Below are positions 1-64,000 of a stretch of 64,000 nucleotides of DNA, piece by piece. Position 1 is the stretch's first letter, and each line of letters begins with the position of its first letter. This stretch comes from an uncultured Bryobacterales bacterium. GTDB lineage: Bacteria > Acidobacteriota > Terriglobia > Bryobacterales > UBA6623. The translations under genes were made by a program, and so were the position numbers. Where the stretch lies: positions 150,236-214,235 of the forward strand of contig OY282420.1 in NCBI GenBank assembly GCA_958295955.1, given 5' to 3'. The notes beneath the pieces are model-generated. The model ran no database searches and had not been told where the DNA came from. It saw nothing but the letters and a program-made list of their open reading frames with translations.

Positions 1-317
1 TCAATGCGCGCGGCGGCGCCGTCCACATCGAAGCCGCGGAATTCTCGCTGGAGCCGGGGCGTATCTGGCAGAGTCCGGATTCCGGCGCGCGGTATCCGGT
101 CGAGTGGACGGTCCGCGTTCCCAAGCTCGAGATCGAGTTGCGCTGCGCGCCCGCGATGGACAGTCAGGAAATGTTCACGCGCGGGTCGGCGGCGCCGACT
201 TATTGGGAAGGCGCCGTTCGCTACGAAGGGACGCGGGGCAGGGAACCGGTCGCCGGAGTCGGCTATTTGGAAATGACCGGCTACGACCGGAAAATACGGC
301 TCGGCAGCGGCAATTGA
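1..317 (+). CDS. AttH/CrtC-type lipocalin-fold protein, C-terminal fragment (start outside window)
   Basis: The reading frame starting at nt 3 is open from the window edge to TGA 315-317. It translates to ...AAPTYWEGAVRYEGTRGREPVAGVGYLEMTGYDRKIRLGSGN. I associate the YWEG...GYxEMTGY tail with AttH-like / hydroxyneurosporene-synthase-like proteins. It is absent from the ORF track because there is no start codon in the window. Confidence 0.5.
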   Translation, partial: NARGGAVHIEAAEFSLEPGRIWQSPDSGARYPVEWTVRVPKLEIELRCAPAMDSQEMFTRGSAAPTYWEGAVRYEGTRGREPVAGVGYLEMTGYDRKIRLGSGN

Positions 318-337
318 CGCGGCGGCGCGGCCGCCTG

Positions 338-1123
338 CTATTCCAACCGGAAACTGATGTCCGCCGCGGGCGCGGAATGCGTGAGCGCGCCGACCGAGGC
401 GAAATCGGCGCCGCTCTCCGCGTAGGCGCGAATCGTGTCGATCCCGATGTTGCCCGATACCTCGACTTGGGCGCGCCCGCCGATGACCGCGACCGCTTCG
501 CGGACCCGTTCGGGCGTGAAGTTGTCCAGCAGCAAGCGCCCTGCGCCGCAGGCAAGTGCTTCGCCGAGCTCGTCGATCGTTCGCACTTCAATCTCGATGG
601 GCAAACTGCTGTTCCGGCGGCAGTTGTCGAACGCCCGCGCGACGCCGCCGGCCGCGGCGATGTGATTGTTTTTGATCAAAACGGCGTCGAACAGGCCGAG
701 GCGATGGTTCGCGCCGCCCCCGGCCCGGACCGCCAGCTTGTCGAAGCGGCGCATTCCGGGCGCCGTTTTGCGCGTGTCGAGCACCTTGCACTTCGTGCCC
801 GCTACGGCTGCGACGAATCTTCGCGTGGCCGTGGCGATCCCGCAGGCCCGTTGGAGCAGGTTCAGCGCCGTCCGCTCGAGCGCCAGCAGCCTGCGCGTCG
901 AACCGCTGACGCGGGCGAAAACGGTTTCGGCCGGCAGCGCATTGCCGTCGCCGCGGAGCAGGCGCACTTCCTCTTGCCGGTAGATCGACGCCAACAACGG
1001 CGCGCCCGCCAGAGTCAGAGGCTCGCGGGCGAGGAAAAAGCCCGCTGCCCGCCGATCTTCCGGCACGCAGGCTATAGTGGTCACGTCGCCGGCGCCGATG
1101 TCTTCGGCCAGCGCCCGCTCCAC
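338..1123 (-). CDS. nadC: nicotinate-nucleotide diphosphorylase (quinolinate phosphoribosyltransferase)
   Basis: 261-aa ORF with a GTG start. Contains LAEDIGAGDVTT, KVLDTRKTAPGMR and HRLGLFDAVLIKNNH motifs typical of NadC. The N-terminus may extend upstream (see finding). Confidence 0.9.
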   Translation of the reverse strand: MERALAEDIGAGDVTTIACVPEDRRAAGFFLAREPLTLAGAPLLASIYRQEEVRLLRGDGNALPAETVFARVSGSTRRLLALERTALNLLQRACGIATATRRFVAAVAGTKCKVLDTRKTAPGMRRFDKLAVRAGGGANHRLGLFDAVLIKNNHIAAAGGVARAFDNCRRNSSLPIEIEVRTIDELGEALACGAGRLLLDNFTPERVREAVAVIGGRAQVEVSGNIGIDTIRAYAESGADFASVGALTHSAPAADISFRLE

Positions 1124-1201
1124 GAGATCGACGATCTCGGGATGATCCCAGGTAAGCCGCTCGGCCGTGCTGTCGGTTCGATGCAGGAGCTTTTACCGCA
1201 A

Positions 1202-1831
1202 TCAGGCCCAGGCGGCGCGGACCGCGGCCTCCAGTTCGTCAAGGGCGTTGGAAAAGAAATGGTCCGCCGTCTCGACCCAGGTAAGCTGCTTGGGGCCGAG
1301 CGTTCGCTCGTAAACCCGCTGAAGATTCTCGCGGGAGCCGTGTTCGTCGTTCGTGCCCTGGATGAAGTGTTTGGCGCAATTGCATTGTGACAAAAAGCTC
1401 CAATCGCCGTAGTTGACGGCCGTTCCGACGGCGACTACGCGCTCAATGCCTGGTTCGCCGCAGCACGTGCGCAGAGCGGTTCGCGAGCCGAACGAAAACC
1501 CGCCGGCGACCAGCGGAAGACCTGCGTACCGGCTGCGCATGTAGGCGAGCGCGGCCCGGCAGTCGTCCTGCTCGCCCCGCCCCTCGTCGTAGGAGCCTTC
1601 ACTGGCGCCGACGCCGCGGAAGTTGAAGCGCAGGACGGCGGCGCCCGTCCGCCGCGCGGCCTTCGCCAGCCGAAAGACCACCTTGTTGCGCATGGTTCCG
1701 CCGTACAGGGGATGCGGGTGGCAGATCACCGCCGCGCGGGTAGGGGCCGCGCCGTCGCCGGGTTCTTCGTGCAACGCTTCCAGGCGGCCCGCCGGGCCGT
1801 TCAAAAATCGTGACTTCAGAATGCCGGGCAT
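1202..1831 (-). CDS. alpha/beta-fold hydrolase family protein
   Basis: 209-aa ORF. HPHPLYGGTM...RFNFRGVGASEG...GFSFGS (GxSxG nucleophile elbow) gives a compact alpha/beta hydrolase architecture. The stop is 6 nt from the in-frame TAA preceding nadC. Confidence 0.7.
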   Translation of the reverse strand: MPGILKSRFLNGPAGRLEALHEEPGDGAAPTRAAVICHPHPLYGGTMRNKVVFRLAKAARRTGAAVLRFNFRGVGASEGSYDEGRGEQDDCRAALAYMRSRYAGLPLVAGGFSFGSRTALRTCCGEPGIERVVAVGTAVNYGDWSFLSQCNCAKHFIQGTNDEHGSRENLQRVYERTLGPKQLTWVETADHFFSNALDELEAAVRAAWA

Positions 1832-1833
1832 GA

Positions 1834-2328
1834 CTAACGGTAGTTCGTAAACTGCATGTCGATGCCGAAATCCCTATCTTTCAACGCCGCGATGACGGCC
1901 TGCAAGTCGTCGCGCTTCTTGCCGCCGATACGCACCTGGTCGCCCTGAATCGACGCTTGAACTTTCAGCTTGGCGCCTTTCACGACTTTGACGATCTCGC
2001 GGGCTTTCTCGTTGGGAATGCCTTGTTGCAGAGCAATGTCCTGGACGACGCTCGAACCGGCGGCGGGGCGCACGGCCCCGAAGGTCAGCGCCTTCATCGG
2101 AACCTTGCGGCGGGTAAGCTTTTGCTGCAAAACGTCGCAGACCTGCTGCAAAACGAACTCGTCGGGGCAGCGCAAAACGATCTTGGGCGCCTCGCTATCG
2201 AGCTCGACCTCGCTGCCGGAGTTTTTGAGATCGTAGCGCTGCCGAATTTCTTTGATCGTTTGCTGAACGGCGTTTTGCACCTCGGGGAGGTCAACTTTGG
2301 AAACGATGTCGAACGTACTCTGAGCCAT
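1834..2328 (-). CDS. yajQ: YajQ-family nucleotide (cyclic-di-GMP)-binding protein
   Basis: 164 aa. MAQSTFDIVSKVDLPEVQNAVQQTIKEIRQRYDLK... and the C-terminal FGIDMQFTNYR are characteristic of UPF0234/YajQ. Confidence 0.9.
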   Translation of the reverse strand: MAQSTFDIVSKVDLPEVQNAVQQTIKEIRQRYDLKNSGSEVELDSEAPKIVLRCPDEFVLQQVCDVLQQKLTRRKVPMKALTFGAVRPAAGSSVVQDIALQQGIPNEKAREIVKVVKGAKLKVQASIQGDQVRIGGKKRDDLQAVIAALKDRDFGIDMQFTNYR

Positions 2329-2375
2329 GCGCTTCGTATTAGGTTAGCAACTCGATGAATTGCAATGAGATATGC

Positions 2376-3662
2376 TTACGCGCTCAACCAGTCCGCGATC
2401 AGACCGGCCGCGCGCAATACCGGGCCGCAATGGCTTTCGAGAAATTCGGGCGGTAGCGGCCGGTCGAGCGGATGGGACTCCGCGGCCACGAGTGCGCCGG
2501 CGCCGTCGAAATCGACGTAGGCCAGCCTGGCGCGCAGGTCATCCTCGGGCAGTCCGAAAGCGCTTCCCGGCAAGAGCGCCACGCCCGCCTCGTGCAAGAG
2601 GCGTTGGCAAAGATCGGTTGCGGTGGCCACCCCGCGCGCCCGCAGACGGTCTCGATGGGACGCGAAGTCGGGAAACAGATAAAAGCCGCCCTCGGGTTCG
2701 TGGACCAGGACTCCGGCCTTGCGCAGCCGTTTCGCGCACTCGTGGCCCAAGGCCGCAAGTATGCGCCTCGACTGCACGATGTGCCGTTCGATGAGAGAGT
2801 CCGCTTGAAACGCCCGTACGGCCGCATATTGGATCGGGGCGCTCGTTGATGTATAGGTTTCGCTGGCGACATTGGCCATCGCTTCCAACAGCCGGCGCAG
2901 ACTCGGCGGAAAGGTGAAAGTCCCCAACCGCCAGCCGCCTGCGCCGCACCACTTGCTCAGTCCGCCGGAAATGATCGTTCCCGAGGGATAGTAGCGGGCA
3001 ATCGACACGTGCCGCCCGCGATGGTGCAGCTCGCCGTAGATCTCGTCGGAGAGCATAATCAGCCGATAACGCCGGGCGACTTGCGCGAGCTCTTTGAGCT
3101 GCTCCGCCGTGTAGGAGCCGCCGGTCGGATTCGACGGATAATTCAGCGCGACCAGCCGCGGGCGCTGCGGGTCGTCGCGGCAAAGCCGGTCGAGATCCCC
3201 GGGGGTGAGCCGCCAATAATTGGCGGGGTCGGTTTTGAGCCAGCGCACGTGACGGCCGATGATGTGCGCTTGCGGAGCGTACGAGACCCAACTCGGTATG
3301 GGGATTACGAGATCGCCGTAGTAGCTGAGTTGCAAGAGGAACATCAATTCCTTCGAACCCGGACCGATCAGGACATCGTCCGCGGTGCATTTGACATGTT
3401 GGCGCCGGCGCCGGTGGTAGTCCGCCACGGCCTCGCGAAGCGTTCGCAGCCCCTTCACCGCCAGATAGCTCTTTTGATGGGCATTGACGCGCAGAGATTC
3501 GACAACCGGTTCCGGGATAGGGAAGGGAGATTCACCGAGTCCCAAGCGGTAGATTGTGCGGCCTTCGTTGCGCAGCCGTTGCGATTCTTCGCTGATGGCC
3601 AGCGTAGCCGAAGTTCCGATTCCTCGAACATTCAGATTGAGCGAGTTCGAGCCGCCGGTCAT
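2376..3662 (-). CDS. PLP-dependent aminotransferase, class I/II
   Basis: The track ORF 2376..3989 overlaps actE. The internal ATG at 3662 (MTGGSNSLNLNVRGIGTSATLAISEE...) gives 428 aa with LNYPSNPTG and SGGLSKWCGAGGWRLG (PLP-lysine region) motifs. Confidence 0.85.
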   Translation of the reverse strand: MTGGSNSLNLNVRGIGTSATLAISEESQRLRNEGRTIYRLGLGESPFPIPEPVVESLRVNAHQKSYLAVKGLRTLREAVADYHRRRRQHVKCTADDVLIGPGSKELMFLLQLSYYGDLVIPIPSWVSYAPQAHIIGRHVRWLKTDPANYWRLTPGDLDRLCRDDPQRPRLVALNYPSNPTGGSYTAEQLKELAQVARRYRLIMLSDEIYGELHHRGRHVSIARYYPSGTIISGGLSKWCGAGGWRLGTFTFPPSLRRLLEAMANVASETYTSTSAPIQYAAVRAFQADSLIERHIVQSRRILAALGHECAKRLRKAGVLVHEPEGGFYLFPDFASHRDRLRARGVATATDLCQRLLHEAGVALLPGSAFGLPEDDLRARLAYVDFDGAGALVAAESHPLDRPLPPEFLESHCGPVLRAAGLIADWLSA

Positions 3663-3718
3663 ACGTTCATTATGCGCGGACAACGGCCGGCGCCGGCCCG
3701 CCCGCGGCGCGGCCGATT

Positions 3719-4063
3719 CTACTTCCGAGAGCGGATGTATTCGACCAGGCGGTCTATGTTGCGCTCGCTGAGCCGGCCCACGTAAGCGGGCATCAGGTCG
3801 CCGCCGAACTGGATCTTGATGCGCATGTAGGCTTCGCTCGGCGCGGCCTTGGTCAACGGCGTCAACTCGTTCTGAAAGAAACGGAAAAGATTGGGGCCGA
3901 GCTTGGCCGGCTTGCCGGGATCGATGGCGTGGCAGACGATGCAGTTGTCCCGGTACAACTGCCTGCCGGCCGCGAGCGGCTTCTCCCATGGAGGCGCTTT
4001 ACGCTCCGCCGCGGACGCGGCGCAGAGCGGCAGCAATGCCGCGAGCAGCAGGAGGCGGCGCAT
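3719..4063 (-). CDS. actE: monohaem c-type cytochrome, ACIII subunit ActE-like (probable lipoprotein)
   Basis: The internal ATG at 4063 gives MRRLLLLAALLPLCAAS (signal peptide with an LPLC lipobox-like site) and a single CIVCH haem motif. Its ATG overlaps the actD stop by 1 nt (TGATG). Confidence 0.75.
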   Translation of the reverse strand: MRRLLLLAALLPLCAASAAERKAPPWEKPLAAGRQLYRDNCIVCHAIDPGKPAKLGPNLFRFFQNELTPLTKAAPSEAYMRIKIQFGGDLMPAYVGRLSERNIDRLVEYIRSRK

Positions 4064-4545
4064 CAGTCCGGCTCCTGCTCGACGGAAACGGCGCCCGCGG
4101 CGCGGAGTTGCTCGATCAGGCGGTCCGCTTCGCCGCCAGGGCAGGGCAGTTGCAGAAACAGCCATGCGGAGTCCACCGCTTCGCCGGGGCCTGATTTGTT
4201 GCGGAAAAAACGCCCCTCGAGCAGAAACCCCAGCAGCGTGCCGAAAACGGCGCCGAGCATTGCCGCCTCGTAGCTGATGACCCCGATCGGCCAGAGCGAC
4301 TTGATGGGCATTCCGCCGGTGACAAGCGGGTAATCGCTCTGCGTCCAGAGCATGAACAAGGTCATTCCCGTCCCGGCGGCGACTGCGCCGGCCACGGCGA
4401 GCAGCGACATCCGGCCGGGGCGGACCGCGGCGCCCGAGGCGATCTCTACCGGCTTCGCCGAATAGACAACCGTCCGCTCGCAGCCGGCGGAACGCAGGGC
4501 CGCTTCGAGCGCGGGACGGGCCGCGAACTTAGCCGTCAGCTTCAT
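4063..4545 (-). CDS. actD: ACIII membrane subunit ActD-like (DUF3341-type)
   Basis: MKLTAKFAARPALEAALRSAG... is a soluble N-terminal part followed by two hydrophobic helices. A GGGAG Shine-Dalgarno sequence lies before ATG 4545. The gene overlaps the actC end by 17 nt. Its position between the NrfD-like and monohaem subunits matches ActD. Confidence 0.6.
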   Translation of the reverse strand: MKLTAKFAARPALEAALRSAGCERTVVYSAKPVEIASGAAVRPGRMSLLAVAGAVAAGTGMTLFMLWTQSDYPLVTGGMPIKSLWPIGVISYEAAMLGAVFGTLLGFLLEGRFFRNKSGPGEAVDSAWLFLQLPCPGGEADRLIEQLRAAGAVSVEQEPD

Positions 4546-5833
4546 GTTCGTACTCCCAGACGGCGATGATCGGCACGGCCTTGACAAACAACAGATACAA
4601 CAACGCCATCGAGGCGAAGGTCGCGGCTGTAATCACCAACTCCACGGCGGACGGTAGATAAGTTCCCGCGGCCGCCCGCAAAGGCGGGTTCGCGAGCGTC
4701 GGCAAAACGATCAAAAAGCGCTCCAGCCACATGCCTGCGAGCACCGAGAAACCGCTGAAGACGATCGTCGGAATCGTGCGCAATTTGCGGATGCCCAGCA
4801 AGACGAACGGAATCGCGAAGTTGCAGACCACCATCAGCACCGACGCCAGGCCGAAGCCTCCGTGCTCCCGCGCTTGAAAGACGTTCATTTCAAGTGGGTT
4901 GTTGCCGTACCAGACGGTCAGGTGCTCGGATGCGGTGAAGTAAAGCCAGACCACGCTCATGAGCAGCAACAGCTTCCCCAGGTTGTCGAAGTGGACGGGC
5001 CGCAGATAGTTTTCCAGCCGCAGAAATTTTCGAATGGCGGCCATCACGACCACCAGCGCGCCGATGCCGCTGAAAATCGCGCCCGCGACGAAATAAGGCG
5101 CGAAGATCGTCGAATGCCACATCGGCGCCAAAGACATCGAAAAGTCGAAGGCGACCACCGAGTGAACCGAAACCGCGATGGCGAGAATGATCACGGCCAT
5201 CAGCTTGTTCGCCCGTTCCAGAGCATGCCATTGATAATCCGCGCCGCTCCAGCCCAGAGAGAGCAGCCCGCAGATTTTCGAGCGCAGCCCCGTCGTCCGC
5301 TTCGCCAGCAGCGCGAAATCGGGAATCAACGGCAAATACAGATAGAGAAAGCTGCCGGCGAGGTAGGTCAGGATCGCCGTCATGTCCCACACCAGCGGCG
5401 AACGGAAATTGGGCCAGAGCAGGCGCTCATTGGGGTAGGGCAACAGCCAATAGAAGAGCCATACCCGTCCGAGATGGATCAACGGAAACATGCCGCCAAT
5501 CATCAGCGCGAACAGCGTAATCGCCTCGGCGGCGCGGGTGACGGGCTTGCGCCAGCCGGCGTCGGTTAAGCGCAGAATCGCGGAAATGAGCGTGCCCGCA
5601 TGGGAGATGCCGATCCAGAAGACGAAGTTGACGATGTAGAAGCCCCAATAGACCGGCCGCGCCAGTCCGGTAACGACCATGCCGCGGTCGATCTGCAACC
5701 CCCAGGCAACGGCGCCCGCGGCAACGATCAGCGCACAGAATGCCGCCGCGGCGCAGTAGCCTGCGCCCGCTCCGCTCAGCGGCCGCAGCAGGTCTTGCCG
5801 GATGCGTTCTTCGGCCGCGGCCGCGGGCGTCAT
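4529..5833 (-). CDS. actC: NrfD/PsrC-like polytopic quinol-interacting membrane subunit (ActC)
   Basis: 434 aa and strongly hydrophobic, with about 10 predicted TM segments. It sits 3 nt downstream of the Fe-S subunit gene. Confidence 0.85.
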   Translation of the reverse strand: MTPAAAAEERIRQDLLRPLSGAGAGYCAAAAFCALIVAAGAVAWGLQIDRGMVVTGLARPVYWGFYIVNFVFWIGISHAGTLISAILRLTDAGWRKPVTRAAEAITLFALMIGGMFPLIHLGRVWLFYWLLPYPNERLLWPNFRSPLVWDMTAILTYLAGSFLYLYLPLIPDFALLAKRTTGLRSKICGLLSLGWSGADYQWHALERANKLMAVIILAIAVSVHSVVAFDFSMSLAPMWHSTIFAPYFVAGAIFSGIGALVVVMAAIRKFLRLENYLRPVHFDNLGKLLLLMSVVWLYFTASEHLTVWYGNNPLEMNVFQAREHGGFGLASVLMVVCNFAIPFVLLGIRKLRTIPTIVFSGFSVLAGMWLERFLIVLPTLANPPLRAAAGTYLPSAVELVITAATFASMALLYLLFVKAVPIIAVWEYEHEADG

Positions 5834-5836
5834 CGG

Positions 5837-6541
5837 CTAAGCGCCTTTCTCCAGATAGAACACGCGCGGCTTCGTGCCCAACTCGTCGAGCAGTTGCGTT
5901 GACCGCCCGCTTCCGGCCCACCGCGAAACTTTGCTCTCGGGGTCGGCGATGTCCCCGAACGCCATTGCTTCAGCCGGGCAGCCTTGCACGCAGGCGGGTT
6001 GAATATCGCCGTCGGCAAGCTCGCGGTTCTCTTCTTTGCTCTCCAGCTTGCCGCGTTGAATGCGCTGCAAGCAGAAGGTGCATTTCTCCATCACGCCGCC
6101 CGGACGAATCGAAACGTCGGGGTTGTGCTGCAATTCCAGGGGTTCGGGCCAGAACGGATCTTCGTAGTTGAAATAGCGGACCGTGTAGGGACAGTTGTTG
6201 GCGCAGTAGCGCGTGCCCACGCAGCGGTTATAAACCTGGACGTTCAGTCCTTCTTCGTTTTGATACGTCGCGTAAACCGGGCAGACCGGCTCGCACGGCG
6301 CGTCGTCGCACTGCTGGCACATGACGGGACGGTATTTGACCCTGATATCCGGGAAAGTTCCTTCGTAATAGCGGTCGATGCGGATCCAGTGTTTCATCCG
6401 CCCTCTTTCCGCTTCGTCCGGACTGGTCAGCGGCACGTTGTTTTCGGCGTGGCAGGCGACGACGCAGCCTTCGCACCCGGTGCAGCGGTCGAGGTCGATG
6501 GCCATGGCCCACTGCGGATGTTTTTTTTCAGTCATCGGCAA
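5837..6541 (-). CDS. actB2: 4Fe-4S ferredoxin-type iron-sulfur subunit (ActB2)
   Basis: 234 aa with several Cys clusters (CTGCEGCVVACHAEN, CQQCDDAPCEPVCP, CVGTRYCANNCP, CTFC...) typical of the PsrB/DmsB-type Fe-S subunit. Confidence 0.85.
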   Translation of the reverse strand: MPMTEKKHPQWAMAIDLDRCTGCEGCVVACHAENNVPLTSPDEAERGRMKHWIRIDRYYEGTFPDIRVKYRPVMCQQCDDAPCEPVCPVYATYQNEEGLNVQVYNRCVGTRYCANNCPYTVRYFNYEDPFWPEPLELQHNPDVSIRPGGVMEKCTFCLQRIQRGKLESKEENRELADGDIQPACVQGCPAEAMAFGDIADPESKVSRWAGSGRSTQLLDELGTKPRVFYLEKGA

Positions 6542-6570
6542 TGCGATCTTTCGATACTCCCTGCGGCCGG

Positions 6571-8637
6571 CTACGAACGCGCCGGCTCTTCATCGCGGTC
6601 TATCCGCGTGAACTGCAAAAAACGGTCGGAGCGCCCGACTCGCTCGACGCGCGCCGGGCACGAGAAAATTTGCGCGCCCGCGCCTTCCGCAGATTCCGGC
6701 GGAAGCAGCGCCAAGGCGTCCGCCGTTCCTCCCAAACCCAGGCTCACGACTCCGGGAACCGCCGCCGGATTGACGTATGCCGGCGCCTCAACCGAGCCGG
6801 CAGCGGAGATCACCTTGAGGCGGTCGCCGTTGCGGACGCCGAGCGCGGCCGCGGCGTCGGGGTCGATCTCCAACGGCAGATCGAACATCAGCGACGAAGC
6901 CGGGTCGGGAAGCTGCCTCAACCAGGGCAAATCGGCCCCGCCGCCGTCGCCGTATTGGACGGAGGAGAAGGCTTGAAACGTTAGCGGATACGCGGACGCC
7001 GCCGGCGCGCCGGGAGCCGCGGCAGAGCCCCACGGCCCTTCGGGGTCGGGGGCCGCGGAGATTTCCGCGGAACGCTCTTGCCACCAGCCGCCTTGGCGTT
7101 CGGCGTAGGAGACGAACTCGCGCGTATCGGCAAAGCCGTCCTGCGCAGCGAATATCTCTTCATAGGGAGCCGGCGGAACGGCGGCGGACTTGCCCAGGCG
7201 CTTGGCGATAGCGGACAGCACATCTTCGCTTGCCCGCGTATCGTACAAGGGGCGGACGAACGACGGGCCGCCGGTCAGGGCGTATCCGGGGGCCGTTATG
7301 GGCGAGACAACGCGGCCGGCTTCGAGCGCGTCGTGGTCGGGCAGCAGCACGTCGGCGTGGGCGCTTGGCTGAAAAGCAATCACGGTCGCCGCGTCGAGTA
7401 GAGCCCGCACGCGGAGCGGGACCGCGGCGTCGGCGATGCCGTCGAGAAATACCGCCGTGGGGCGGGCGGCGCCGGTATCGACTGCGGCCGTATCCAGCGG
7501 GCGGGACGGCGCTTTCACGCCGCCCGCGCGGCCCACGTTGCCGAGAATCAGATTGAGCGCGTTGGCAACCGCCGCCGCGGCGACGGAGTTCCTGCGGACG
7601 ATGCTTGCGCCGCCGATGACAACCGGGGCCGCGGCGGAGGCCAGACGCCCGGCGGCTTCTTCGACCCAAGACTGCCGCACGCCGCTTTGCATGCACAGCG
7701 CGGCAATATCCGCCTCGCGCAGCGTCGCCGCGAGAGCCGGGGGCAGGGAAGCGGCGTCCTTCCCGTGCCGCTGGAGGAGCAAGGCGCCGACTGCCAGCGC
7801 AAGCGCATGCTCGCCTCCCGGCGCGGCCGGCAGCCAACGGTCGGCCGCCCAGGCCGTCTGCGAAAACCGCGCCTCGGCATGGAATAACGCACCCCGAATG
7901 CTCTCGCGGCCACGCCGCATGTGACCGAAGCGCCGCGAATAGAACACCGGAGAGACCCAGCCGCCCAGAAAATCCGCGCCGATGCTCAGCACGAAGTCGG
8001 CATCCTGAATCTCGTACAGCGGAATGCCGTTCCAGCCGAAAGCATATTGCGCCGCGGCGCGCTCCACCTCGAAATCGAACGTTCCCGCCGTTCGCGCCGG
8101 AGCGTAACCGCATCCTTCGAGAAAAGACGAGACGGCGGCGCTTCGCGACCCGGACACGGCCGCGGCGAGGTACAAGACCTGTTGCGCAGACGCCGCGCGC
8201 AAAGCTTCCGACGCGCGGTCGAGAGCCGCGTCCCACGAGGCGTCTTCCAGAACGCCGGCAGCGTTGCGGATTTTCGGTCCGCGGGGACGGTCGGGATGGT
8301 AGAGCCGTTGCACCGCCGCCTGCCCGCGGCCGCAAATCCTGCCGCCGCTCACCGGATCGAGCGGGTTTCCTTCGATCTTCTTGACCGCGGCAATCGGCTT
8401 GCGCACTTTTTCGCCGTCGATCTCGAGGATGCGCTCCGCGCGCATGACGCGGACAATGGTTCCGCAGCCGGCAGGGCATTGCCGGCAAACGCTCGGGCGC
8501 CACTCCTCGACGCCGGGAACAATCTGTTCCTCGGGCACGAGCAAGGGAATGATCGCGTCGCCCTCGCGGCCGCAGGCGCCGGCGACCGCGCCTCCCGAGG
8601 CCGTTCCGACCAGCTTGAAAAAGTTCCGCCTGTCCAT
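6571..8637 (-). CDS. actB1: molybdopterin-oxidoreductase-like subunit with TAT signal (ActB1)
   Basis: The internal ATG at 8637 gives the twin-arginine signal MDRRNFFKLVGTASGGAVAGACG. An N-terminal Cys cluster (CRQCPAGCG) follows, then a ~690-aa molybdopterin-family body. The longer track ORF would overlap actA. Confidence 0.85.
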   Translation of the reverse strand: MDRRNFFKLVGTASGGAVAGACGREGDAIIPLLVPEEQIVPGVEEWRPSVCRQCPAGCGTIVRVMRAERILEIDGEKVRKPIAAVKKIEGNPLDPVSGGRICGRGQAAVQRLYHPDRPRGPKIRNAAGVLEDASWDAALDRASEALRAASAQQVLYLAAAVSGSRSAAVSSFLEGCGYAPARTAGTFDFEVERAAAQYAFGWNGIPLYEIQDADFVLSIGADFLGGWVSPVFYSRRFGHMRRGRESIRGALFHAEARFSQTAWAADRWLPAAPGGEHALALAVGALLLQRHGKDAASLPPALAATLREADIAALCMQSGVRQSWVEEAAGRLASAAAPVVIGGASIVRRNSVAAAAVANALNLILGNVGRAGGVKAPSRPLDTAAVDTGAARPTAVFLDGIADAAVPLRVRALLDAATVIAFQPSAHADVLLPDHDALEAGRVVSPITAPGYALTGGPSFVRPLYDTRASEDVLSAIAKRLGKSAAVPPAPYEEIFAAQDGFADTREFVSYAERQGGWWQERSAEISAAPDPEGPWGSAAAPGAPAASAYPLTFQAFSSVQYGDGGGADLPWLRQLPDPASSLMFDLPLEIDPDAAAALGVRNGDRLKVISAAGSVEAPAYVNPAAVPGVVSLGLGGTADALALLPPESAEGAGAQIFSCPARVERVGRSDRFLQFTRIDRDEEPARS

Positions 8638-8666
8638 ACGCTCTTGCAGTGTCTCTTTGCGCCGCG

Positions 8667-9188
8667 CTAGTTGTGGCAGGCCGCGCAATCCTCGCTCGCC
8701 CCTTGCTCGCGATGGCAGTTGAGACAGGTTCCCATTGTATGTTTCACGAGCGGCTGCGCCGTCACCGCCGCGGCCATATCGCCGTGGCAAACCGCGCAGC
8801 GAATCCCGGCGCGGACATGGGAGGCATGCCGAAAGAGCACGTGGCCCGCGCGGTTGAAGCGGTAAATGCGCACCCAGGGCGGCTCACGGCCGGCCGCGGC
8901 GAATGCCGCCAGTTTCCGCACTTCGGGCCGCTCGGTTGCGATCTTTTCGTGGCACAGCATGCATTTGCCGATGCCGGGGATGGTCGCCGCGTCGCCGACA
9001 TCCGCCCGGCTATGGCAATCCACGCACTCCAGATTGAGCGCGGCGTGCTTGTTGTGGGGGAATTCGATCGGCTGCTCGGCGGCGAACACGATCGAAACGG
9101 CGGCGGCGGCCGGCAGTATGCGCCGCCCCCGGCGGAACAGAAGGCGCGCGAGCGATACGCCTCTCCTTTGCCGACCCATTGGGTTCAT
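8667..9188 (-). CDS. actA: pentahaem c-type cytochrome (ActA)
   Basis: Five CxxCH motifs (CVDCH, CMLCH, CAVCH, CLNCH, CAACH) follow an N-terminal membrane anchor (RRILPAAAAVSIVFAA). The start is uncertain: ATG 9188 is chosen, and the track ORF starts at 9263. Confidence 0.8.
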   Translation of the reverse strand: MNPMGRQRRGVSLARLLFRRGRRILPAAAAVSIVFAAEQPIEFPHNKHAALNLECVDCHSRADVGDAATIPGIGKCMLCHEKIATERPEVRKLAAFAAAGREPPWVRIYRFNRAGHVLFRHASHVRAGIRCAVCHGDMAAAVTAQPLVKHTMGTCLNCHREQGASEDCAACHN

Positions 9189-9314
9189 ATTTTCGACGAT
9201 TGGCGTCCGCCCGCGCAATCTCAAAGGAGCGGAACGACGGCCGAGCGGCCAAGCGACCATCATATACGCTTTAGCCGGCGGGAGTCTCCGTCGAGGCGCG
9301 CTTGGCGCGGCGGC

Positions 9315-9425
9315 GGTTGCCCTGACGCTCCATGCTCTATAGCGGTATCATTCTCCGTCCCCACGCGGGATGACCGCGGGGACGGCAGGTTGCCGTGACG
9401 CTCCATGCTCTATAAGCGGTATCAT
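9315..9425. repeat. two direct 37/38-nt repeat copies flanking a GC hairpin in the actA / ketosynthase divergent intergenic region
   Basis: Copy 1 is 9315-9351, GGTTGCCCTGACGCTCCATGCTCTATAGCGGTATCAT. Copy 2 is 9388-9425, GGTTGCCGTGACGCTCCATGCTCTATAAGCGGTATCAT. The hairpin at 9355-9385 is CCGTCCCCACGCGG...CCGCGGGGACGG. Confidence 0.85.
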
Positions 9426-9512
9426 GAAAACTTGTCTAAAAGCCTTAGCGGATAAGACCGACCGCGGAACTCGCGTTCGGCAGCGCTGCCGCCGCCCCGT
9501 AACTTTCATTTT

Positions 9513-10769
9513 ATGAACGAATCCACTCGTGTCGTCGTCACCGGTATCGGTTGCGTCTCTCCCAACGGTATCGGCCGCGAAAATTTTTGGGAGGCTACCC
9601 GCAATGGCGTCAGCGGGGTCAAGACTATCGAATCGTTCGATGTCGCCGACCTGAATTGCACCATTGCCGGCGAGATACGCGATTTCGACGAGGACGCCCA
9701 CATCGACCGCAAGTACCGCAAGCACGTTTCGCGGGCCGTGGCGCTGGCGCGGGCCGCCGCGGGCGAAGCGTTAGACGACGCCGGCCTGGACACGGCATCG
9801 ATGCCGCTCGAAGAATTGCGCGGCATCGGGGTGCTCGTCGGCTCCGGCGGGGGCAGCCAGGTCTTCACCGAAGACCAGTACCGCCTGTATTACGAATCCC
9901 GAGAAAGGGAAGTCAGCGTCTATACCGTTCCCACCTCCACGATCGGCGGCTTGGCCAGCGAAGTCTCGATGGGCTGCGGCGCCCGCGGATTGAGTCACAT
10001 TATTTCCACCGGATGCACTTCGTCAACCGACGCCTTCTATTATGCGTCGCAGCACGTGCGCACGGGCATGCTGCAAACCGCGCTCGTCGGGGGAGTCGAT
10101 GCGCCGCTGTCGTACCTCATCATCCGCGGATTTCAACTCATGCGGATCATGACCACCAAGTGGAATCACCAGCCCGATCGCGGCTCGCGGCCGTTTTCAG
10201 TCAACCGCAGCGGGTTCGTCATCGGCGAAGGCTCGTGGTTCTTCACCCTGGAGACGCTCGCGCGCGCCAAGGCCCGCGGCGCAAAGATTTACGGCGAGGT
10301 GGCCGGCTACGGCTCGAATTGCGAAGCCTATCACCGCGTGCGGCTGGATGAAGGCGGGGAAGATCCGGCGCTGTCAATGGAAATGGCCGTCCGCAACGCC
10401 GGAATCGAGAAACGGCAGATTCAGTACATTAACTTGCACGGCACTTCAACCGAGCTGAACGACCGCATTGAAACCAAAGCAGTTCGCAATTGCTTCGGCG
10501 CACATGCAGACCGCCTTTGCGGCTCGGCTCTGAAATCCATGATCGGGCACCCGCAGGGCGCGTCGGGCGCGGCGGGGATCGCGGCCACCTTGCTGGCCAT
10601 GCGTGACGGCGTCTTGCCGCCGACGATCAACCTCGACGCTCCGGACCCGAACTGTGACCTGGACTACGTTGCGGACATCGGCCGCAAGCAGGATCTGGAG
10701 TTCGCGCTGTGCAACTGCATCGGTTTCGGCAGCAAGAACTCTTCGCTGGTCCTGCGGAAACTCGCCTGA
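9513..10769 (+). CDS. beta-ketoacyl-ACP synthase family protein (KAS II / KS-alpha-like)
   Basis: 418 aa. Starts MNESTRVVVTGIGCVSPNGIG. The active-site Cys is in STGCTSSTDA, with the His pair in EAYHRV and LHGTSTELND, followed by KSMIGHPQGASG. Confidence 0.9.
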   Translation: MNESTRVVVTGIGCVSPNGIGRENFWEATRNGVSGVKTIESFDVADLNCTIAGEIRDFDEDAHIDRKYRKHVSRAVALARAAAGEALDDAGLDTASMPLEELRGIGVLVGSGGGSQVFTEDQYRLYYESREREVSVYTVPTSTIGGLASEVSMGCGARGLSHIISTGCTSSTDAFYYASQHVRTGMLQTALVGGVDAPLSYLIIRGFQLMRIMTTKWNHQPDRGSRPFSVNRSGFVIGEGSWFFTLETLARAKARGAKIYGEVAGYGSNCEAYHRVRLDEGGEDPALSMEMAVRNAGIEKRQIQYINLHGTSTELNDRIETKAVRNCFGAHADRLCGSALKSMIGHPQGASGAAGIAATLLAMRDGVLPPTINLDAPDPNCDLDYVADIGRKQDLEFALCNCIGFGSKNSSLVLRKLA

Positions 10770-10825
10770 GCGGTGAAGCAGTATGATGTAGGTGGATGCG
10801 GAGATTCAGAAAGTTGACATAATAT

Positions 10826-11218
10826 ATGTTATCGGAAATTACATTTGCGGCCTTGCTGCTCGCGGCGGCCCCGCCGCCGGCCGCCGTCGGCGCGAGTATC
10901 CGCGGGCAGCTCGCGCCAACGGTCGAGGGCCGGCCTCTGCAACTGGTTACGGCCTCCGGGCGCGCGGTCGACCTGGCGGCGGACGAGCTTTTGGAGCGCA
11001 CGATGCGCGACCCGCAGCTTGCCGGACGCACCTGGGAGGCGCTCGGGCGCGAGGCGGCGGACGGCCGGTTCGCGGTCGACCGGGCGTTCACCATCAAAGA
11101 CGGCCGGCGCTACCGCGTAACCTACTACTGCGAGATCTGCCATATCACGACATACGAACCCGGCCGCTGCATGTGCTGTCAGGAAAACACCGAGTTGCGC
11201 GAAATTCTTGAAGAGTGA
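10826..11218 (+). CDS. hypothetical exported protein with C-terminal Cys-rich (zinc-ribbon-like) motif
   Basis: 130 aa. The N-terminus is hydrophobic (MLSEITFAALLLAAAPPPAAVGA) and the C-terminus reads YYCEICHITTYEPGRCMCCQENTEL. The frame has high GC3, consistent with coding. Confidence 0.55.
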   Translation: MLSEITFAALLLAAAPPPAAVGASIRGQLAPTVEGRPLQLVTASGRAVDLAADELLERTMRDPQLAGRTWEALGREAADGRFAVDRAFTIKDGRRYRVTYYCEICHITTYEPGRCMCCQENTELREILEE

Positions 11219-12246
11219 GCGCCGATTCCATGTCCGCCGCCGCGCAACGATATTCCGCAACGAAAACCGCCGTTGACGGCGTTTCCGTCGTCCGCTTGAC
11301 CAACGAGGCTGACGGCACGACCGTTTCGGTCGCGACCGGGGTCGGCAACATCGCTTACGAGTTCCTGGTCAACGGCAAGAATGCGTACTGGTTCCCCTAC
11401 GAATCGGCCGCGAAGTTCGCCGCCGCCCCGCAGTTTTGCGGCAATCCGTTCCTCGCGCCCTGGGCCAATCGGCTGGATGAAAACGGTTACTACGCGAACG
11501 GCGCAAAATATCTTCTGAATCCCGGCCTCGGGAATTTCGAACGCGACCCGAGCGGCCAGCCGATTCATGGCTTGTTGGCCTACTCTCCGGCTTGGGAAGT
11601 TGTCGATTTGCAGGCGGACGGCAACTCGGCCTCGGTGACGAGCGAGCTGCGGTTCGGCGAGTTTCCCGCCCTGATGGCGCAATTTCCGTTTGCGCACGTG
11701 ATAGAGATGACATACCGCCTAAACGGCCATACGCTGGAGACGCGCACCCGCGTTGTCAACCGCAGCGCCGAGGCGATGCCGTTGTCGATCGGCTACCATC
11801 CTTATTTTCAATTGCACGATGCGCCGCGGGATCGCTGGCGCGTTCACATTGCCGCGGAAAGCCTTTGGGAGCTCAACGGCAAGCTGACTCCAACCGGCAA
11901 AAAGCTGCCCGCAGCCGACCGCTTCCCGGAAGCGGACGACCTGGAGATCGAAGGAGTGTTTCTTGACCACGTTTTCGACGGCTTGCGGCGGGACGACGCC
12001 GGTTTTGCGCATTTCTCGGTTCGCGGAAAGCGTGAAAAGCTGACCGTCTCTTACGGGCCGAAATACTCGACGGCCGTGATTTACGCTCCCAACGGAAAGG
12101 GACGGAACTTCATCTGCTTCGAGCCGATGTCGGGCATCACCAATGCCTTCAACCTGGCCCATCGAGGACTGTACGCGGGCTTGCAGCAGATCGCTCCCGG
12201 CGAAACCTGGGAAGAGGTTTTCGCGGTTACGCCTACCGGTTTTTAA
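11215..12246 (+). CDS. aldose 1-epimerase (galactose mutarotase-like) family protein
   Basis: 343 aa. PFLAPWANRLDENGY, HGLL and GYHPYFQL motifs typical of aldose epimerase-fold proteins. GTG 11215 overlaps the previous stop; ATG 11230 is an alternative start. Confidence 0.85.
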   Translation: MSADSMSAAAQRYSATKTAVDGVSVVRLTNEADGTTVSVATGVGNIAYEFLVNGKNAYWFPYESAAKFAAAPQFCGNPFLAPWANRLDENGYYANGAKYLLNPGLGNFERDPSGQPIHGLLAYSPAWEVVDLQADGNSASVTSELRFGEFPALMAQFPFAHVIEMTYRLNGHTLETRTRVVNRSAEAMPLSIGYHPYFQLHDAPRDRWRVHIAAESLWELNGKLTPTGKKLPAADRFPEADDLEIEGVFLDHVFDGLRRDDAGFAHFSVRGKREKLTVSYGPKYSTAVIYAPNGKGRNFICFEPMSGITNAFNLAHRGLYAGLQQIAPGETWEEVFAVTPTGF

Positions 12247-12256
12247 GTATCGGTTT

Positions 12257-13630
12257 TCAAGCGGCTTGGGGCGGCATTTGAAAGTCGTCTCGCGTATCCC
12301 GGAGCCATTGCTTCAAGAGACCGCGGTGGCGTTTCAACTCCGCGTTCCCCGCGTCCGAGAGGGCCAGGTTGCGCACTTCTCCGGGGTCGAGCGCAAGATC
12401 GAAAAACTGTTCCGGGCGGGCTCCTCCGTTGAACGCTGCGTACTTGTAGCGGGCGGTGCGCAGCATGCGCCCGGCGCGGTCGGGAAAACCGAGGTCGGCG
12501 AGCTCGCAGACGACGAATTCGCGGCCGAGCGGCTTGCCCTGGATCGCCGGCCGCAGGCTTACGCCCGCAACGCGGGCCGGCGGCGGCGCCCCGGCGTAGT
12601 CGCAGAGCGTAGGCACGATATCCGCTCCGGACGCGAGGGTCCGGCTATCGACCGCGCCGCGGCGTTCGATTCCCTTCCCGGCAACGATGAGCGGCACTTT
12701 GGCGGTTTCTTCCCAGAATGCGGCCTTTTGCGTCCAGCGGTGCGCGCCCATGCCTTCGCCGTGGTCGGACGTCAGCACGGCAACCGTGTTTTCCATGAGA
12801 CCGCGGAAGCGCAGCGCCGAGAGCACGCGGCCGATTTGCCGGTCGACATCCTCGACCATGCGGTAGTAGTCGTGCAGATAGTGCCGGAAATCGTCGACTT
12901 TCCACTCCTTGGAAATATGCAGTGAATTGGACATGCGATTGTAGTTGGCCTCGCGGTGATAAATCACGTATTCAGGCTCTTGCGGGTCGCGCCAGAAGTT
13001 TCCCGGCGCCGGCGGATAGCGCGCGGTCGTCTCGTAATCGCGGCTTCCTTCGTGGCCGCGGATCCAATGGCAAATATCGTGAGGGTTCATGAAAGAGGCG
13101 ACGAGCAGAAACGGCTCTTGCGGCCCCCGGTGCAGGAATTCGACGCACTTCGTGGCCAGCGGCTCGTCCATGTGCGCTCCGAGCGTATGGCCGCCGACCA
13201 GCGTTTCGAATCCTTCGGGTTCTCCGAAACCTTTGGGCAGGTGCCACTTGCCGGCATAGTACGTGCGGTAACCGTGTTTGCGGAAATGCCGGCCGAGGTT
13301 GGGAATGCCTTCCGCGATCGCTTGGCCGTTCTTTTCGACCCCGGTTTGATGCGGCATGAGGCCGGTCATGATGCTGCTGCGGGCCGGAGAACAGACCGGA
13401 TAGGTGCAGTAGGATTCGGTGAAGCTCACGCCGCCGGCGGCGAGGCTGTCCATGGCCGGGGTTTTCAGATAGGGATTGCCGTTGGCGCCGAGAGCGGCCA
13501 TCGACTGCTGGTCGGTCATGATCAGAACGATGTTGGGTTTGCTTCCCTGCGCCCGAGCGCGAGGAACGGCCGGCAGAGCGGCCGTCGATACGGCTCCGAA
13601 AAATGCGCGGCGCGATACGTTCCGAGGCAT
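12257..13630 (-). CDS. sulfatase (Cys-type, TAT-exported)
   Basis: The internal ATG at 13630 gives the signal MPRNVSRRAFFGAVSTAALPAVPRARA, then KPNIVLIMTDQQ and the CSPARSSIMTG formylglycine motif. Confidence 0.9.
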   Translation of the reverse strand: MPRNVSRRAFFGAVSTAALPAVPRARAQGSKPNIVLIMTDQQSMAALGANGNPYLKTPAMDSLAAGGVSFTESYCTYPVCSPARSSIMTGLMPHQTGVEKNGQAIAEGIPNLGRHFRKHGYRTYYAGKWHLPKGFGEPEGFETLVGGHTLGAHMDEPLATKCVEFLHRGPQEPFLLVASFMNPHDICHWIRGHEGSRDYETTARYPPAPGNFWRDPQEPEYVIYHREANYNRMSNSLHISKEWKVDDFRHYLHDYYRMVEDVDRQIGRVLSALRFRGLMENTVAVLTSDHGEGMGAHRWTQKAAFWEETAKVPLIVAGKGIERRGAVDSRTLASGADIVPTLCDYAGAPPPARVAGVSLRPAIQGKPLGREFVVCELADLGFPDRAGRMLRTARYKYAAFNGGARPEQFFDLALDPGEVRNLALSDAGNAELKRHRGLLKQWLRDTRDDFQMPPQAA

Positions 13631-13833
13631 CGTGACCTTATTGTAAGCAACATTGCAAGCAACGGCCCGGCTGCGGCCGCCGGAGGGCATATCGGCAGAG
13701 CGCCGCCGCGCGGTTATGCTATGCTGGAAGGCAGGCTCGGATAGATAAGAAGCAGTTCCCTGCTCTCGCTTCTTCCTGCCGCAGGGACTTCCGCCGACCG
13801 GATCCCACTCAGATAGATACAGAGACACGGCAA

Positions 13834-14493
13834 ATGCATAAGGTTGTCATCATCGGACACCGGGGGGCCGACGGCTTTCCTGAAAACACGATCCCCAGTT
13901 TCGAGCACGCGCTGGAACAGGGCGCTGACGGGTTCGAGCTTGACATCCGTAAATCCGGGGACGGGCAACTCGTAGTCGTACACGGCTCGGTTGTCGGCAG
14001 CCGTTCGGTTCAATCGACGCCCTACGAGAAGTTCCGCGATCTGGGAAACGGGTTCGAAGTGCCCTTGTTCGAGGATGTTCTGCAACGCTTCGGCAAGCAA
14101 ACCTTCATGGATATCGAGTTCAAGACTGAGGGCTTCGAAGAGCAGGCGGTCGCGCTGATCAAACGTTGGGCGAACCTTTCGCAGGTGATGATCAGCGGAT
14201 TCAACACCGACATGCTGAACAAGGTCTATGAGTTGTGTCCCGAGGTGCGCTTGGGATTCATTTACAACCGTACGCAAGACGAGGAGTCGCGGCACAACAG
14301 CCCGATCGACGTGGTGATTCCGCAATTCCGTCTGGCTTCGCGCGAGTTGCTCCGCGAGGTTCATGAGGAAGAATTGAAAGTTTTTGCCTGGACCGTAAAC
14401 GAGGAATCCGAAATGCGGCGTCTGATCGCTTTGGGCGTGGACGGGATGATTACGGACAAACCGGCGCGTCTCGCGGCCGTTCTGGGGCGGTAG
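13834..14493 (+). CDS. glycerophosphodiester phosphodiesterase family protein
   Basis: 219 aa. IIGHRGADGFPENTIPSFEHALEQGADGFELDIR and a C-terminal GVDGMITDKP are typical of the GDPD domain. Confidence 0.85.
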   Translation: MHKVVIIGHRGADGFPENTIPSFEHALEQGADGFELDIRKSGDGQLVVVHGSVVGSRSVQSTPYEKFRDLGNGFEVPLFEDVLQRFGKQTFMDIEFKTEGFEEQAVALIKRWANLSQVMISGFNTDMLNKVYELCPEVRLGFIYNRTQDEESRHNSPIDVVIPQFRLASRELLREVHEEELKVFAWTVNEESEMRRLIALGVDGMITDKPARLAAVLGR

Positions 14494-14573
14494 GGCCGCG
14501 GCTTCTGCGCCTACCCGATTCCGCAGCTTCAGCGGAACTACCGCCGCGCGGTCGCCTGTAGGATGAAAGGGAC

Positions 14574-15872
14574 ATGGACCGCGGCGAGCTCATCCTTGCG
14601 GGGCGCGAATTTCTGTTTCCGGCGGTTTTCCATTATTTCGATGAGCCGCTGGTAATCGAGCGGGCCAAGGATCAGTTCGTTTGGGATGCCGACGGGCGCC
14701 GCTATCTCGATTTTTTCGGCGGCATCGTCACGGTCAGCGTCGGTCATCTGAACGAGCGGGTCAACCGGGCGATTCACCGGCAGACGGATCGCCTGCAGCA
14801 CGTTTCGACCCTGTTTGCCACGGAACCCCAGATCGCGCTGGCCAAGCGGATTGCCGAGGTTTCGCCGGCGGGAAAACTGACCAAATCGTTCTTTACCAAC
14901 AGCGGAACCGAGGCTAACGAAACGGCGGTTCAGCTTGCCCGCTGCTACACGGGCAATACTGAAATCGTGGCGCTGCGCCACGGGTACCACGGGCGGACCG
15001 CCGCGGGCCGCGCGCTGAGCGGGCAGAACACGTGGCGGGGGCCGGCAGCGCAAAGCGGGATCGTCCACGCGCACAATGCTTACTGTTATCGCTGTCCGTT
15101 CGCCAAGACCTACCCGCAATGCGATCTGCAATGCGCCCGCGACGTCAAGGAATTGATCGAGACCGCCACATCCGGAGAAATTGCAGGATTCATCGCCGAG
15201 CCGATTCAAGGTGTAGGGGGATTCATCACCCCGCCCAAGGAGTACTTTCAGATCGTGGCGGAGATCGTCCGCGACCACGGCGGAATCTTCATCAGCGACG
15301 AGGTGCAAACCGCTTGGGGGCGAACCGGAGGCAAGTGGTTCGGAATCGAGCATTACGATGTCGTTCCCGAGGCGATGACCTTGGCCAAGGGGCTCGGCAA
15401 CGGAATGCCGATCGGCGCGACTACCGCTCGGCCCGAGGTCGCGGATGCGCTCGATTACCTGACGCTGTCGACTTTCGGCGGGAATCCGGTGACGGCCGCG
15501 GCGGCGAAAGCCGTGATCGATTTCGTCGAAGACGAGAATCTGTTGGCGAATTGCGCAGTCGTCGGCGGGTACTTGCGCGAGGGATTGTCGGCCTTGCAGC
15601 AGCGCTATCCAATCATCGGCGACGTGCGGGGCATGGGGCTGATGCAAGCTCTGGAGCTCGTCCGCGACCCGGTCACGAAAGAGCCGGCGCCGCGGGAAAC
15701 GGCCGCCTTGATGGAGAATGCCCGCCGGCAAGGGCTGTTGATCGGCAAGGGCGGATTGTACGGCAACGTGATCCGCATCAGTCCGCCGATGAACGTTTCG
15801 AAAAGCGACGTGGACGAGTTTCTGGCCGGTATGAATAGCGCGCTTGCCGATCAGGCGGCAGCGGCGGGCTGA
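14574..15872 (+). CDS. class III (omega-type) PLP aminotransferase
   Basis: 432 aa. FTNSGTEANE, ISDEVQTAWGRTG and TLAKGLGNGMPIG (PLP-lysine region) are typical of the acetylornithine / beta-alanine-pyruvate aminotransferase class. Confidence 0.9.
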   Translation: MDRGELILAGREFLFPAVFHYFDEPLVIERAKDQFVWDADGRRYLDFFGGIVTVSVGHLNERVNRAIHRQTDRLQHVSTLFATEPQIALAKRIAEVSPAGKLTKSFFTNSGTEANETAVQLARCYTGNTEIVALRHGYHGRTAAGRALSGQNTWRGPAAQSGIVHAHNAYCYRCPFAKTYPQCDLQCARDVKELIETATSGEIAGFIAEPIQGVGGFITPPKEYFQIVAEIVRDHGGIFISDEVQTAWGRTGGKWFGIEHYDVVPEAMTLAKGLGNGMPIGATTARPEVADALDYLTLSTFGGNPVTAAAAKAVIDFVEDENLLANCAVVGGYLREGLSALQQRYPIIGDVRGMGLMQALELVRDPVTKEPAPRETAALMENARRQGLLIGKGGLYGNVIRISPPMNVSKSDVDEFLAGMNSALADQAAAAG

Positions 15873-15913
15873 GCCGGCCTTCCGGGCGGGAAGAGCGGTC
15901 TTCCCCGCCCTCG

Positions 15914-17344
15914 CTATGCGTCCGCTTCTTCGGCGTCCGGTTCCTCGGCTGCCGGCGCCTCGGCGGCCGGTTCCTCGGCGGCATTGCAGGCGACGAGTTC
16001 GTCGATGCGCTCTGCCGAATAGCCGATCGCCAGCAGGACTTCGCGGGTATGCTCGCCGCGGGCCGGCGAATCTCCATGAATTGCTCCCGGCGTGCCGCTC
16101 AGCTTGGGGAATACGCCAAGCTGCTCGTAAGCGCCGCCGTCTTTGGTTCGAGTCGGAACGATCATCTCCCGTAGAAACAGATGCTCGTCCTGAATCGCGT
16201 TGGCGACATCGCGGACCTCGGTGATGCAGACATCCTCGTCCTCGAAAATTTCCATCCAGTCGCCGACTTCCCTTTTCTGAAAAATACGGGTCAACTCAGC
16301 CATGAGCACCTGTTGGCGGTCGCCTTCGGCGTATTGATCCTCGATCAGATCCTCGCGCTCCAGAACCCTGCACAAGGTTTGCCAGAACCTAGGCTCGAGC
16401 GCTCCAAGAGCGAGATAGCGGCCGTTGCGGGCGGGATAGATGTTGTAACAGGCGTAGCGGCCGAACAGGCGCTCGTTGCCGCGCTTGGGTTTGCGCTTGG
16501 TAACGGTATAGTCCGCCACCTGGACAGGCAGCAACCCCAATACGCCGTCCAGCATCGCGATGTCGACCATTTGCCCCTTGCCGCCGGCGTTCCGCGCCTG
16601 CAGCGCGAGCAATATGCCGATAACGGTGGGCAGCGAGCCGGCGGCGACGTCGGCGATCTGGGCGCCGGGCATCAAGGGCATGCCGTCGGTATCTCCGATA
16701 AGGTCGAGCATGCCGCCCAGCGCGATGTAGTTGAGGTCATGGCCCGCGAGTTGGGAATAAAGGCCGTCCTGGCCGTAGCCGGTGAGCGCGGCATAGATGA
16801 GCTTGGGGTTGAGGCGGTGCAGCTTCTTGTAGCCCAGGTCGAGTTTTTCCATCACGCCGGGCCGGAAACCGTCGAGCACGATGTCGGCTTTCTCCGCCAG
16901 GGCCAGGAATGCTTCTTTCCCCTTGTCGTCCTTCAGGTTGAGGGCGACGCTCTTTTTGCCGCGGTTGATCGTTTCGAATACCGCGCCCTTGCCGTTGATC
17001 TGCGGCTGCCCATCCCGGGCGTAGTCGCCTTCGCCGGGCTTCTCGATCTTGATAACTTCCGCGCCGAAATTGGCCAGCATCGCGCTGGCGTAGGGGCCGG
17101 GCAGCAAGCGGCTCAAATCGAGCACCTGAATGCCGTCCAGCGGCCGCGTTCCGATTTTCCGCGGCTTCTGCGCGAATTTCGGAGATTTCGGCTCGGCGCC
17201 CGCCTTCTTCACCGCCTTTTTCATGGCCCGTTTGATGATCGGGCCGGGCAAGCGGCCTCTTGTCCGCTCAGTCGCGGGAGATGGGGTCGGCGGGGATTTT
17301 TCGTCCGGGGTGGTGGCTGTTTTTTTCGTGGCCATAGCAAACAA
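15914..17344 (-). CDS. CaiB/BaiF family III CoA-transferase (alpha-methylacyl-CoA racemase-like) with charged terminal tails
   Basis: The core begins RPLDGIQVLDLSRLLPGPYASAMLANFGAEVIKIEKP. A Lys/Pro-rich stretch precedes it and an acidic AAEEPAAEAPAAEEPDAEEADA tail follows. ATG 17224 is an alternative start. Confidence 0.85.
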   Translation of the reverse strand: MFAMATKKTATTPDEKSPPTPSPATERTRGRLPGPIIKRAMKKAVKKAGAEPKSPKFAQKPRKIGTRPLDGIQVLDLSRLLPGPYASAMLANFGAEVIKIEKPGEGDYARDGQPQINGKGAVFETINRGKKSVALNLKDDKGKEAFLALAEKADIVLDGFRPGVMEKLDLGYKKLHRLNPKLIYAALTGYGQDGLYSQLAGHDLNYIALGGMLDLIGDTDGMPLMPGAQIADVAAGSLPTVIGILLALQARNAGGKGQMVDIAMLDGVLGLLPVQVADYTVTKRKPKRGNERLFGRYACYNIYPARNGRYLALGALEPRFWQTLCRVLEREDLIEDQYAEGDRQQVLMAELTRIFQKREVGDWMEIFEDEDVCITEVRDVANAIQDEHLFLREMIVPTRTKDGGAYEQLGVFPKLSGTPGAIHGDSPARGEHTREVLLAIGYSAERIDELVACNAAEEPAAEAPAAEEPDAEEADA

Positions 17345-17642
17345 ATTCTTTCCCGGAGGCCCGCATACCGCTAGAGTTCAATGGCTCACGGTAAAAAGCT
17401 CATGGGATCGCTGCGGGTACGACCCGATTCGCGGTCTTCCACCCTCGCTTCGACGGGGCGGACGCTTCAGCCGGCGGCTTGGCGGTCTCAATACGAACCC
17501 GGGGATATTGTGCCGAATCTTATTCTAGCAAAATTGGAACCGTTGCGCATCCCCCGCCTTTTCCGCTGCGTAGAAGCCGCAGCGGCGCCGCAACATGCCG
17601 TTCCCGCGGGAGCCGCCTGCCGGCGGGGCCGTGTTTTTCCGC

Positions 17643-18401
17643 TCAGGCGGCGCGGACGAGTTCCGTCCACAAGGCCCGGTAATACTTCAGATAGCGGTCG
17701 GGCTCGCAACTGGCCTGGGTCTCGACGAGCGTGTAACGGTTGTATCCACTGCCTTTGAGCAGGTGGAAGAGTTCGCCGTGCGGGTAGTCGGGAAGCTCGC
17801 GGAGATGCACGTTGAGGATGTGCTTTGCGAGCAACTCGAAGCTTTGGCGGACCGAGCCGTTGCGGATATCGGTGGGGTTGCAATTCCAGCAGATGCCCAC
17901 GTTCTCGTGTCCGCAGGCATTCATGATGGCTTTCATGCGGGCCGGCTCCTGCGTTTTGCGGCCGTGAACCTCGACCCAGATTTCGACGCCGTAACGGGCG
18001 CCGATTTCACCGCATGTCCGCAGCGCTTCGCCGATGCGGCGGATGGTGACATCTTCGGGGACGTTTTCCGGGAGGCCGTTGGGGCGCACCTTGACGCCCC
18101 AGCAGCCCAGGTCGTGCGCGAGCTCGACGAAGCCTTGGGTCTCGTCGATGTTGGCTTGCCGCACCGAGGCGTCGGGCGAGTGGAACTCGCAGGCCGAACC
18201 CAGGCTCAAAAGGCGGACTTTGCTTCCGGCGAAGCGATCCCTGACGCGCTCGATCTCCCGGCGCGGAATGCCGGGTTCGACTCCGTGCATGTGGGTGCTG
18301 CGTAATTCGACGGCCTCGAAGCGGGCGGCCTCGAGCTTTTCGATGATGGTCTCGATGTCCCAGTTGCGGGCGACGTTGTAAGTGACAAGTCCGAGTCTCA
18401 T
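17643..18401 (-). CDS. sugar phosphate isomerase/epimerase (xylose-isomerase-like TIM barrel)
   Basis: A GGAGG Shine-Dalgarno sequence precedes the internal ATG at 18401. MRLGLVTYNVARNWDIETIIEKLEAARFEAVELRSTH... gives 252 aa. Confidence 0.8.
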   Translation of the reverse strand: MRLGLVTYNVARNWDIETIIEKLEAARFEAVELRSTHMHGVEPGIPRREIERVRDRFAGSKVRLLSLGSACEFHSPDASVRQANIDETQGFVELAHDLGCWGVKVRPNGLPENVPEDVTIRRIGEALRTCGEIGARYGVEIWVEVHGRKTQEPARMKAIMNACGHENVGICWNCNPTDIRNGSVRQSFELLAKHILNVHLRELPDYPHGELFHLLKGSGYNRYTLVETQASCEPDRYLKYYRALWTELVRAA

Positions 18402-18460
18402 GGCGGCGCCTCCAGCAGGAGAACTACGGGTACGGGCAGTGTAGCAGAGCGGCGCGGCAA

Positions 18461-19159
18461 TCAGGAAGATATTCTCGGGTCGTAATCCATGTCGGCCGGC
18501 GCTGCCGCGCTGAAAGCCGCCGGCGCATCCGCCCACTCCTTGCGAGCGGTCACCTTCTTGAGGTCGGGCGCGGCGTAAACGAACCTCTCATCGTATTGGC
18601 GATAGAGTGTCTCGAAGAATCGTTCGAACCGCAGCGAGCTGCCGGGATCGGGGAACTCGTCGACGATTTTCCCTGCGCACTCAGGCTGAGTCGAGGCCAA
18701 CGCGAGCGCGATTGCTTCGTAACGGCTGACACCGTCTCGAATGCCGCGTCTGTCGGCCAACTCGCGAAGCGCCGCGTGGAATCGACGAACCGACTCGACC
18801 GGTTGACCGTGGCCGTCAATCGCCACATCGTTCTCTACAAGCGGGCGAACGGCCCGGCTCTGCTCCGCTCCCGGCCCGCCAGGAACCGATCCGACTTCTT
18901 CGGCGCGGTTCGCCCGCATGACGAACAGGTAGCCGCAGACGAGCGGCGGGTAGGCAATGTGGAGATTGGTGCAATCACCAACTGCTTCCTCCATCCGATT
19001 CGTGAGATTCCTGAACGCCCCGATCGCCCCTTTGCACGAGACGGCAAACACCGGCCCGATTCCCTCCTTCGTCACGACCACGTCGACATCCTTCGTCTTG
19101 AGACCGCCGTAAACGGTGCGTTCGCCGCCGCCGCCGAGGCTCGGATTGTGGACCAACAC
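18461..19159 (-). CDS. restriction-endonuclease-like (PD-(D/E)xK-fold) protein, orphan
   Basis: 232 aa with a GTG start. KTKDVDVVVTKEGIGPVFAVSCKGAIGAFRNLTNRMEEAVGD has an Asp strand, an S-x-K strand, and a Glu exactly 14 residues after the Lys. No methyltransferase gene is adjacent. Confidence 0.5.
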   Translation of the reverse strand: MLVHNPSLGGGGERTVYGGLKTKDVDVVVTKEGIGPVFAVSCKGAIGAFRNLTNRMEEAVGDCTNLHIAYPPLVCGYLFVMRANRAEEVGSVPGGPGAEQSRAVRPLVENDVAIDGHGQPVESVRRFHAALRELADRRGIRDGVSRYEAIALALASTQPECAGKIVDEFPDPGSSLRFERFFETLYRQYDERFVYAAPDLKKVTARKEWADAPAAFSAAAPADMDYDPRISS

Positions 19160-19206
19160 CGGCCGCCGCCGGCCGGAGCGCCGTTGCTTGGGTATGATGA
19201 TTGGCG

Positions 19207-21252
19207 ATGCGCATCTTGAGGGTTTCGACCGCCGCCGTCTTTTGTTGCGCGGCGGCGGCGCAAAACGTTCCGTTGGAGGTCTCGCCCGGAATCGGCCCCG
19301 AGATCGTCGTTGCGTCGGACGACGCCTCCGTCACCGTCAACTGGAAGGACGAGGCGCAGCGCGAGTGGGCCGCCGTTTTCCGCCGGGATCCCGCCAAGGC
19401 GCCGATCGCCGCGGTGCGCGTGAACGGCCGGGACGTGCTGCGCGATGCGCGGCCGTTTTACCGGGCCGAGACGGGCAAGCGCCGCAAGGGGTGGAACGCA
19501 TTCTTCGACTACCCGCCGGCGCATCCCGAGGGCACGCAAGCGTGGCAGGGCAGGCTGGCTCTGAAGTCGATTCGCGTGGAGGGCGTCGGCAACCGCGTGC
19601 GCGTTGTCTGCCGCGGCTTTCGCCTGGGGATTTTTTCAGGGGATCTCGTTTATACGTTCTTCCCTGCCTCGCGGTTGATACGGCAGGAAGCGGTGCTCTC
19701 TACCAACGTTCCCGACACGGCTTATTACTACGATGCGGGGCTGGCGTTCGCGGCCCCCGAACACGGGCGCCCCGGACGAAACATGAATACCCGCTTCGCC
19801 TATTACGACACGGCAGGGGAGCTGCAATCGTTGGTTGCCAACGGCCTGCAGCCGGAGCGCGTCCCTTACAAGGTCCGCTACAGGGCTCTCGCTACGGCCG
19901 CGGCGAGCGGAAGCGTTGCGGCCTTCCCTGCCCCGCATCAATACTTTTTCCCGCGCGATTTTACTTCCAACCTGGGGCAAAGTTGGCATCGCGCATGGCG
20001 CGGCGACGTTGCTCTGGGCATCCGTCAGATTCGCGATACGGACTGGCGTTTCTACCCCTGGATGAATGCGCCTCCGGGCAGCTTGCAGCGCATGGGCATG
20101 TTTTTGCTGCTGAGCGGCGAGGCGCCGGAGGCGGCGCTTGAAGACGCCTTGCGCTACACCAACCGCGACCGTTTCCCCGCCCTCGCCGGCTACAAGACGC
20201 TGGCGGCGCATTGGCACTTGGCTTATACGGTTCAGGCGCTCGAAAAAGGCTGGGATTGGACCCCGCCGTTCAAGACCGTTCTGCAGGAGATGGGAGTGGA
20301 TGCCGCGATCATCATGGATTTTCACGGCGATGGCCACCCCCGGGATTTGACCGAGTTGCGCTTGCAGGAGCTCGACAGCTTTTTCAAGGCTTGCCGCGCG
20401 CAGTCGGACGAGCGGTTTTTGTTGATTCCTTCGGAGGAGGCGAACGTGCATCTCGGGGGGCACTGGGCGCTGGTGTTCCCCAAGCCGGTCTATTGGTGGA
20501 TGGACCGGCCGGAAGGCGGAAAGTTCGTCGCCAAGCACAAGAAATACGGAACGGTTTACAGCACCGGAAACGCCGCCGAGCTCTTGCAAATGGTTCGGCG
20601 CGAGAACGGATGGATGTACCAGACGCATGCCCGCACGAAGGGATCGACCGGGTATCCGGACGCGATTCGCGAGACCGAGCATTTTCGGGACCCGCGCTAT
20701 TTCGGCGCGGGATGGAAGGCGATACCGTCGGATCCGTCTTCTCCCCGCCTCGGCGAGCGGGTTTTCAAGTTGCTCGACGATATGCGCAACTGGGGTCTCG
20801 ACAAGCGGATACTGGGCGAGGTGGACGTGTTCCAATTCGACCGCACGCATGAGCTTTACGCGCATATGAACGTCAATTACGTGCGGGCCGACAAGCTGCC
20901 CGATTTCGAGCAATACGGGCGGCTGATGGAGCCGCTGCTGCGCGGCGATATGTTCGTTTCCACCGGGGAGGTCTTGCTTCCCGAGTGGAAAATCACGGGG
21001 GCGGCCGACGAGATTCGGGCTTCAGCGAAAGTGCGCTGGACGTTCCCGTTGAACTTCGCCGAGATCGTTTGGGGCGACGGCGAAAACACCCGGCGGGAAA
21101 TTGTCGCACTGCACTCGAGCGGCTCGTTCGGGGAGCGGAATTTTCAATGGAAATGCCGGGCGCCGGGCTGGAAGTGGGCGCGAATCGCCGTTTGGGACGT
21201 CGCCGCCAATGGGGCGTTCGTGAACCCGGTGAGGCGGCAACCGGCGGAGTAG
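19207..21252 (+). CDS. exported hypothetical protein, C-terminal half with PHP/metal-hydrolase-like His motifs
   Basis: ATG 19207 gives the signal peptide MRILRVSTAAVFCCAAAAQ. Later motifs are AAHWHL, MDFHGDGHP, EEANVHLGGHW and QTHARTKGS. It is a long ORF with good coding bias. Confidence 0.7.
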   Translation: MRILRVSTAAVFCCAAAAQNVPLEVSPGIGPEIVVASDDASVTVNWKDEAQREWAAVFRRDPAKAPIAAVRVNGRDVLRDARPFYRAETGKRRKGWNAFFDYPPAHPEGTQAWQGRLALKSIRVEGVGNRVRVVCRGFRLGIFSGDLVYTFFPASRLIRQEAVLSTNVPDTAYYYDAGLAFAAPEHGRPGRNMNTRFAYYDTAGELQSLVANGLQPERVPYKVRYRALATAAASGSVAAFPAPHQYFFPRDFTSNLGQSWHRAWRGDVALGIRQIRDTDWRFYPWMNAPPGSLQRMGMFLLLSGEAPEAALEDALRYTNRDRFPALAGYKTLAAHWHLAYTVQALEKGWDWTPPFKTVLQEMGVDAAIIMDFHGDGHPRDLTELRLQELDSFFKACRAQSDERFLLIPSEEANVHLGGHWALVFPKPVYWWMDRPEGGKFVAKHKKYGTVYSTGNAAELLQMVRRENGWMYQTHARTKGSTGYPDAIRETEHFRDPRYFGAGWKAIPSDPSSPRLGERVFKLLDDMRNWGLDKRILGEVDVFQFDRTHELYAHMNVNYVRADKLPDFEQYGRLMEPLLRGDMFVSTGEVLLPEWKITGAADEIRASAKVRWTFPLNFAEIVWGDGENTRREIVALHSSGSFGERNFQWKCRAPGWKWARIAVWDVAANGAFVNPVRRQPAE

Positions 21253-21271
21253 CGCCGCCGGCCCGCGGGCG

Positions 21272-23107
21272 TTACCAGGCCAGCGCGTAAGACTTGTCCC
21301 GGCGGGGCCCCGCGGCTCCGAAGACGACGCCGCGGCCGGGGTCGATGCGGATGGCGGTAGCGTCGCCGATCGCCCACTCCCCGACCGGGCGTATCTTGTG
21401 GCCCATCGCTTCGAGGCTCTCGATGACGCCGCCGTTCATGCGGGTCTCGACCAGCATGGTTCCCGGCCGGGTATCGCGGGGGAAGAAGGACGGCGGAAAA
21501 TCGAGGATCTGAATGAGCGGGGCGTCCAGAGCGGACTGGATGTCCATGCCGAATTCGACGACGTTGAGAAAAAATTGCAGATTGACCTGGTCTTGGGCGT
21601 CTCCGCCGGGCGTGCCCCAGGCCATGAAAGGTTTGCCGTTCTTGAGCGCCAGAGTCGGCGTGAGGGTCGTTCGCGGACGCTTGCCGGGTTCGATATTGTT
21701 GGCGCGGGTTGCATCGAGGAAGAAGCTTTGGCCCCGGGTGCCCAGCACGAAGCCCAGACCTTCGACAATCGGCGACGTGGGGAACCAGCCGCCGCTCGGG
21801 GTTGCCGAAAATACGTTGCCTGCGGCGTCGGCCGCGCGCGTGCCGGTGGTCCCCGGCGGGTCGGGACGGAAGGCGATTGCGGCCGGGATGGCGGCGTACT
21901 GCGTATGGCCGGGTTGAAAGGGGTAGGGGTTGCCGGGGCGGAGCTCCAGCGAGGGGGCGTTCCGGTCGATCAACTCGCGGCGCTCGGCGGCGTATTCCTT
22001 CGAGAGGAGTCCCTGTTGGGGCACGCCTACGAAGTCGGGGTCGGCGTAATACCACTCGCGGTCGGCGTAGGCGAGCTTCATGGCCTCGGCGAGCAGGTGG
22101 ATGTATGCGGGCGTGTTGTGGCCCAGCGCCTTGACGTCGAAGCCTTCGAGCAGGTTCAGCGTTTGCAGCAGGACGGGGCCTTGCGACCAGAAGCCCGCCT
22201 TATACACTTCGATGCCCCGGTAGGCGGTCGCCGCCGGCTCTTCGACGCGGGCTTCGAAAGCCGCGAAATCTTCGACTTCGAGCAGCCCCGCGGAGGTGAA
22301 GCCGTTGGCGTCGGTACACTGGAAAGCTTTTTGATAAGCGACGATTTGGCGGGTCATTTCGCCGCGGTAGAAAAGGTCGTAGGCCGCTTGCAGGCCGGCC
22401 TTGCGCCCCTTGGCCGCCGCCGAGCGCTCGGCATCGACGAGGCGCCGCAGCGTGTGCGCCAAGTCTTTTTGAACGAAGATGTCGCCGACTTGCGGCGCCT
22501 TGCCGCCGGGGAGGAAGATTTTCGCGGAAGACGGCCACTCTTCTCGAATGCGCCGCGAAACCGCGTTGAGGCGTTGAACAAAAGAGGGATAGGCCGGGAA
22601 ACCCTCCTCGGCCAAGCGTATGGCCGGCGCCAGCACTTCCGCCAGCGGCATCGTGCCGAACTCGTCGAGAGCGCGGATGAGCGTTCCCGGAACGGCGGGC
22701 ACGGTGGCGGACAGAAAACAGTCTCCCGGCACGGCTTCGATATTGCGCTCCCGGAACCATTCGAGCGCGGCCTTGGCGGGGGCCTGCCCCTGTCCGCTGA
22801 TCGCCAGCGTCTTGCCGCGTTCCGCGCTGTAAACGAGGATGGGGACTTCCCCGCCGAACCCGAAGCGGTCGAACTCGGTGACGGCCTGGGCGAAGACGGC
22901 GGCCACTCCGGCGTCGACGGCATTGCCGCCGTTTTTCAGCATCGTCAAGCCGGCGTCGCTTGCGGCGTGGTGTCCGGAGACGACGACGCCGCGAGCGCCC
23001 ATAACGACGGGGCGGGTCGCGGCGCCCGCCGCCTGAGGCGCAAGCAGAACGGACAATTGCAAAAGAGCGCGGAACGACAAGGCTGCCGCCGGAAAACCGT
23101 AATGCAT
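21272..23107 (-). CDS. ggt: gamma-glutamyltranspeptidase
   Basis: ATG 23107 (MHYGFPAAALS... signal). Contains MGARGVVVSGHHAASDAGLTMLKNGGNAVDA, the autoprocessing-site context PRTTLTPTL, and GTPGGDAQ. Confidence 0.9.
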   Translation of the reverse strand: MHYGFPAAALSFRALLQLSVLLAPQAAGAATRPVVMGARGVVVSGHHAASDAGLTMLKNGGNAVDAGVAAVFAQAVTEFDRFGFGGEVPILVYSAERGKTLAISGQGQAPAKAALEWFRERNIEAVPGDCFLSATVPAVPGTLIRALDEFGTMPLAEVLAPAIRLAEEGFPAYPSFVQRLNAVSRRIREEWPSSAKIFLPGGKAPQVGDIFVQKDLAHTLRRLVDAERSAAAKGRKAGLQAAYDLFYRGEMTRQIVAYQKAFQCTDANGFTSAGLLEVEDFAAFEARVEEPAATAYRGIEVYKAGFWSQGPVLLQTLNLLEGFDVKALGHNTPAYIHLLAEAMKLAYADREWYYADPDFVGVPQQGLLSKEYAAERRELIDRNAPSLELRPGNPYPFQPGHTQYAAIPAAIAFRPDPPGTTGTRAADAAGNVFSATPSGGWFPTSPIVEGLGFVLGTRGQSFFLDATRANNIEPGKRPRTTLTPTLALKNGKPFMAWGTPGGDAQDQVNLQFFLNVVEFGMDIQSALDAPLIQILDFPPSFFPRDTRPGTMLVETRMNGGVIESLEAMGHKIRPVGEWAIGDATAIRIDPGRGVVFGAAGPRRDKSYALAW

Positions 23108-23195
23108 TGGGAGTATTGTAGTCCGCCCGGCCCGCACCCGTTGTCCTGCAGGAAAAGAAGGGCGCGGCTAAGCTATACTGGCGCCGGAAACCGCT

Positions 23196-24686
23196 ATGAA
23201 ACCTACAAGCCTTTTGGCTCCGCTCGTATTCCTTGCAGCTCTGACGACGGTAGGATGTTCCTCCGCTCCGCCGGAAGCGGAACGATCGGGCAAGCCGAAC
23301 ATAGTCGTGATCCTCGCCGACGATCTCGGCTACGGCGATATCGGCGCCAACGGCGGAACGGTCATCGAGACGCATCATATCGATGAATTGGCGGCGCAAG
23401 GCGTGCGCCTCACCGACGGCTACGTGTCGCACCCGGTTTGCAGCCCTTCGCGGGCGGGGCTCTATACGGGCGTCTATCAGCAGCGTTTCGGGTTCGAGTA
23501 CAACGTCGCCGGCCGCGACACCAAGGTCGGGCTGCCGACGGACCGGGTCACCATCGCGAACATGCTCAAGGACGCCGGGTACGCTACCGGCCTCATCGGC
23601 AAGTGGCATCAAGGCAAGCAACGGCGCCATCACCCGATGAGCCGCGGGTTCGACGAGTATTACGGAATGCTGGCCGGCGGATCGACCTACATCGATTCGC
23701 GTCTGCCGGGCGTCGAGTCGTGGCCCGAAAGGAACGCGCCGACGGTCCGCGGGCCGGGGAACGCGATTTTCGACGGGTTCGAGCCGGTCGAGGTGGAAGA
23801 GTACATCACCGACGTATTCACCGCAAAGGGAGTCGATTTTATCGAGCGCCACAAGGACGAGCCGTTTTTCCTGATGATGACGCCGAATACGCCGCATACG
23901 CCCTTGCAGGCCACGGTCGAGTACACCGACCGCTACAAGCACGTCGAAGCCGCGAACGAACGCATCTACGCAGGGATGGTGGCCTCGCTCGACGACATGG
24001 TCGGCGCGTTGACGGCCAAGCTGCGCGAGACCGGCCTGGAAGAGAACACGCTGGTCGTTTTCTTCAGCGACAACGGCTGCGCGGGCTACGTCAACGGCGC
24101 TTGCTCGAACGGGCGTCTGAACGGGTTCAAGCGCTACCACTGGGACGGCGGGATCCGCATCCCCTTCATCTTCAAATGGCCCGCCGGACTGCCGCAAGGC
24201 GAGGAGTACGCGCAGCCGGCGATTTCGCTGGATCTATTTGCGACCTTCGCGGCGGCGGCCGGCTCGGAAGCCGGCGCGCAGGACAGCGTCAATCTGCTGC
24301 CCTACTTGCGCGGCGAGAATGCCGGGGCGCCGCACGAGTTTCTGTTCTGGCGGGCGAAACCGAACCTTGCAGTCCGTTGGGGCAAATGGAAAATGTGGAA
24401 AATCGAGAAATCGGACCGCGACTTGGCGAATTCGAGCGATTCCTCGGGACGGCTGCCGCAGCAGGATTACTCCTGGGACGCGCCCCTCGGTCACCTAACC
24501 CTGCTCTACGATCTTTCCCGGGATATCGGCGAGCGCACGAACGTTGCCGCGGAGCATCCCGACATCGTCGAAAAGCTGGAACGTGAATGGGCGCAGTGGG
24601 ACGCGGAGATGGTCGATCCGGCTTGGCCGGCGCAGCGCTCGATGCTGCAAGCCATTGAGGGACAGACGGTGCAGTTGTATTTCTGA
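23196..24686 (+). CDS. sulfatase (Cys-type, lipoprotein signal)
   Basis: 496 aa. LAALTTVGCSS lipobox, KPNIVVILADDLGYGD, and the CSPSRAGLYTG formylglycine motif. Confidence 0.9.
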   Translation: MKPTSLLAPLVFLAALTTVGCSSAPPEAERSGKPNIVVILADDLGYGDIGANGGTVIETHHIDELAAQGVRLTDGYVSHPVCSPSRAGLYTGVYQQRFGFEYNVAGRDTKVGLPTDRVTIANMLKDAGYATGLIGKWHQGKQRRHHPMSRGFDEYYGMLAGGSTYIDSRLPGVESWPERNAPTVRGPGNAIFDGFEPVEVEEYITDVFTAKGVDFIERHKDEPFFLMMTPNTPHTPLQATVEYTDRYKHVEAANERIYAGMVASLDDMVGALTAKLRETGLEENTLVVFFSDNGCAGYVNGACSNGRLNGFKRYHWDGGIRIPFIFKWPAGLPQGEEYAQPAISLDLFATFAAAAGSEAGAQDSVNLLPYLRGENAGAPHEFLFWRAKPNLAVRWGKWKMWKIEKSDRDLANSSDSSGRLPQQDYSWDAPLGHLTLLYDLSRDIGERTNVAAEHPDIVEKLEREWAQWDAEMVDPAWPAQRSMLQAIEGQTVQLYF

Positions 24687-24695
24687 GGAGCCGCG

Positions 24696-25580
24696 TTACG
24701 GCCGGCCTTGCAGGTCGTAGAGCGCGCCGTTGTCGAGCAGATAGATCAAGTTGAAGTCGCGCGGTTCCCGTTTGCGGCGCTCGAAACCCCCGGTGCGTCC
24801 GACGATCCGGACGGCGGCCGAGTCGGCGGTCCAGCGCAGCCGGAACGAGCGGCCGGAACCGGCGGCCGCTTCCCGCAGGCTCAGCAACGCCGGCGGCTCT
24901 ACGCCGTCGTCGGACCAGAGATGGACGCTGTAATAACCGGCGGCCATGGCGCCGGAGCGCAGCAGCGCAGCGCGGCGGCCGTCGGGCGAAGGGACGAGCG
25001 TATGGCCCGGCATGGCGAAGCGCCATTCCCGCGCAGCCGCATCGTAGGCGTAAAGAGCGGCTTCCGGGCGCTTGCTCGCGTCCGTCCAACTCGCTACGTA
25101 ACGGCGAATTTTTTGCATCGCCGGCAGCGCCCAAGGATTCCAGCACTCGACGACGACGCGCCCGCGCAACAGCCGCGGCCGGGTTACGGTTCGGCCCGCG
25201 GGCAGCGGGATTTCTTCGGTCTCGGAGTTTTCGCTGAGGTAGAGATGCTGCCGGTCGGTCCAGCGCTCGCCTTCCGCCGTCAAAAAAACCGTTCGGTCGC
25301 CCGCGCGGTAGGACTGGTGGATTTTCCCCGCCATGTCCGGCAAATGAACAGCGGCCTCCGACTCGGGGCGGTCGCCCTGCGGCATGGCGGCCAACTCGTC
25401 CGCGTAGCGCAGGATGCGTTCGGTCGGCGGCAGGCGTTGGGGGTAGGCTTCCTCCATTCCGGACCCCCACGAGCCCGGCCCCATGACCGCGATGCAACTC
25501 GCGTGGAAGGCCGCTGCGGGAAAAATTACGGCGACGGCGACGGCCAGCAGCCAGCGCCTGTTTTTCTTGCGGCTTTGCAT
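24696..25580 (-). CDS. hypothetical membrane-anchored/exported protein
   Basis: The internal ATG at 25580 gives MQSRKKNRRWLLAVAVAVIFPAAAF (signal anchor). It lies 16 nt downstream of the thiD stop. I recognise no family. Confidence 0.6.
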   Translation of the reverse strand: MQSRKKNRRWLLAVAVAVIFPAAAFHASCIAVMGPGSWGSGMEEAYPQRLPPTERILRYADELAAMPQGDRPESEAAVHLPDMAGKIHQSYRAGDRTVFLTAEGERWTDRQHLYLSENSETEEIPLPAGRTVTRPRLLRGRVVVECWNPWALPAMQKIRRYVASWTDASKRPEAALYAYDAAAREWRFAMPGHTLVPSPDGRRAALLRSGAMAAGYYSVHLWSDDGVEPPALLSLREAAAGSGRSFRLRWTADSAAVRIVGRTGGFERRKREPRDFNLIYLLDNGALYDLQGRP

Positions 25581-25596
25581 CGTGTTTGCGCTGCCG

Positions 25597-26400
25597 TCAG
25601 GCCGCAGCGAAAGCCCCCGATCGAGTCGGCGCGTGGTGGTTGACGGGGCCGTTGCCGCGGCCCAATCCGGGAGCCGTGCGGATAGCTTCGCCGATGAAGC
25701 TCTTGGCCTGCGCGACCGCTTGCGCAAGCGGCTGTCCGCGGGCCAGCAGCGCCGTAATAGCCGCGGAGTACGTGCAGCCCGTGCCGTGCGTATGCGGCGT
25801 GTCGTAACGCGCCGAAGAATAAAAGCGGGCATCGCCGCCGCTCCACAGCAGATCGACGGGCTCGCCGCTCAGGTGGCCCCCCTTGATCAGCACGTTGCGG
25901 GCGCCGCAGCCGGCGATTCTTTCGGCTGCTTCCTCCATCGCGGCGGGCGTATCGACCTCGATTCCGGCAAGCGCCGACGCCTCATGCAAGTTGGGCGTCG
26001 CCAGATATGCCTGCGGCAGCAAGCGTTCCCGCAGCGCATGCACGGCATCGGCTTCGACGAGCGGGGCGCCGTGCTTGCTCATCATCACCGGATCGACTAC
26101 CAGCGGGACCCGCAACCGCTGCGCCCACGCTGCAACGATTTCGGTGACGGCCGCGTTGCCCAGCGCGCCGACTTTGGCGGCGGCCGGCGGGATGTCTTCC
26201 ATGACGGCCTCCAACTGGCGCTCCACGAGTTGCGCATCGAGCGGGAGAACGTCCAGCATCTTGAAGCTGTTCTGAACGGTGACGACCGTCAACACGGAGG
26301 TTCCGTAAACTCCGAATTGGTGAAATGTCTTGAGGTCCGCCTGTATGCCGGCGCCTCCCGAAGGGTCGGACCCGGCAACGCTCAAGGCAACGGGACGCAT
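25597..26400 (-). CDS. thiD: hydroxymethylpyrimidine/phosphomethylpyrimidine kinase
   Basis: 267 aa. VAGSDPSGGAGIQADLKTF, LVVDPVMMSKHG and THGTGCTYSAAI motifs. Confidence 0.9.
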   Translation of the reverse strand: MRPVALSVAGSDPSGGAGIQADLKTFHQFGVYGTSVLTVVTVQNSFKMLDVLPLDAQLVERQLEAVMEDIPPAAAKVGALGNAAVTEIVAAWAQRLRVPLVVDPVMMSKHGAPLVEADAVHALRERLLPQAYLATPNLHEASALAGIEVDTPAAMEEAAERIAGCGARNVLIKGGHLSGEPVDLLWSGGDARFYSSARYDTPHTHGTGCTYSAAITALLARGQPLAQAVAQAKSFIGEAIRTAPGLGRGNGPVNHHAPTRSGAFAAA

Positions 26401-26510
26401 CTTGACGGCAGACCTATCTTAGCAGCGGATAGCGGGCAGTGGATAGTGGACGGCGACGGCAAGACCGCGAACCGCCGGCAACCGCAGCGCATGGCATCAT
26501 GAGGGGCAGG

Positions 26511-27836
26511 ATGGCATCGTTTCGGCGCCCGCGGGCGGAAGGAGAGCTCAAGCGCGAGATCGGCAGGATTCTGGCCGAAGAAGTCCGCGACCCGGCCGCC
26601 GACGGCATCTATGTCACGCAAGTGGAGCTTTCCCGGGATAAAAAATCGGCGCGGGTTCTGATTGCCGGCCTGGACGCCGGCGGCCCGAGCGGCGCGTCGG
26701 ACGACCCGGCGCGGGCGCTGCAACGCGCCGCGGGCTTCATCCAAAGGAGCTTGGCGTCCCGCGTTCCGATGCGCGGCGTGCCGCATCTGCGGTTTGAATA
26801 CGACCGCTCCGGACAGGCCGCGGAGCGCATGGACACGCTGTTCCAACGCATCCGCAAGCGTTCGCGGAAGTCCGGCCCCGCTGTCATTCTGCTCTGTGCG
26901 CTAACGGCTTCGGGCCGCGCGGAACAGGCGCTGCAGCGCTTCGAGTCCGCGGCGGATGCGATGGGCAGCGAATTCCGCATCGCCTGCTATGCGCCGGAGA
27001 CGGCGCTCGCCGCCAACGCAGTCACGGCCGCTTTCGACGAAGCGCGCCGCATCGATGCATTTCTCAGCAACTACAAGCCTGACAGCGAGTTGAGCCGGAT
27101 CAACCGAGAAGCCAGCGGACGCGCGGTGGCGATTTCGCCGGAGATGACCGATCTGCTCGCGGCCTGCCTGCGCTATCACCGCATCAGCGAAGGCGCATTC
27201 GACATTACCGTCGGCGCGCTCGTCGAAACCTGGGGGTTTTTTCGCGGCAACGGCAAGATGCCGGGGCGGCCGGCGCTGTGGCTTGCCCGCAGAAAAGTCG
27301 GCTCCCAACACATGGAGCTCGACCGCGCGAACCGCACCGTAAAATTTTTGCGCTCGGGGCTGCGCCTCGATCCGGGCGGCATCGGCAAGGGCTATGCGGT
27401 CGACCGCGCCGTCGCAGTGCTGCGCGAGTACGGCATCGAAAGGGCGCTGGTCAGCGCCGGCGCGAGCAGCATTTACGCTTTGGGAGCCCCGCCGGGCAAC
27501 GCCCGCGGCTGGACCGTGAGTATCCGCGACCCGAGCGGAAGCTCGGATTCGGTCGGCAAGGTTTTGCTCAAGGATCGGTCGCTCTCCAGCTCGGGCTCGG
27601 ATGAGAAATTTTTCGAGGTCGGAGGGAAGCGCTACGCGCACATTCTCGACCCGCGCAGCGGACGGCCGGCGGAGGGAATGCGCTCGGTATCGGTGATTAC
27701 GCCGAAGACGATCGACAGCGAAGCATGGGCGACGACGATTTTCGTGAACGGGGCCGACTGGGCCGGGCAAAACCGCCCGCCGGACGCCCGGTTCTTTCTC
27801 TGCCCCTCCGACGCCGCCTGCTTCGGTCTCGATTAG
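26511..27836 (+). CDS. rbfA-apbE: RbfA (ribosome-binding factor A) domain fused in frame to ApbE-type FAD:protein FMN transferase
   Basis: A GAGGGG Shine-Dalgarno sequence precedes ATG 26511. Residues 1-~115 read RAEGELKREIGRILAEEVRDPAADGIYVTQVELSRDKKSARVLI...GVPHLRFEYDRS (RbfA). There is no stop codon. An internal ATG at 26829 gives MDTLFQRIRKRSRKSGPAVILLCALTAS (signal/anchor), then the ApbE body (AMGSEFRIACY...GGIGKGYAVD...). Confidence 0.75.
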   Translation: MASFRRPRAEGELKREIGRILAEEVRDPAADGIYVTQVELSRDKKSARVLIAGLDAGGPSGASDDPARALQRAAGFIQRSLASRVPMRGVPHLRFEYDRSGQAAERMDTLFQRIRKRSRKSGPAVILLCALTASGRAEQALQRFESAADAMGSEFRIACYAPETALAANAVTAAFDEARRIDAFLSNYKPDSELSRINREASGRAVAISPEMTDLLAACLRYHRISEGAFDITVGALVETWGFFRGNGKMPGRPALWLARRKVGSQHMELDRANRTVKFLRSGLRLDPGGIGKGYAVDRAVAVLREYGIERALVSAGASSIYALGAPPGNARGWTVSIRDPSGSSDSVGKVLLKDRSLSSSGSDEKFFEVGGKRYAHILDPRSGRPAEGMRSVSVITPKTIDSEAWATTIFVNGADWAGQNRPPDARFFLCPSDAACFGLD

Positions 27837-27851
27837 CGTCGGCCGGTTGCG

Positions 27852-28871
27852 TCAAGCCCGGTGCGGCTGCCGGGGCTGTGCCGCGATCATCGGCGTCTGC
27901 GAGTCGCGCCAGAAATCGATCGCCGAAGCCTTGTGGACGCACGAGACCGTGCAGGCAGGCGCGCAGGGCTTTGCCGAGCGGTAAGCCTTGCGGATATCCG
28001 CCACCGAATACCGTTCGAGCGGAATGCCGGGGTAGCCGCGCTGCTGCGAGCAGTAGTGAACCAGGCCGTCCTCGCAGATATAAAGGTAACGGGCGCCGGC
28101 GCGGCACTTCCAATCGTTGGTGCGCCCTGCCGCCAAGTTGTCCTGGAAGAAGGTTATGCGGCTGTAGCCCCGCTTCGCCGAAAGGGCCTTGATGCGGTGA
28201 TAAACGTTGCTCTCGGCCTCCGCCAGAGGCTGAAGCTGCCCGCTGCCGTCATGAATAATGCCGACGGTGCTGGTAAAACCGAGATCGAGGGCGCGGACGG
28301 CGATTTTGTAGGCATCCTCGGGATTGGGAATGCCGCCGCCGACCACTGAATTGATGTTCACGTCGAAGTAGGCGTAGTCGGCCAGCATCTCCAGCTTGCG
28401 GTCGAGCACCCGCAGGCTTTTCATCGACGTTTTATCCGGGTTGATGTTGTCGATGCTGATTTGGAGGTATTCCAGGCCGGCGTCGTTGAACTCTTGAATG
28501 CGTTTGGCGCCGAGCAAATAGCCGTTGGTGATGAGGCCGGCGATGATGCCGTGGGAACGAATATGGCGGATCAGATCGTCCAGTTGCGGATGCAGCAGAG
28601 GCTCGCCGCCGCTGAGGGTGATGATGCTTACCCCGAGGGCGGCCAGCCGGTCGGTTCGCTTTTTGAGCTCTTCGATGGACACGGGGTTCGAAAAGTCGTC
28701 GTACTCGTTGCAGTAGGCGCAAGCGATGTTGCAGCGCCGGGTCGGGATCACGTGCGCCAGCAGCGGATGATCGGTATCGGCAAGCCCTTTCAGGATCATG
28801 TAGAGCTCGCGCATCTTGCGATGCCAGTGCAGCGTCTTGCGCCTGATGCGAGTCTTGTAACCGACGGCCAT
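27852..28871 (-). CDS. radical SAM protein with Cys-rich C-terminal (SPASM/twitch-like) region
   Basis: CNIACAYC (CxxxCxxC) and the SGGEPLL motif. C-terminal cysteines are CRAGARYLYICEDGLVHYC and CAPACTVSC. The start is uncertain (ATG 28871, 28814 or 28799). The track ORF extension to 29156 runs through tRNA genes. Confidence 0.8.
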   Translation of the reverse strand: MAVGYKTRIRRKTLHWHRKMRELYMILKGLADTDHPLLAHVIPTRRCNIACAYCNEYDDFSNPVSIEELKKRTDRLAALGVSIITLSGGEPLLHPQLDDLIRHIRSHGIIAGLITNGYLLGAKRIQEFNDAGLEYLQISIDNINPDKTSMKSLRVLDRKLEMLADYAYFDVNINSVVGGGIPNPEDAYKIAVRALDLGFTSTVGIIHDGSGQLQPLAEAESNVYHRIKALSAKRGYSRITFFQDNLAAGRTNDWKCRAGARYLYICEDGLVHYCSQQRGYPGIPLERYSVADIRKAYRSAKPCAPACTVSCVHKASAIDFWRDSQTPMIAAQPRQPHRA

Positions 28872-29008
28872 GCGAGATGCGACGATGAACGGTTGCGGCC
28901 CGACCGCTGAAGCGGGCCGCCGATCAATTCCAGTATAACCGGATTGGCGTTGTTGCCCGCGCAGGCCGGTCAAGCTATGCTGAAAGAGCAGTCCGGCGTT
29001 TGTGCGTT

Positions 29009-29084
29009 GCCGGCGTAGCTCAGTTGGTAGAGCATCCGATTTGTAATCGGACGGTCGGGGGTTCGAGTCCTCTCGCCGGCTCCA
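29009..29084 (+). tRNA. tRNA-Thr (anticodon TGT)
   Basis: A 76-nt cloverleaf folded by hand: acceptor GCCGGCG/CGCCGGC, D arm GCTC-AGTTGGTA-GAGC, anticodon arm TCCGA-TTTGTAA-TCGGA, T arm GGGGG-TTCGAGT-CCTCT, with an encoded CCA. Confidence 0.95.
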
Positions 29085-29129
29085 GTTTTCAAGAGGAGAG
29101 AGCGGCCCCGGCGCAGTGGACAAAGCATT

Positions 29130-29204
29130 GCGGGAGTAACTCAATGGTAGAGTCACAGCCTTCCAAGCTGTTGGTTGCGGGTTCGATTCCCGTCTCCCGC
29201 TCCA
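29130..29204 (+). tRNA. tRNA-Gly (anticodon TCC)
   Basis: 75 nt: acceptor GCGGGAG/CTCCCGC, anticodon arm ACAGC-CTTCCAA-GCTGT, T arm GCGGG-TTCGATT-CCCGT, with an encoded CCA. Confidence 0.95.
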
Positions 29205-29229
29205 GGAATCGCCGCTGCGGCGGCTGTGA

Positions 29230-29305
<76 letters not shown>

Positions 29306-29421
29306 GAATTTTTGCCGCCGGGCAAGGCAGGCGCGGCATAACCGCGCCGGCGGCGGCTGAGCAGTCCGCGGCTATACTCAAAGTATCGGCCTCGGCGCGC
29401 GGGCTGCGCAAGCGATTCTCG

Positions 29422-30597
29422 ATGAAACTCCAGACTCTGGCGGTGCATGCGGGCGACCGCAAGAAGCCCGGCGACTTCATCCCCGTCACCACCCCGATTT
29501 ATGCGGCCTCGAGTTTTTTCTACGAACGGACCGAAGACCTGGACGACGTATTCAGCGGGGAAAAATCGGGGCAGAGCTATGCGCGGTTCGGCAACCCGAC
29601 GGTCGCCGCGGTCGAAGAGCAGGTCGCGGCGCTGGAAGGCGCCGAGGTCTGCATTGCGACTTCGTCCGGCATGGGCGCGATCCAGCTTGCGCTGCTGGCG
29701 GCGCTGACCGACCGCCGCAAGTCGATTGTCGCCGCCGACGCGCTTTACGGCGCGACGATCCGGGTGCTGACGGAAATGCCGGCGCTTGCCGGCGTCGAGA
29801 CGGCGTTCTGCGACGTTTGCGACCTGGAGCGGCTTGACGCCGTAACGGCGAAGGCGCGCCCCGCGGCAATCTACGTCGAAACCATCTCAAACCCCCTGAT
29901 GCGCGTGCCAGCGCTCGACAGAATCGCGGAAATCGCCCATAGCCATGACGCCTTGTTGATCGTGGACTCCACGTTCACAACTCCGGTGCTGGCGCGGCCG
30001 CTGGCGTTGGGAGCGGACATCGTCGTGCATAGCGCGACGAAATATCTGGCGGGGCACGGCGACGCGCTCGGCGGGTTTTTTCTGGCCGGCGGCGAGCACC
30101 GCGAAACCGCGGAAATGCTGCACCACACGCTCGGTTACAACCTCGGCGCGTTCGCCGCGTATTTCATCATGCGCGGCGTGAAAACGCTGCCGTTGCGAAT
30201 GCGCAAGCAGTGCCGGAACGCGCTGCAAACGGCCGCATGGCTGGAGCGGCATCCCGCGGTCGAAAAGTTGCGCTTCCCCGCGGCGGACGGCCACCCCGAC
30301 CGCGAGACCGCGGCCGCTCTGCTGCCCGACGGGCTGTTCGGGGCGATGATGAGCTTCGAGGTGAAGGGCGGCAAGGCGGCGGCGTTCTCCGTCATCGACC
30401 GCTTGCGCATGATCGTTCCGGCTCCCAGCCTCGGCGACGTTCACACCATGATGCTGCATCCGGCTACGACTTCCCACGGGCAAATGCCCGCGGCGCAAAG
30501 GGAGAGGCTGGGCATCGGCGAAGCGATGCTGCGGCTTTCCGTCGGCATCGAGGCCGCGGATGACATCATCGGCGATCTGGAGCAGGCGCTGCCATGA
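29422..30597 (+). CDS. Cys/Met-metabolism PLP-dependent enzyme (cystathionine gamma-synthase / gamma-lyase / O-acylhomoserine sulfhydrylase family), copy 1
   Basis: ATG 29422 (MKLQTLAVHAGDRKKPG...). The PLP-lysine motif is HSATKYLAGHGD. The track ORF start at 29245 lies inside tRNA-Thr. Confidence 0.9.
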   Translation: MKLQTLAVHAGDRKKPGDFIPVTTPIYAASSFFYERTEDLDDVFSGEKSGQSYARFGNPTVAAVEEQVAALEGAEVCIATSSGMGAIQLALLAALTDRRKSIVAADALYGATIRVLTEMPALAGVETAFCDVCDLERLDAVTAKARPAAIYVETISNPLMRVPALDRIAEIAHSHDALLIVDSTFTTPVLARPLALGADIVVHSATKYLAGHGDALGGFFLAGGEHRETAEMLHHTLGYNLGAFAAYFIMRGVKTLPLRMRKQCRNALQTAAWLERHPAVEKLRFPAADGHPDRETAAALLPDGLFGAMMSFEVKGGKAAAFSVIDRLRMIVPAPSLGDVHTMMLHPATTSHGQMPAAQRERLGIGEAMLRLSVGIEAADDIIGDLEQALP

Positions 30598-31790
30598 AGC
30601 TCGAATCGCTCGCGGTACACGCCGGCGGCCGCAAGCCTTCGGCAGGGTTCACGGCGGCGGCAACGCCGATCCATGTCTCCTCCAGCTATTTCTACGGGAC
30701 GGCTGCCGAACTCGCAAAAGTCGAGGCGGGCAATGCCGAGGGCTACAGCTATACGCGGCACGGCAACCCGACCGCCGACGCGCTGCACGAGCAAATCGCG
30801 GCGCTGGAAGGCGGCGGCGCGGCCTTGTCCACTGCCTCGGGCATGTCTGCGCTGCACCTTGCCTTGTCGGCGGCTTTGACCGGCCGGCCGCAGCGCATCG
30901 TCGCCGCGAACATGCTTTTCGGGCAGACCTATTTATTGCTGTCCGGCGTCATGGAGCCGCAAGGAGTCGAGACGCGGTTCGCCGACCCCTGCGATCCGGA
31001 CGCCTTCGAGCGGGCGGTTGCCGAACATCGGCCAAGCTGCGTACTGCTGGAAGCGGTCTCGAATCCGCTGCTGCGCGTAGCGGAATTGGATCGGATCGCC
31101 GCGATCGCCCATGAGCACGGCGCCGCCCTCGTTGCGGACTGCACGTTCACCACGCCGGCGCTTTTGCAGGCGCGCGGCCTCGGCGCCGATTTCATTGTTC
31201 ACAGCGGCACCAAGCACCTGGCGGGGCATGCCGACGTATTGGGCGGCATCCTGGTCTATGCAAACGAACACGCTCCTTTGGTGGAGGATTTGAGCCAGAC
31301 GTTGGGGCCGAACCTGGGGCCGTTCGAGTGCTACCTGACCATGCGCGGCATCAAGACCCTCCCACTGCGCATGGCAGCGCATTGCCGCAACGCAGGCATC
31401 GTCGCCCGAGCGCTGCAAGAGGACGAGCGCATCCTGCGCGTCCACTACCCCGGCTTGGCCGACCACCCGGACCATGACGCCGCATCCCGGCTGTTTTTGC
31501 CGGCGGCGGGCGGCGAAAAGCAATACGGCGGCATGGTCAGCTTCGAAATCGCCAGCGCGGGACGGCAAGAGGTCTTTCGCTTCCTCAATGCGCTGAAGCT
31601 GGTCGTTCGAACGCTCAGCCTGGGGGATGTCCACTCGCTCGTTTCTTATCCGGCGATGAGCTCGCATCGCAATCTTTCGCCCAAGCACCGGGCGCGGCTC
31701 GGCATCGGCGATAATCTGCTGCGTCTTTCGGTCGGCATCGAAGACCCCGAGGACATCGTCGAAGACCTGCTGCAGGCTCTGCGCGGTTAG
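30594..31790 (+). CDS. Cys/Met-metabolism PLP-dependent enzyme, copy 2 (tandem paralogue)
   Basis: 398 aa. MKLESLAVHAGGRKPS..., with PLP-lysine motif HSGTKHLAGHAD. ATGA start/stop overlap with copy 1. Confidence 0.9.
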   Translation: MKLESLAVHAGGRKPSAGFTAAATPIHVSSSYFYGTAAELAKVEAGNAEGYSYTRHGNPTADALHEQIAALEGGGAALSTASGMSALHLALSAALTGRPQRIVAANMLFGQTYLLLSGVMEPQGVETRFADPCDPDAFERAVAEHRPSCVLLEAVSNPLLRVAELDRIAAIAHEHGAALVADCTFTTPALLQARGLGADFIVHSGTKHLAGHADVLGGILVYANEHAPLVEDLSQTLGPNLGPFECYLTMRGIKTLPLRMAAHCRNAGIVARALQEDERILRVHYPGLADHPDHDAASRLFLPAAGGEKQYGGMVSFEIASAGRQEVFRFLNALKLVVRTLSLGDVHSLVSYPAMSSHRNLSPKHRARLGIGDNLLRLSVGIEDPEDIVEDLLQALRG

Positions 31791-31802
31791 CCCGGCGCAC
31801 GG

Positions 31803-32972
31803 CTACACGACCGACAACGTTTCGTCGTTCCAGCCGACTTTGCGGCCTTCGCGAATCGAAATGTTGGCGAGTTGCAGGATCAGCGCGGCCTGAAAACCTT
31901 TTTCGATCGGCGCGTTCGGGACGTTGCGGGTGCGGACGCACTCCAGGAAGTTCATCGCGTGGTCGATCGTCGCCTGATTGAAGCCGCCGGGCTGCTCTTT
32001 GGCGAACGCGGCGCGGTCGGGCGATTCCCGGTCGTAAACGCGGAGGAACTCGCGGCCGATGTCCATGCGGGCGAGGCTGCCGTCATAGGCGTTGAGCTGG
32101 TCGGCGCGGCGGTCGTACGTCATGGCGTTGTAGTTGATGGTGAAAACCGCCATGAAGTCCTCGGGATATTCGGCGGCCACGACGACGGATTCGGGCTGGT
32201 CCATGCCCTCGACGCGGGGCCGCAGCGCGGAGGCGTTGACCGCAACGGGATAACCGGCGTCCATAATCATGTGAATCGAGTCGTAGATGTGCGCGCCCTG
32301 ATCTTGGACAATGCCCCCGGAGTAGTCGGCGATGCTGCGCCAGTTGAAAAAGCGCAGCGGGTCTTTGGGCGCCTGCGGCGCGGGGCCGAGCCATTGCTCC
32401 CAGTCGATCGGTCCGGTGAATTGCGCGCGCCTGGGCTCGGTTCGCGAGTTCAGCCAGTAAGTGCGCGACATGCGCACCGCGCCGAGGCGGCCGGCGCGGC
32501 GCATGTCGCGGGCCTCGTGGTAGAGGTTGTAGCTGCGCCGCTGCATGCCGACTTGCACGATGCGGTCGGACCCGCGCTGGGCCGCGACCAGTTCCCTGCC
32601 CTCTTCGGGCGTGTGGCAGAGCGGCTTTTCGACATAAACATCCTTGCCGGCGGCCATGGCGTCGAGAGTCATGCGGTGATGCCAGTGCTCGGGCGTGGCG
32701 ATCAGCACGGCGTCGATATCCTTGTCGTCGAGCAACTGTTTGTAGTTGCGGTAGGCTTTCGCGCCGCCTCCGGCCGCCGACAGGCCGCGCTCGAGATTGG
32801 GCTCGTAAACGTCGCACACGGCGTGAACCTTCAGGTCGGGGTCGCGCAGGAACTCCGTCATGACCCGGCGACCGCGTCCGCCCGAGCCGATCAGCCCGAG
32901 GGTAATGCGCGCGCTCGGGCTTTGAGCGAGCGCCGCTGCGCTCGAAGACAACAAGAAGATACGGCGGTCCAT
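31803..32972 (-). CDS. Gfo/Idh/MocA family oxidoreductase with TAT-like signal
   Basis: 389 aa. MDRRIFLLSSSAAALAQSPSA, then GLIGSGGRGR (Rossmann motif) and the EKPL motif. Confidence 0.9.
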   Translation of the reverse strand: MDRRIFLLSSSAAALAQSPSARITLGLIGSGGRGRRVMTEFLRDPDLKVHAVCDVYEPNLERGLSAAGGGAKAYRNYKQLLDDKDIDAVLIATPEHWHHRMTLDAMAAGKDVYVEKPLCHTPEEGRELVAAQRGSDRIVQVGMQRRSYNLYHEARDMRRAGRLGAVRMSRTYWLNSRTEPRRAQFTGPIDWEQWLGPAPQAPKDPLRFFNWRSIADYSGGIVQDQGAHIYDSIHMIMDAGYPVAVNASALRPRVEGMDQPESVVVAAEYPEDFMAVFTINYNAMTYDRRADQLNAYDGSLARMDIGREFLRVYDRESPDRAAFAKEQPGGFNQATIDHAMNFLECVRTRNVPNAPIEKGFQAALILQLANISIREGRKVGWNDETLSVV

Positions 32973-32983
32973 GCCGCAAGATT

Positions 32984-33385
32984 CTACCGCAGGCGCATGG
33001 GCCGCGGCCGGCTGAACTTGCGTTTTTCAGCCGCGCGAACCTGCGCCTCGTTCATGCCCAGATGGTGCGCCAACTCGTGCCAGAGCGTGCGATAAATTCC
33101 TTGGCGGATGTCGCCGCGCGTATAGCGCTCGAGCGGGCCTTGAAACAAAGTGACGCGGTCGGGCAGCGCCATTTGATAATGCCAACCGCGGCGGTCCAGA
33201 GAAATGCCCTCGTAGAGGCCGAGCAGGGTTCCCCCTGGCAGAACGCCTCCGGCGTAGAGTTGTTCGGCCGACGGCTCGTCTTCGACGAATATGACGATGT
33301 TGGAAAATTGCGCGCGGATGTCCTCGGGAATGCTGTTCCAGGCGTCTTCCACCCACTCTTCGAATTCGTCCCGGCGGTAGCGCAT
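32984..33385 (-). CDS. small zincin-like metallopeptidase family protein (DUF1025-type)
   Basis: 133 aa. HELAHHLG (HExxH) near the C-terminus and an acidic N-terminal half, which is the typical minimal zincin architecture. Confidence 0.8.
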   Translation of the reverse strand: MRYRRDEFEEWVEDAWNSIPEDIRAQFSNIVIFVEDEPSAEQLYAGGVLPGGTLLGLYEGISLDRRGWHYQMALPDRVTLFQGPLERYTRGDIRQGIYRTLWHELAHHLGMNEAQVRAAEKRKFSRPRPMRLR

Positions 33386-33468
33386 GGAAACTTTGACACC
33401 GCGCGGTACAATGGCGCCTGCGTACCCGGGCGGTTACGCATTGAGCTTATCATTCGCGGAGAAACGAC

Positions 33469-34818
33469 GTGAATCGACGACGGTTTTGCACTTTGCTCGG
33501 CGCGGCGTCCGCCGGCGCATCGTTGGCGCGCCCGCCGCAACGCCCCAACATCGTCTTTATCATGGCCGACGATCTCGGCTACGGCGACCTGGGCTGCTAC
33601 GGCCAGAAAACGATCGCGACGCCGAACATCGACAGGCTTTGCGCCGAGGGGATGAAGTTCACTGATTTCTACGCGGGCGCGACCGTCTGCGCTCCTTCGC
33701 GATGCAGCCTGATGACCGGAAAACACGGCGGCCACGCCACCGTGCGCGGCAACCGCAACCCCGAAACGCCCTTGCGCCCCGGCGACGTGACCGTTGCGGA
33801 GGCGCTCAAGACCGCGGGCTACGCCACCGCCCAGTTCGGCAAGTGGGGCGTCGGCGGACCGGTCACCTTGGGGCGTCCGAACGTGCAGGGATTCGACGAG
33901 TTCTTCGGCTACCTCAGCCAATGGCATGCGCACGATCACTTCCCCGGACATCTCTGGCATAACGAAATCGAGCATTTCATCGGCAACAACCGCAGCGGGG
34001 CGCGGGGGACCTTCGCGCACGATTTGTTCACCGAGAAGGCGCTCGATTTTCTTGACAGGTCGGCCGAGAAACCGTTTTTCCTTTACCTGCCGTATGCCGT
34101 TCCGCATACCAACAACGAATTGGGCCGGCGGACCGGCGACGGCATGGAAGTGCCGCACTACGGCTCTTACGCCGGCCGCAAGTGGCCGAATCCGGAGAAG
34201 GGCTTCGCGGCGATGATCGAATTTCTCGACCGCGACGTCGGCCGCATCATGGCCAAGCTCGACGACCTGGGGCTGGCCGAGAACACGATCGTCTTTTTCA
34301 CCAGCGACAACGGCCCGCACGGCGAAGGCGGACACGACCCGGAGTTCTTCGGCTCGCGGGGCGGTCTGCGCGGCATCAAGCGCGACTTGTACGAAGGCGG
34401 AATCCGCGTGCCGATGATCGTGCGCTGGAAGGGCGCGGTCGAGGCGGGCGGCGAAAGCGGCTTGCCCTGGGCCGCCTGGGACGTTTTGGCGACTTGCGCC
34501 GATCTGGCGGGGGTTCCCGCCCCGCCGGGCGGCGACGGCATCTCGGTGAAGCCGACGCTTTTGGGGCAGCCGCAACAGGGTCACGAATACCTCTACTGGG
34601 AGTTCCACGAGCACAGCTACAAGCGGGCGGTTCGGATGGGCAAGTGGAAGGGCGTCAAGCTCGCTCCCGATGCCCCGCTGGAACTCTACGACCTCGCGCA
34701 GGATATCGGCGAAACGAACGATGCCGCCGCGTCGAATCCGCGCGTGGTCAGCCGCATCGAGCGGATTCTCAAGACCGCACGCACGGAGTCGAAGGAATTC
34801 CCCGTCCGCGGGTCGTGA
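33469..34818 (+). CDS. sulfatase (Cys-type, TAT-like signal)
   Basis: GTG start after a GGAGAA Shine-Dalgarno sequence. MNRRRFCTLLGAASAGASLA, PNIVFIMADDLGYGDLGCYG, and the CAPSRCSLMTG formylglycine motif. Confidence 0.9.
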   Translation: MNRRRFCTLLGAASAGASLARPPQRPNIVFIMADDLGYGDLGCYGQKTIATPNIDRLCAEGMKFTDFYAGATVCAPSRCSLMTGKHGGHATVRGNRNPETPLRPGDVTVAEALKTAGYATAQFGKWGVGGPVTLGRPNVQGFDEFFGYLSQWHAHDHFPGHLWHNEIEHFIGNNRSGARGTFAHDLFTEKALDFLDRSAEKPFFLYLPYAVPHTNNELGRRTGDGMEVPHYGSYAGRKWPNPEKGFAAMIEFLDRDVGRIMAKLDDLGLAENTIVFFTSDNGPHGEGGHDPEFFGSRGGLRGIKRDLYEGGIRVPMIVRWKGAVEAGGESGLPWAAWDVLATCADLAGVPAPPGGDGISVKPTLLGQPQQGHEYLYWEFHEHSYKRAVRMGKWKGVKLAPDAPLELYDLAQDIGETNDAAASNPRVVSRIERILKTARTESKEFPVRGS

Positions 34819-34830
34819 GCGCGGGGCGGC

Positions 34831-35829
34831 TCATGCGCTGTAAAGCCCGGTGCGCTCTTTGGCCAGGCGCACGGTTGCTTCGGCAATGGGGGCGATGCGC
34901 TCGGCGCTGCCGCGCAGGATCCGGCGCAAGTGATCGCGGTTGGCCATCAGGTCCGCGTACTTCGCCTGAATCGGATCGAGACTGGAAACGAGCATCTCGG
35001 TGACGTTTCTCTTGAGGTCTCCGTAGCGCATCCCGGCAAAATGAGATTCCATTTGCCGCTCGCTCCAGCCCGAAAGAGACTGGAAGATCGTCAGCAGGTT
35101 CTTGACGCCGGCGCCGGGGCGTTCCCAGCGTACCGCGGGCTGCGAATCGGTGACGGCTCGGCCGATCAGCTTCTTGATGCGGGCGGGGGGATCGAGCAGA
35201 CTCACGGCGTGATTGGGGCCGGCCGCGGACTTGCTCATCTTCTGCGTCGGGTCGTCCAGTCCCATGATCCGGGCGCCGACCGTCGGCAGCCTGGTTTCGG
35301 GCACGACAAAGGTTTTTCCGTAGAGCGCGTTGAAGCGGTGGGCGATATTGCGGGTAAGCTCCATGTGCTGCGACTGATCATCGCCTACGGGAACGATATT
35401 GGCTTGATACAGCAGGATGTCGGCGGCCATCAACACGGGGTAAACGAACAGCCCCGTGCCGATCGACTCTTGCGAGCTCTCGGCCTGCTGCATTTTCGTC
35501 TTGAACTGCGTCATGCGCCCAAGCCAGCCGTAGGGGGTCGCGCAGGTGAAAATCCAGGCCAGCTCGACATGGCCGGGAATCTGCGATTGCACGAAGACGG
35601 CGGCGTGCTCGGGGTCGATTCCCGCGGCGACGTAGAGCGCGGCGAGTTGCTCGCAACGCTCCCGCAACTCTTGCGGGTCTTGATAGACCGTGATGGCGTG
35701 CTGATCGACGATACAGAAAATGGGCTCGTAGTCGTACTGGATTTGCGTCCAGTTGCGCAGCGCGCCCAAGTAGTTGCCGATATGCAGACCGCCCGAGGGC
35801 TGCATGCCGGAGAAAATGCGGGGTTTCAT
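34831..35829 (-). CDS. trpS: tryptophan--tRNA ligase
   Basis: 332 aa. SGMQPSGGLHIGNYLGA (HIGH-type motif) and KMSKS are present. Confidence 0.95.
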   Translation of the reverse strand: MKPRIFSGMQPSGGLHIGNYLGALRNWTQIQYDYEPIFCIVDQHAITVYQDPQELRERCEQLAALYVAAGIDPEHAAVFVQSQIPGHVELAWIFTCATPYGWLGRMTQFKTKMQQAESSQESIGTGLFVYPVLMAADILLYQANIVPVGDDQSQHMELTRNIAHRFNALYGKTFVVPETRLPTVGARIMGLDDPTQKMSKSAAGPNHAVSLLDPPARIKKLIGRAVTDSQPAVRWERPGAGVKNLLTIFQSLSGWSERQMESHFAGMRYGDLKRNVTEMLVSSLDPIQAKYADLMANRDHLRRILRGSAERIAPIAEATVRLAKERTGLYSA

Positions 35830-35971
35830 GAGTGCGGCGGGGAATCTCCCATTCTATCGACGGCAGGGAACGCTCCGCGGACATGGGCCGGACTGCGCAA
35901 TGATATATTAGGGCCGAAAGTCGATTCCTCCTTCAGCCTATTGGCAAAGCGCGGCGCTGCAATTCCGGACC

Positions 35972-36892
35972 GTGGATTTCGATCAGCTACACACCTTCCT
36001 TGAGATCGTCCGCTTGAAGAGTTTTTCAAAGGCGGCGCAAACGTGCTTCCGCACGCAGCCGGCGATCAGCGCGCAAATCCGCCAGATGGAGCAGGAGCTC
36101 GGCACGCAGCTTTTCGAGAGATTCGGCAGCCGCATCTCATTGACCGTCGCGGGCAAGACGTTCGCCGAGTACTCCCGTAATATCCTCGACCTCAAGAAAC
36201 AGGGCTTCGACGCGGTCCGCGAGCTCGACCGCATCCCCCGCGGCGAGGTTGTCATCGCCGCCAACGAAGCTACCTGCGTCAACGTCCTGCCCGGCGTGTT
36301 CGCCAATTTCAAGAGCCGCTTCCCCAACGTGCAGGTTCAGGTCGTGCGCTCGTACGCCTCGCGCACGATCGAATCCGTCTTGGACAACTCGGTGGATTTC
36401 GGCATCACCCAGTTGCCGCTTTCCGAAAAGAAGCTGGTCATGGTGCAGATTCACTCGGACGAAATCTGCTTGCTGGTTTCCCCGAAGCACCGTTTCGCGC
36501 AACGCAAGGCCGTCAGCGCGCAAGAAATCTCGAAAGAAGAATTGATCCTGCCCAAGAGCGGGCGCACGCGCGCGCGGATCGACGAGTATCTCGACGCTTA
36601 CGAGGACGACCTCAACATCTCGATGGAATTGGACTCCAGCGAGATGCTCAAGCACTTCGCCATGGCCGATCTCGGCGTCACTTTCCTGGCCGCGGCGCAC
36701 GCGCGGGAAGAAATTGCGGCAGGCCGCCTGAAAGCCGTGCGCTTGCAGCCGTTGCCGATGATTCGCACCATAGGACTCATCTACCGCAAAGACAAAGCGC
36801 TTTCCCGCGCCGCTCTCGGTTTTATCGAGGTGGTCGGCGAGTTCGCCCGCGAAACGAACTCTGCTTCGCTCGCGGTGAAAAAAGCGTCCTGA
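35972..36892 (+). CDS. LysR-family transcriptional regulator
   Basis: 306 aa with a GTG start. The N-terminal wHTH reads LHTFLEIVRLKSFSKAAQTCFRTQPAISAQIRQMEQELG, followed by a substrate-binding-domain-length C-terminus. Confidence 0.9.
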   Translation: MDFDQLHTFLEIVRLKSFSKAAQTCFRTQPAISAQIRQMEQELGTQLFERFGSRISLTVAGKTFAEYSRNILDLKKQGFDAVRELDRIPRGEVVIAANEATCVNVLPGVFANFKSRFPNVQVQVVRSYASRTIESVLDNSVDFGITQLPLSEKKLVMVQIHSDEICLLVSPKHRFAQRKAVSAQEISKEELILPKSGRTRARIDEYLDAYEDDLNISMELDSSEMLKHFAMADLGVTFLAAAHAREEIAAGRLKAVRLQPLPMIRTIGLIYRKDKALSRAALGFIEVVGEFARETNSASLAVKKAS

Positions 36893-36916
36893 AGCGGGGG
36901 GCGCGGCAGCGCGGCT

Positions 36917-38197
36917 CTATCCGAATCCGTAGCTCGTCAGCCCCGCCGACAGCTTGGGGTAGAAATCCGTCGATTTCTGCGGCATGACCCGCCCGGAAAA
37001 ACAGACCTCCGCAACTTTTCGCACCGAAACCGGACGCAGCAGGAAAGCGACCTGAGCGGAACCGGAAGTTACCTTCGCCGCGGCGGCGCGCAAGCCGCGC
37101 ACGTAGGAAATGTTCTTGAGCTCGAAGACGTCCTGCTCCGAGACGCCCAGGACCGGCGCCAGAAGCGCTTTGTGCAGGATGACGACATCCAGGCCGAGCT
37201 CCGTCTCGGTCAAGGTTGCGCGCAGGCGGTCGGCCGCCTCGGGTTTTATGGAGAAGAGGTATGCCGCCGGGTCTCGCGCGAACACGGCGCCGATCGCCGA
37301 TCGCTCCGGCGGCGCGGCGTTGAGCGCGCGCTCGAGCGCGGCGGGCGACTCGAACCGCATAATCTCGAAGTCCTGCGAGGCGCGCGCGCGGACAGCCGCG
37401 GCGTCGAAATCCGCAAGACCCGCCAGGACGCGGTGCGTCGCCAGGACAACAAGCCCTGCGGAGCTCATGTTGACGTAAGTCATCATGGCCCGGCCCGCCC
37501 CGGGCAGGTCGGGGTTTTCGCGGCGGTAGGCGAGGGCCGTCTCGTAACGGTGATGGCCGTCGGCGATCATCAGCTTCTTGTCGGCCATCAGTTGTTGGAT
37601 CCGCGCCGCCGCGCCGGGGTTCGAGATGCGCCACATGCGGTGCGTCACGCCGCCCTCGCGGGCTTCGACCAGGGGCTCGCCTTGCGCGGCTTCGTCCAGC
37701 AGAGCGTCGATGCGCTGCTGCGGATCGTCATAGAGCATGAACAGTTGGCCGAAGTGCGCGCACGTATGCCGCGTCAGCTCGAGCCGGTCGAGCTTGGGGC
37801 CTTTGTGCGTCAGTTCGTGGCCGTGAACGATTCCCTCCGAGTACTCGGCAAGCTCCGTAAGGCCGATAAAACCCTTGCGGACGAAAGTCCTGCCGCTCTC
37901 GGGATGCGCAAATTCCTGAAAGTACGGATAGAAGGAAGGCGCGTCGTCCTCGGCAACGATTCCGTCTGCAATCCACTGCCGGAGCGACGCCGCGGCGCGC
38001 GTATAAACGTTGTCGTCAGCAGAGTCTGAGCGCTCGGGCCTGGGTTTGATCAAGCGGACGAAGTTGTACGGGCCGGCGGCATAGTACCGTTCGCGCAACG
38101 CGTCCGGTATCTTGTCGTAAGGCTGTGTCAGCAGGTCGGCGGGGTTGCCCGCCTTCGCCGTATAGCGCAGGGCGCGGAACGGAAAGATATTCGCCAT
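36917..38197 (-). CDS. DUF1015 domain-containing protein
   Basis: 426 aa. MANIFPFRALRYT...LLTQPYDKI... and IADGHHRYETAL motifs typical of DUF1015. Confidence 0.85.
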   Translation of the reverse strand: MANIFPFRALRYTAKAGNPADLLTQPYDKIPDALRERYYAAGPYNFVRLIKPRPERSDSADDNVYTRAAASLRQWIADGIVAEDDAPSFYPYFQEFAHPESGRTFVRKGFIGLTELAEYSEGIVHGHELTHKGPKLDRLELTRHTCAHFGQLFMLYDDPQQRIDALLDEAAQGEPLVEAREGGVTHRMWRISNPGAAARIQQLMADKKLMIADGHHRYETALAYRRENPDLPGAGRAMMTYVNMSSAGLVVLATHRVLAGLADFDAAAVRARASQDFEIMRFESPAALERALNAAPPERSAIGAVFARDPAAYLFSIKPEAADRLRATLTETELGLDVVILHKALLAPVLGVSEQDVFELKNISYVRGLRAAAAKVTSGSAQVAFLLRPVSVRKVAEVCFSGRVMPQKSTDFYPKLSAGLTSYGFG

Positions 38198-38325
38198 GGG
38201 GTGACGCCTCGGCTGGAAAACCGGAACCGGGCGAAGCGCAAGCCGCGGCGCCGACGGCTCAATGGCTCAGGATAGCGCATTTCCGTTACCGGGCCGCGCC
38301 GTGAAATCCCGTACCATGAAAGTTC

Positions 38326-39177
38326 ATGAGACTCGTCACCTACTCGCATCGAGAGCGTTCGGCGGCCCTGGGCATGGTCGTCGACGGCCGCGTGATCGAC
38401 CTCGCGGACATCGGCTACAACGATATTCTCCGCTTCCTGGAGGAAGGCGGCAAGGCCGTGCGGCGCGCCGAGCGGTTCGCGAAGATCGCCGAGGAAGGAC
38501 CTCGCTTCGAGGATGTCAAGCTGCATGCGCCCGTGCCGCGGCCCGGCAAGTTTATCTGCATCGGGTTGAATTACAAAGACCACGCGGTCGAATCCGGTAT
38601 GGAAATCCCGGAGTTGCCGACCGTTTTCACGAAGTATTCGAACGCGGTGTGCGGCCACGGCGATCCGATCGTCCTTCCCGCTGTCTCGAAAAAGGTCGAT
38701 TACGAGGCGGAGTTGGCGTTCGTGATCGGCCGCCGGGCGAAGAACGTCAAAGCCGCCGACTGGGGAGATTACGTTTTCGGCTATGCCTGCGTCCACGACG
38801 TCAGCGCGCGGGACTATCAACTGGCGACTTCGCAGTGGACCATCGGCAAGACGTTCGATACGTTCGGGCCGATGGGGCCGGCGCTGGTGAGCAAAGACGA
38901 GGTAGCCGATCCGCACAATCTGCGGATCGGCTTCGACCTCAACGGAGAAACGCTGCAAGACTCGAACACCAAGCAGTTCGTCTTCGATATCCCTTATCTC
39001 GTCGCGTACCTTTCGACGGTAATGACTCTCGAACCGGGCGACGTGATCTCGACCGGCACGCCTCCGGGAGTCGGTTTTGCCCGCAAGCCGCCGGTGTTCC
39101 TCAAGCCGGGCGACGAGTGCGTCGTTTGGATCGAGGGCATCGGCGCATTAAGCAATCCCTGTATCGGCGATGACTGA
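38326..39177 (+). CDS. fumarylacetoacetate hydrolase (FAH) family protein
   Basis: 283 aa. PGKFICIGLNYKDHA, VDYEAELAFVIG and FDIPYLVAYLSTVMTLEPGDVISTGTPPGVG motifs. Confidence 0.9.
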   Translation: MRLVTYSHRERSAALGMVVDGRVIDLADIGYNDILRFLEEGGKAVRRAERFAKIAEEGPRFEDVKLHAPVPRPGKFICIGLNYKDHAVESGMEIPELPTVFTKYSNAVCGHGDPIVLPAVSKKVDYEAELAFVIGRRAKNVKAADWGDYVFGYACVHDVSARDYQLATSQWTIGKTFDTFGPMGPALVSKDEVADPHNLRIGFDLNGETLQDSNTKQFVFDIPYLVAYLSTVMTLEPGDVISTGTPPGVGFARKPPVFLKPGDECVVWIEGIGALSNPCIGDD

Positions 39178-39328
39178 CAACCGCATCCAATACGTCAAAT
39201 CGGGCATCACGTTCGGAACCGCCCTGGCGATCGCGATCTCCTGGTCGCAAAACCACTCGATCGTCTGGGCCATCATTCACGGCCTGCTCGGTTGGGCGTA
39301 CGTGATCTACTACGCGCTGTTCTACTGA
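39170..39328 (+). CDS. 52-aa two-helix small membrane protein (hypothetical)
   Basis: Hand translation gives MTDNRIQYVKSGITFGTALAIAISWSQNHSIVWAIIHGLLGWAYVIYYALFY. Its ATG overlaps the FAH stop (ATGACTGA). It is below the ORF-track length cut-off. Confidence 0.45.
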   Translation: MTDNRIQYVKSGITFGTALAIAISWSQNHSIVWAIIHGLLGWAYVIYYALFY

Positions 39329-39424
39329 GCCGCAGGGGGAGCGAAGGAGCGATTCGCCTGGCCTGGAATCAAGAAGCGTCCGAGATCGCTTGACGCAAAT
39401 TTCGGGAGAAAAGCGGACTTGAAA

Positions 39425-40207
39425 ATGCCTATTACGGTTGACCTCTCCGCTTCGCTCGAATACCGGAAGCGTCTTAAGGATTACTGTTCAGCCAATGTTC
39501 TTACACCGGATCTTAAGTTCGTCTGCAAGTACGAAAAGAAGTGCCGTTTTTCGGCGGAAGAACTTGATAATAGTTTCGCCCCCGGCCAACTCAGCTATGT
39601 CGGCGACGGATACGCGGCCGAGGAGAACGGCATCCCGATGCGCATCCTCATCGTCTCCTTACAAGTAGGTACGAACGAGGTTATCTCGATGGAGCGACGC
39701 CGCGAGCAGATACTCGGCCGCATGTCTGGGAAAAGGAATCCCCACATGCGTGGAGTTACGCGCACTCTGCAAGCCCTGTGGAATATCCGGGATAGCAAAG
39801 TTGAGCGTATCGATGACGATCAGCACGTTCTTGAAGCTTACGCGATGGCCAACTCGACTCTGTGCTCGAATCTACCGACCGATGGAAAGTCGCGCAAAGG
39901 CGAACCGACGGATTGCATGTGGCTCAAATGCAGTTCCCATCTCCGTCGAACGGTCGAATTACTGGAGCCGACGATCATCGTAACTCAAGGCCAAAAAGCT
40001 CCCAAGGAATCGATCGAGAAGATTACCGACAAACGAACGCAGATCGCTGGCAGTATCGAGCGTGTCACGGTCGGCAGAGTGGAAGCGATCTGGAGCCGGT
40101 TCGATCATCCGTCGGCTTGGAGATTCAAAAGGAATTACCTTTCAGATGTCGTAGAGCCCACACTGCAGAAGGTCCGCGAACTCGCCCTCTCAGGTGGTTG
40201 CAAATAA
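39425..40207 (+). CDS. divergent uracil-DNA-glycosylase-superfamily protein (family 4/5-like Fe-S type, non-canonical motif A)
   Basis: 260 aa from ATG 39425. SYVGDGY...MRILIVSLQVG sits where UDG motif A (GEAPG) lies. AMANSTLCSNLP-X-DCMWLKCSSHL...PTIIVTQGQKA has C-X16-C spacing like the Fe-S ligands of family 4/5 UDGs. FDHPSAW sits where motif B (HPS) lies. The gene is low-GC with A/T-ending codons. Confidence 0.65.
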   Translation: MPITVDLSASLEYRKRLKDYCSANVLTPDLKFVCKYEKKCRFSAEELDNSFAPGQLSYVGDGYAAEENGIPMRILIVSLQVGTNEVISMERRREQILGRMSGKRNPHMRGVTRTLQALWNIRDSKVERIDDDQHVLEAYAMANSTLCSNLPTDGKSRKGEPTDCMWLKCSSHLRRTVELLEPTIIVTQGQKAPKESIEKITDKRTQIAGSIERVTVGRVEAIWSRFDHPSAWRFKRNYLSDVVEPTLQKVRELALSGGCK

Positions 40208-40559
40208 GAGTTGCAAGTCTCTTTCGAGTGTGAGCCACCGGATGATTCCCGACGTTGCGATCTTGCTATGGGAAGGCGAACGTTTGGCGTCCGTGCTCGT
40301 GTTCGATCCGAAATACAAGCGCGACGGGCAGAAACCGGTCATGGGAGACATTGACAAGATGCATACGTACAGGGACGGCATTCGCGACTCGGATGGAAAG
40401 CGGGTCGTGACATACGCCGCAATCGTCTATCCGGGCGAGAGCGTAGATTATGCCGGCCAAGTGGGAGCGGTTTCCGCCGTACCGGGCCACGCATCGCCCT
40501 CGAATGCCGTTCGCGGCAAGGTCGCGGCTGCGCTTTCGCAGGCGGCTTCGCAGCGGTAG
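40194..40559 (+). CDS. minimal PD-(D/E)xK nuclease ORF, McrC / DUF524-type core (possibly a gene remnant)
   Basis: RMIPDVAILLWEGERLASVLVFDPKYKRDGQKPVMGDIDKMHTYRDGIRDSDGKRVVTYAAIVYPG shows the PD...D-x-K-Y-K...KMHxYRD pattern. The frame is closed upstream by TAG at 40152-40154. Possible starts are GTG 40194 or ATG 40242. It overlaps the UDG-like ORF by 14 nt. Confidence 0.5.
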   Translation: MVANKSCKSLSSVSHRMIPDVAILLWEGERLASVLVFDPKYKRDGQKPVMGDIDKMHTYRDGIRDSDGKRVVTYAAIVYPGESVDYAGQVGAVSAVPGHASPSNAVRGKVAAALSQAASQR

Positions 40560-40583
40560 AATTGACTGCAACCCAAGTAGGCC

Positions 40584-41171
40584 GTGTACCGCTGGATCAA
40601 AAAATTGCACATTTACGCCGGTCTGCTGAGCTTCAGCGGCTTCACGGTCTGGGGCATCGTCGGGATTTGGGCGACCTTTCTGCCGGCTCCCGCCGAGCGG
40701 ATCCGACCGGATCCGCAAATCCGCACGGTCGCCTTCAGCGTGGACGGTTCCGCCACGGACCAACAAATCACCGACGCGATGATCGCCGCGTCCGGCTTGC
40801 CCTTCATCCAACCCGGACGCAAGCCGAACCGCGACCCGCAGGGCCGCCTGCAGGTGCGCTATCTGACGCCCAACGGCACGCGCCGCATCCTGCTGCTCGA
40901 GAAGGAAAACAAAATCCGCATCGAACAGGTTGCGAGCCCGTTTGCGGGATTTTTGAACATCATGCACTTCCAGACGTTCAACCATCACAACCCCGGATGG
41001 GAAGTACGGATGTGGGGCGCTTACAACGAATTCTCGATGTGGGCGGTCATTTTCATGACGTTATCCGGTTTTTATCTGTGGCTGGCGACGCGGCCGCGCA
41101 TGCAATGGGCGTTGTGGACGCTCGGCCTCTCGACTCTTGCCTTCGCCGCCCTCTACGTGAGCTTGAGGTGA
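40584..41171 (+). CDS. PepSY-associated-TM-like membrane protein, paralogue 1
   Basis: 195 aa with a GTG start. MYRWIKKLHIYAGLL (TM1) is followed by a ~90-aa extracytoplasmic segment, then IMHFQ and two C-terminal TM helices with GFYLW. Confidence 0.7.
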   Translation: MYRWIKKLHIYAGLLSFSGFTVWGIVGIWATFLPAPAERIRPDPQIRTVAFSVDGSATDQQITDAMIAASGLPFIQPGRKPNRDPQGRLQVRYLTPNGTRRILLLEKENKIRIEQVASPFAGFLNIMHFQTFNHHNPGWEVRMWGAYNEFSMWAVIFMTLSGFYLWLATRPRMQWALWTLGLSTLAFAALYVSLR

Positions 41172-41175
41172 CGCC

Positions 41176-41757
41176 GTGTATCGCCTGATGCGCAACATTC
41201 ACTTGATTCTCGGGCTGGTCTTCGCGCTCGCTTTGGGCGTCTATCTGTTGAGCTCGGTGCGTCTTGCGCACCGCTCGTGGTTCTCCGCCGCCCCTACGGT
41301 CACCGAACATACGTATCCGGTCGACCCCGAGCGCGCCGCGACCCCGCGGGCCCTGGGGCAGTACTTGATCGAAGAGCACGGGATACGGGGCGAAATTGCC
41401 CGCGTGCAGCCTGCGCAAGACGGAAAGTTCAGCCTGCTGATTCGGCGCCTCGGAACCGGATACCAAGTGCGTTACGACGAAGGAGCTGCGCAGGCCCTCG
41501 TCCGGGAGAGCAAGCAAGCCTTCACCGGCATGTTGCTGAGCATGCACTTCGCGCACGGCTTTTGGCATGAGAACGCGACGATCAACGTGTGGGGCGCCGT
41601 GTTGTTGCTGACTTCGATCGGACTGTTCGCAATAGGCGTCACGGGCATCTATCTGTGGTTCAAGACCTACGACGAGCGCCTGATCGGATCCGTCTTGCTG
41701 GGCGCGGGTCTCGTCTTCGCCTTCGTGTCCCTGTACCTGGTCCGCAGCCAAGGGTAG
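41176..41757 (+). CDS. PepSY-associated-TM-like membrane protein, paralogue 2
   Basis: 193 aa with a GTG start. Same layout as paralogue 1 (MYRLMRNIHLILGLV, SMHFAHG, GIYLW). It lies 4 nt after paralogue 1. Confidence 0.7.
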   Translation: MYRLMRNIHLILGLVFALALGVYLLSSVRLAHRSWFSAAPTVTEHTYPVDPERAATPRALGQYLIEEHGIRGEIARVQPAQDGKFSLLIRRLGTGYQVRYDEGAAQALVRESKQAFTGMLLSMHFAHGFWHENATINVWGAVLLLTSIGLFAIGVTGIYLWFKTYDERLIGSVLLGAGLVFAFVSLYLVRSQG

Positions 41758-41786
41758 CATCCGCGCCCGATAATGGGCGGCCGCGG

Positions 41787-44570
41787 CTATCGCACGTAGA
41801 TAAATTCGTTCGAGGCCAGCAGCACCCGCGCGAGACTTTGCCAAGCTTCCGACTCATCGAAGTCGTCGAACTTTTCCCTGATGCCGTGCATATAGGTCAG
41901 CGCCCGGTCGCGTTCTGAGCCGTCGGGGAATCGCGACAGCGCCGCCAGATAGAGGCGGTCGAGGCGCTCGTTGTCTTGCGGCTCGTCTTGCAGCAGGCGC
42001 TGCGCCAGAGATCGCGCCTGCTCCGTGAGAAACGGGCTGTTCATCATGAAAAGCGCTTGCGTGGCTACGGTGGTCGCCCCCCTCTTGCCGCTGGGGTTCG
42101 TGGCGTCGCCGAAGTCGAACAGCGTAAAGAGATTCGGCAGGTTCGCCCGGCGCAAAGGCAGATAAACCGAGCGGCGGGTGAAGTCGTCAGGGTTTTTGCT
42201 GATGCGGTCGGGGCTGGTTTCGCCGTCGGTGCCGATGCCCGGGTCGAGCGTTCCGCCCATCATCGGATCGAGATTGCCGCCGACGGCCAGCAAGGCGTCG
42301 CGAATCTCTTCGATCGTCAGGCGGCGGCGCGGGAAGCGCGTCAGCAGGCGGTTTTCGGGGTCGGCTCGGACGCGGTCCGCGTCAAGCGTTCCCGCCATCC
42401 GGTAGGCGCTTGAAAGCATAATCAGGCGGTGCAGATTCTTGATGGACCAGCCGTTTTCGCGCAGATGCCGCGCCAGATAGTCGAGCAGTTCGGGGTGCGT
42501 CGGCTCTTCGCCGAGCTTGCCGAAATTGTTGGGAGTGCGCACCAAGCCCTCGCCGAAGCGCCAGCCCCAGACGCGGTTGGCGATCACGCGCGCGGCGAGC
42601 GGATTGCCCTCGCTGACGATCCACTTGGCCAAGTCGAGGCGGCCGCTCGTCGAGGACAATTCGGCCGGCGCTTCCCCGCCCGTCAAAACGAGCGGATACG
42701 CCTTGGGCACGGAGGCGCCGAGGTTGCGGTGGTCGCCGCGAACGAATATGCGCTGCTCGACTCGCTCGCCCTCGACGACGGCGCAGGCCATCGGAATTTC
42801 CGCGCGCGGGGCCGCCACTTCGAGCTCTTTCTGCCGCGCCAGCAGCGCGGTCAGTCTGAAGCGGTCCTCCGCGTCGAGCGCCGCCATCTGCTCCTCGGCG
42901 GAGCGATGCAGCGGCCCGCCGTCGAGCCAGACCTTATAGAAAAACAGATTGTCTTCCGGGCGGACTACGGGCTTCGGGCCGACCAGCTTGCCCGAACGGG
43001 GATAACGCCTGCGCGCATTGCTCCACCAGCGCTGATTGCGGTCGTGGAACTCCGCGGCCTGCTTGAATTCGATCGCATAGTGTTCGGCGACGGTTGCGCG
43101 GTCTTCACCCGCCCCCCGCCACTTGGCGAGCTCCGCAGCCTGCGGGTCGTCGAGATAGGCGATCCATTTGGCGAGCATTGCCGGCTCGAGGCCGCGCCCG
43201 GCCGCCGTTTGCGCGGCATCCGCGCCTTGCGCATACACTTCGAAGGCGCCGAGCATGTACTCAGCCATGTCGGCATGATATTTGTCGCGGTACTTCTGGG
43301 CGGCCTTGTCGAAATCGAGAATTTTTTTGATCTGCGCATCGACATCCAGGATTTCGTTCCAAGCCTCGATGAACTCCTCATACTTTTCGACCGGCGTCAA
43401 CGGGGTCTCGACGGGACGCCCTTTCGCTCCGTTTTCGTAGCTGTAAGTCGAAGCGAAGATGGAAGCCAGCGAATAGTAATCGCGCTGCAAAATCGGATCG
43501 AACTTGTGATCGTGGCAGCGCGCGCAAGACACCGTAAGCCCAAGAAAAGCCTTGGAAGTGACGTCGATCTGATCGTCGACGACGTCATAGCGTTTCAGCA
43601 CGAGGTCGCGCTGCGCCAAGGCTTTTTTACCCAGAGCGAGAAAGCCCGTGGCGACAATGCCGCGGGAACCGACTCCGGCGGCAGGGTCGGCGGCCAGGAT
43701 GTCGCCCGCCAATTGCTCCTGCACGAACCGGTCGTAGGGCATGTCGTCGTTGAACGCCTGAATCACGTAGTCTCTGTAGCGCCAGGAGTGGGGGTAGCGG
43801 TGATCCTCGTCGCTGCCCGTGGAGTCGGCGTAGCGCGCGACATCCAGCCAGTGACGGCCCCAGCGCTCCCCGTAGCGGGGCGAGCGCAGCAGGCGCTCGA
43901 CGACGTTCTCGAAAGCGTCTTCCGACTCGTCGGCCACAAAATCGCGGATTTCCTCTTCCGTCGGCGGCAGCCCGGTCAGATCGAATGTCGCGCGCCGCAG
44001 CAAAGTCGGCTTGTCGGCCGCCGGCGCGGGGGCCAGACGGTTCGCTTCGAGCTTGGCGAGAATAAAGCGATCGACGGGCGTGCGCACCCAATCCGCCGCC
44101 TCGACCTCGGGCGGCGCCTCGCGCGAAAGCGGGCGAAAAGCCCAGAAATTGCGGTCCTCGGCGGTGATCTTGCCGCCGGAATCGTCCGGCCGAACGGCCG
44201 CGGTCTCTTCAATTCCGGGCCAGGGGGCGCCCTGCGACAGCCACCGGCGGACGGCGGTGATCTGTTCCGCCCCCAAGCGGCCCTGCGGCGGCATCTTGAC
44301 GCGCTGCTCGTAACTCAGCGCCTTCAGCAACAGGCTGCGTTCCGGCTCGCCGGCGGCGCCGAAAAAACCCGCTCCGCGGGCCGCGAGATAGCCTTCGGCG
44401 GTCTTCAGATCCAGTCCGGCGCTCTGTACCTTCTCGTTGTGGCACATCCAGCATTGGCCGGCCAGGATCGGGCGGATCTGCTTTTCGAAAAACTCGAGTG
44501 AGTCGGAGGCGGCGCCGGCCTGCGCCGCAGCCGCAAATGCGGTCAAGAGGAAGATGCCGGCGCGCAACAC
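41787..44570 (-). CDS. PSCyt / DUF1549 / DUF1553 domain protein (Planctomycete-type cytochrome-c-domain giant protein)
   Basis: 927 aa. Signal peptide, then CWMCHNEKVQSAGLDL (a PSCyt-type CxxCH). Further motifs are CARCHDHKFDP (DUF1549 region) and a C-terminal DUF1553-like region ending NEFIYVR. Confidence 0.9.
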   Translation of the reverse strand: MLRAGIFLLTAFAAAAQAGAASDSLEFFEKQIRPILAGQCWMCHNEKVQSAGLDLKTAEGYLAARGAGFFGAAGEPERSLLLKALSYEQRVKMPPQGRLGAEQITAVRRWLSQGAPWPGIEETAAVRPDDSGGKITAEDRNFWAFRPLSREAPPEVEAADWVRTPVDRFILAKLEANRLAPAPAADKPTLLRRATFDLTGLPPTEEEIRDFVADESEDAFENVVERLLRSPRYGERWGRHWLDVARYADSTGSDEDHRYPHSWRYRDYVIQAFNDDMPYDRFVQEQLAGDILAADPAAGVGSRGIVATGFLALGKKALAQRDLVLKRYDVVDDQIDVTSKAFLGLTVSCARCHDHKFDPILQRDYYSLASIFASTYSYENGAKGRPVETPLTPVEKYEEFIEAWNEILDVDAQIKKILDFDKAAQKYRDKYHADMAEYMLGAFEVYAQGADAAQTAAGRGLEPAMLAKWIAYLDDPQAAELAKWRGAGEDRATVAEHYAIEFKQAAEFHDRNQRWWSNARRRYPRSGKLVGPKPVVRPEDNLFFYKVWLDGGPLHRSAEEQMAALDAEDRFRLTALLARQKELEVAAPRAEIPMACAVVEGERVEQRIFVRGDHRNLGASVPKAYPLVLTGGEAPAELSSTSGRLDLAKWIVSEGNPLAARVIANRVWGWRFGEGLVRTPNNFGKLGEEPTHPELLDYLARHLRENGWSIKNLHRLIMLSSAYRMAGTLDADRVRADPENRLLTRFPRRRLTIEEIRDALLAVGGNLDPMMGGTLDPGIGTDGETSPDRISKNPDDFTRRSVYLPLRRANLPNLFTLFDFGDATNPSGKRGATTVATQALFMMNSPFLTEQARSLAQRLLQDEPQDNERLDRLYLAALSRFPDGSERDRALTYMHGIREKFDDFDESEAWQSLARVLLASNEFIYVR

Positions 44571-44630
44571 TCACGGCAGTATAACACTACGAGCCCCCTG
44601 GGCCGGGGATTTATATGGCCGTTCAAGCCC

Positions 44631-44650
44631 CTTTCAACGCCTGTTGAAAG
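44631..44650 (-). terminator. hairpin downstream of metH (weak terminator candidate)
   Basis: CTTTCAAC-GCCT-GTTGAAAG is a perfect 8-bp stem with a 4-nt loop, 29 nt past the metH stop. No U-tract follows on the minus strand, so confidence is low. Confidence 0.3.
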
Positions 44651-44678
44651 CTCGTTGAAAACCGTCCGGCAAGTCCGC

Positions 44679-47600
44679 TCAGGAATTCACGTCGAAATAG
44701 ATGCAGTCCGGGTGCTGCAAGACCAAAGCGCTCACGCTGGCTTCCGGGGTCATCATCAATCCGGAGGTGAGATGAACTCCTATATCTTCCGGTTTCAATA
44801 ACTTGAATAGTCCCTCTTGATCTTCCAGATCGGGGCATGCCGCGTAGCCGAAACTGTAGCGGCGACCGCGGTAGTTCGACTTGAAGCGGTCAAGCATCGA
44901 CATTTCGGGACAGTCGGGAAAGCCCCAGTCCTCGCGAATGCGGCGGTGCAGCCACTCGGCGCAGCCCTCGGCGGTTTCGAGCGCCAGCGCCTGGATGCCG
45001 TGCGATTTGAGGTATTCGCCCCGCTGCTTGTACGCCTCGGCGCGTTCCCGGATGCCCTGCCCCGCGCCGACGCAAAACATGGCCAGGGCGTCGCGGCGGC
45101 TGTTCGGCCGGGCGACGAAGTCGGCAAGGCTGAGGCCGTCGGCGCGGCGCTGGCGGGGGAAGGTGAACGCATGCAAGAGGCCGCCCGCGCCCGGCTCGAA
45201 GATCCGGATCGTGTTGCCCTCGCTCTCGGCCTCGAAAAAGCGCCATACGGCGCATACCTTCATGAAGCCGGCCGCTTCGGCTTTGAGCTCTTCGATCACG
45301 GCATGCAACTCCAGCGCCTGCGGGTCGCGTTCGGCCAACGCCTTCTCGAAGTTGCCCTTGAAACCCAAGTGACGGTTGAACAGCATGACCGGGTTGATAT
45401 ACGACCAGACTTCCCGGAGTTGCGGCACGTCGCGTACGATGCGCTCGGTGTACGGCGGCGGCAGAGGCGGCGCGTCCGGGCGCACGCGCGAGCTTCGCCG
45501 GGTAGATACCGGCGCGGGTCCGCGGGCGGAGTCCTCCGCGGGGGCCGGCGCATTTTCAAGCGCGACCGCCGTGCGCCGCTCGTCGTCCATGATGCGGTCG
45601 AGCAGCGCAAGGCCGCTCATGGCGTCTTGCGCGTAGCAGGTCAACGAGCGGTAGGCCGGCGCAATTTGCTTGCGCGTGAAATTTTTGCTCAAGGCGGCGC
45701 CGCCGACCAGCAGCGGAACATCGATTCCGGCGGCTTGCAAATCCTGCGCGGTGACGACCATTTGCCGGGCGCTCTTGACTAACAGCCCGGAAAGTCCGAC
45801 CGCGTCGGGCCGGTACGCGCGGCATGCCTCGATCAACTCTTCGGGCGGAACCTTGATGCCCAGGTTGACAACGGTATAGCCGTTGTTGGCGAGAATGATC
45901 TCGACCAAGTTCTTGCCGATATCGTGGACGTCGCCCTTGACCGTCGCCAGCACGATTTTGCCTTTGCCGGCAACGGTTCCCTTCTCCATGAATTGTTTGA
46001 GGTAATCGACCGCGGCCTTCATGGCTTCGGCGGATTGCAGCACTTCGGCGACGATGAGCTCGTTGTCGTTGAACAATCTGCCCACCTCCGACATGCCGGC
46101 CATCAACGGGCCGTTGATGATGTCGAGAGGCAGAGAGCCTTCCGCCAGCTTCGTTTCGAGGTCGGCAACGAGACCTGTCTTGGTTCCCTCGACAATATAG
46201 TTCGCCAAGCGCTCGTCGAGCGGGAGATTGGCCGTATCCTTCTCGATGCGGCCCGCGGCGCCGCGAAAGCGCGCGGTGATTTTTGCGATGTGATGCTGGT
46301 TGATGGCAACCCGCTGCTCGGCCGTCTGCTTGCGGTAATCGCGCGGCGCCCTGCTGCCTGCAAGCGGATAGTTGCCCAGCAGGTCTTCGGCGAGCTTTCT
46401 CTCTTCTTCGGGAATCGCCGCATACCGTTCGAGTTTCTGCGTATTGACGATGGCCATGTCGAGCCCGGCTTTGGCTGCCTGGTAAAGAAACACCGAGTTG
46501 ACGACCTCGCGCGCCGCGGGCGGCAGGCCGAAACTGACATTGCTGACGCCCAGCACGGTCTTCGCGCGCGGCATTTTCGCCTTGATCAGCCGCAGCCCTT
46601 CGATCGTCTCGACGGCGCTGCCGATGTAGTTCTCGTCGCCGGTTGCGCAGGGGAACACCAGCGGATCGAAAATAATGCTCTCCGCCTCGACTTGCCACTT
46701 GCCGGTGATCAGGCCGTAGGCTCGTTCGGCGACGGCGAGCTTGCGTTCGCGCGTAATGGCTTGCGCCTGCTCTTTGTCTTCGTCGATCGAACCGACCACC
46801 ACTGCCGCGCCGTATCTCTTCACCAGCGGCATGGTGCGGTCGAAACGCTCTTCGCCGTCCTCGAAATTGATGGAGTTGACGATCGTCTTGCCTTGGCAAT
46901 AGGTCAGCGCCCGCTCGACCGCGGCGGCGCTGGTCGAGTCGATCATGAGCGGAACCTTGACCTTTTGGATGACCTGGGAATAGAAAACATCGATGTCGGT
47001 TAACTCGTCGCGGTCGGGATTTTCGAGATTGATATCGACGATGTGCGCGCCCTTCTTGACTTGGACGCGGGCGATCTCCGCAGCCTCTTCGTATTTCTCT
47101 TCCGCGATCAGACGCTTGAACTTGCGGGAGCCGACTACGTTCGTGCGTTCGCCGACGAGCAGCGGACGGGTCTCATCGGTTGCTTGAACCAACTCGATCC
47201 CGCTGTACCAGGCGCGCGGCTCGCCGCGATGCCGGCGCGGCTCGCGGCCGGAGACCATTTCCGCAAGCGCGCGGATATGCGCCGGAGTTGTCCCGCAGCA
47301 GCCGCCGATCATGTTCAGCCAGCCGTTGCGGACGAATCGCTCGAGAGACCCGGCAAGAGACTCGGGCGTTTCCAGATAAAGGCCGTCCTCATTGGGCAGC
47401 CCGGCGTTGGGATAGCAGGAAACCGGCGCGCGCGCCAGTTCATGGATGGTGCGCACGTGGTCGGTCATGAACTCCGGACCGGTCGCGCAGTTCAACCCGA
47501 CCGCAAGCAGATCGACATGCTGCAGCGACGCGACCAAGGCGTCTGCGGACTGCCCCGCGAGCATGGTTCCCATCGGCTCGATGGTTCCCGATACCATTAC

Positions 47601-48182
47601 GGGGATTCTGACGCCGAGTTGCTCGAACGCCTGGTCAATGCCGATCAGCGCCGCCTTGACATTGCGCGTGTCCTGGCAGGTCTCCAGCAGCAGCAGGTCG
47701 CAGCCGCCCGCGGTCAGCGCCTGCGCCTGATCGCGGAAGTTGACCGCGAGCTCGTGGAAGGCGACGCCTCCGGTAACCGTGATCGCCTTGGTCGTGGGCC
47801 CCATCGAGCCGGCCACGAACCGCTGCCGTCCATCTCGAGCAGCCTCGTCCGCCGCCGCCCGGGCAAGTTCCGCGGCGGCGCGGTTGATCGCCCCGACCTT
47901 GTCCTGCAGTCCGTATTCCGCGAGGACGATCGCGGTTGCGCCGAAAGTGTTGGTTTCGACGATATCGGCCCCGGCCGCGTAGTAGGCGGCGTGGATGCGG
48001 CGCACGACGTCGGGCCGGGTCAAAACCAGATTTTCGTTGCAGCCTTCCAGTTCCGGGCCACCGAAATCGGCGCTGTCGAGATCACAGTCTTGAAGCTGCG
48101 TGCCCATAGCCCCGTCGAGCACCAGAATGCGCTCGCGCAAGGCATCGTTCAAGAGACGAATGCGTTCCTCGGAGGGCGGCAT
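44679..48182 (-). CDS. metH: cobalamin-dependent methionine synthase
   Basis: About 1167 aa from ATG 48182 (the track ORF uses TTG 48203). The N-terminus is LDGAMGTQLQ (Hcy-binding domain). A pterin-binding region follows, then B12-binding GDVHDIGKN (DxHxxG), and a C-terminal AdoMet-activation domain. Confidence 0.95.
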   Translation of the reverse strand: MPPSEERIRLLNDALRERILVLDGAMGTQLQDCDLDSADFGGPELEGCNENLVLTRPDVVRRIHAAYYAAGADIVETNTFGATAIVLAEYGLQDKVGAINRAAAELARAAADEAARDGRQRFVAGSMGPTTKAITVTGGVAFHELAVNFRDQAQALTAGGCDLLLLETCQDTRNVKAALIGIDQAFEQLGVRIPVMVSGTIEPMGTMLAGQSADALVASLQHVDLLAVGLNCATGPEFMTDHVRTIHELARAPVSCYPNAGLPNEDGLYLETPESLAGSLERFVRNGWLNMIGGCCGTTPAHIRALAEMVSGREPRRHRGEPRAWYSGIELVQATDETRPLLVGERTNVVGSRKFKRLIAEEKYEEAAEIARVQVKKGAHIVDINLENPDRDELTDIDVFYSQVIQKVKVPLMIDSTSAAAVERALTYCQGKTIVNSINFEDGEERFDRTMPLVKRYGAAVVVGSIDEDKEQAQAITRERKLAVAERAYGLITGKWQVEAESIIFDPLVFPCATGDENYIGSAVETIEGLRLIKAKMPRAKTVLGVSNVSFGLPPAAREVVNSVFLYQAAKAGLDMAIVNTQKLERYAAIPEEERKLAEDLLGNYPLAGSRAPRDYRKQTAEQRVAINQHHIAKITARFRGAAGRIEKDTANLPLDERLANYIVEGTKTGLVADLETKLAEGSLPLDIINGPLMAGMSEVGRLFNDNELIVAEVLQSAEAMKAAVDYLKQFMEKGTVAGKGKIVLATVKGDVHDIGKNLVEIILANNGYTVVNLGIKVPPEELIEACRAYRPDAVGLSGLLVKSARQMVVTAQDLQAAGIDVPLLVGGAALSKNFTRKQIAPAYRSLTCYAQDAMSGLALLDRIMDDERRTAVALENAPAPAEDSARGPAPVSTRRSSRVRPDAPPLPPPYTERIVRDVPQLREVWSYINPVMLFNRHLGFKGNFEKALAERDPQALELHAVIEELKAEAAGFMKVCAVWRFFEAESEGNTIRIFEPGAGGLLHAFTFPRQRRADGLSLADFVARPNSRRDALAMFCVGAGQGIRERAEAYKQRGEYLKSHGIQALALETAEGCAEWLHRRIREDWGFPDCPEMSMLDRFKSNYRGRRYSFGYAACPDLEDQEGLFKLLKPEDIGVHLTSGLMMTPEASVSALVLQHPDCIYFDVNS

Positions 48183-48306
48183 GGCAGGGGACAGAGCAGG
48201 CAACGATTCGCTTCCGGACAGCCCGCATCGTCGGTCGTTGCGCCGTTTTCATTCTATCAGCCCGCGGCGAAAGTCCGGCGAGAGGCTCAACCTCGGCCGC
48301 GTTGCG

Positions 48307-49650
48307 TCAGCGCCATTCGACGGTCATGCGCAGACCGCCGCGCGGGCGCAGGGTAATCAGCGCTTCCGGCTGCACCGTTTGATCGGGAACCAGTCGCAGG
48401 CGGCACTTCTGCGCCATAGTGGAGAGAATACAGATGGTTTCCAGCTCCGCGAATCCGGCGCCGATGCACATCCTCGGCCCTCCGCCGAACGGATAGTAAG
48501 CGAACGGCGCCGGCCCTCTATGGCTGTTGAGGAACCGGCCCGGATCGAATTTTTCCGGTTCGGGCCAGACATCGGGCAAACGGTGGGTATCGTAAATGCC
48601 AACCACCACAAGCGCCCGCTTGTCGATGGCATAGCCGCCGATGACATCCTCCTCGATCGCCGAGCGCGAAACGACCCAAGCCGGCGGGTACAAACGCATG
48701 GACTCCTGCAAGACGGCGCGGCACAAATTCAAATTCGGAACCGCTTTCACGCTTATCGCTTGCCCGCCCAGCACCCTGTCCACTTCGGCTTCGACTCCGC
48801 GCGCGGTCTCAGGATGCTCGGACAAGAGATAGAACGTCCAACTCAAAGCGTTTGCCGTCGTCTCGTAACCGGCGAGCAGCAAGGTGGTCACTTCGTCCCG
48901 CAACTGCTGCTCGCTCATCGCGCGCCCGCTTTCCTCGTCCCGCGCCTCCAGGAGCTTGGACAGCAGATCGCCGCCGGGAGGCCGTCGGCGGCGTTCCGCG
49001 ATCAGCTTCTCGACGACTGCCCGCAGCCTTCGCCGGGCTTCTTTCGCGCGAAGATTGCCCGGCGTAGGCAAGAAGCCCAACACTGACGCCAACACGCCGT
49101 AGCGGTCCATGGCGCGGCGGCTGAGCGCGCGGAAGGCATCGCCGATCTCGGCCGCCGACTCGCCGGCGTTGATCCCGAACAGCGCTTGCGTGACCACTTC
49201 CAGCGCCAGCCGCGCCATGTCCCTGCTGATGTCGCGGGCGGCATCCCCCGCGTCTCGCCATCTCGCCAGCATTTCCTCCGTGCGCTCGACCATGAGCGGA
49301 ACCAGCGCCTCCGTGCGCTCCCTTTGAAACGCCGGTTGGATCAATCTTCGCTGCCTGCGCCAGATCTCGCCGTTGCTCGTCAGCAAACCTTCGCCGACGA
49401 TCGCTTTCAAAATGCGGTAGTCGAAATTTTTCTTGTCGTAGTTGGTGTGGTTATCCCGCAGCACATGCCCGGCGTGCTCGGGTCGGCGCAGCATGTATGC
49501 GCATGAGAACCCGAATGAAATGCGCACGACGTCGCCGTAGCGGTCGTGCATTTTTCGATGCAGCGCGATCGGGTCGCGGCGCAATTGCTGCAAAACCCGC
49601 GGCGTTGCCCACCATGCCGGCCCCGGGGCCTTTTTCCCGAGGTGCGGCAT
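48307..49650 (-). CDS. cytochrome P450
   Basis: 447 aa. Haem-thiolate loop FGGGPRMCIGAGFA, the ESMR (ExxR) motif, and the I-helix LLAGYETTA. Confidence 0.9.
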   Translation of the reverse strand: MPHLGKKAPGPAWWATPRVLQQLRRDPIALHRKMHDRYGDVVRISFGFSCAYMLRRPEHAGHVLRDNHTNYDKKNFDYRILKAIVGEGLLTSNGEIWRRQRRLIQPAFQRERTEALVPLMVERTEEMLARWRDAGDAARDISRDMARLALEVVTQALFGINAGESAAEIGDAFRALSRRAMDRYGVLASVLGFLPTPGNLRAKEARRRLRAVVEKLIAERRRRPPGGDLLSKLLEARDEESGRAMSEQQLRDEVTTLLLAGYETTANALSWTFYLLSEHPETARGVEAEVDRVLGGQAISVKAVPNLNLCRAVLQESMRLYPPAWVVSRSAIEEDVIGGYAIDKRALVVVGIYDTHRLPDVWPEPEKFDPGRFLNSHRGPAPFAYYPFGGGPRMCIGAGFAELETICILSTMAQKCRLRLVPDQTVQPEALITLRPRGGLRMTVEWR

Positions 49651-49651
49651 G

Positions 49652-51541
49652 TTACGACCCGCTTTTGAGAAACTTCAGGAATTCAGCCGCATTGCGCGTT
49701 TGTCCGGAGAAAGTTCCCGCCAGAGTGTCGTCGGGACGAATCACCGCATAAAAGGGAATCGTGGATGAGTTGAATCGAGAAATTTGCAGTTGCTGGTTGG
49801 CCTCGCCGGCGGCGTCCAAACCATCGGTATAGAGTTCCACCAGCACGAGATCTGCCAATGCCGCTTCGATCTCGGGCTTGGTGAACATGTTCGCCTTCAT
49901 CCACTTGCAGTTTGTGCAGGCGTATCCGGTAAAGTTCGCCAGCAACGGTTTCCCGCTTGCTTGAGCCTGAGCGAGAGCGCCGTCGAAATCGTCCTTGATC
50001 CACTTGACCGCGGGCTTGCCGCCGGCCGCAAAAAATCCGGATTGTCCGGCTTCGGGCACATACGCATCGAGTTCGCCGAGCCTGCCGCCGAACATGCCGG
50101 GAATCAGGCTCAAAGCGAGGATCGAGAACGCGGCGCCAGCGCCCAGCCGGGTCAATCCGATCCCTTCCGCCGGGCCGTCTTCCCCGAGTCGGACGACGCC
50201 CCACAAGTACAGGGCGGCCAACGCGAACAGCACAATCCAGATCGACAGGAAACGCTCGCGGGTGAGCAGATTCCAGCCGAACGCCTGATCGACCGTGCTG
50301 AGATACTTCACGCCGACGGCAAGGATCACCAAGCCCATCGCGCGCTTGGTTACGGCCAGCCAGCCCCCGCCTTGCGGCAGCTTGCCCAGCAGCGGCGGAA
50401 ATAACGCGATTGCGAAAAACGGCGCCGCCAGGCCGATGGAGAACATGCACATGCCGAACACGGGATAAGCGATGCTGCCGCCTGACAGCGACCCCGCCAA
50501 GAGCGACCCCACGAACGGCCCGGTGCAGGCAAACGAAGCCAGGGTAAACACCAGGCTGAGCATGAGCGTGGACGCCGCGCCCGATCCCGACGCCCGCCGA
50601 TTGGCGGCGGTCATGACGCCGCTGGGCATGGCCATCTCGAACCCTCCGAGCATGCTCGCCGCGAACGCGAAGAACACCAGGGCGATCAGCAGATTGACCC
50701 AGACGTTCGCGCCGAGTTGACTCATGCCGAAAGGCCCGGCAACCGCCGAGACCGCCGCGCCGAGCGCCGTAAAGAACACGACCACGCCAAGGCAAAACAA
50801 TCCGGCCCGGCGCACCGCCGCGCCGTACAGCGATGTGTCCCCGCTGAGGAACGAGCCCATGTAAATCGGAATCATCGGGAAAACGCATGGGGTCAGTACG
50901 GCCAGCAGGCCGAAGCTCAGCGCCACCAGCGCAAACCCGAACAACCCCTGCTCCTCGCCGACGCCCGCCACCGGGACGGAGCTTGCGGCCGGTTCCGCGG
51001 CGGAGGACGCCGCCGCGAAAAGCTTCATCGGCCGGTAATTTTCGGGGACGGCCGCGGCCCGCCCCGTTGCGCCGGGAGCAACCGTCAGAACCGCCGCCGC
51101 CGATTTGCGCTTTGGCGGCAGGCAGCGCCGGTCGTCGCACGCTGCGTAACGCACCGCGGCCTCGATACGCTGCTCGCCTGCGATGCCGTCGGCCAGATCG
51201 ATGGCGACAAGGAACTCGGCCGAATGCTCGTACCATTCGCTGTCCATTTGGAAGTTCGGATCGAACTGAACCGTCGGCTCGGGCTGGTGCGCCTTCCATG
51301 AAGCCACGGCCGGCGAATCGGAGATTTGCAGGTTGAGAGCGATCGGCTTCCCTTGCGGGGTTGTGGACGAATAGAGATGCCAGCCGTCTTCGACCGCAGC
51401 CGTCAAGCGGGCGGTGACGCGCCCGCCCGGCGCGGCTTGCGCCGGCTCCAGCGCCAAGGACCACTGCACGGGATCCAACACCTGCGCGCCCGCCGCTGCC
51501 GGAAACGCACTCAGTAAGGCAAACAGCCGCAAGCTCCGCAT
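49652..51541 (-). CDS. dsbD: DsbD-family thiol:disulfide interchange protein (DsbD-alpha + CcdA-like TM + thioredoxin)
   Basis: ATG 51541 gives the signal MRSLRLFALLSAFPAAAGA. It has an N-terminal DsbD-alpha-like domain, TM-core motif LTPCVFPMIP, and a C-terminal thioredoxin motif YACTNCKW. The stop is 1 nt before the P450 ATG. Confidence 0.85.
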   Translation of the reverse strand: MRSLRLFALLSAFPAAAGAQVLDPVQWSLALEPAQAAPGGRVTARLTAAVEDGWHLYSSTTPQGKPIALNLQISDSPAVASWKAHQPEPTVQFDPNFQMDSEWYEHSAEFLVAIDLADGIAGEQRIEAAVRYAACDDRRCLPPKRKSAAAVLTVAPGATGRAAAVPENYRPMKLFAAASSAAEPAASSVPVAGVGEEQGLFGFALVALSFGLLAVLTPCVFPMIPIYMGSFLSGDTSLYGAAVRRAGLFCLGVVVFFTALGAAVSAVAGPFGMSQLGANVWVNLLIALVFFAFAASMLGGFEMAMPSGVMTAANRRASGSGAASTLMLSLVFTLASFACTGPFVGSLLAGSLSGGSIAYPVFGMCMFSIGLAAPFFAIALFPPLLGKLPQGGGWLAVTKRAMGLVILAVGVKYLSTVDQAFGWNLLTRERFLSIWIVLFALAALYLWGVVRLGEDGPAEGIGLTRLGAGAAFSILALSLIPGMFGGRLGELDAYVPEAGQSGFFAAGGKPAVKWIKDDFDGALAQAQASGKPLLANFTGYACTNCKWMKANMFTKPEIEAALADLVLVELYTDGLDAAGEANQQLQISRFNSSTIPFYAVIRPDDTLAGTFSGQTRNAAEFLKFLKSGS

Positions 51542-51627
51542 CGTTATCAGAATCCTTAACTCGATTCGACGCAATAGGCTGCCGCGCAGTCAACGCCGCG
51601 CCGCGCGGCTTTTTCAGTTTAGCGGCA

Positions 51628-51903
51628 TCAACCGTCGGCCGGGGACAACCCGCGAAACCGCAAGCATTCGCCGAGCGCCGCGCGGTATTCGGCGAAACCC
51701 ACCTCGCGGTCGCAGCAGACCATCATCAATACTCCGTCCGACCGAAAGTTCCCATCCCAGGCGGCGACCTGCTCGTCGCTCCATTGCTCGCAATACTCAG
51801 CCAATTTTTCGTCCGGCATAGCGTCGCAGTACGCCCTCAGATTCACGTCGGTCTCGTCGGGGGGATGGGCGTAAGGGGCGTCTTCGAAGCGCGGTCGGTT
51901 CAT
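51628..51903 (-). CDS. hypothetical acidic 91-aa protein
   Basis: The ORF lies 12 nt downstream of the BON gene on the same strand. I recognise no family. Coding status is uncertain. Confidence 0.35.
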
Positions 51904-51915
51904 GGGGCGAAAGCT

Positions 51916-52431
51916 CTACTCCCGATTCTCGACGGCGAGATTGTTCATCACCGAGAACACGCCGGCGACGCCGTTCGCCTGCGCTTCGGCGATGTTCTTC
52001 TCGGCTTCCACGCCTACTACGCCTTCCAGCGTGACGTCGCCGTTCTTGACGACAATATGGATCGGCGGCACGGACTGGAACGAATAGCGGCTCAGCACCG
52101 GTTGGTAGTAAATGGCGCGGTACACGGCCGCACGGATGCGGTCGTCGTTGTGCGAGACCGGCAAGACCTCGATTTCATTGACCACTTCGGCAATGCCCTC
52201 GATGCGCTTGACGACGCGCTCGGCGCCCGAGCGCAGCGTGGGCCGCGTTACTTGACCTCCCAGCTTGACCCGCGCGCCGTCAAGCTTGTAGGTGAGATTG
52301 TCGAACACGCTGTAGTAAGGCAGCATGACCAGCTCGTGGCGTACTTGGCGCGCGAGACGATCGGCATCGGCCGCCGTTGCTCCGACAGCCAGCAACGCTG
52401 CCGCGGCGAGTTTCAAAAAGGTTCCGTTCAT
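51916..52431 (-). CDS. BON-domain (OsmY-like) exported protein
   Basis: A GGAGGAGAAGG Shine-Dalgarno sequence precedes ATG 52431. The signal is MNGTFLKLAAAALLAVGATAA. Two BON-like repeats follow (VKLGGQVTRPTLRSGAERVVKRIEGIAEVVNEIEV; VTLEGVVGVEAEKNIAEAQANGVAGVFSVMNNLAV). Confidence 0.8.
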   Translation of the reverse strand: MNGTFLKLAAAALLAVGATAADADRLARQVRHELVMLPYYSVFDNLTYKLDGARVKLGGQVTRPTLRSGAERVVKRIEGIAEVVNEIEVLPVSHNDDRIRAAVYRAIYYQPVLSRYSFQSVPPIHIVVKNGDVTLEGVVGVEAEKNIAEAQANGVAGVFSVMNNLAVENRE

Positions 52432-52556
52432 GGCCTTCTCCTCCGGGAGGGAATACGCCGACCGTATGGCGGCCGGCGGCGGGATCATTGTGCTCTTTAT
52501 TACGACGAGAACGGCTATGCCGGGGTTTCGCGCCCGCGGGCCGCTATGGAGCGTCT

Positions 52557-53816
52557 TCAAGGCGCGGTCGGTTCATGGGGCGTCTGAAGCATGCGCTCCG
52601 GCTCGATGAAAAGCCAGAGCGCGGCGCTGACCGCATAATACGCCGCGGACAGCAGCAGAGGAAGCTGCCACGAACCGCTGCGATCGACCATCAGCCCGAT
52701 CATCCAGGGGGCGAGGGCGCCGCCGATTTGTCCGAACGAGTTCATCGCGCCGGACACCACGCCGGCATGAGCGCCGCCGATGTCCAGGCACGCCGCCCAG
52801 GTCACGGCCAGAATCGACTCCGCTGCGCCGAAACTTACCGCCAGGCAGATGAGCGCCAAGAGGTCGTTTTCGAGCAGCGCGGCGGGCACGAGGAACACCG
52901 CCGCGCCCAGCAACCCCGCCATGGCGGGGAGCCGCCGCGCGGTCCGCAGCGCAACCCGCGCCGCGAGCCTGTCGCTCAGCCAACCGCCCGCCAGGTTCGC
53001 CGCGGCGCCGCACAGCAGCACGGCAGCCGCAACCGTACCGACAGCGCCCAACTCCACGCCGCGCGCGTTCTGAATGTAGGTCGGCAGCCACTGAATGTAA
53101 AAATACAGCCCCCAGGTATAACCCGAGTACATCGCCGAGAGCGCCCAGACGTTGCGATTCGCCAACAATGTCGCCCAGGGCGCGCCGCGGCGGTGAGCCG
53201 CGATGCGCCGTCCGCCGCGGATCGCGGCCAGTTCTGCGGCGCTGACGCCGGGATGCTCCTCCGGATCGTTGCGGAACCAGCTTCGCCAGCCCGCCGCCCA
53301 AACGATCCCCAAAACGGCGAAAATCCAATAGACCGCTCGCCACCCCCAGCGCGTCATCAGCGCGATGGCGATCCACGACGTCATGGCGAAACCGATACGG
53401 CTGCCGAACATGATGACGGCCTGCGCGCGTCCCCGCTCGCGCGCCGGAAACCAGTAGGAGACCGCCGAGGCGCAGCCCGGAAACGCTCCGGCTTCGCCGC
53501 ACCCGAACAGAAAACGAATCGCGATCAGGCTGGTCAGGTTCCACGCCGCGCCGGTCAACGCCGTAAAGGCCGACCACCAGATCACGATGCGCGTCAGCAG
53601 CGCTCGGGCGCCGAACCGGTCGGCGAGGAAACCGCCGGGTATCTCGAACAGCACGTAGCCGAGCACGAAGAAAGACCCCGCGCGTCCCAATTGCTCGTTG
53701 GTCAGGCCCAACTCGTCGGACATCGCTCCGGCAGTGGCGCCGAAGCAGACGCGGTCCATATAAGTGACCGCCATCAGGACGAACATGAACCCCAAAACCC
53801 GGTAGCGCGCCGGCAT
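52557..53816 (-). CDS. MFS transporter
   Basis: About 419 aa from ATG 53816, with 12 hydrophobic segments. The MFS loop motif reads GGFLADRFGARALL. Confidence 0.85.
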   Translation of the reverse strand: MPARYRVLGFMFVLMAVTYMDRVCFGATAGAMSDELGLTNEQLGRAGSFFVLGYVLFEIPGGFLADRFGARALLTRIVIWWSAFTALTGAAWNLTSLIAIRFLFGCGEAGAFPGCASAVSYWFPARERGRAQAVIMFGSRIGFAMTSWIAIALMTRWGWRAVYWIFAVLGIVWAAGWRSWFRNDPEEHPGVSAAELAAIRGGRRIAAHRRGAPWATLLANRNVWALSAMYSGYTWGLYFYIQWLPTYIQNARGVELGAVGTVAAAVLLCGAAANLAGGWLSDRLAARVALRTARRLPAMAGLLGAAVFLVPAALLENDLLALICLAVSFGAAESILAVTWAACLDIGGAHAGVVSGAMNSFGQIGGALAPWMIGLMVDRSGSWQLPLLLSAAYYAVSAALWLFIEPERMLQTPHEPTAP

Positions 53817-53841
53817 GTCTGAAAAGTCCGAACCGCCGGCC

Positions 53842-54810
53842 TCAGGGAACGAACGCCCGAATTGCTCGGACGCCGCGGCCGGCAACAGGAAAAGGCGCCG
53901 CTTCCGCCGGAATCAGAAAGCAGTCGCCCGGCTGAAAAGGCGTCCGATTCAGCGAGCCCGAGCCCTCGACCACGATCAGGATGTGTACTCTTTGGGGATC
54001 GGGGCGGTACTCGAACCCGGCGTCCCAACTCAGGCGCTCGCCGGCGAAATACCGGCAGCGGGCGAGACGCTCGACGCGGCAGACGCCGCCGGCGGTCGAT
54101 GCTTCGGCGGCAGCCGACGAAGGCCGCAAGCGGACATCGGCAACCTGCGCCGCCCGGTCGACGTGCAGCGGGCGCGGACGCCCGCCGCCGTCAACCCGCC
54201 CGAAATCGTACAGCCGGTAAGTGACGTCGGAATTCTGCTGAATTTCGCAGATCACGACGCCCGCGCCGAGAGCGTGCAGCGTGCCCGGCGGAACGAAAAC
54301 CGTCTGCCCGGCGGCGACCGGAACCCAGCGCAAATACTTTTCGATGGCGCTGCTGCGGGCCGCCCGGACCAAAGCGTCGGGCGGCAAATCCTCGACCAGG
54401 CCGAGGGCGATGCGGGCGCCCGGTTTCGCCGCGAGCACATACCACATTTCCGTCTTGCCGGGGCCGTTCTCGTGCGCGAACGCGTACGCGTCGTCCGGGT
54501 GTACCTGCACCGAAAGTTCTTGCGCGGGAAACAACAGCTTCGTCAAGATTGGGAAGCGCGGCCCCTTTGCGGCGCCGGAACCGCCGTCCGTCCGGCGCCC
54601 CGCCCCCATCAGCCGGCATCCGTACTCTTCCAGCAAGCTGACAATCGTCCGGCCCGCCAGCGGCCCCCCGACTACCGTGTTTTGCTCGTGCGTGTACCAG
54701 GCTTCGCCGATGGGTTCGGCGGTCTTGCCGAACACCGGCGCAAGATCGGTGGAACCCCATATCTTCTCCCGAAACGACGGACCGAGCTTGAGGGGCTCCA
54801 GCCGCGTCAC
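53842..54810 (-). CDS. type I phosphomannose isomerase (cupin)
   Basis: GTG 54810 overlaps the upstream aminotransferase stop (GTGA). Motifs are LEPLKLGPSFREKIWG, ELSVQVHPDD, GKTEMWYVL and VPPGTLHALG. Confidence 0.8.
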   Translation of the reverse strand: MTRLEPLKLGPSFREKIWGSTDLAPVFGKTAEPIGEAWYTHEQNTVVGGPLAGRTIVSLLEEYGCRLMGAGRRTDGGSGAAKGPRFPILTKLLFPAQELSVQVHPDDAYAFAHENGPGKTEMWYVLAAKPGARIALGLVEDLPPDALVRAARSSAIEKYLRWVPVAAGQTVFVPPGTLHALGAGVVICEIQQNSDVTYRLYDFGRVDGGGRPRPLHVDRAAQVADVRLRPSSAAAEASTAGGVCRVERLARCRYFAGERLSWDAGFEYRPDPQRVHILIVVEGSGSLNRTPFQPGDCFLIPAEAAPFPVAGRGVRAIRAFVP

Positions 54811-55985
54811 GAGAGTTCCCGGATGAACTTGTCGATCCGCGCGATGCCGCGCTCCAGGTCTTCCATCGACGCGGCGTACGAAATCCTGACCTGCTCGGCG
54901 GTGCCGAACGCCTCGGACGGAACCACCGCGACGCGCGCCTCCGCCAGCAGTTTCTTGGCGAAATCCATCGGCGTGGCGATGCCGCCCTTGCCGAAAGCGC
55001 AACCGATGTTCGGATAGGCGTAGAACGCGCCGCCCGGCTGGGGGCAGGTCACTCCGGGGATGGCGCGCAAGGCTGCGACCACGTACTCGCGGCGCTTGCG
55101 GTACTGCGCGAGCATCTCGCCGACCGAGTCTTGCGGGCCGGTCAGCGCGGCGACCGCCGCCTTCTGCGCAATCGACGTCGGGTTCGAGGTGGAGTGGCTT
55201 TGCAACTTGTTGATATTGCGGATCAAGGCGGCCGGGCCGAGCAGGTAACCCAACCGCCAACCGGTCATGGCGAACGTCTTCGACAACGACCCGATCACGA
55301 TCACATTGCTCTTCGCGCCGGGGAGCGAGGCAATGGAAAACGGCTCGGAGCCATAGACGAAATGACAGTAACACTCGTCGCTCATCAGCAGAATGCCGCG
55401 GCGGGAAGTCAACTCGTGGATTTTTTCAAATTCGCCGCGCTCGATCACGGCGCCCGAAGGATTGTTGGGGGAATTGACGACGACGATCTTCGTCCTGTCC
55501 GTGACCGCGCCCGCGATGTCGGCGGCCGTCAGCGAAAATCCGTTCGCTTCCTGCGTTTCGACCATTACCGGCGTGCCGCCGTGATAGCGGATCACGTCGA
55601 AAAACGTGACCCAATACGGCGACGGCAATACGACCTCGTCGCCCTCGTCGATCAGCGCCGCCATGCAGTTGAAGATGGCGTGCTTGCCGCCCACTGTGGC
55701 GATGCACTCGCTCGGCTCGTACGCCGTGCCGAAATCGCGCGCATGCCAGGACGTAACGGCTTGCTTGAGCTCGGGGATGCCGCCCGCCGGCGTGTAGCGG
55801 GTAAAGTTTTCTTCGATGGCTTGCACGGCGGCCCGCTTGATGTTGTCGGGCGTCGGGAAATCGGGTTCGCCGGCGCCGAAGGCGACAATGTCGACCCCGG
55901 CGCGCTTGAGGCGTCCGGCTTCGGCCGTCACGGCCATGGTTGCGGACTCGCTGATTCGCAAGATGCGCTGCGTAAACTCCATCAC
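54807..55985 (-). CDS. aspartate/aromatic-type PLP aminotransferase, class I
   Basis: 392 aa. GAGEPDFPTP, NSPNNPSG and GSLSKTFAMTGWRLGY (PLP lysine) motifs. Confidence 0.9.
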   Translation of the reverse strand: MMEFTQRILRISESATMAVTAEAGRLKRAGVDIVAFGAGEPDFPTPDNIKRAAVQAIEENFTRYTPAGGIPELKQAVTSWHARDFGTAYEPSECIATVGGKHAIFNCMAALIDEGDEVVLPSPYWVTFFDVIRYHGGTPVMVETQEANGFSLTAADIAGAVTDRTKIVVVNSPNNPSGAVIERGEFEKIHELTSRRGILLMSDECYCHFVYGSEPFSIASLPGAKSNVIVIGSLSKTFAMTGWRLGYLLGPAALIRNINKLQSHSTSNPTSIAQKAAVAALTGPQDSVGEMLAQYRKRREYVVAALRAIPGVTCPQPGGAFYAYPNIGCAFGKGGIATPMDFAKKLLAEARVAVVPSEAFGTAEQVRISYAASMEDLERGIARIDKFIRELS

Positions 55986-55991
55986 TTCAGG

Positions 55992-56486
55992 TTACAAAGT
56001 TTCCGGGGCCATCGCGCGCAGCCGCTCGGCGACGCGGGGCGGCACGAGCGCATCGACGTCCCCGCCGTGGCGGGCGACTTCCTTGACCAGCCGCGAGCTG
56101 AGATAGCTATAAGTCTCAGAGGGCAGCATGAAGACGGTTTCCAACTCCGGCGCGAGCTTGCGGTTCATCAGCGCCATCTGCAGCTCGTATTCGTAATCGG
56201 AAACGGCGCGGATGCCGCGCAGAATGAGCTTCGCCCCTTTTTCGCGGGCAAAATCCACCAGCAGGCCGTCGAAACTGTCCACGCTCACGTTGGGGAACGG
56301 CGCAACCGCCTCGGCGACCATCGTCAGCCGTTCTTCGAGCGTAAACGCAGGCGGCTTCGAATCGTGCCGCAGGGCCGCGACGACCAGTTTGTCGAACTGC
56401 TTGGAGGCGCGCGCGATCAGATCGAGATGCCCGTTGGTGATCGGATCGAACGATCCCGGATAGATGGCGACGCGGCATTCCGGCAC
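55992..56486 (-). CDS. coaD: pantetheine-phosphate adenylyltransferase
   Basis: 164 aa. VAIYPGSFDPITNGHLDLI (the T/HxGH nucleotidyltransferase motif) and ISSTLVKE-like LSSRLVKEV. Confidence 0.95.
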   Translation of the reverse strand: MPECRVAIYPGSFDPITNGHLDLIARASKQFDKLVVAALRHDSKPPAFTLEERLTMVAEAVAPFPNVSVDSFDGLLVDFAREKGAKLILRGIRAVSDYEYELQMALMNRKLAPELETVFMLPSETYSYLSSRLVKEVARHGGDVDALVPPRVAERLRAMAPETL

Positions 56487-56519
56487 GAGGCTATTGTAAC
56501 CAGAGGGCGCCGCCGCCGC

Positions 56520-57446
56520 TCAAGCCAGTTGCCGATAGACGTAGCGGGCAACGGCGATGTCTTCGACCGCCAAGCCTTGCGACTCGAAGAGAGTGATCTG
56601 CTGCGGGGCGCTGCGTCCGGGCTTGCTGCCGGCAATCACCGCGGACAACTCCACCGCCCGGCTCCAGTCGAAATTTCCCTCGGCGGCCGCCTGGATGAGA
56701 TCGCCGGCCTCCATCCGCGCCTGCTCGATCGAGTCCACCGCGACGATATCGCAGCGGCTGACGGCGGCGGCAGCGAGCTCGCGGCGCTTGGCGTGATTGC
56801 TGCCGGCGGCGTTGACATGCGTCCCGGGCGCCAACGCATCGCCGCGGAACACCGGCTCGCGGGAGTTGGTCACGGTCGTCACGATGTCCGCGCCGTCGAG
56901 CGCCTCTTCGGCCGAAGACGCCGCGCGGACCTCCAGATCGAGTTTTGCGCTCATCCGCGCGGCGAACCGCTCGCGTTTTGCGGCGCTGCGGCTATAAACG
57001 GCGACGCCGGCGAGCGAACGCACCGCCGCAACGGCCTCCAACTGCGTCTCGGCCTGGAAGCCGCTGCCGAACAGCGCCAACCGCGAAGCGTTTTCCCTGG
57101 CCAGCCGGCGGGTGGCCGCGCCGCTGGCGGCCCCGGTTCGAATCTGTCCGAGCGCGTTGGCCTCGATGACCGCAAGCAACTCGACGGCCGCGGCATCGAA
57201 GAGCAAGACGACGAACCGGGCGCCGACCTTGCGGTTCGTGGCATAAACTTTGGCTCCGACCACGCCGTCTTGATTGTCGCCGCCCGCCATGTAGTGCAAG
57301 AGCGTTCCGTTTTGCATCGCCACGCGGCGCCGCGGATGATTGTCTGCGCGTCCGTCGTCCAAGCGCCGAAACGCTTCCTCGACCAACTCGACGGCCGCGG
57401 ACATCGACAGGACTTCCCGCACCTGCCGCTCGGTAATGCGCATCAT
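56520..57446 (-). CDS. ornithine cyclodeaminase / mu-crystallin family protein
   Basis: 308 aa. LGQIRTGAASGAATRRLA, and the Rossmann motif LFGSGFQAETQL. Confidence 0.85.
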   Translation of the reverse strand: MMRITERQVREVLSMSAAVELVEEAFRRLDDGRADNHPRRRVAMQNGTLLHYMAGGDNQDGVVGAKVYATNRKVGARFVVLLFDAAAVELLAVIEANALGQIRTGAASGAATRRLARENASRLALFGSGFQAETQLEAVAAVRSLAGVAVYSRSAAKRERFAARMSAKLDLEVRAASSAEEALDGADIVTTVTNSREPVFRGDALAPGTHVNAAGSNHAKRRELAAAAVSRCDIVAVDSIEQARMEAGDLIQAAAEGNFDWSRAVELSAVIAGSKPGRSAPQQITLFESQGLAVEDIAVARYVYRQLA

Positions 57447-57566
57447 GCTCGTTCCCTGGCTTTCCCCGACGCCATATTGTACAATCAGTAGTTGGGGCGC
57501 AACGGCTTTTCCATCCGCCGCGCCCTACGGTGAAACCGTCCCGAGAGGGGAGGTGTGCATGCCGAT

Positions 57567-57764
57567 ATGGCAGAAGTTTACTTGAACGAAGGCGAACCCA
57601 TCGATGCCGCGCTCCGGCGCTTCAAGCGCAAGGTGCAGCAGGAGGACATCATCAAGGAGGTCAAGCGCCACTCCTATTACATGAAGCCCGGCGAGAAGCG
57701 GCGTCTCAAACAGGCATTGGCAAGAAAACACAGACGCAAGAAGTTTCGTCGTGAACGCGAATAG
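57567..57764 (+). CDS. rpsU: 30S ribosomal protein S21
   Basis: MAEVYLNEGEPIDAALRRFKRKVQQEDIIKEVKRHSYYMKPGEKRR... is the classic S21 sequence. A GGGGAGG Shine-Dalgarno sequence lies upstream. Confidence 0.95.
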   Translation: MAEVYLNEGEPIDAALRRFKRKVQQEDIIKEVKRHSYYMKPGEKRRLKQALARKHRRKKFRRERE

Positions 57765-58722
57765 CCTGCAAACCGTTTCTTCTTTCCGAAAGGCTTGGGA
57801 TTCCCCAAGCCTTTCTTGCTTTCGGCGCGCCGCCTGCCTGCCGGCTTGCTTGCTGCTGTGCGCCGCAGCGGCCCTGCCGCAGACCGCAGGCCCACTGCGC
57901 CCGCGCCGGCCGCCGCCCGACGGAACGGGCGAGGCCGCGGCCCCTCCGCCGCCGGTCCTCGGCGACACGGCTCGAAACCACGCGGATGCCGACCCACTCA
58001 TCCGCCTAGCCCGCGCCGTCAACGCCGATTTCACCAAAAACCTTCCGAACTTCATCGCCAAGCGGCGCGTCAAGCGCTTCGTCAGCTTCAATCGAGGCCG
58101 TATCTGGGCGCTCGAAGACACGATCGAGGCCGAGGTGCTCTACGCGGACCGCAAGGAGACCTACCGCAACATCCGCATCGACGGACGGCGGCGGGTCGGC
58201 AGCATGGAAGAACTGGACCGCGCCTGGTCGGCCGGCGAGTACGGCACGCTGCTGCGCAACCTTTTCGCCCCGCAACTCGGTCTCGCCTTTACCCGCAACC
58301 GCCCCCGAGACAGCGAGGCGCCCGGCGCGGCCGCCTATGCAACCCTCGCCTCGCGCGAGCAGTCCACGTGGAGCATTCACTTCAACGCGGCAAGCATCCG
58401 CCCCGCTTACCGCGCCGCCGTCTGGCTCGCGCCCGAAAGCGGACGCGCGCTGCGCATCGAGATGACCGCGGAAGCGGAGCTGCCGCCGAGCTTCGGCCTG
58501 CGGCTGGTCAAGACGACCTTGCGTTTCGCCGCGGCGACAGTCGGCGGCGCGCAGTATCTGTTGCCGGCCTCGGCGACAACCCTGAGTTGCCTGCGCCGGT
58601 CGGTCAAGTGCTTTCGGCACGAGATCGCCTTCGACGGCTACCGTAAGTTCTCGGCGGAATCGTCGATCTTTCAGGTGGAATCGGACGTTTCCTTCAGTAG
58701 CGGGGCCGCGGCGCCGCGCTGA
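57751..58722 (+). CDS. hypothetical exported protein
   Basis: 323-aa ORF with a GTG start that overlaps the rpsU end by 14 nt; the start is uncertain. It has a hydrophobic signal-like segment (ACLPACLLLCAAAALPQ), a Pro-rich linker and a ~240-aa body. I recognise no family. Confidence 0.5.
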   Translation: MNANSLQTVSSFRKAWDSPSLSCFRRAACLPACLLLCAAAALPQTAGPLRPRRPPPDGTGEAAAPPPPVLGDTARNHADADPLIRLARAVNADFTKNLPNFIAKRRVKRFVSFNRGRIWALEDTIEAEVLYADRKETYRNIRIDGRRRVGSMEELDRAWSAGEYGTLLRNLFAPQLGLAFTRNRPRDSEAPGAAAYATLASREQSTWSIHFNAASIRPAYRAAVWLAPESGRALRIEMTAEAELPPSFGLRLVKTTLRFAAATVGGAQYLLPASATTLSCLRRSVKCFRHEIAFDGYRKFSAESSIFQVESDVSFSSGAAAPR

Positions 58723-58823
58723 AGGGATCGGCCGTTGCTCCGCCGACCGGCTGCCGTGTGATACCCTGCCGACATGAGCGTGAGGCTGCGACCGATGCCC
58801 CTCTATTGCAGGGACTGAACGCC

Positions 58824-60002
58824 ATGTTCTCGCAGCCGCGCAACAACTCGCAACGGGTTCAGCCGGGGACCTCGCCGTTTCCTCCCCTCGCGCCCGAGCG
58901 GATCGCGGCGTCGCGGGAGCGGTACGGCGCCGCTGCCGATCGGTATCTGGAGCATCTGCGCATCGGCGATCCGCCGGCCGACGAACTCGTGCTCTGCTTC
59001 GAGCGCATGCCGCCGGGCGACGGCTCCCGCTTGCTGTCGCGGGCGATCAGGGAAGGCATCGACGCCATCGACGATCCGCCGGCGCCGCTGGCCGCGTTGT
59101 TCGAGCAGATGGACTATGTGCCTTTCTGGGTGGACTGGGACACGATGCTGGTTGCGAGCCGGAAGATCGTGCGCTCCGGACTCTTGTCCACTCTCGCCTT
59201 CGCCGCCTACGCCCTGCCCCATTCCTACCTGGCGACCGGCAACCGGCCGCTCGCGTTCACCAGCGCGCTGCTTGACGAGTCTCCCCGGCGCTACGCCCAG
59301 ACCCTGCGCTTCGTTATCGAGAGCTTCCTGCCCGGCGGCCTGCGGCGCCACGCGGACGGCTTCAGGATGGCTATCTGGGTGCGCATGCTGCACGCCCGGT
59401 CGCGGCGGAAGATATTGCAGTCCGGCGACTGGGACCTCGGCGCATCCCAGATTCCGCTCAACCAGGCGCATTCCGCGGTAGGCACGGTTCTGTTCTCGTT
59501 CTACGTCGTCGAGGGGATGCGGCGGCTGGGGGTGCGTTTCAGCAGCCGCGAGGTGGAGGGCGTACTGCAAACGTGGCGCTACGTGGGATATCTGCTCGGC
59601 GTCAATCCCGAACTGGTCTATACCTCTGAGGAACAGGCGCGCCGCACCCTGGACATCGCGTTCAGCCTGGAGTTCGACCCCGACGAGACGTCGAAGCAGT
59701 TGTGCCGCGCTCTGATCCAAGCCGGTCCGAAATTCATGCAGATCGAGAAAAACGCATGGCAGTCGCGGTTCTTCGTGGACATGGCCGGCCCCATGACGCG
59801 TTACCTGCTCGGCGATCGGCTGGCGGATCGGTTGGACTATCCGCCCGAGAAGCGGCGGCTGCTGTGCCGGGCCTTCGTCGCCCTCGTATGGCTCTCCGAA
59901 CAGGCGCCCTGGTTGTTCCCCCGCGTAGTGCGGGACTACAAGGGCGTGCTGTTCTGGCTCGAGAAGAGCGACTACGAATTCGACAAGTCGCAGTTCTATT
60001 AA
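58824..60002 (+). CDS. MpaB/DUF2236-family oxygenase-like protein
   Basis: ATG 58824 (MFSQPRNN...). PFWVDWD, the Arg-rich helix VRMLHARSRRKI, and the overall length resemble the DUF2236 (ER-bound oxygenase MpaB / rubber-oxygenase-like) family. Confidence 0.7.
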   Translation: MFSQPRNNSQRVQPGTSPFPPLAPERIAASRERYGAAADRYLEHLRIGDPPADELVLCFERMPPGDGSRLLSRAIREGIDAIDDPPAPLAALFEQMDYVPFWVDWDTMLVASRKIVRSGLLSTLAFAAYALPHSYLATGNRPLAFTSALLDESPRRYAQTLRFVIESFLPGGLRRHADGFRMAIWVRMLHARSRRKILQSGDWDLGASQIPLNQAHSAVGTVLFSFYVVEGMRRLGVRFSSREVEGVLQTWRYVGYLLGVNPELVYTSEEQARRTLDIAFSLEFDPDETSKQLCRALIQAGPKFMQIEKNAWQSRFFVDMAGPMTRYLLGDRLADRLDYPPEKRRLLCRAFVALVWLSEQAPWLFPRVVRDYKGVLFWLEKSDYEFDKSQFY

Positions 60003-61366
60003 CCGTCCCGCGTTTCGCGGGAGCGGTCATGCGCCCGAACCGGCAATCCGTTGCGGAAGAAGTAGCCCGCCATCGTATTCAGCGCCGGCGGACGCTCCGA
60101 GACCACCTCCAGCCGCCAGCGCTGCGCAACCGCCGCCAGAGCGTAAACCGCGCTCATCCGGGCGAACGCCTCGCCGACGCAGCCGCGCGAGCCGGCGCCG
60201 AAGGGCATATAGGCGTACTTCGGACGCTCCGGCTGCGGGGCCGTCCAGCGCTCCGGGAGGAACCGGTCGGGCTGCGGGAAATGCCGCGCGTCCCGGTGAG
60301 AAAAGTAGCAGCAGAGTTGCACGTTGGCGCCGGCGGGAACGGCGTAGCCCCCGATGGCGCAGTCGGCGACCGCCTGTCGGCCGATGTAATAGGCCGGCGC
60401 GGCGAGGCGCAGCGTCTCGTCGAGCACGGCGCGGGTGTAAACGAGTCGATCGTAGTCTTTTAGAGTTGCCGGGCGCCCCTCGAGCACCGCATCGACTTCC
60501 CGTTCCATGCGTTCGCGCGCCGCCGGGTTGCGGCTGAGGAAATAAAACGCCCAGGCCAGCGTGGCGCCGGTGGTTTCGTGGGACGCCATCAGCATCTCGA
60601 TCACCTCGTCCAGCACTTCGTCCTCGCTGAATGCGGGGCCGCCCTGTTCGTCGCCGGCGCATGCCAGGAACGCCGTCAGATCGGTGCGCGACCCCGCGGG
60701 GGCGGCGCGGGCGGCCCGGATGGACGCTACGATGATCTCATCCATCGGCCCCTTGCGGCGCAGCAGCCGCCGATAGCGGGGCAGCGCGCGCTTGATCAGC
60801 GCACGGCCCGGCAGCAGCGCCAACTGAAAGTCCAGAGTCAGCAGCGCGACCAAATCCCGGGCCATCTTGACGTCGATCTGCATGCCGTCCTCGAAGAAGA
60901 TATTGAGCGAGATGGACAGCGTCAGGTCGCGCATTTCCGTGTCGGCGTCGATGATCCGGCCATGCCGCCATTCCTCCCGCTTGACGACCGCTCGCTGGGC
61001 CATGGTCTCGGCGTAGCCGGCCAGCGCCTCGCGGTGAAAGAACGGCTGGATGATCCGCCGTCGGCGCTTGTGGTCCTGGCCGTCCCCGGTTACGATCGTC
61101 GGCCCGTGGAGCACCGTGTTGCGTTTGTAGATGAACCCCTTCTCGAACGACGACCGCTGCTCATCGACCACCTCGCGGATCAGTTCGGGATCGAAGACGA
61201 TGCAGAATTCCCAAAAAAGTATGCGGTAGCGGACAATGTCGCCGTAGCCGCGGCGCAGCTCGGTGAACAGTCCGAGCGTGTCGCGGAGCCGCGCGATCAT
61301 GTTGCGGATGTAACGCCCCCCCGCGCGCGGCGGGAGTTTCGCGAGGGTATCGGCCGGCTTCGGCAT
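59999..61366 (-). CDS. cytochrome P450
   Basis: An AAGGACGGAG Shine-Dalgarno sequence precedes ATG 61366. 455 aa. Haem-thiolate loop FGAGSRGCVGEAFA, ETLR (ExxR), and I-helix MASHETTG. Confidence 0.9.
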   Translation of the reverse strand: MPKPADTLAKLPPRAGGRYIRNMIARLRDTLGLFTELRRGYGDIVRYRILFWEFCIVFDPELIREVVDEQRSSFEKGFIYKRNTVLHGPTIVTGDGQDHKRRRRIIQPFFHREALAGYAETMAQRAVVKREEWRHGRIIDADTEMRDLTLSISLNIFFEDGMQIDVKMARDLVALLTLDFQLALLPGRALIKRALPRYRRLLRRKGPMDEIIVASIRAARAAPAGSRTDLTAFLACAGDEQGGPAFSEDEVLDEVIEMLMASHETTGATLAWAFYFLSRNPAARERMEREVDAVLEGRPATLKDYDRLVYTRAVLDETLRLAAPAYYIGRQAVADCAIGGYAVPAGANVQLCCYFSHRDARHFPQPDRFLPERWTAPQPERPKYAYMPFGAGSRGCVGEAFARMSAVYALAAVAQRWRLEVVSERPPALNTMAGYFFRNGLPVRAHDRSRETRDG

Positions 61367-61439
61367 GTTGCTCCGTCCTTTCTTTCCGCCGGGCTCGAGA
61401 TACGGGCAAGAGTTCCCGCTGCTTCGAGGCCAGTCGTCT

Positions 61440-62462
61440 TCAGTCATAGCCCATAAGCGTCTGGCCGGGCGCGCATGCGGCGGCAAGCTGCGCCCGGTCG
61501 TTCGCGTCGAGGCGCGTCCAGCGCGGCGCTTGCGGCCGCGCCAAGGCGCGGGCGGCCTCCAGCCACCGGCCGTTCTCGTATTCCGGCCCGACAAAACGGA
61601 TGAACCGCTGCAGTTCGCGGGCGGGCTCCTGCAGCAGCGTTTCGTAACGCATCGACAGCACGCGCCCCGGCGGGGCCGCGTCCAGCGCCGCGGCGCCGCG
61701 CACGATCACGCGGCTCCAAAACCGCCCGAACGCGGGCAGCGCGATCTGTGTGCGCCGGTACCGCTCGGCCGTGAAAACCCGGAACCGCAACCACTCGGAA
61801 AACGGGCCCCACGGGCTCGCGCCAAGCAGGTTGAACGGCCGGCCGGGGTCGATCCCGAAGGCAAGCAGCAACTCCTCCGACTGCACGCGCAGACGGAAGT
61901 AGTGGTGCCGCGACATGGATATCGCGGTGTCTCGGCCGTCGCGATAGATGTGGACGAAACGCGCATCGGGAAACAGCTTCATGAACATCGGAACGAACGG
62001 CAGCGAGAGTCCCGAGCGCTCGATCCAGACCTGCTTCCCGAAGCGCTCCGCGAGCCACTCGAAGATGAAGCGGTAATGCATGGCCAACGACGCCCGCCCG
62101 CGCGCCCGCAGCGCCGCGGAAAGGTCGTCCCAGAGACGTTCGTGATCGGCGGTCAGGTGAGGCAGCGTGGTGCATAGGATGGCGGGCACCTCGCCGGCGC
62201 CGTACCGCGCTTCCGGTCCGAGCGGATACAGGAACTCATCGACGACCAAGCCGTTGGTCAGCAGCGCCCGGCCGCCCGGAGACAGCGTGTTCAGCCGCCG
62301 GAAGATCGTCTCGCCGGGCGGATTGCGTCCGCGGAACGCCCGGCTGGTCAGCGACGTGAAGAACTCTGAAACGCTCAGAATATCCGGGTGCTCCCGCACC
62401 ATGTTCGACAGCATAGTGGAGCCGCACCGGCCGGTGCCGACGATGAAGACGGGAGCTGTCAT
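61440..62462 (-). CDS. sulfotransferase family protein
   Basis: 340 aa. The N-terminal PAPS 5-prime-phosphosulfate-binding loop is VGTGRCGSTML, and RDGRDTAIS is a 3-prime-phosphate-binding-like motif. Confidence 0.8.
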   Translation of the reverse strand: MTAPVFIVGTGRCGSTMLSNMVREHPDILSVSEFFTSLTSRAFRGRNPPGETIFRRLNTLSPGGRALLTNGLVVDEFLYPLGPEARYGAGEVPAILCTTLPHLTADHERLWDDLSAALRARGRASLAMHYRFIFEWLAERFGKQVWIERSGLSLPFVPMFMKLFPDARFVHIYRDGRDTAISMSRHHYFRLRVQSEELLLAFGIDPGRPFNLLGASPWGPFSEWLRFRVFTAERYRRTQIALPAFGRFWSRVIVRGAAALDAAPPGRVLSMRYETLLQEPARELQRFIRFVGPEYENGRWLEAARALARPQAPRWTRLDANDRAQLAAACAPGQTLMGYD

Positions 62463-62600
62463 GCGCTGCGCAACATGCGGATTCGGAGAACGCCGCTCGA
62501 ATGCCTATCACGATAGCAATGGCGGCCCCTCAGCCCGCGGTTTCCCGCCGCCGCCTCGACCCATTGCAGATTGCCTTGCTTCGCAAGCACCGCGCTTGCG

Positions 62601-63845
62601 TCAGGCGCGCCGCTCGCCGCCGCCGGCGACTTCGACCCAGGGCACGCTGTGATCGCCGCTCACGGCCAGCGTCTCGGGCGGAGAATCGATGCGGAAGATC
62701 GACCACGGCCCCGGAACGAACGGGTATTTTTCGACGACGGACTCATCGACCTCGACGCCGATGCCCGCTCCGTCGGGCATGACCAGAAAGCCGTCTTCGA
62801 GGTTCAACGGCTCGGTCAGAATCTCGTCCGCGGCCGGAAACGGATACATCCCCGGCTTGCCGTCGTTCGAATGCAACGGGTACTCCAGCCATTCGACTAC
62901 GTTCTCGTCCCGGCAGACGCCAAGCTGCGCCGCCGCGATCACTTCGAGCAGCGTCCCCCAACTGTGGAAGGCAAAACGAATGCCCTGTTTTTCAGCCGCA
63001 TCGAAAATGCGCCGGCCCATCTCGAACCCGCCTTGGCAGCACACGTCCATCTGCACGAAATCCACCCCGCCGGAACGAATCAGATCCAGAAACCCCGCCT
63101 CGTCGGGCTCGTGCTCGCCCGACGCCAGCGTCACGATACGCTTGCCGCGCATGGCGCCGTAGGCGGCGTGGTCGTCGGGGTCGAAGGGTTCTTCGACCCA
63201 GTAAGGGGCGTAGGGCGCAAGGGCGCGGCACAGCTCTTCGATCGTCTGCGGCGAATAGCTGCGATCGCCCATGCGCCACCACGCATGGCAATCGAGCATC
63301 AGGCCGAAATCCGGCCCCACGGCCCGGCGCATCGCCTCGACCGTTTCCAGATCGGCCTGCGGTCCCGCCGCCGGGCGCAGCTTGTAGGCGGGAAAACCCA
63401 ACTTCTGCACGGCGGCGGCTTCGGCCGCGTAGCCCTCGGGAGGCATGTACATCCCCGCCGACCCGTAGCACTTGATCCGCCCGCGCTTGCGGCCGCCCAG
63501 CAAGTCGGACATGGGCGCTCCCTCCGCCTTGGCCGCGGCGTCGATCACCGCAACCTCGACGGCATGGTAGGTTTTCCTGAGCTCCAGCCCGCCGGCGAAG
63601 CCGAAACTACTCCAGTCCGCCGGATCGCGGCCTTCCAGAAAAGGCCCGATCGTCTGCTCGATTTCCCGCGCCGCGCGTTCGTGAGCCGGGCCGGGAGCGA
63701 AGCCCTTGAGCCCGGCGTCGGTCGTGACGCGGATCAGCATCGCGTCGCGTTTCAGAATCGTGCGCAGCCCGCCGTAGAACGGAAGCCGGATCGGCTCCGC
63801 GAACGGACACGACATCAGCAGACCTTCGACTCGGGTAATTTTCAT
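62601..63845 (-). CDS. enolase-superfamily enzyme (mandelate racemase / muconate lactonizing / acid-sugar dehydratase-like)
   Basis: 414 aa. N-terminal capping domain MKITRVEGLLMS... and a barrel with acidic metal-ligand positions (LMLDCHAWW, WVEEPF, VQMDV). Confidence 0.85.
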   Translation of the reverse strand: MKITRVEGLLMSCPFAEPIRLPFYGGLRTILKRDAMLIRVTTDAGLKGFAPGPAHERAAREIEQTIGPFLEGRDPADWSSFGFAGGLELRKTYHAVEVAVIDAAAKAEGAPMSDLLGGRKRGRIKCYGSAGMYMPPEGYAAEAAAVQKLGFPAYKLRPAAGPQADLETVEAMRRAVGPDFGLMLDCHAWWRMGDRSYSPQTIEELCRALAPYAPYWVEEPFDPDDHAAYGAMRGKRIVTLASGEHEPDEAGFLDLIRSGGVDFVQMDVCCQGGFEMGRRIFDAAEKQGIRFAFHSWGTLLEVIAAAQLGVCRDENVVEWLEYPLHSNDGKPGMYPFPAADEILTEPLNLEDGFLVMPDGAGIGVEVDESVVEKYPFVPGPWSIFRIDSPPETLAVSGDHSVPWVEVAGGGERRA

Positions 63846-64000
63846 GGCTGTCGGAAGCTGCGGCGAACGGACACGACGCGGTCAATACCGGCTAAATCGC
63901 GATGAAATTCCGGGGGGCGCCACGCCGCGGCGCGCAGCAATTGCTCGACCGCGTCCCGGCTGTTGTAGCCAAGCTCCATGATAAGCCATCCGCCGGGTTT
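63842..64000 (-). CDS. prmC: release-factor glutamine methyltransferase (PrmC/HemK), C-terminal fragment
   Basis: Hand translation of the minus strand from the window edge gives KPGGWLIMELGYNSRDAVEQLLRAAAWRPPEFHRDLAGIDRVVSVRRSFRQP-stop. This is the typical PrmC tail (GG.l..E.g......DLAG.dRvv). Its TGA overlaps the ATG of the enolase-superfamily gene (ATGA). Confidence 0.6.
   Translation of the reverse strand, partial: KPGGWLIMELGYNSRDAVEQLLRAAAWRPPEFHRDLAGIDRVVSVRRSFRQP

What the first reader, a model, noticed from the sequence alone, without database searches (positions are those of the whole stretch)
39329..40583. Low-GC two-gene islet: candidate glycosylase-plus-nuclease DNA-targeting (defence-like) module
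A ~1.2-kb segment stands out compositionally between host-like genes (FAH and the small TM ORF upstream, the PepSY-TM pair downstream, all on the plus strand). The first 120 nt of its main ORF are 56/120 G+C by hand count. A 60-nt sample of the FAH gene (38401-38460) is 37/60 G+C. The islet ORF also uses many A/T-ending codons.

The segment holds only two ORFs: a divergent UDG-superfamily protein and a minimal PD-(D/E)xK nuclease. They overlap by 14 nt, which suggests co-translation. There is no methyltransferase, integrase or repeat boundary.

DNA glycosylases acting as anti-phage effectors are established (Brig1 excises glucosyl-hmC). A glycosylase that creates abasic sites in modified foreign DNA, coupled to a nuclease that cuts them, is mechanistically plausible. 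I do not know this pairing as a named system.

The alternative is a decaying remnant of a larger restriction locus. The nuclease ORF looks like only the C-terminal module of McrC/DUF524-type proteins.
Basis: inference. Interest (0 to 1): 0.8.

Follow-up and report, generated by a model that had tools for sequence, protein, structure and literature searches.

The report
Glycosylase gene inside a dead restriction operon
The "two-gene glycosylase plus nuclease module" is an intact, uncharacterised uracil-DNA-glycosylase-fold gene that has replaced the inside of a dead McrBC-type restriction operon. The "nuclease" is only that operon's leftover tail, while the glycosylase belongs to a family that often sits next to anti-phage genes elsewhere.

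Summary
The sequence observation holds. Two plus-strand ORFs (39419/39425-40207 and 40194-40559) overlap by 14 nt, and the segment is among the lowest-GC 1% of the window.

The proposed glycosylase-plus-nuclease module does not hold. A 72%-identical relative (L008) carries an intact McrBC-like pair: an AAA_5 GTPase-like gene and a 465-aa DUF2357+PDDEXK_7 McrC-like gene. The window's 121-aa ORF is the last ~113 codons of that mcrC-like gene. Its GTG start and the 14-nt overlap were created by a deletion junction. About 77 nt upstream of the glycosylase gene (39329-39405) is the decayed 5' end of the mcrB-like gene.

An 815-nt cassette (39406-40220) replaced roughly 3.4 kb of the operon. A ~99%-identical strain (L007) lacks the cassette. 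70%-identical relatives (L005/L006) have the glycosylase gene without the nuclease tail. None of 27 genome loci carrying a homologue has a McrBC or PD-(D/E)xK neighbour.

The 260-aa protein is a confident UDG-fold protein closest to family 4/UdgX. It has four invariant cysteines and is under purifying selection (dN/dS 0.36-0.49). Its family (at least 693 clusters) is distinct from Brig1, but members lie beside Brig1 homologues, GmrSD-like enzymes and PglW. A stand-alone defence glycosylase is plausible but unproven.

The parts
39329..39405 (+). Decayed 5' end of a mcrB-like GTPase gene (about the first 20 codons plus the upstream region), with an in-frame stop. It probably still provides the promoter and leader for the UDG-like gene (inference).
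   Evidence: The stretch is homologous to L007 up to 5744. Translated in frame 3 it reads AWNQEASEIA*RKFR, against L007 MNWNQTAFESGCRKFR. The longer L007 fragment matches residues ~29-64 of full-length 761-aa McrB-like ORFs in L050 and L049, about 1350 nt upstream of their AAA domains.
39406..40220 (+). 815-nt replacement cassette that carries the UDG-like gene. It stands in place of the 442 nt of McrBC remnants seen in the ~99%-identical strain L007.
   Evidence: Against L007, homology stops at window 39405 and resumes at 40221. L001, L005 and L006 share the same 5' junction. GC is 52.9%.
39425..40207 (+). Intact gene for a 260-aa UDG-superfamily protein. It is family-4/UdgX-like, has four invariant Cys (putative 4Fe-4S ligands), and carries N143 and an H228-P229-S motif B. 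An alternative TTG start lies at 39419.
   Evidence: AlphaFold2 gives mean pLDDT 93.2 and pTM 0.92. The best Foldseek match is 4zbx, a family-4 UDG, at E 9.7e-8, followed by UdgX, TDG and SMUG1. A profile search of PDB sequences hits 4zbx at E 2.3e-4. Invariant residues come from the 38-sequence alignment. dN/dS is 0.36-0.49 against L005/L006.
40208..40234 (+). Deletion junction between the 3' flank of the UDG cassette and the interior of the mcrC-like gene. It contains a short patch of shared similarity (CTTTC-AG-G), consistent with microhomology-mediated joining (inference).
   Evidence: Homology to the UDG flank of L005/L006 runs to 40228/40234, while homology to mcrC of L007/L008 starts at 40221/40215.
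40221..40559 (+). 3' remnant (the last ~113 codons) of a McrC-like DUF2357+PD-(D/E)xK gene. It keeps the PD...DxK strands (IPD, FDPKYK) but lacks the DUF2357 domain and the first ~73 positions of the nuclease profile. It is most likely a non-functional pseudogene fragment.
   Evidence: Pfam PDDEXK_7 matches profile positions 74-162 of 164 only. The stretch aligns to the C-terminus of the 465-aa L008 ORF 826-2223, which has DUF2357 plus full-length PDDEXK_7. Only two homologous clusters exist in 5.8 billion proteins, and both come from this same locus.
40194..40559 (+). Its first 9 codons (40194-40220) are read from the end of the UDG gene and its 3' flank, not from mcrC.
   Evidence: See the junction sequences. 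L001's gene call starts at the internal ATG and gives 105 aa.

Best explanation
The segment is a scar of defence-gene turnover, not a two-gene system.

**Shown: what the locus used to hold.** The site between the conserved 52-aa membrane-protein gene and the PSCyt/PSD1 gene once held a McrBC-type (type IV, modification-dependent) restriction operon. That operon had a ~760-aa McrB-like AAA_5 GTPase gene followed by a ~465-515-aa McrC-like gene (DUF2357 plus a PD-(D/E)xK nuclease domain).

**Shown: what is there now.** In the window's lineage, an 815-nt cassette encoding one intact UDG-fold protein stands where about 3.4 kb of the operon's interior used to be. About 77 nt of the mcrB 5' end is left on one side and the last ~113 codons of mcrC on the other.

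**Shown: why a 121-aa ORF exists.** The mcrC tail stays open by chance. It is extended upstream across the junction to a GTG inside the UDG gene, which creates the 14-nt overlap.

**Inferred from established McrBC biology.** The tail has no McrB motor, no DUF2357 McrB-binding domain and no N-terminal half of its own nuclease fold. It is therefore a dead remnant.

**Shown: the live gene.** The only functional gene in the segment is the UDG-like one. It is a divergent family-4/UdgX-like fold with four invariant cysteines placed like the 4Fe-4S ligands of family 4. It has a conserved Asn (N143) and a His-Pro-Ser motif B, but an atypical motif A: SLQVG/MQVG instead of GE(A/G)PG.

**Inferred: how it works.** It acts alone as a DNA glycosylase and is probably transcribed from the old mcrB promoter. 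Its most likely role is excision of a non-canonical, phage-type base, giving abasic sites that block phage replication as Brig1, Brig2 and Brig3 do. I put this at about 50%. Ordinary back-up repair of deaminated bases is the main alternative.

**Shown and inferred: allele exchange.** The alleles at this locus are exchanged between strains, probably by homologous recombination through the conserved flanks.
For: **The nuclease ORF is a remnant.**
- L008 has an intact AAA_5 gene (PADLOC PDC-M26A, E 6.8e-49) followed by a 465-aa DUF2357 + PDDEXK_7 gene. The PDDEXK_7 match covers profile positions 2-162.
- The window ORF matches only the C-terminal end of that gene.
- PF04411, PF09823 and AAA_5 are the models used to define McrC and McrB in the McrBC census (PMC11090510).
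- The junctions are mapped to single-base resolution at 39405/39406 and about 40220/40221.

**The upstream stretch is a mcrB 5' remnant.**

**The pair is not conserved.**
- L007 is ~99% identical over 12 kb but lacks the UDG gene. It carries further McrB pieces instead, and its 174-aa ORF is a McrB/McrC chimera.
- L005/L006 have the UDG gene followed by a pentapeptide-repeat gene and no nuclease.
- 0 of 27 genome loci with the UDG-like gene have a McrB/McrC homologue.
- 0 of 80 McrB-like metagenome loci have a UDG-like gene.
- No neighbour is conserved across lineages.

**The UDG-like gene is functional.**
- dS against L005/L006 is 0.38-0.55, similar to the flanking genes (0.47-0.53).
- dN/dS is 0.36-0.49.
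- The fold is confident and has UDG-superfamily matches.

**Defence association of the family.**
- Brig1 homologues (41-42% identity, E 1e-48 to 1e-51) lie immediately upstream in L022, L026 and L027. In L022 a PglW gene lies next to this pair.
- A GmrSD-like gene lies immediately upstream in L018. GmrSD_N proteins lie within 6 kb in L020, L024 and L025.
- Other neighbour hits include mad1, mad3, PDC-M37B, mREase_IV and type I MTase.
- Members are fused to DUF4268, DUF4357+Ank or a UvrD helicase. DUF4268 and DUF4357 are accessory domains found in GmrSD-family proteins (PMC4619093), and DUF4357 is also listed among domains commonly fused to McrB homologues (PMC11090510).
- The gene shows presence/absence polymorphism among ~99% identical strains from one sample, low GC3, paralogues and frameshifted copies.
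- Copies occur on Rhodococcus megaplasmids beside a restriction endonuclease, recombinases and IS elements.
Against: **No experiment.** Neither glycosylase activity nor the Fe-S cluster has been shown. Motif A lacks the acidic residue of family 4/UdgX, with M or L at the position of UdgX E52 (alignment). The protein could therefore have an unusual activity or none.

**The defence association is uncontrolled.**
- It was not tested against a control gene set.
- The closest relatives (Bryobacterales-type loci L002, L004, L036-L038) have neighbours with no PADLOC hit. The one exception is a partial PD-T4-6 match (E 5.1e-18) to a 1099-aa NHL-repeat protein.
- PADLOC has no model for the protein itself.

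**The gene is old at this locus.** It has persisted over dS of about 0.5, which also fits a useful accessory repair enzyme.

**The remnant may still be expressed.** The scan found no terminator between the UDG gene and the mcrC tail. A 105-121-aa product could be made, and its inactivity is inferred, not measured.

**The order of events is inferred.** Whether the UDG gene inserted first and the deletion followed, or one replacement event did both, cannot be told. L008's contig starts inside mcrB, so what lies upstream of an intact operon is not seen.
Confidence: 0.85

Rival explanations
1. The UDG-like protein and the 121-aa PD-(D/E)xK protein form a co-translated two-gene defence module. The glycosylase makes abasic sites in modified foreign DNA and the nuclease cuts there.
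For: The two ORFs lie on the same strand and overlap by 14 nt, and no terminator was found between them. The remnant keeps the PD and DxK motifs (translations). The pair is retained in L001. One distant family member is fused to DUF4268, and others to DUF4357 or a helicase. So glycosylase-plus-accessory-DNA-domain combinations do occur in this family.
Against: - The pair is seen only in ~99%-identical genomes.
- The overlap and the GTG start are by-products of a deletion junction.
- The nuclease ORF lacks the DUF2357 domain and the first ~73 positions of its own domain profile.
- The UDG gene stands alone in L005/L006, in L002-L004 and in 27 genome loci.
- The nuclease piece occurs without the UDG gene in L007.
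- The few differences between strains in the remnant are mostly non-synonymous: 3.5 non-synonymous against 0.5 synonymous between window and L001. These counts are tiny.
Confidence: 0.03
2. The UDG-like protein is an accessory DNA-repair enzyme, a divergent Fe-S family-4-type glycosylase for uracil, hypoxanthine or other damaged bases. It has nothing to do with phage defence, and its position in the dead McrBC locus is incidental.
For: - The best sequence and structure matches are repair UDGs: family 4, UdgX, TDG and SMUG1.
- It has an HPS motif B, a conserved Asn and a family-4-like Cys pattern.
- It has been kept at this locus over dS of about 0.5 under purifying selection.
- The Bryobacterales-type loci show metabolic or unknown neighbours with almost no PADLOC hits.
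Against: - The gene is absent from a ~99%-identical strain of the same sample.
- Its GC3 is 0.61 against about 0.80 for the host genes.
- Constraint is more relaxed than on the flanking genes: dN/dS 0.36-0.49 against 0.10-0.19.
- There are several paralogues per genome and frameshifted copies.
- The phyletic distribution is patchy.
- Members are directly adjacent to Brig1 homologues and GmrSD-like genes, beside PglW.
- Members are fused to domains typical of type IV restriction enzymes.
- Copies are carried on plasmids.
- Motif A is atypical.
Confidence: 0.3
3. The UDG-fold protein has lost glycosylase activity. It acts as a DNA-binding or modified-base-sensing protein, in the way UdgX binds tightly rather than turning over.
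For: Motif A lacks the Glu/Asp found in families 1 and 4 and in UdgX. UdgX-type structures are among the best fold matches.
Against: N143, H228-P229 and the four Cys are invariant or nearly so across sequences down to 28% identical to the window protein. That argues for a conserved active site. No R-loop/His109-type feature was looked for or seen.
Confidence: 0.1

Closest known systems
McrBC-type type IV restriction systems: a McrB AAA_5 GTPase plus McrC, which is DUF2357 plus a PD-(D/E)xK domain (PF04411). The matching PADLOC candidate is PDC-M26.
   Same: The 3' ORF (40221-40559) is homologous to the C-terminal PD-(D/E)xK part of a McrC-like protein. The 39329-39405 stretch is homologous to the 5' end of the partner mcrB-like gene. 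Relative L008 has the operon with the mcrC-like gene complete and the mcrB-like gene cut only by the contig end.
   Different: In the window only about 77 nt of mcrB and ~113 codons of mcrC survive. There is no GTPase, no DUF2357 domain and no N-terminal half of the nuclease domain. It is a remnant, not a system.
Family 4 uracil-DNA glycosylases and UdgX (Fe-S UDGs; PDB 4zbx, 1ui1, 6ail)
   Same: These are the best fold matches: Foldseek E 9.7e-8 to about 1e-4 at probability 1.0. They are also the best sequence matches. The C-terminal Cys pair (C147, C169) sits in an N-x3-C...C-x2-(H/Y)-L context like the family-4 ligands. The HPS motif B and the Asn before the third Cys are also shared.
   Different: - The protein is 50-70 residues longer.
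- TM-scores are only 0.49 (query-normalised) and 0.63 (target-normalised).
- Motif A is S(M/L)QVG rather than GE(A/G)PG.
- The N-terminal Cys pair is C-x5-C rather than C-x2-C.
- There is an extra invariant RNPHMRG motif.
- Scores are far below the curated cut-offs: TIGR00758 16.9 bits against 125.3, and Pfam UDG 15.3 bits against 24.3.
Brig1 (alpha-glucosyl-hmC DNA glycosylase; PMC11078745), Brig2 (bioRxiv 10.1101/2025.10.29.685425) and Brig3 (bioRxiv 10.64898/2026.02.25.707755)
   Same: These are single-gene UDG-superfamily proteins of about 250-290 aa. Brig1's best structural match is the same S. tokodaii family-4 UDG. Like Brig1, the family is found mostly in Actinomycetota and near BREX/Pgl and restriction genes. 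In Micromonospora, members lie in tandem with true Brig1 homologues. The gene is lower in GC than its surroundings, as reported for Brig2 homologues.
   Different: - There is no detectable sequence relationship to Brig1: hhalign probability 0.1.
- Brig1 has an LNPG-type motif A and no Cys quartet.
- Brig3 uses N50-P51-S52, E55 and D127, and no Fe-S cluster is described for it.
- No activity or phage phenotype is known for the present family.
GmrSD-family type IV restriction enzymes
   Same: They share genomic neighbourhoods. They also share the accessory domains DUF4268 and DUF4357, which occur fused to some UDG-like family members.
   Different: The catalytic domains are unrelated: DUF262/DUF1524 ParB-like and HNH domains against a UDG fold.

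Membership tests
McrC (nuclease subunit of McrBC) | N-terminal DUF2357 domain that binds and activates McrB | tested here: not met
   Pfam finds no DUF2357 in the 121-aa ORF. The domain is present in the 465-aa L008 orthologue at E 2.7e-7. Role of the domain as stated in PMC11090510.
McrC (nuclease subunit of McrBC) | Complete PD-(D/E)xK nuclease domain (PF04411) | tested here: not met
   Only profile positions 74-162 of 164 are matched. L008 matches positions 2-162. The PD and DxK motifs are present, but the N-terminal helix and first strand are missing.
McrC (nuclease subunit of McrBC) | Adjacent McrB-like AAA_5 GTPase gene | tested here: not met
   Only a ~77-nt 5' remnant with an in-frame stop remains at 39329-39405. 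The partner gene is intact apart from the contig end in L008.
UDG superfamily (fold level) | Alpha/beta UDG fold with significant structural similarity to solved UDGs | tested here: met
   The model has pLDDT 93.2. 43 PDB matches have E <= 1e-3; all 50 matches listed are UDG-superfamily enzymes, and the best is 4zbx at E 9.7e-8.
UDG superfamily (Pfam PF03167) | Score above the Pfam gathering threshold | tested here: not met
   15.3 bits against a cut-off of 24.3. A few homologues carry a weak precomputed PF03167 hit.
Family 4 UDG | Motif A GE(A/G)PG | tested here: not met
   The aligned segment is SLQVG in the window and S-M-Q-V-G in the family consensus.
Family 4 UDG | Motif B HPS | tested here: met
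   H228-P229-S230 is present. P229 is invariant and H228 is conserved in at least 90% of sequences. It aligns to motif B of 4zbx and UdgX.
Family 4 UDG | Four Cys ligands of a 4Fe-4S cluster | tested here: inconclusive
   C34, C40, C147 and C169 are invariant. C169 aligns with a Cys of 4zbx in the profile alignment; that this Cys is a cluster ligand is my recollection, not a tool result. The N-terminal spacing differs (C-x5-C). Cluster binding cannot be tested with these tools.
Family 4 UDG | Curated family model (TIGR00758 / NF040953) | tested here: not met
   16.9 bits against a cut-off of 125.3, and 18.4 bits against 250.
Brig1 family | Sequence homology to Brig1 | tested here: not met
   hhalign of the family profile against Brig1 gives probability 0.1 and E 0.49. 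True Brig1 homologues in L022, L026 and L027 are separate, adjacent genes.
Brig3 family | Homology to Brig3, including the N50-P51-S52 / E55 / D127 / N225 active-site set | not testable with these tools
   The Brig3 sequence is not held. The residues described in the preprint have no obvious counterparts, and no Fe-S cluster is described there. This rests on reading the text only.
Known or candidate defence systems (PADLOC-DB v2.0.0) | Match of either protein to a PADLOC model | tested here: not met
   Neither window protein has a hit at E <= 1. The library predates Brig1, Brig2 and Brig3.

The most novel reading that the evidence does not exclude
The 260-aa protein represents a fourth, sequence-distinct family of UDG-fold anti-phage glycosylases: Fe-S-containing, family-4-derived, with at least 693 clusters at 50% identity (E <= 1e-10). 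It would act alone by excising a modified phage base different from Brig1's substrate. That would explain why it is kept in tandem with Brig1 homologues or GmrSD-like enzymes beside PglW, and why it could functionally replace a McrBC system at this locus.
Probability: 0.4. Interest if true: 0.6.

Novelty: new member of a known kind. Interest (0 to 1): 0.4.

Why it matters
**A cautionary case.** A plausible "glycosylase + nuclease" operon, complete with overlapping ORFs, turns out to be a junction artefact of gene replacement inside a dead restriction operon. Only comparison with close relatives shows this.

**Defence-gene turnover seen at base-pair resolution.** At one chromosomal site in related genomes, a McrBC-type operon has been gutted and its 5' end kept in front of different cassettes: a UDG-fold gene and a pentapeptide-repeat gene. 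Alleles are exchanged between ~99%-identical strains.

**A candidate defence family.** The UDG-fold family is sizeable, uncharacterised and recurrently placed next to Brig1, GmrSD-like and PglW genes. If it is a defence glycosylase, it would extend the recently discovered Brig class to an Fe-S, family-4-derived lineage. It would also point to further modified bases used by soil phages. As it stands, the window itself holds one orphan gene of unknown substrate and two pseudogene fragments.

Tried and rejected
**Conserved pairing.** Rejected. See the pair analysis.

**Known defence system.** PADLOC has no hit for either window protein.

**Brig1 family membership.**
- I suspected this because the length, the Actinomycetota bias and the best structural hit (S. 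tokodaii UDG) all match Brig1.
- I took the Brig1 sequence from the paper's supplement and compared it.
- There is no relationship: hhalign probability 0.1.
- The search instead revealed true Brig1 homologues as neighbours of family members.

**Brig3 and Brig2 membership.** Only textual residue comparison was possible.

**Mobile-element boundaries in the window.** I found no repeats in the window. Direct repeats exist only in L005/L006. There they reflect a tandem join of two alleles: DR1 is the 3' end of the 52-aa gene plus the mcrB 5' remnant, and DR2 is the 3' end of the PSD1 gene.

**Phage origin.**
- No relative was found in IMG/VR by pattern scan.
- No relative was found in 50,697 phage records.

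**Identity of the L007 N-terminal fragment.**
- A word-index protein search found nothing and PADLOC found nothing.
- tblastn against full-length McrB-like loci resolved it.

**Promoter and terminator scan of 39100-40700.** Nothing exceeded the shuffled expectation.

**Extra domains of 10 further long family members.** No Pfam domain was found in nine, and only a sub-threshold UDG match in the tenth.

**Selection on the mcrC remnant.** There are too few substitutions among close strains to be informative.
Full report
**1. The observation**

The two ORFs exist as described. One runs 39419 (TTG) or 39425 (ATG) to 40207 on the plus strand. The other runs 40194 (GTG) to 40559 on the plus strand, and they overlap by 14 nt.

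- The segment is 55.5% GC against a window mean of 64.0%. Only 11 of 1255 sliding windows of that length are as low, and all of them overlap this spot.
- GC3 is 0.61 for the first gene and 0.71 for the second. The surrounding genes are 0.79-0.85.
- Pfam gives a sub-threshold UDG hit for the first protein (E 0.022).
- Pfam gives a clear PDDEXK_7 (PF04411) hit for the second (E 1.6e-10), but only to profile positions 74-162 of 164.
- NCBIfam gives weak family-4 UDG hits. PADLOC gives nothing.

**2. The "nuclease" is the tail of a dead mcrC-like gene**

In 5.8 billion proteins, the 121-aa ORF has only two homologous clusters. Both come from the same chromosomal site in relatives.

In L008 (72% identity), the homologous stretch is the C-terminus of a 465-aa ORF (L008 826-2223). 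That ORF has DUF2357 plus a full-length PDDEXK_7 domain. It is preceded, with overlap, by an AAA_5 gene that matches the PADLOC candidate PDC-M26A at E 6.8e-49.

AAA_5 GTPase plus DUF2357/PF04411 is the definition of a McrBC-type type IV restriction system (PMC11090510). Full-length homologues in metagenomes are 761 aa (McrB-like) and 516 aa (McrC-like), for example L050.

Homology between the window and L007/L008 starts only at window 40221/40215. So the first nine codons of the 121-aa ORF, including its GTG start and the 14-nt overlap, are read from the end of the UDG gene and its 3' flank.

- The junction lies in a short patch that the UDG 3' flank (as seen in L005/L006) and mcrC (as seen in L008) share. 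The shared sequence is CTTTC-AG-G. I read this as microhomology-mediated joining, which is an inference.
- The remnant keeps the PD and DxK strands.
- It lacks the McrB-binding DUF2357 domain, the first ~73 profile positions of its own nuclease domain, and a McrB partner.

Upstream, 39329-39405 is the decayed 5' end of the mcrB-like gene.

- It translates to AWNQEASEIA*RKFR, against MNWNQTAFESGCRKFR in L007.
- The longer L007 fragment matches residues ~29-64 of full-length McrB-like ORFs, about 1350 nt upstream of their AAA domains.

**3. The pair is not conserved, and the locus is a turnover hot spot**

| Locus | Relation to the window | What the site holds |
|---|---|---|
| L001 | ~99% DNA identity | The same pair |
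| L007 | ~99% identical over 12 kb; same metagenome as L001 | No UDG gene; window 39406-40220 (815 nt) is replaced by 442 nt of further McrB fragments |
| L005, L006 | UDG-like protein 70% identical | UDG gene at the same 5' junction, no nuclease |
| L008 | nuclease piece 72% identical | Intact McrBC-like pair |

- The 174-aa "nuclease" of L007 (P0087) is a chimera of a McrB Walker-B piece and the McrC tail.
- Identity between window and L007 drops to 95% and then 72% just upstream of the cassette. That is as expected for an allele swapped in by homologous recombination.
- In L005/L006 the locus is a tandem of two alleles, [DR1-UDG-DR2][DR1-pentapeptide-DR2]. DR1 is the 3' end of the 52-aa gene plus the mcrB 5' remnant. 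DR2 is the 3' end of the PSD1 gene.
- The pentapeptide ORF there even starts with the mcrB N-terminal codons.
- More distant homologues of the UDG-like protein have no McrB/McrC or PD-(D/E)xK neighbour in 27 genome loci or in the metagenome loci examined. No neighbour family is shared across lineages.
- Conversely, 0 of 80 McrB-like loci carry a UDG-like gene.

**4. The UDG-like gene**

It is intact and under purifying selection. Against L005/L006, dS is 0.38-0.55, which equals the flanking genes, and dN/dS is 0.36-0.49. The flanking genes have dN/dS of 0.10-0.19.

AlphaFold2 with a 38-sequence alignment gives pLDDT 93.2. The Foldseek matches listed are all UDG-superfamily enzymes:

- family-4 UDG 4zbx, E 9.7e-8, TM 0.49/0.63;
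- T. thermophilus and T. maritima family 4;
- UdgX, TDG and SMUG1.

The alignment shows invariant C34, C40, C147, C169, N143 and P229, near-invariant H228, and an invariant RNPHMRG motif. C169 aligns with a Cys of 4zbx in the profile alignment; that this residue is an Fe-S ligand is my recollection of family-4 structures, not a tool result. Motif B is HPS. Motif A is S(M/L)QVG rather than GE(A/G)PG.

A full HMM search finds 1230 clusters at 50% identity with E <= 1e-3. Of these, 693 have E <= 1e-10 and 266 have E <= 1e-30.

Hosts include Bryobacterales, Acidimicrobiia, Micromonospora, Mycolicibacillus and Gemmatimonadota, plus Rhodococcus megaplasmids. None was found in phage collections.

**5. 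What it may do**

The family is not Brig1: hhalign gives probability 0.1 against the Brig1 sequence from PMC11078745. By description it is not Brig3 either. Several independent observations nevertheless tie it to defence against modified DNA.

- In Micromonospora L022, L026 and L027, a true Brig1 homologue (41-42% identity, E 1e-48 to 1e-51) lies immediately upstream with a 4-nt overlap. In L022 a PglW gene lies next to the pair.
- In L018, a GmrSD-like gene occupies that upstream place.
- GmrSD_N is the commonest Pfam family among 144 neighbour ORFs from 19 loci. It occurs in four ORFs, one in each of four loci.
- Other neighbours hit mad1, mad3, PDC-M37B, mREase_IV and type I MTase models.
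- Some members are fused to DUF4268, to Ank+DUF4357 or to a UvrD helicase. DUF4268 and DUF4357 are accessory domains found in GmrSD-family proteins (PMC4619093), and DUF4357 is also listed among domains commonly fused to McrB homologues (PMC11090510).
- In the window lineage, the gene sits in a former type IV restriction locus.
- The gene is present or absent among ~99%-identical co-occurring strains, is low in GC3, and has paralogues and frameshifted copies.

Against this:

- The closest (Bryobacterales-type) loci show almost no recognised defence neighbours.
- No control for enrichment was possible.
- No activity is known.

I therefore rate a stand-alone, Brig-like defence glycosylase at about 0.4-0.5. 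An accessory repair glycosylase is at about 0.3.

**6. Verdict**

The sequence observation is real. The two-gene module is not. It is an artefact of an 815-nt UDG-gene cassette replacing about 3.4 kb of a McrBC-type operon, with a 5' stub and a 3' tail left behind.

The remaining point of interest is the orphan Fe-S-type UDG-fold family and its recurrent placement beside Brig1, GmrSD-like and PglW genes. This is a testable candidate for another member of the recently established class of defence glycosylases.

Confidence in the anatomical explanation is high, about 0.85-0.9. Confidence in the function of the UDG-like protein is moderate to low.

Noticed in passing
L022 1546-8897 (also L026, L027); L018 6200-8855: In Micromonospora, a PglW gene (PADLOC E = 0) is followed by a true Brig1 homologue (41-42% identity) and then, with a 4-nt overlap, a member of the Fe-S UDG-like family. 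In L018 a GmrSD-like gene (Orf5/HEC-06 models, DGQQR motif) sits in the place of the Brig1 homologue. Two different UDG-fold genes in tandem suggests complementary substrate ranges.
   Followed up: partly
L005 1-2600; L006 5600-8100: The variable locus is a tandem of two alleles. Two sets of direct repeats flank them: the 3' end of the 52-aa gene plus the mcrB stub, and the 3' end of the PSD1 gene. The order is [UDG-like] then [pentapeptide-repeat gene]. The pentapeptide ORF begins with ~28 codons of the mcrB-like N-terminus, so the old mcrB start is reused by a different cassette.
   Followed up: partly
L007 5634-6525: The ~99%-identical strain without the UDG gene carries three out-of-frame McrB fragments. 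It also has a 174-aa chimeric ORF (P0087) that joins a McrB Walker-B piece to the McrC C-terminus. This is a second, independent decay path of the same operon, and a gene caller annotates it as a PDDEXK_7 protein.
   Followed up: yes
Proteins P0092, P0133, P0185, P0072: The UDG-like domain occurs fused to DUF4268, to ankyrin repeats plus DUF4357, to a UvrD-type helicase, and to an HTH domain. About one in five of the top 150 family representatives carry extra regions of 70 to 780 residues. Ten further long members showed no additional Pfam domain.
   Followed up: partly
L004 8001-13645; L036 10001-14147; L038 6565-8840: In Bryobacterales-type genomes, two paralogues of the UDG-like gene flank a variable insert. 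The insert is nothing, four unknown genes, or a 1099-aa NHL-repeat protein with a partial PD-T4-6 match. The first paralogue always follows a BNR_4 gene with a 4-nt gap.
   Followed up: no
window 40584-41757: The PepSY_TM gene pair downstream of the remnant is present in the window, L001 and L007. It is absent from L005, L006 and L008, where the preceding gene abuts the 3' end of the PSD1 gene directly. The variable region is therefore larger than the low-GC islet, although the PepSY genes have host-like GC3 (0.81).
   Followed up: no
L039, L040, L041 (Rhodococcus plasmids NZ_CP120357.1, NZ_AP025187.1, NZ_CP015203.1): Six large Rhodococcus plasmids carry a family member annotated as a hypothetical protein. 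In the three regions inspected, two have a gene annotated 'restriction endonuclease', a helicase-associated-domain protein and a tyrosine recombinase nearby, one of these also a WGR-domain protein. Two have IS elements nearby and one a DNA-methyltransferase fragment.
   Followed up: partly
window 39170-39328: A 52-aa predicted membrane protein gene overlaps the FAH gene stop by 8 nt and is conserved in all relatives (L005-L007). Its 3' end forms part of the repeat that flanks alternative cassettes. It has no Pfam match.
   Followed up: no

Follow-up and report, generated by a model that had tools for sequence, protein, structure and literature searches.

The window analyzed here is a stretch of 64,000 nucleotides from an uncultured Bryobacterales bacterium, and the gene under study occupies positions 39425 to 40207 of its plus strand, where the ORF list gives an intact reading frame of 260 amino acids plus stop. 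A TTG codon at 39419 is an alternative start for this ORF; because the orthologues begin with MPIT, the ATG at 39425 is favored. The purine run GGGAGA (39404 to 39409, plus strand), separated from the ATG by 15 nt and from the TTG by 9 nt, resembles a Shine-Dalgarno element and may act as one. A promoter scan found no sigma-70-like promoter upstream of the gene, promoter and terminator scanning near it gave no signal beyond shuffled expectation, and tRNA and Rfam searches had no match near the locus. The protein has 60 homologues at E<=1e-16, and a profile search recovered 1,269 cluster representatives at E<=1e-3, of which 244 reach E<=1e-30. Compared with its syntenic orthologue, the gene shows a dN/dS of 0.38 (bootstrap 95% CI, 0.25 to 0.54), about 2.6-fold higher than the 0.14 (CI, 0.12 to 0.18) of the flanking genes at similar dS; because the interval excludes 1, the gene is under purifying selection. 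The ORF is a real gene and no chance ORF, and the ORF list, homologues, AF2 model, Foldseek matches, and dN/dS mark it as the CDS of a putative Fe-S-type protein with the uracil-DNA glycosylase (UDG) fold.

Together with a nuclease remnant, the gene forms a low-GC islet (39329 to 40560, from the GC profile), whose GC content of 0.555 is lower than the 0.625 and 0.63 of its flanks and the 0.641 of the whole window; the GC3 of the glycosylase gene is 0.61 versus 0.79 to 0.81 in the neighboring genes. The remnant is a truncated PD-(D/E)XK nuclease, a 121-aa ORF with the motif VLVFDPKYK (40194 to 40559, plus strand); it shares 14 nt, read in a different frame, with the 3' end of the glycosylase gene. 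It matches Pfam PF04411 (PDDEXK_7) with E=1.6e-10 and 41.7 bits (cutoff, 22.1) over profile positions 74 to 162 of 164 only. This remnant is 97% identical in a sister contig (L043) and absent from an orthologous locus of 70% identity (L042); the glycosylase frame is intact in the window and at both of these loci. Housekeeping genes flank the window gene, and a search for direct or inverted repeats flanking the islet found no meaningful ones. The adjoining truncated nuclease gene, the small and compositionally foreign islet, and the dN/dS raised relative to the neighbors could mean that the gene is a functionless, decaying leftover of a lost defense islet, but with three intact frames, a dN/dS interval that excludes 1, and all family-invariant residues kept, we regard this as extremely unlikely.

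A sequence-only reading of this DNA had assigned the protein to the UDG superfamily, and the predicted structure indeed recovers the UDG fold. All strings cited in that reading were located at the positions it gave. The AF2 model has a pLDDT of 94 and a pTM of 0.93, and its best Foldseek match in the PDB is 4zbx, the family 4 enzyme of S. tokodaii (E=3.5e-7; probability, 1.0; target-normalized TM, 0.63), followed by SMUG1, Tth UDGA, UdgX, and TDG; the top 40 matches are UDG-superfamily enzymes throughout, with probabilities of 0.96 to 1.0. At the sequence level, 4zbx is matched by the window protein with E=0.002 (phmmer) and by the family profile with E=4e-6 (HMMER). The alignment of the C-terminal half to family 4, comprising N-x3-C, the fourth cysteine, P..IIV.QG, and HPS, is statistically supported by phmmer, the profile, and hhalign. 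The N-terminal half reaches E=0.07 in local hhalign, which is not significant by itself, and 1.9 bits in HMMER, and global hhalign against family 4 misaligns this half because of an insertion after motif A. The Pfam profile PF03167 stays below its gathering score (15.3 versus 24.3 bits; E=0.022) and covers the C-terminal half only, and the family 4 cutoffs of NCBIfam are missed as well (TIGR00758, 16.9 versus 125.3 bits; NF040953, 18.5 versus 250 bits). These results support the placement of the protein in the UDG superfamily, outside canonical family 4 and family 5. A precomputed PF03167 match is present in a few relatives.

Clustered at 50% identity, the family has about 1,270 representatives; neither Pfam nor NCBIfam has a model for it, RefSeq has no name for it, and its members are annotated "hypothetical protein." Conservation was counted in an alignment of 203 relatives, or in the ungapped subset of a column where this is stated, and 194 of these relatives fall into two classes according to position 80, the Q80 class with 72 members and the E/D80 class with 122. 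As the sequence-only reading had noted, the N-terminal cysteine pair is C-x5-C rather than C-x2-C: C34 and C40 (CKYEKKC, 39524 to 39544, plus strand) are present in 197/197 and 196/197 ungapped members, and a spacing of five residues holds in 183/194 sequences of the two classes. In the AF2 model they lie ahead of the first core strand, in the N-terminal loop and helix, which agrees with family 4, and we propose them as Fe-S ligands 1 and 2. The proposed third ligand, C147 (39863 to 39865), closes the block A-M-A-N143-S-T-L-C147 (39842 to 39865, plus strand) with its N-x3-C pattern and is present in all 203 relatives. It had been paired with C164 (39914 to 39916, plus strand) as C-X16-C, a claim of which only the first half stands. 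C147 is conserved and aligned to a family 4 ligand, but the column of C164 holds T in 77 relatives, V in 41, A in 16, and E in 16, plus others, and C169 (39929 to 39931, plus strand) is instead the conserved fourth cysteine, found in 199/200 ungapped members and paired by phmmer, HMMER, and hhalign with the fourth cysteine of 4zbx ("ITACSPYL") and of Tth UDGA. Because C164 is variable and C169 conserved, the true second pair is C147-x21-C169, within a family spacing of x19 to x21. By hhalign, C147 and C169 match family 4 ligands 3 and 4, while the N-terminal pair is not significantly aligned; from the conservation of the cysteines and the alignment of two of the four, the family probably carries a 4Fe-4S cluster.

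Motif A, S78-L-Q80-V-G82-T-N-E85 (39656 to 39679, plus strand), directly follows strand β1 (R73 to S78) in model and alignment; its SLQVG core spans 39656 to 39670, and the AF2 strand 74 to 78 precedes it. The family pattern is [GSPA]-[MQ]-[EQD]-x-G, with SMQVGDAEA as the Q-class consensus, and HMMER pairs RiLvvsmqvgdeE with RIMMIGEQPGDKED of UdgX. Column 80 holds E in 108 relatives, Q in 72, and D in 14, so that Glu or Asp makes up 60%; G82 occurs in 191/203 relatives and E85 in 55/72 Q-class members. It is literally true of the window protein, as had been claimed, that motif A has no acidic or Asn residue, but the Q80 column is mostly E or D in the relatives. Nor is the motif replaced, as the same claim had it: GE(A/G)PG and GLAPA are absent, and what is present is a degenerate UdgX/family 4 form. 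Upstream, the block GQLSYVGDGY (39584 to 39613, plus strand) contains G62 and is the apparent counterpart of family 4 "vfGeG." The proposed alignments of YVGDGY with vfGeG and of RILIVSLQVG with lmIVGEGPG were reproduced by hhalign and HMMER, although at E=0.07 and 1.9 bits they are not significant alone. Around this block, G60 and Y63 are nearly invariant among the 203 relatives, and positions 62 and 64 (the A64 codon, 39614 to 39616, lies just beyond the block) co-vary with motif A. The Q class has A at position 64, where 109/122 E/D-class members have D, and H62 is an E/D-class feature missing from the Q class; the active-site types thus co-vary across two loops, as E/D80 with D64 and H62 versus Q80 with A64 and E85.

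The insertion of about 25 residues that had been noted after motif A is present in the window protein and helical in the model. Its end, R104-N-P-H107-M-R-G110 (39734 to 39754, plus strand), is our proposed counterpart of family 4 "RPFVG," with H107 in 200, M108 in 194, G110 in 199, and R104 in 185 of the 203 relatives. Judged by order and spacing, H107 would stand in for the base-stacking Phe55 of S. tokodaii UDG. N143 is found in 197/203 relatives, with D in 5, and hhalign places N143 and C147 on the Asn and Cys of family 4 "itNvvkC"; the role of the corresponding N82 in S. tokodaii UDG has been described (PMC11078745). We propose that N143 is the Asn that reads the Watson-Crick face of the base, as in UDGs, and, as it is conserved, the target base is predicted to be of uracil or thymine type and not derived from cytosine. 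C147 and C169 are separated by a basic loop, G154-K-S-R-K-G159-E-P-T162 (39884 to 39910, plus strand), in which the Q class has an invariant G159, R157 in 62/72, and P161 in 64/72 members; HMMER aligns GKSRKG with the UdgX loop GGKRRI(H109)K and puts G159 at the H109 position. The core strand and turn E-P-T-I-I-V-T-Q188-G189 (39965 to 39991, plus strand) corresponds to family 4 "aPqIIVpLG," and its predicted alignment with P..iv.LG..A was found with both HMMER and hhalign (P182 in 198/203, Q188 in 188/203, and G189 in 180/203 relatives). Equally, the assignment of H228-P-S (40106 to 40114, plus strand) as motif B holds: it is aligned with the HPA/HPS of 4zbx, 1ui0, and UdgX, and H228 is kept in 190/191 and P229 in 191/191 ungapped members. 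Across the 203 relatives, the four cysteines, H107, N143, H228, R73, and R92 are 94 to 100% conserved, which fits an enzyme and not a relic, and the near invariance of H107, N143, and H228 makes a catalytic enzyme more likely than a noncatalytic binder.

Family 4 (4ZBX/4ZBY and 1UI0) is the best match in both structure and sequence and shares with the window protein the α/β fold, Asn-x3-Cys, a fourth cysteine that opens the next helix, the P-x-IIV-x-G strand, HP(S/A), and four conserved cysteines in equal chain order. A divergent family 4 or 5 enzyme (UDGa/UDGb) with normal uracil specificity would account for these aligned elements. However, family 4 has GE(A/G)PG as motif A (definitions from PMC4787834) where the window protein has SLQVG, an N-terminal C-x2-C instead of C-x5-C, and about x15 in the second pair versus x19 to x21 in the family (x21 here); the helical insertion after motif A is unlike family 4, and a His appears to take the place of the family 4 stacking Phe. 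The family 5 motif GLAPA is lacking, and Tth UDGB (2d3y) was neither among the profile matches nor among the top 50 Foldseek matches. With scores far under the curated cutoffs and a separate group of some 1,270 representatives in addition, such an assignment is very unlikely.

UdgX of M. smegmatis (6AIL) is likewise an Fe-S UDG relative with Gln in motif A, although the UdgX profile E-values are only about 0.01. Its GEQPGDKED has Q, G, D, and E in common with the Q-class SMQVGDAEA, and Q, G, and E with the window's SLQVGTNE (within GEQPG, Q and G only); the motif-A Glu and Pro of UdgX are absent from the window protein, and its third ligand is His where the window protein has Cys. In both proteins, an extended basic loop separates the third ligand from the fourth, but the cross-linking His109 in KRRIH of UdgX is Gly159 here. 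UdgX binds uracil-DNA without turnover (PMC4787834), and the Q class might similarly be a nonexcising binder or marker of a base or abasic site that blocks replication or recruits partners such as BREX. The absence of E/D80, D64, and H62 from the Q class, and the fact that motif A and the inter-cysteine loop align best with UdgX, are consistent with this. Asn, no acid, is the native motif-A residue of families 2 and 3, which argues that a Gln there is compatible with catalysis; in addition, E85 could supply an acid in those Q-class members that have it, and H107, N143, and H228 remain invariant. Furthermore, the UdgX mutants H109G and H109S gain ordinary excision activity (PMC4787834), and the Q class has an invariant Gly at exactly this position. 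We therefore consider a nonexcising Q class unlikely.

Genomic positions of the family members are unrelated between lineages, tandem paralogues occur in one Bryobacterales MAG, and six Rhodococcus megaplasmids have family copies with a restriction endonuclease, integrases, and transposases next to them. According to the GC3, the scattered positions, and the plasmid copies, the window gene was most likely acquired horizontally. A phage origin was considered and rejected, as no relative was found in IMG/VR, in 50,697 phage records, or in PHROGs; fold matches in BFVD are generic family 4-like UDG domains only, many of them fused to phage polymerases.

The neighborhoods of the relatives connect the family with anti-phage genes. 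At 12 Micromonospora loci, a homologue of Brig1, matching over most of its length, stands immediately upstream of the family member, and three further Micromonospora loci have partial Brig1 matches there; at locus L028, the upstream gene shares 42% identity with Brig1 (E=5e-59), and its overlap with the family member is 4 nt. These Brig1-linked loci of Micromonospora lie between PglW and PglX of BREX-2 and adjoin an ADP-ribosylglycohydrolase, and the neighborhood published for Brig1 matches them (PMC11078745). A Brig1-like gene also precedes, at a distance of about 1 kb, a Q-class member of an unrelated MAG, and another Q-class member, 45% identical to the window protein, is located 87 nt downstream of PglX-PglZ-BrxL of BREX-1 on the same strand. 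Other relatives neighbor GmrSD_N, a NucS-like nuclease, a KAP NTPase, a TIR protein, a ResIII/NOV_C pair, and transposases. Housekeeping contexts occur too: two Actinomycetota MAGs show the order dnaJ-X-clpB, and in Bryobacterales the neighbors are metabolic genes. A family-wide conserved operon partner was rejected, since the apparent ones in all-against-all clustering reflect Micromonospora synteny. The association of the family with defense genes is qualitative.

Brig1 is an alpha-glucosyl-5hmC DNA glycosylase (PMC11078745). It belongs to the UDG superfamily, has S. tokodaii UDG as its best structural neighbor as our protein does, and shows the same single-gene, soil-bacterial, Actinomycetota-rich distribution; the Micromonospora neighborhood with BREX-2 and the ADP-ribosylglycohydrolase is literally common to both. 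Brig1, however, has GLNPG as motif A, lacks the cysteine set, and carries in NFELYPWHS a Glu at the base-reading position, where the window protein has Asn, so that a cytosine-type target stands against a predicted uracil/thymine-type one. Membership in the Brig1 family was rejected (hhalign of Brig1 against the family alignment, probability 0.2%). Brig2 (bioRxiv 10.1101/2025.10.29.685425) and Brig3, a 5hmC glycosylase published together with the glucosyl hydrolase BapA (bioRxiv 10.64898/2026.02.25.707755), are UDG-fold antiviral glycosylases in defense islands or integrons, and antiviral glycosylase activity has been experimentally shown for Brig1, Brig2, and Brig3. Brig2 targets thymidine hypermodifications, the base class suggested by Asn143; by its published description it is set apart, as its source is Vibrionaceae integrons and most of its homologues belong to Pseudomonadota and Bacillota. 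Identity with Brig3 was rejected by the published description, since N50-P51-S52, E55, D127, and N225 have no counterpart among the motifs of the window protein and no Fe-S cluster is described, and no Brig3 entry was among the top 50 PDB fold matches; BapA was rejected in the same way for its ASCH fold. A literature search found no Fe-S UDG-like defense protein and no described new UDG family of this type.

Because relatives stand beside anti-phage genes such as Brig1 homologues and BREX, the family is a good candidate for a new base-excision defense enzyme. For the window protein, we propose a Brig-like base-excision defense enzyme, a stand-alone DNA glycosylase of the UDG superfamily, with a probability of about 0.5. 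Such a protein would scan DNA, held by the basic G-K-S-R-K-G loop and the Fe-S domain, and flip a noncanonical pyrimidine into a pocket built from the motif-A loop (Q80 and the nearby E85) and a stacking H107. N143 would then read a uracil- or thymine-type Watson-Crick face, H228 of motif B would stabilize the leaving base, and the N-glycosidic bond would be hydrolyzed to leave abasic sites. The effect would be antiviral or anti-plasmid, through excision of a modified base from invading DNA, and the excised base would probably be a 5-substituted uracil, a thymidine-type hypermodification, or uracil itself; a phage-type modified base as the target has indirect support from the Brig1, BREX, and other defense contexts of the relatives. 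The window copy, with its truncated PD-(D/E)XK neighbor, is best explained as the still-selected survivor of a small, decayed defense islet. Several observations speak against a defense role: the gene has been kept at the same locus since a split at a dS of about 0.5, which is unusually stable for a defense gene, some contexts are housekeeping ones, and neither PADLOC nor PHROGs has a match. In PADLOC-DB 2.0, neither the glycosylase nor the downstream ORF found a match at E<=10; this library is dated 2023 and predates Brig1.

The same locus history could also fit an auxiliary host base-excision-repair glycosylase that, like families 4, 5, and 6, removes deaminated or oxidized bases (uracil, hypoxanthine, xanthine, and 5-hydroxymethyluracil). 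The closest solved structures are repair UDGs, the uracil-reading Asn and the motif-B His are conserved, and the flanks in the window, in Bryobacterales, and at dnaJ-clpB are of the housekeeping kind. On the other hand, repair UDGs usually form single-copy families with stable vertical inheritance, unlike the tandem paralogues found here, and the distribution is patchy, the composition foreign (GC3 of 0.61 versus about 0.8), and the rate of evolution elevated over that of the neighbors; copies also occur on plasmids and adjoin Brig1 homologues, BREX, and nucleases, and the family 4 HMM cutoffs are widely missed. Host repair thus appears possible but doubtful.

A further point against the proposed defense role lies in the active-site types. 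The Q class no longer has the motif-A acid (Q in place of E) or the co-varying D64 (A in its place), and its chemistry may therefore differ from that of the Brig1-linked Micromonospora members, which share just about 30% identity with the window protein. In a more far-reaching reading, the family would be the first Fe-S antiviral base-excision family, a regular partner of Brig1 homologues and BREX with two active-site types. At its boldest, this reading has the Q type recognize a hypermodified pyrimidine without excising it and either block the incoming DNA or mark it, for instance by handing modified phage DNA to BREX; we consider this reading quite improbable.

Base excision has been recognized only recently as a bacterial antiviral strategy, with Brig1 (2024) and then Brig2, Brig3, and the Dag enzymes (2025 to 2026), and each new antiviral glycosylase has revealed another phage DNA modification as its target. 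The present family is large, unnamed, and physically coupled to Brig1 homologues and BREX in several lineages. If it is a defense glycosylase, the Brig concept would come to include Fe-S UDG relatives, a new target base, predicted to be of uracil or thymine type, would probably be added, and the unannotated gene that adjoins Brig1 homologues in Micromonospora would be accounted for. Should it prove to act in repair, the UDGs would gain a seventh or eighth family, one whose motif A is unusual. The co-variation that defines two active-site types also provides a natural experiment on the retuning of UDG-fold pockets.

Among the small neighbors of the family, including a 220-aa gene that overlaps the BREX-linked member, none is Brig1-like, and none are related to one another except for the pair at locus L047, two DUF2283 genes that are 72% identical to each other. 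Some family members are fused to a UvrD helicase, DUF4268, or DUF4357.

The UDG-fold protein is encoded by an intact ORF of 260 aa at 39425-40207 (+), and each peptide quoted for it in the sequence-only reading was found in place. The ATG start is favored over the alternative TTG at 39419, because the orthologues start MPIT..., and a GGGAGA run ends 15 nt 5' of this ATG. Homologue search returned 60 relatives, every one unnamed or called "hypothetical protein" and four with a precomputed PF03167 match. A family profile built from 37 of them and searched against the 50%-identity library hit 244 cluster representatives at E<=1e-30, a number that rises to 683 at E<=1e-10 and to 1,269 at E<=1e-3. 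The orthologous locus L042 is syntenic, keeps the order fumarylacetoacetate hydrolase (FAH) gene, 52-aa ORF, and glycosylase gene, and encodes an orthologue with 70% amino-acid identity. Between the two loci, the dN/dS of the glycosylase gene is 0.38 (bootstrap 95% CI 0.25-0.54), compared with 0.14 (CI 0.12-0.18) for two flanking genes of similar dS. Therefore, the gene evolves under purifying selection, yet about 2.6 times faster than its neighbors; it is real and selected, and the reading that it is a functionless relic is barely tenable.

A 1.2-kb islet of low GC (39329-40560) holds the gene: GC is 0.555 there, 0.625 and 0.63 in the two flanks, and 0.641 over the whole window. The GC3 of the gene is 0.61, against 0.79-0.81 in the adjoining genes. 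On the 5' side are a DUF1015 gene, the FAH gene, and the conserved 52-aa ORF, and on the 3' side a 121-aa ORF, two PepSY_TM-like ORFs, and a PSCyt/PSD1 gene. The 121-aa ORF (40194-40559, +) overlaps the end of the glycosylase gene, including its stop region, in a different frame. It contains VLVFDPKYK, and its score for PF04411 PDDEXK_7 exceeds the threshold (41.7 bits, E=1.6e-10), with an alignment confined to positions 74-162 of the 164 in the profile, or the C-terminal half of a PD-(D/E)XK nuclease domain. A restriction-type nuclease gene seems to have left this 3' remnant, which is 97% identical in the sister contig L043 and has no counterpart in L042. Because this truncated nuclease adjoins a selected glycosylase gene, the islet looks like a decayed two-gene defense insertion in which the glycosylase gene alone is still maintained.

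Several features around the islet were also recorded. The hydrophobic 52-aa ORF (39170-39328, +) overlaps the FAH gene stop by 8 nt, and its conservation in L042 (85% identity, dN/dS 0.24) makes a genuine small membrane protein likely. The ORFs at 40584-41171 and 41176-41757 (+) cover PepSY_TM profile positions 2-164 and 175-294, respectively, and look like a single gene broken in two; the split recurs in L043, and L042 has one 176-aa gene at that place. The PSCyt/PSD1 gene (41787-44570, -) is intact with 927 aa, while gene calling in the 98%-identical L043 (10363-13145) splits it into products of 761 and 120 aa, owing either to a frameshift or to the assembly. A tRNA cluster, Thr(TGT)-Gly(TCC)-Thr(GGT), at 29009-29305 (+) has no relation to the glycosylase gene.

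Searches with the single sequence gave weak, C-terminal matches only. Pfam UDG (PF03167) matched the window protein at E=0.022, under the gathering score, and the NCBIfam family-4 models, whose cut-offs are 125.3 and 250, scored it at 16.9 and 18.5 bits. Phmmer aligned the protein with PDB 4zbx at E=0.002, and the family profile improved this to 4e-6, with UdgX entries near 0.01. From the family alignment, AlphaFold2 returned a model (pLDDT 94, pTM 0.93) for which the top 40 Foldseek matches in the PDB are UDG-superfamily enzymes throughout, led by the S. tokodaii family-4 UDG (E=3.5e-7, target-normalized TM 0.63) and followed by SMUG1, Tth UDGA, UdgX, and TDG. The predicted structure thus recovers the UDG fold, as had been proposed. 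When the family was compared by hhalign with a small family-4/UdgX alignment made from PDB sequences, N143 fell on the Asn of the family-4 "itNvvkC", C147 and C169 on the third and fourth Fe-S cysteines, EPTIIVTQG on "aPqIIVpLG", and HPS on HPA, so the C-terminal motifs are family-4-like. The N-terminal pairing suggested earlier, YVGDGY with vfGeG and RILIVSLQVG with lmIVGEGPG, was reproduced but is not significant alone (E=0.07; 1.9 bits); it rests mainly on topology, because the modeled strand 74-78 leads directly into the motif-A loop. A plain member of UDG family 4 or 5 would account for the C-terminal motifs, yet with scores so far under the family-4 cut-offs we consider it highly improbable.

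Conservation was counted in an alignment of 203 family sequences. Four cysteines are essentially invariant in it: C34 (197/197 ungapped), C40 (196/197), C147 (203/203), and C169 (199/200). The N-terminal spacing of 5 is nearly fixed across the family, and the true second pair is C147-x21-C169, with x21 in the window's Q class and x19 in the E/D class (classes defined by the residue in column 80). The C-X16-C pair assigned previously had taken C164 as the fourth ligand, an unconserved position that holds T, V, A, or E in relatives. Because four cysteines are invariant and two align with known ligands, a 4Fe-4S site is the natural reading, and the window protein probably carries such a cluster.

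Q80 is the third motif-A position, the one taken by Asp in GQDPY, by Asn in GINPG, and by Gln in UdgX GEQPG. Across the 203 sequences, column 80 holds Glu 108 times, Gln 72 times, and Asp 14 times, and it covaries with positions 62 and 64 of a second loop. E/D-class members read G-[QM]-[ED]-[YT]-G, with D64 in 109/122 and mostly H62; Q-class members read [SP]-M-Q-V-G-D-x-E-x-P, with A64, G/A62, E85 in 55/72, and a loop LPTGGxSRRGxPT with invariant G159. Motif A is a variant with class-specific covariation. The sequence-only reading had called it replaced, but a degenerate, UdgX-like motif A, acidic at the key position in the majority of relatives, is the better description. With UdgX GEQPGDKED, the Q-class consensus SMQVGDAEA has Q, G, D, and E in common, a likeness that would suit a non-excising binder in this class. 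However, HMMER aligns the inter-cysteine loop with UdgX GGKRRI(H109)K so that Gly occupies the position of the cross-linking His, and replacing H109 makes UdgX excise like an ordinary UDG (PMC4787834); we regard such a binder as unlikely. The polar residues R73, R92, R104, N105, H107, H134, N143, Q188, and H228 are also near-invariant. By order and spacing, RNPH107MRG would be the counterpart of family-4 RPFVG, placing a His where the stacking Phe stands. It seems that this residue pattern belongs to an enzyme with a retuned pocket rather than to a dead scaffold.

Scanning a single genome of each species gave 33 loci. They come from about 20 Micromonospora species, Mycolicibacterium llatzerense, MAGs of Acidimicrobiales and other Actinomycetota, and a Bryobacterales MAG whose two paralogues are separated by 4 kb. 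In Micromonospora sp. NPDC047527 (L028, 5120-7931), a Brig1 homologue (42% identity, E=5e-59) overlaps the start of the family gene by 4 nt. The Brig1-like upstream gene matches over most of its length in 12 Micromonospora loci and partially in three more. The pair sits between the PglW-like kinase and the PglX methylase of BREX-2/Pgl, adjoined by a convergent ADP-ribosylglycohydrolase gene on its 3' side, a layout common to L028 and 11 other loci; the same neighborhood was reported for Brig1 homologues (PMC11078745), and the operon of two glycosylases seems to be undescribed so far. An unrelated MAG (L040/L041, Q class) has a Brig1-like gene about 1 kb upstream and a transposase.

A Q-class member with 45% identity to the window protein (L049) lies 87 nt 3' of PglX-PglZ-BrxL on the same strand. 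BrxU is a BREX-associated type IV enzyme attacking modified DNA, and a family gene at the 3' end of BREX would parallel it if it attacks modified DNA. The operon in L049 (1-9472, Logan contig SRR21120497) is BREX-1, and the family member is followed by an overlapping 220-aa gene with neither Pfam match nor Brig1 similarity. Among E/D-class loci, L020 carries GmrSD_N, L019 and L020 both have a NucS-like nuclease immediately 3', and L024 (M. llatzerense) has a KAP NTPase; other Q-class loci carry a TIR protein (L048) or a ResIII helicase with DUF3427/NOV_C (L050). Family members are also fused to a UvrD-type helicase, DUF4268, or DUF4357, and the copies on six Rhodococcus megaplasmids have a restriction endonuclease, integrases, and transposases nearby. 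The family is thus horizontally mobile and repeatedly linked to Brig1 homologues, BREX, and other defense genes. Against a defense link, the Bryobacterales loci, and two MAGs with a dnaJ-X-clpB arrangement, have housekeeping neighbors only, and no phage-encoded relatives were found in IMG/VR or in 50,697 phage records. A host repair glycosylase would fit these loci and is a possible, though less likely, reading.

We put the probability that the window protein is a defense glycosylase at about one in two. In that case, the target base would be flipped into a pocket of Q80/E85, H107, N143, and H228, and its excision would leave abasic sites, giving the family a putative anti-phage role. At the base-reading position, Brig1 and Brig3, whose substrates are cytosine derivatives, have Glu or Asp, and uracil enzymes have Asn (PMC11078745; bioRxiv 10.64898/2026.02.25.707755); from the invariant Asn143 we predict a uracil- or thymine-type target, e.g., U-DNA or 5-substituted uracils. 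The earlier observation was largely right, and its interpretation, a non-uracil base or a non-catalytic role, partly so. This unnamed UDG-superfamily family, with its putative Fe-S site, is a credible new candidate for base-excision defense.

Known antiviral enzymes were also compared. Brig1, taken from the supplement of its paper (PMC11078745), has GLNPG and NFELYPWHS, lacks the cysteine set, and has no profile similarity to the family. Brig3 (N50-P51-S52, E55, D127, N225, with no Fe-S cluster described) and BapA (ASCH fold) were ruled out on published descriptions. Brig2 homologues occur mainly in Pseudomonadota and Bacillota (bioRxiv 10.1101/2025.10.29.685425). PADLOC and PHROGs gave no match to the window protein, and no paper describing such a family was found in the literature library searched. 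In RefSeq the copies on Rhodococcus plasmids are named "hypothetical protein", as is the gene beside Micromonospora Brig1 homologues in the neighborhood table of the Brig1 paper (PMC11078745).

Minor features of individual loci were noted as well. In the Actinomycetes MAG COS1_bin_4, a NucS_C-like (PD-(D/E)XK) gene of about 360 aa follows each copy (L019 3025-4125; L020 7014-8069), and the GmrSD_N gene of L020 lies 3.5 kb upstream. An EcsC-family domain is an N-terminal fusion or a neighbor of family members on three unrelated contigs (L005 5128-6804, P0062, and L050 8860-9591). The two same-strand paralogues of the Bryobacterales MAG (L001, OZ251486.1; 8001-8801 and 12815-13645) have a 1,099-aa NHL-repeat gene between them, and those of L039 adjoin directly.
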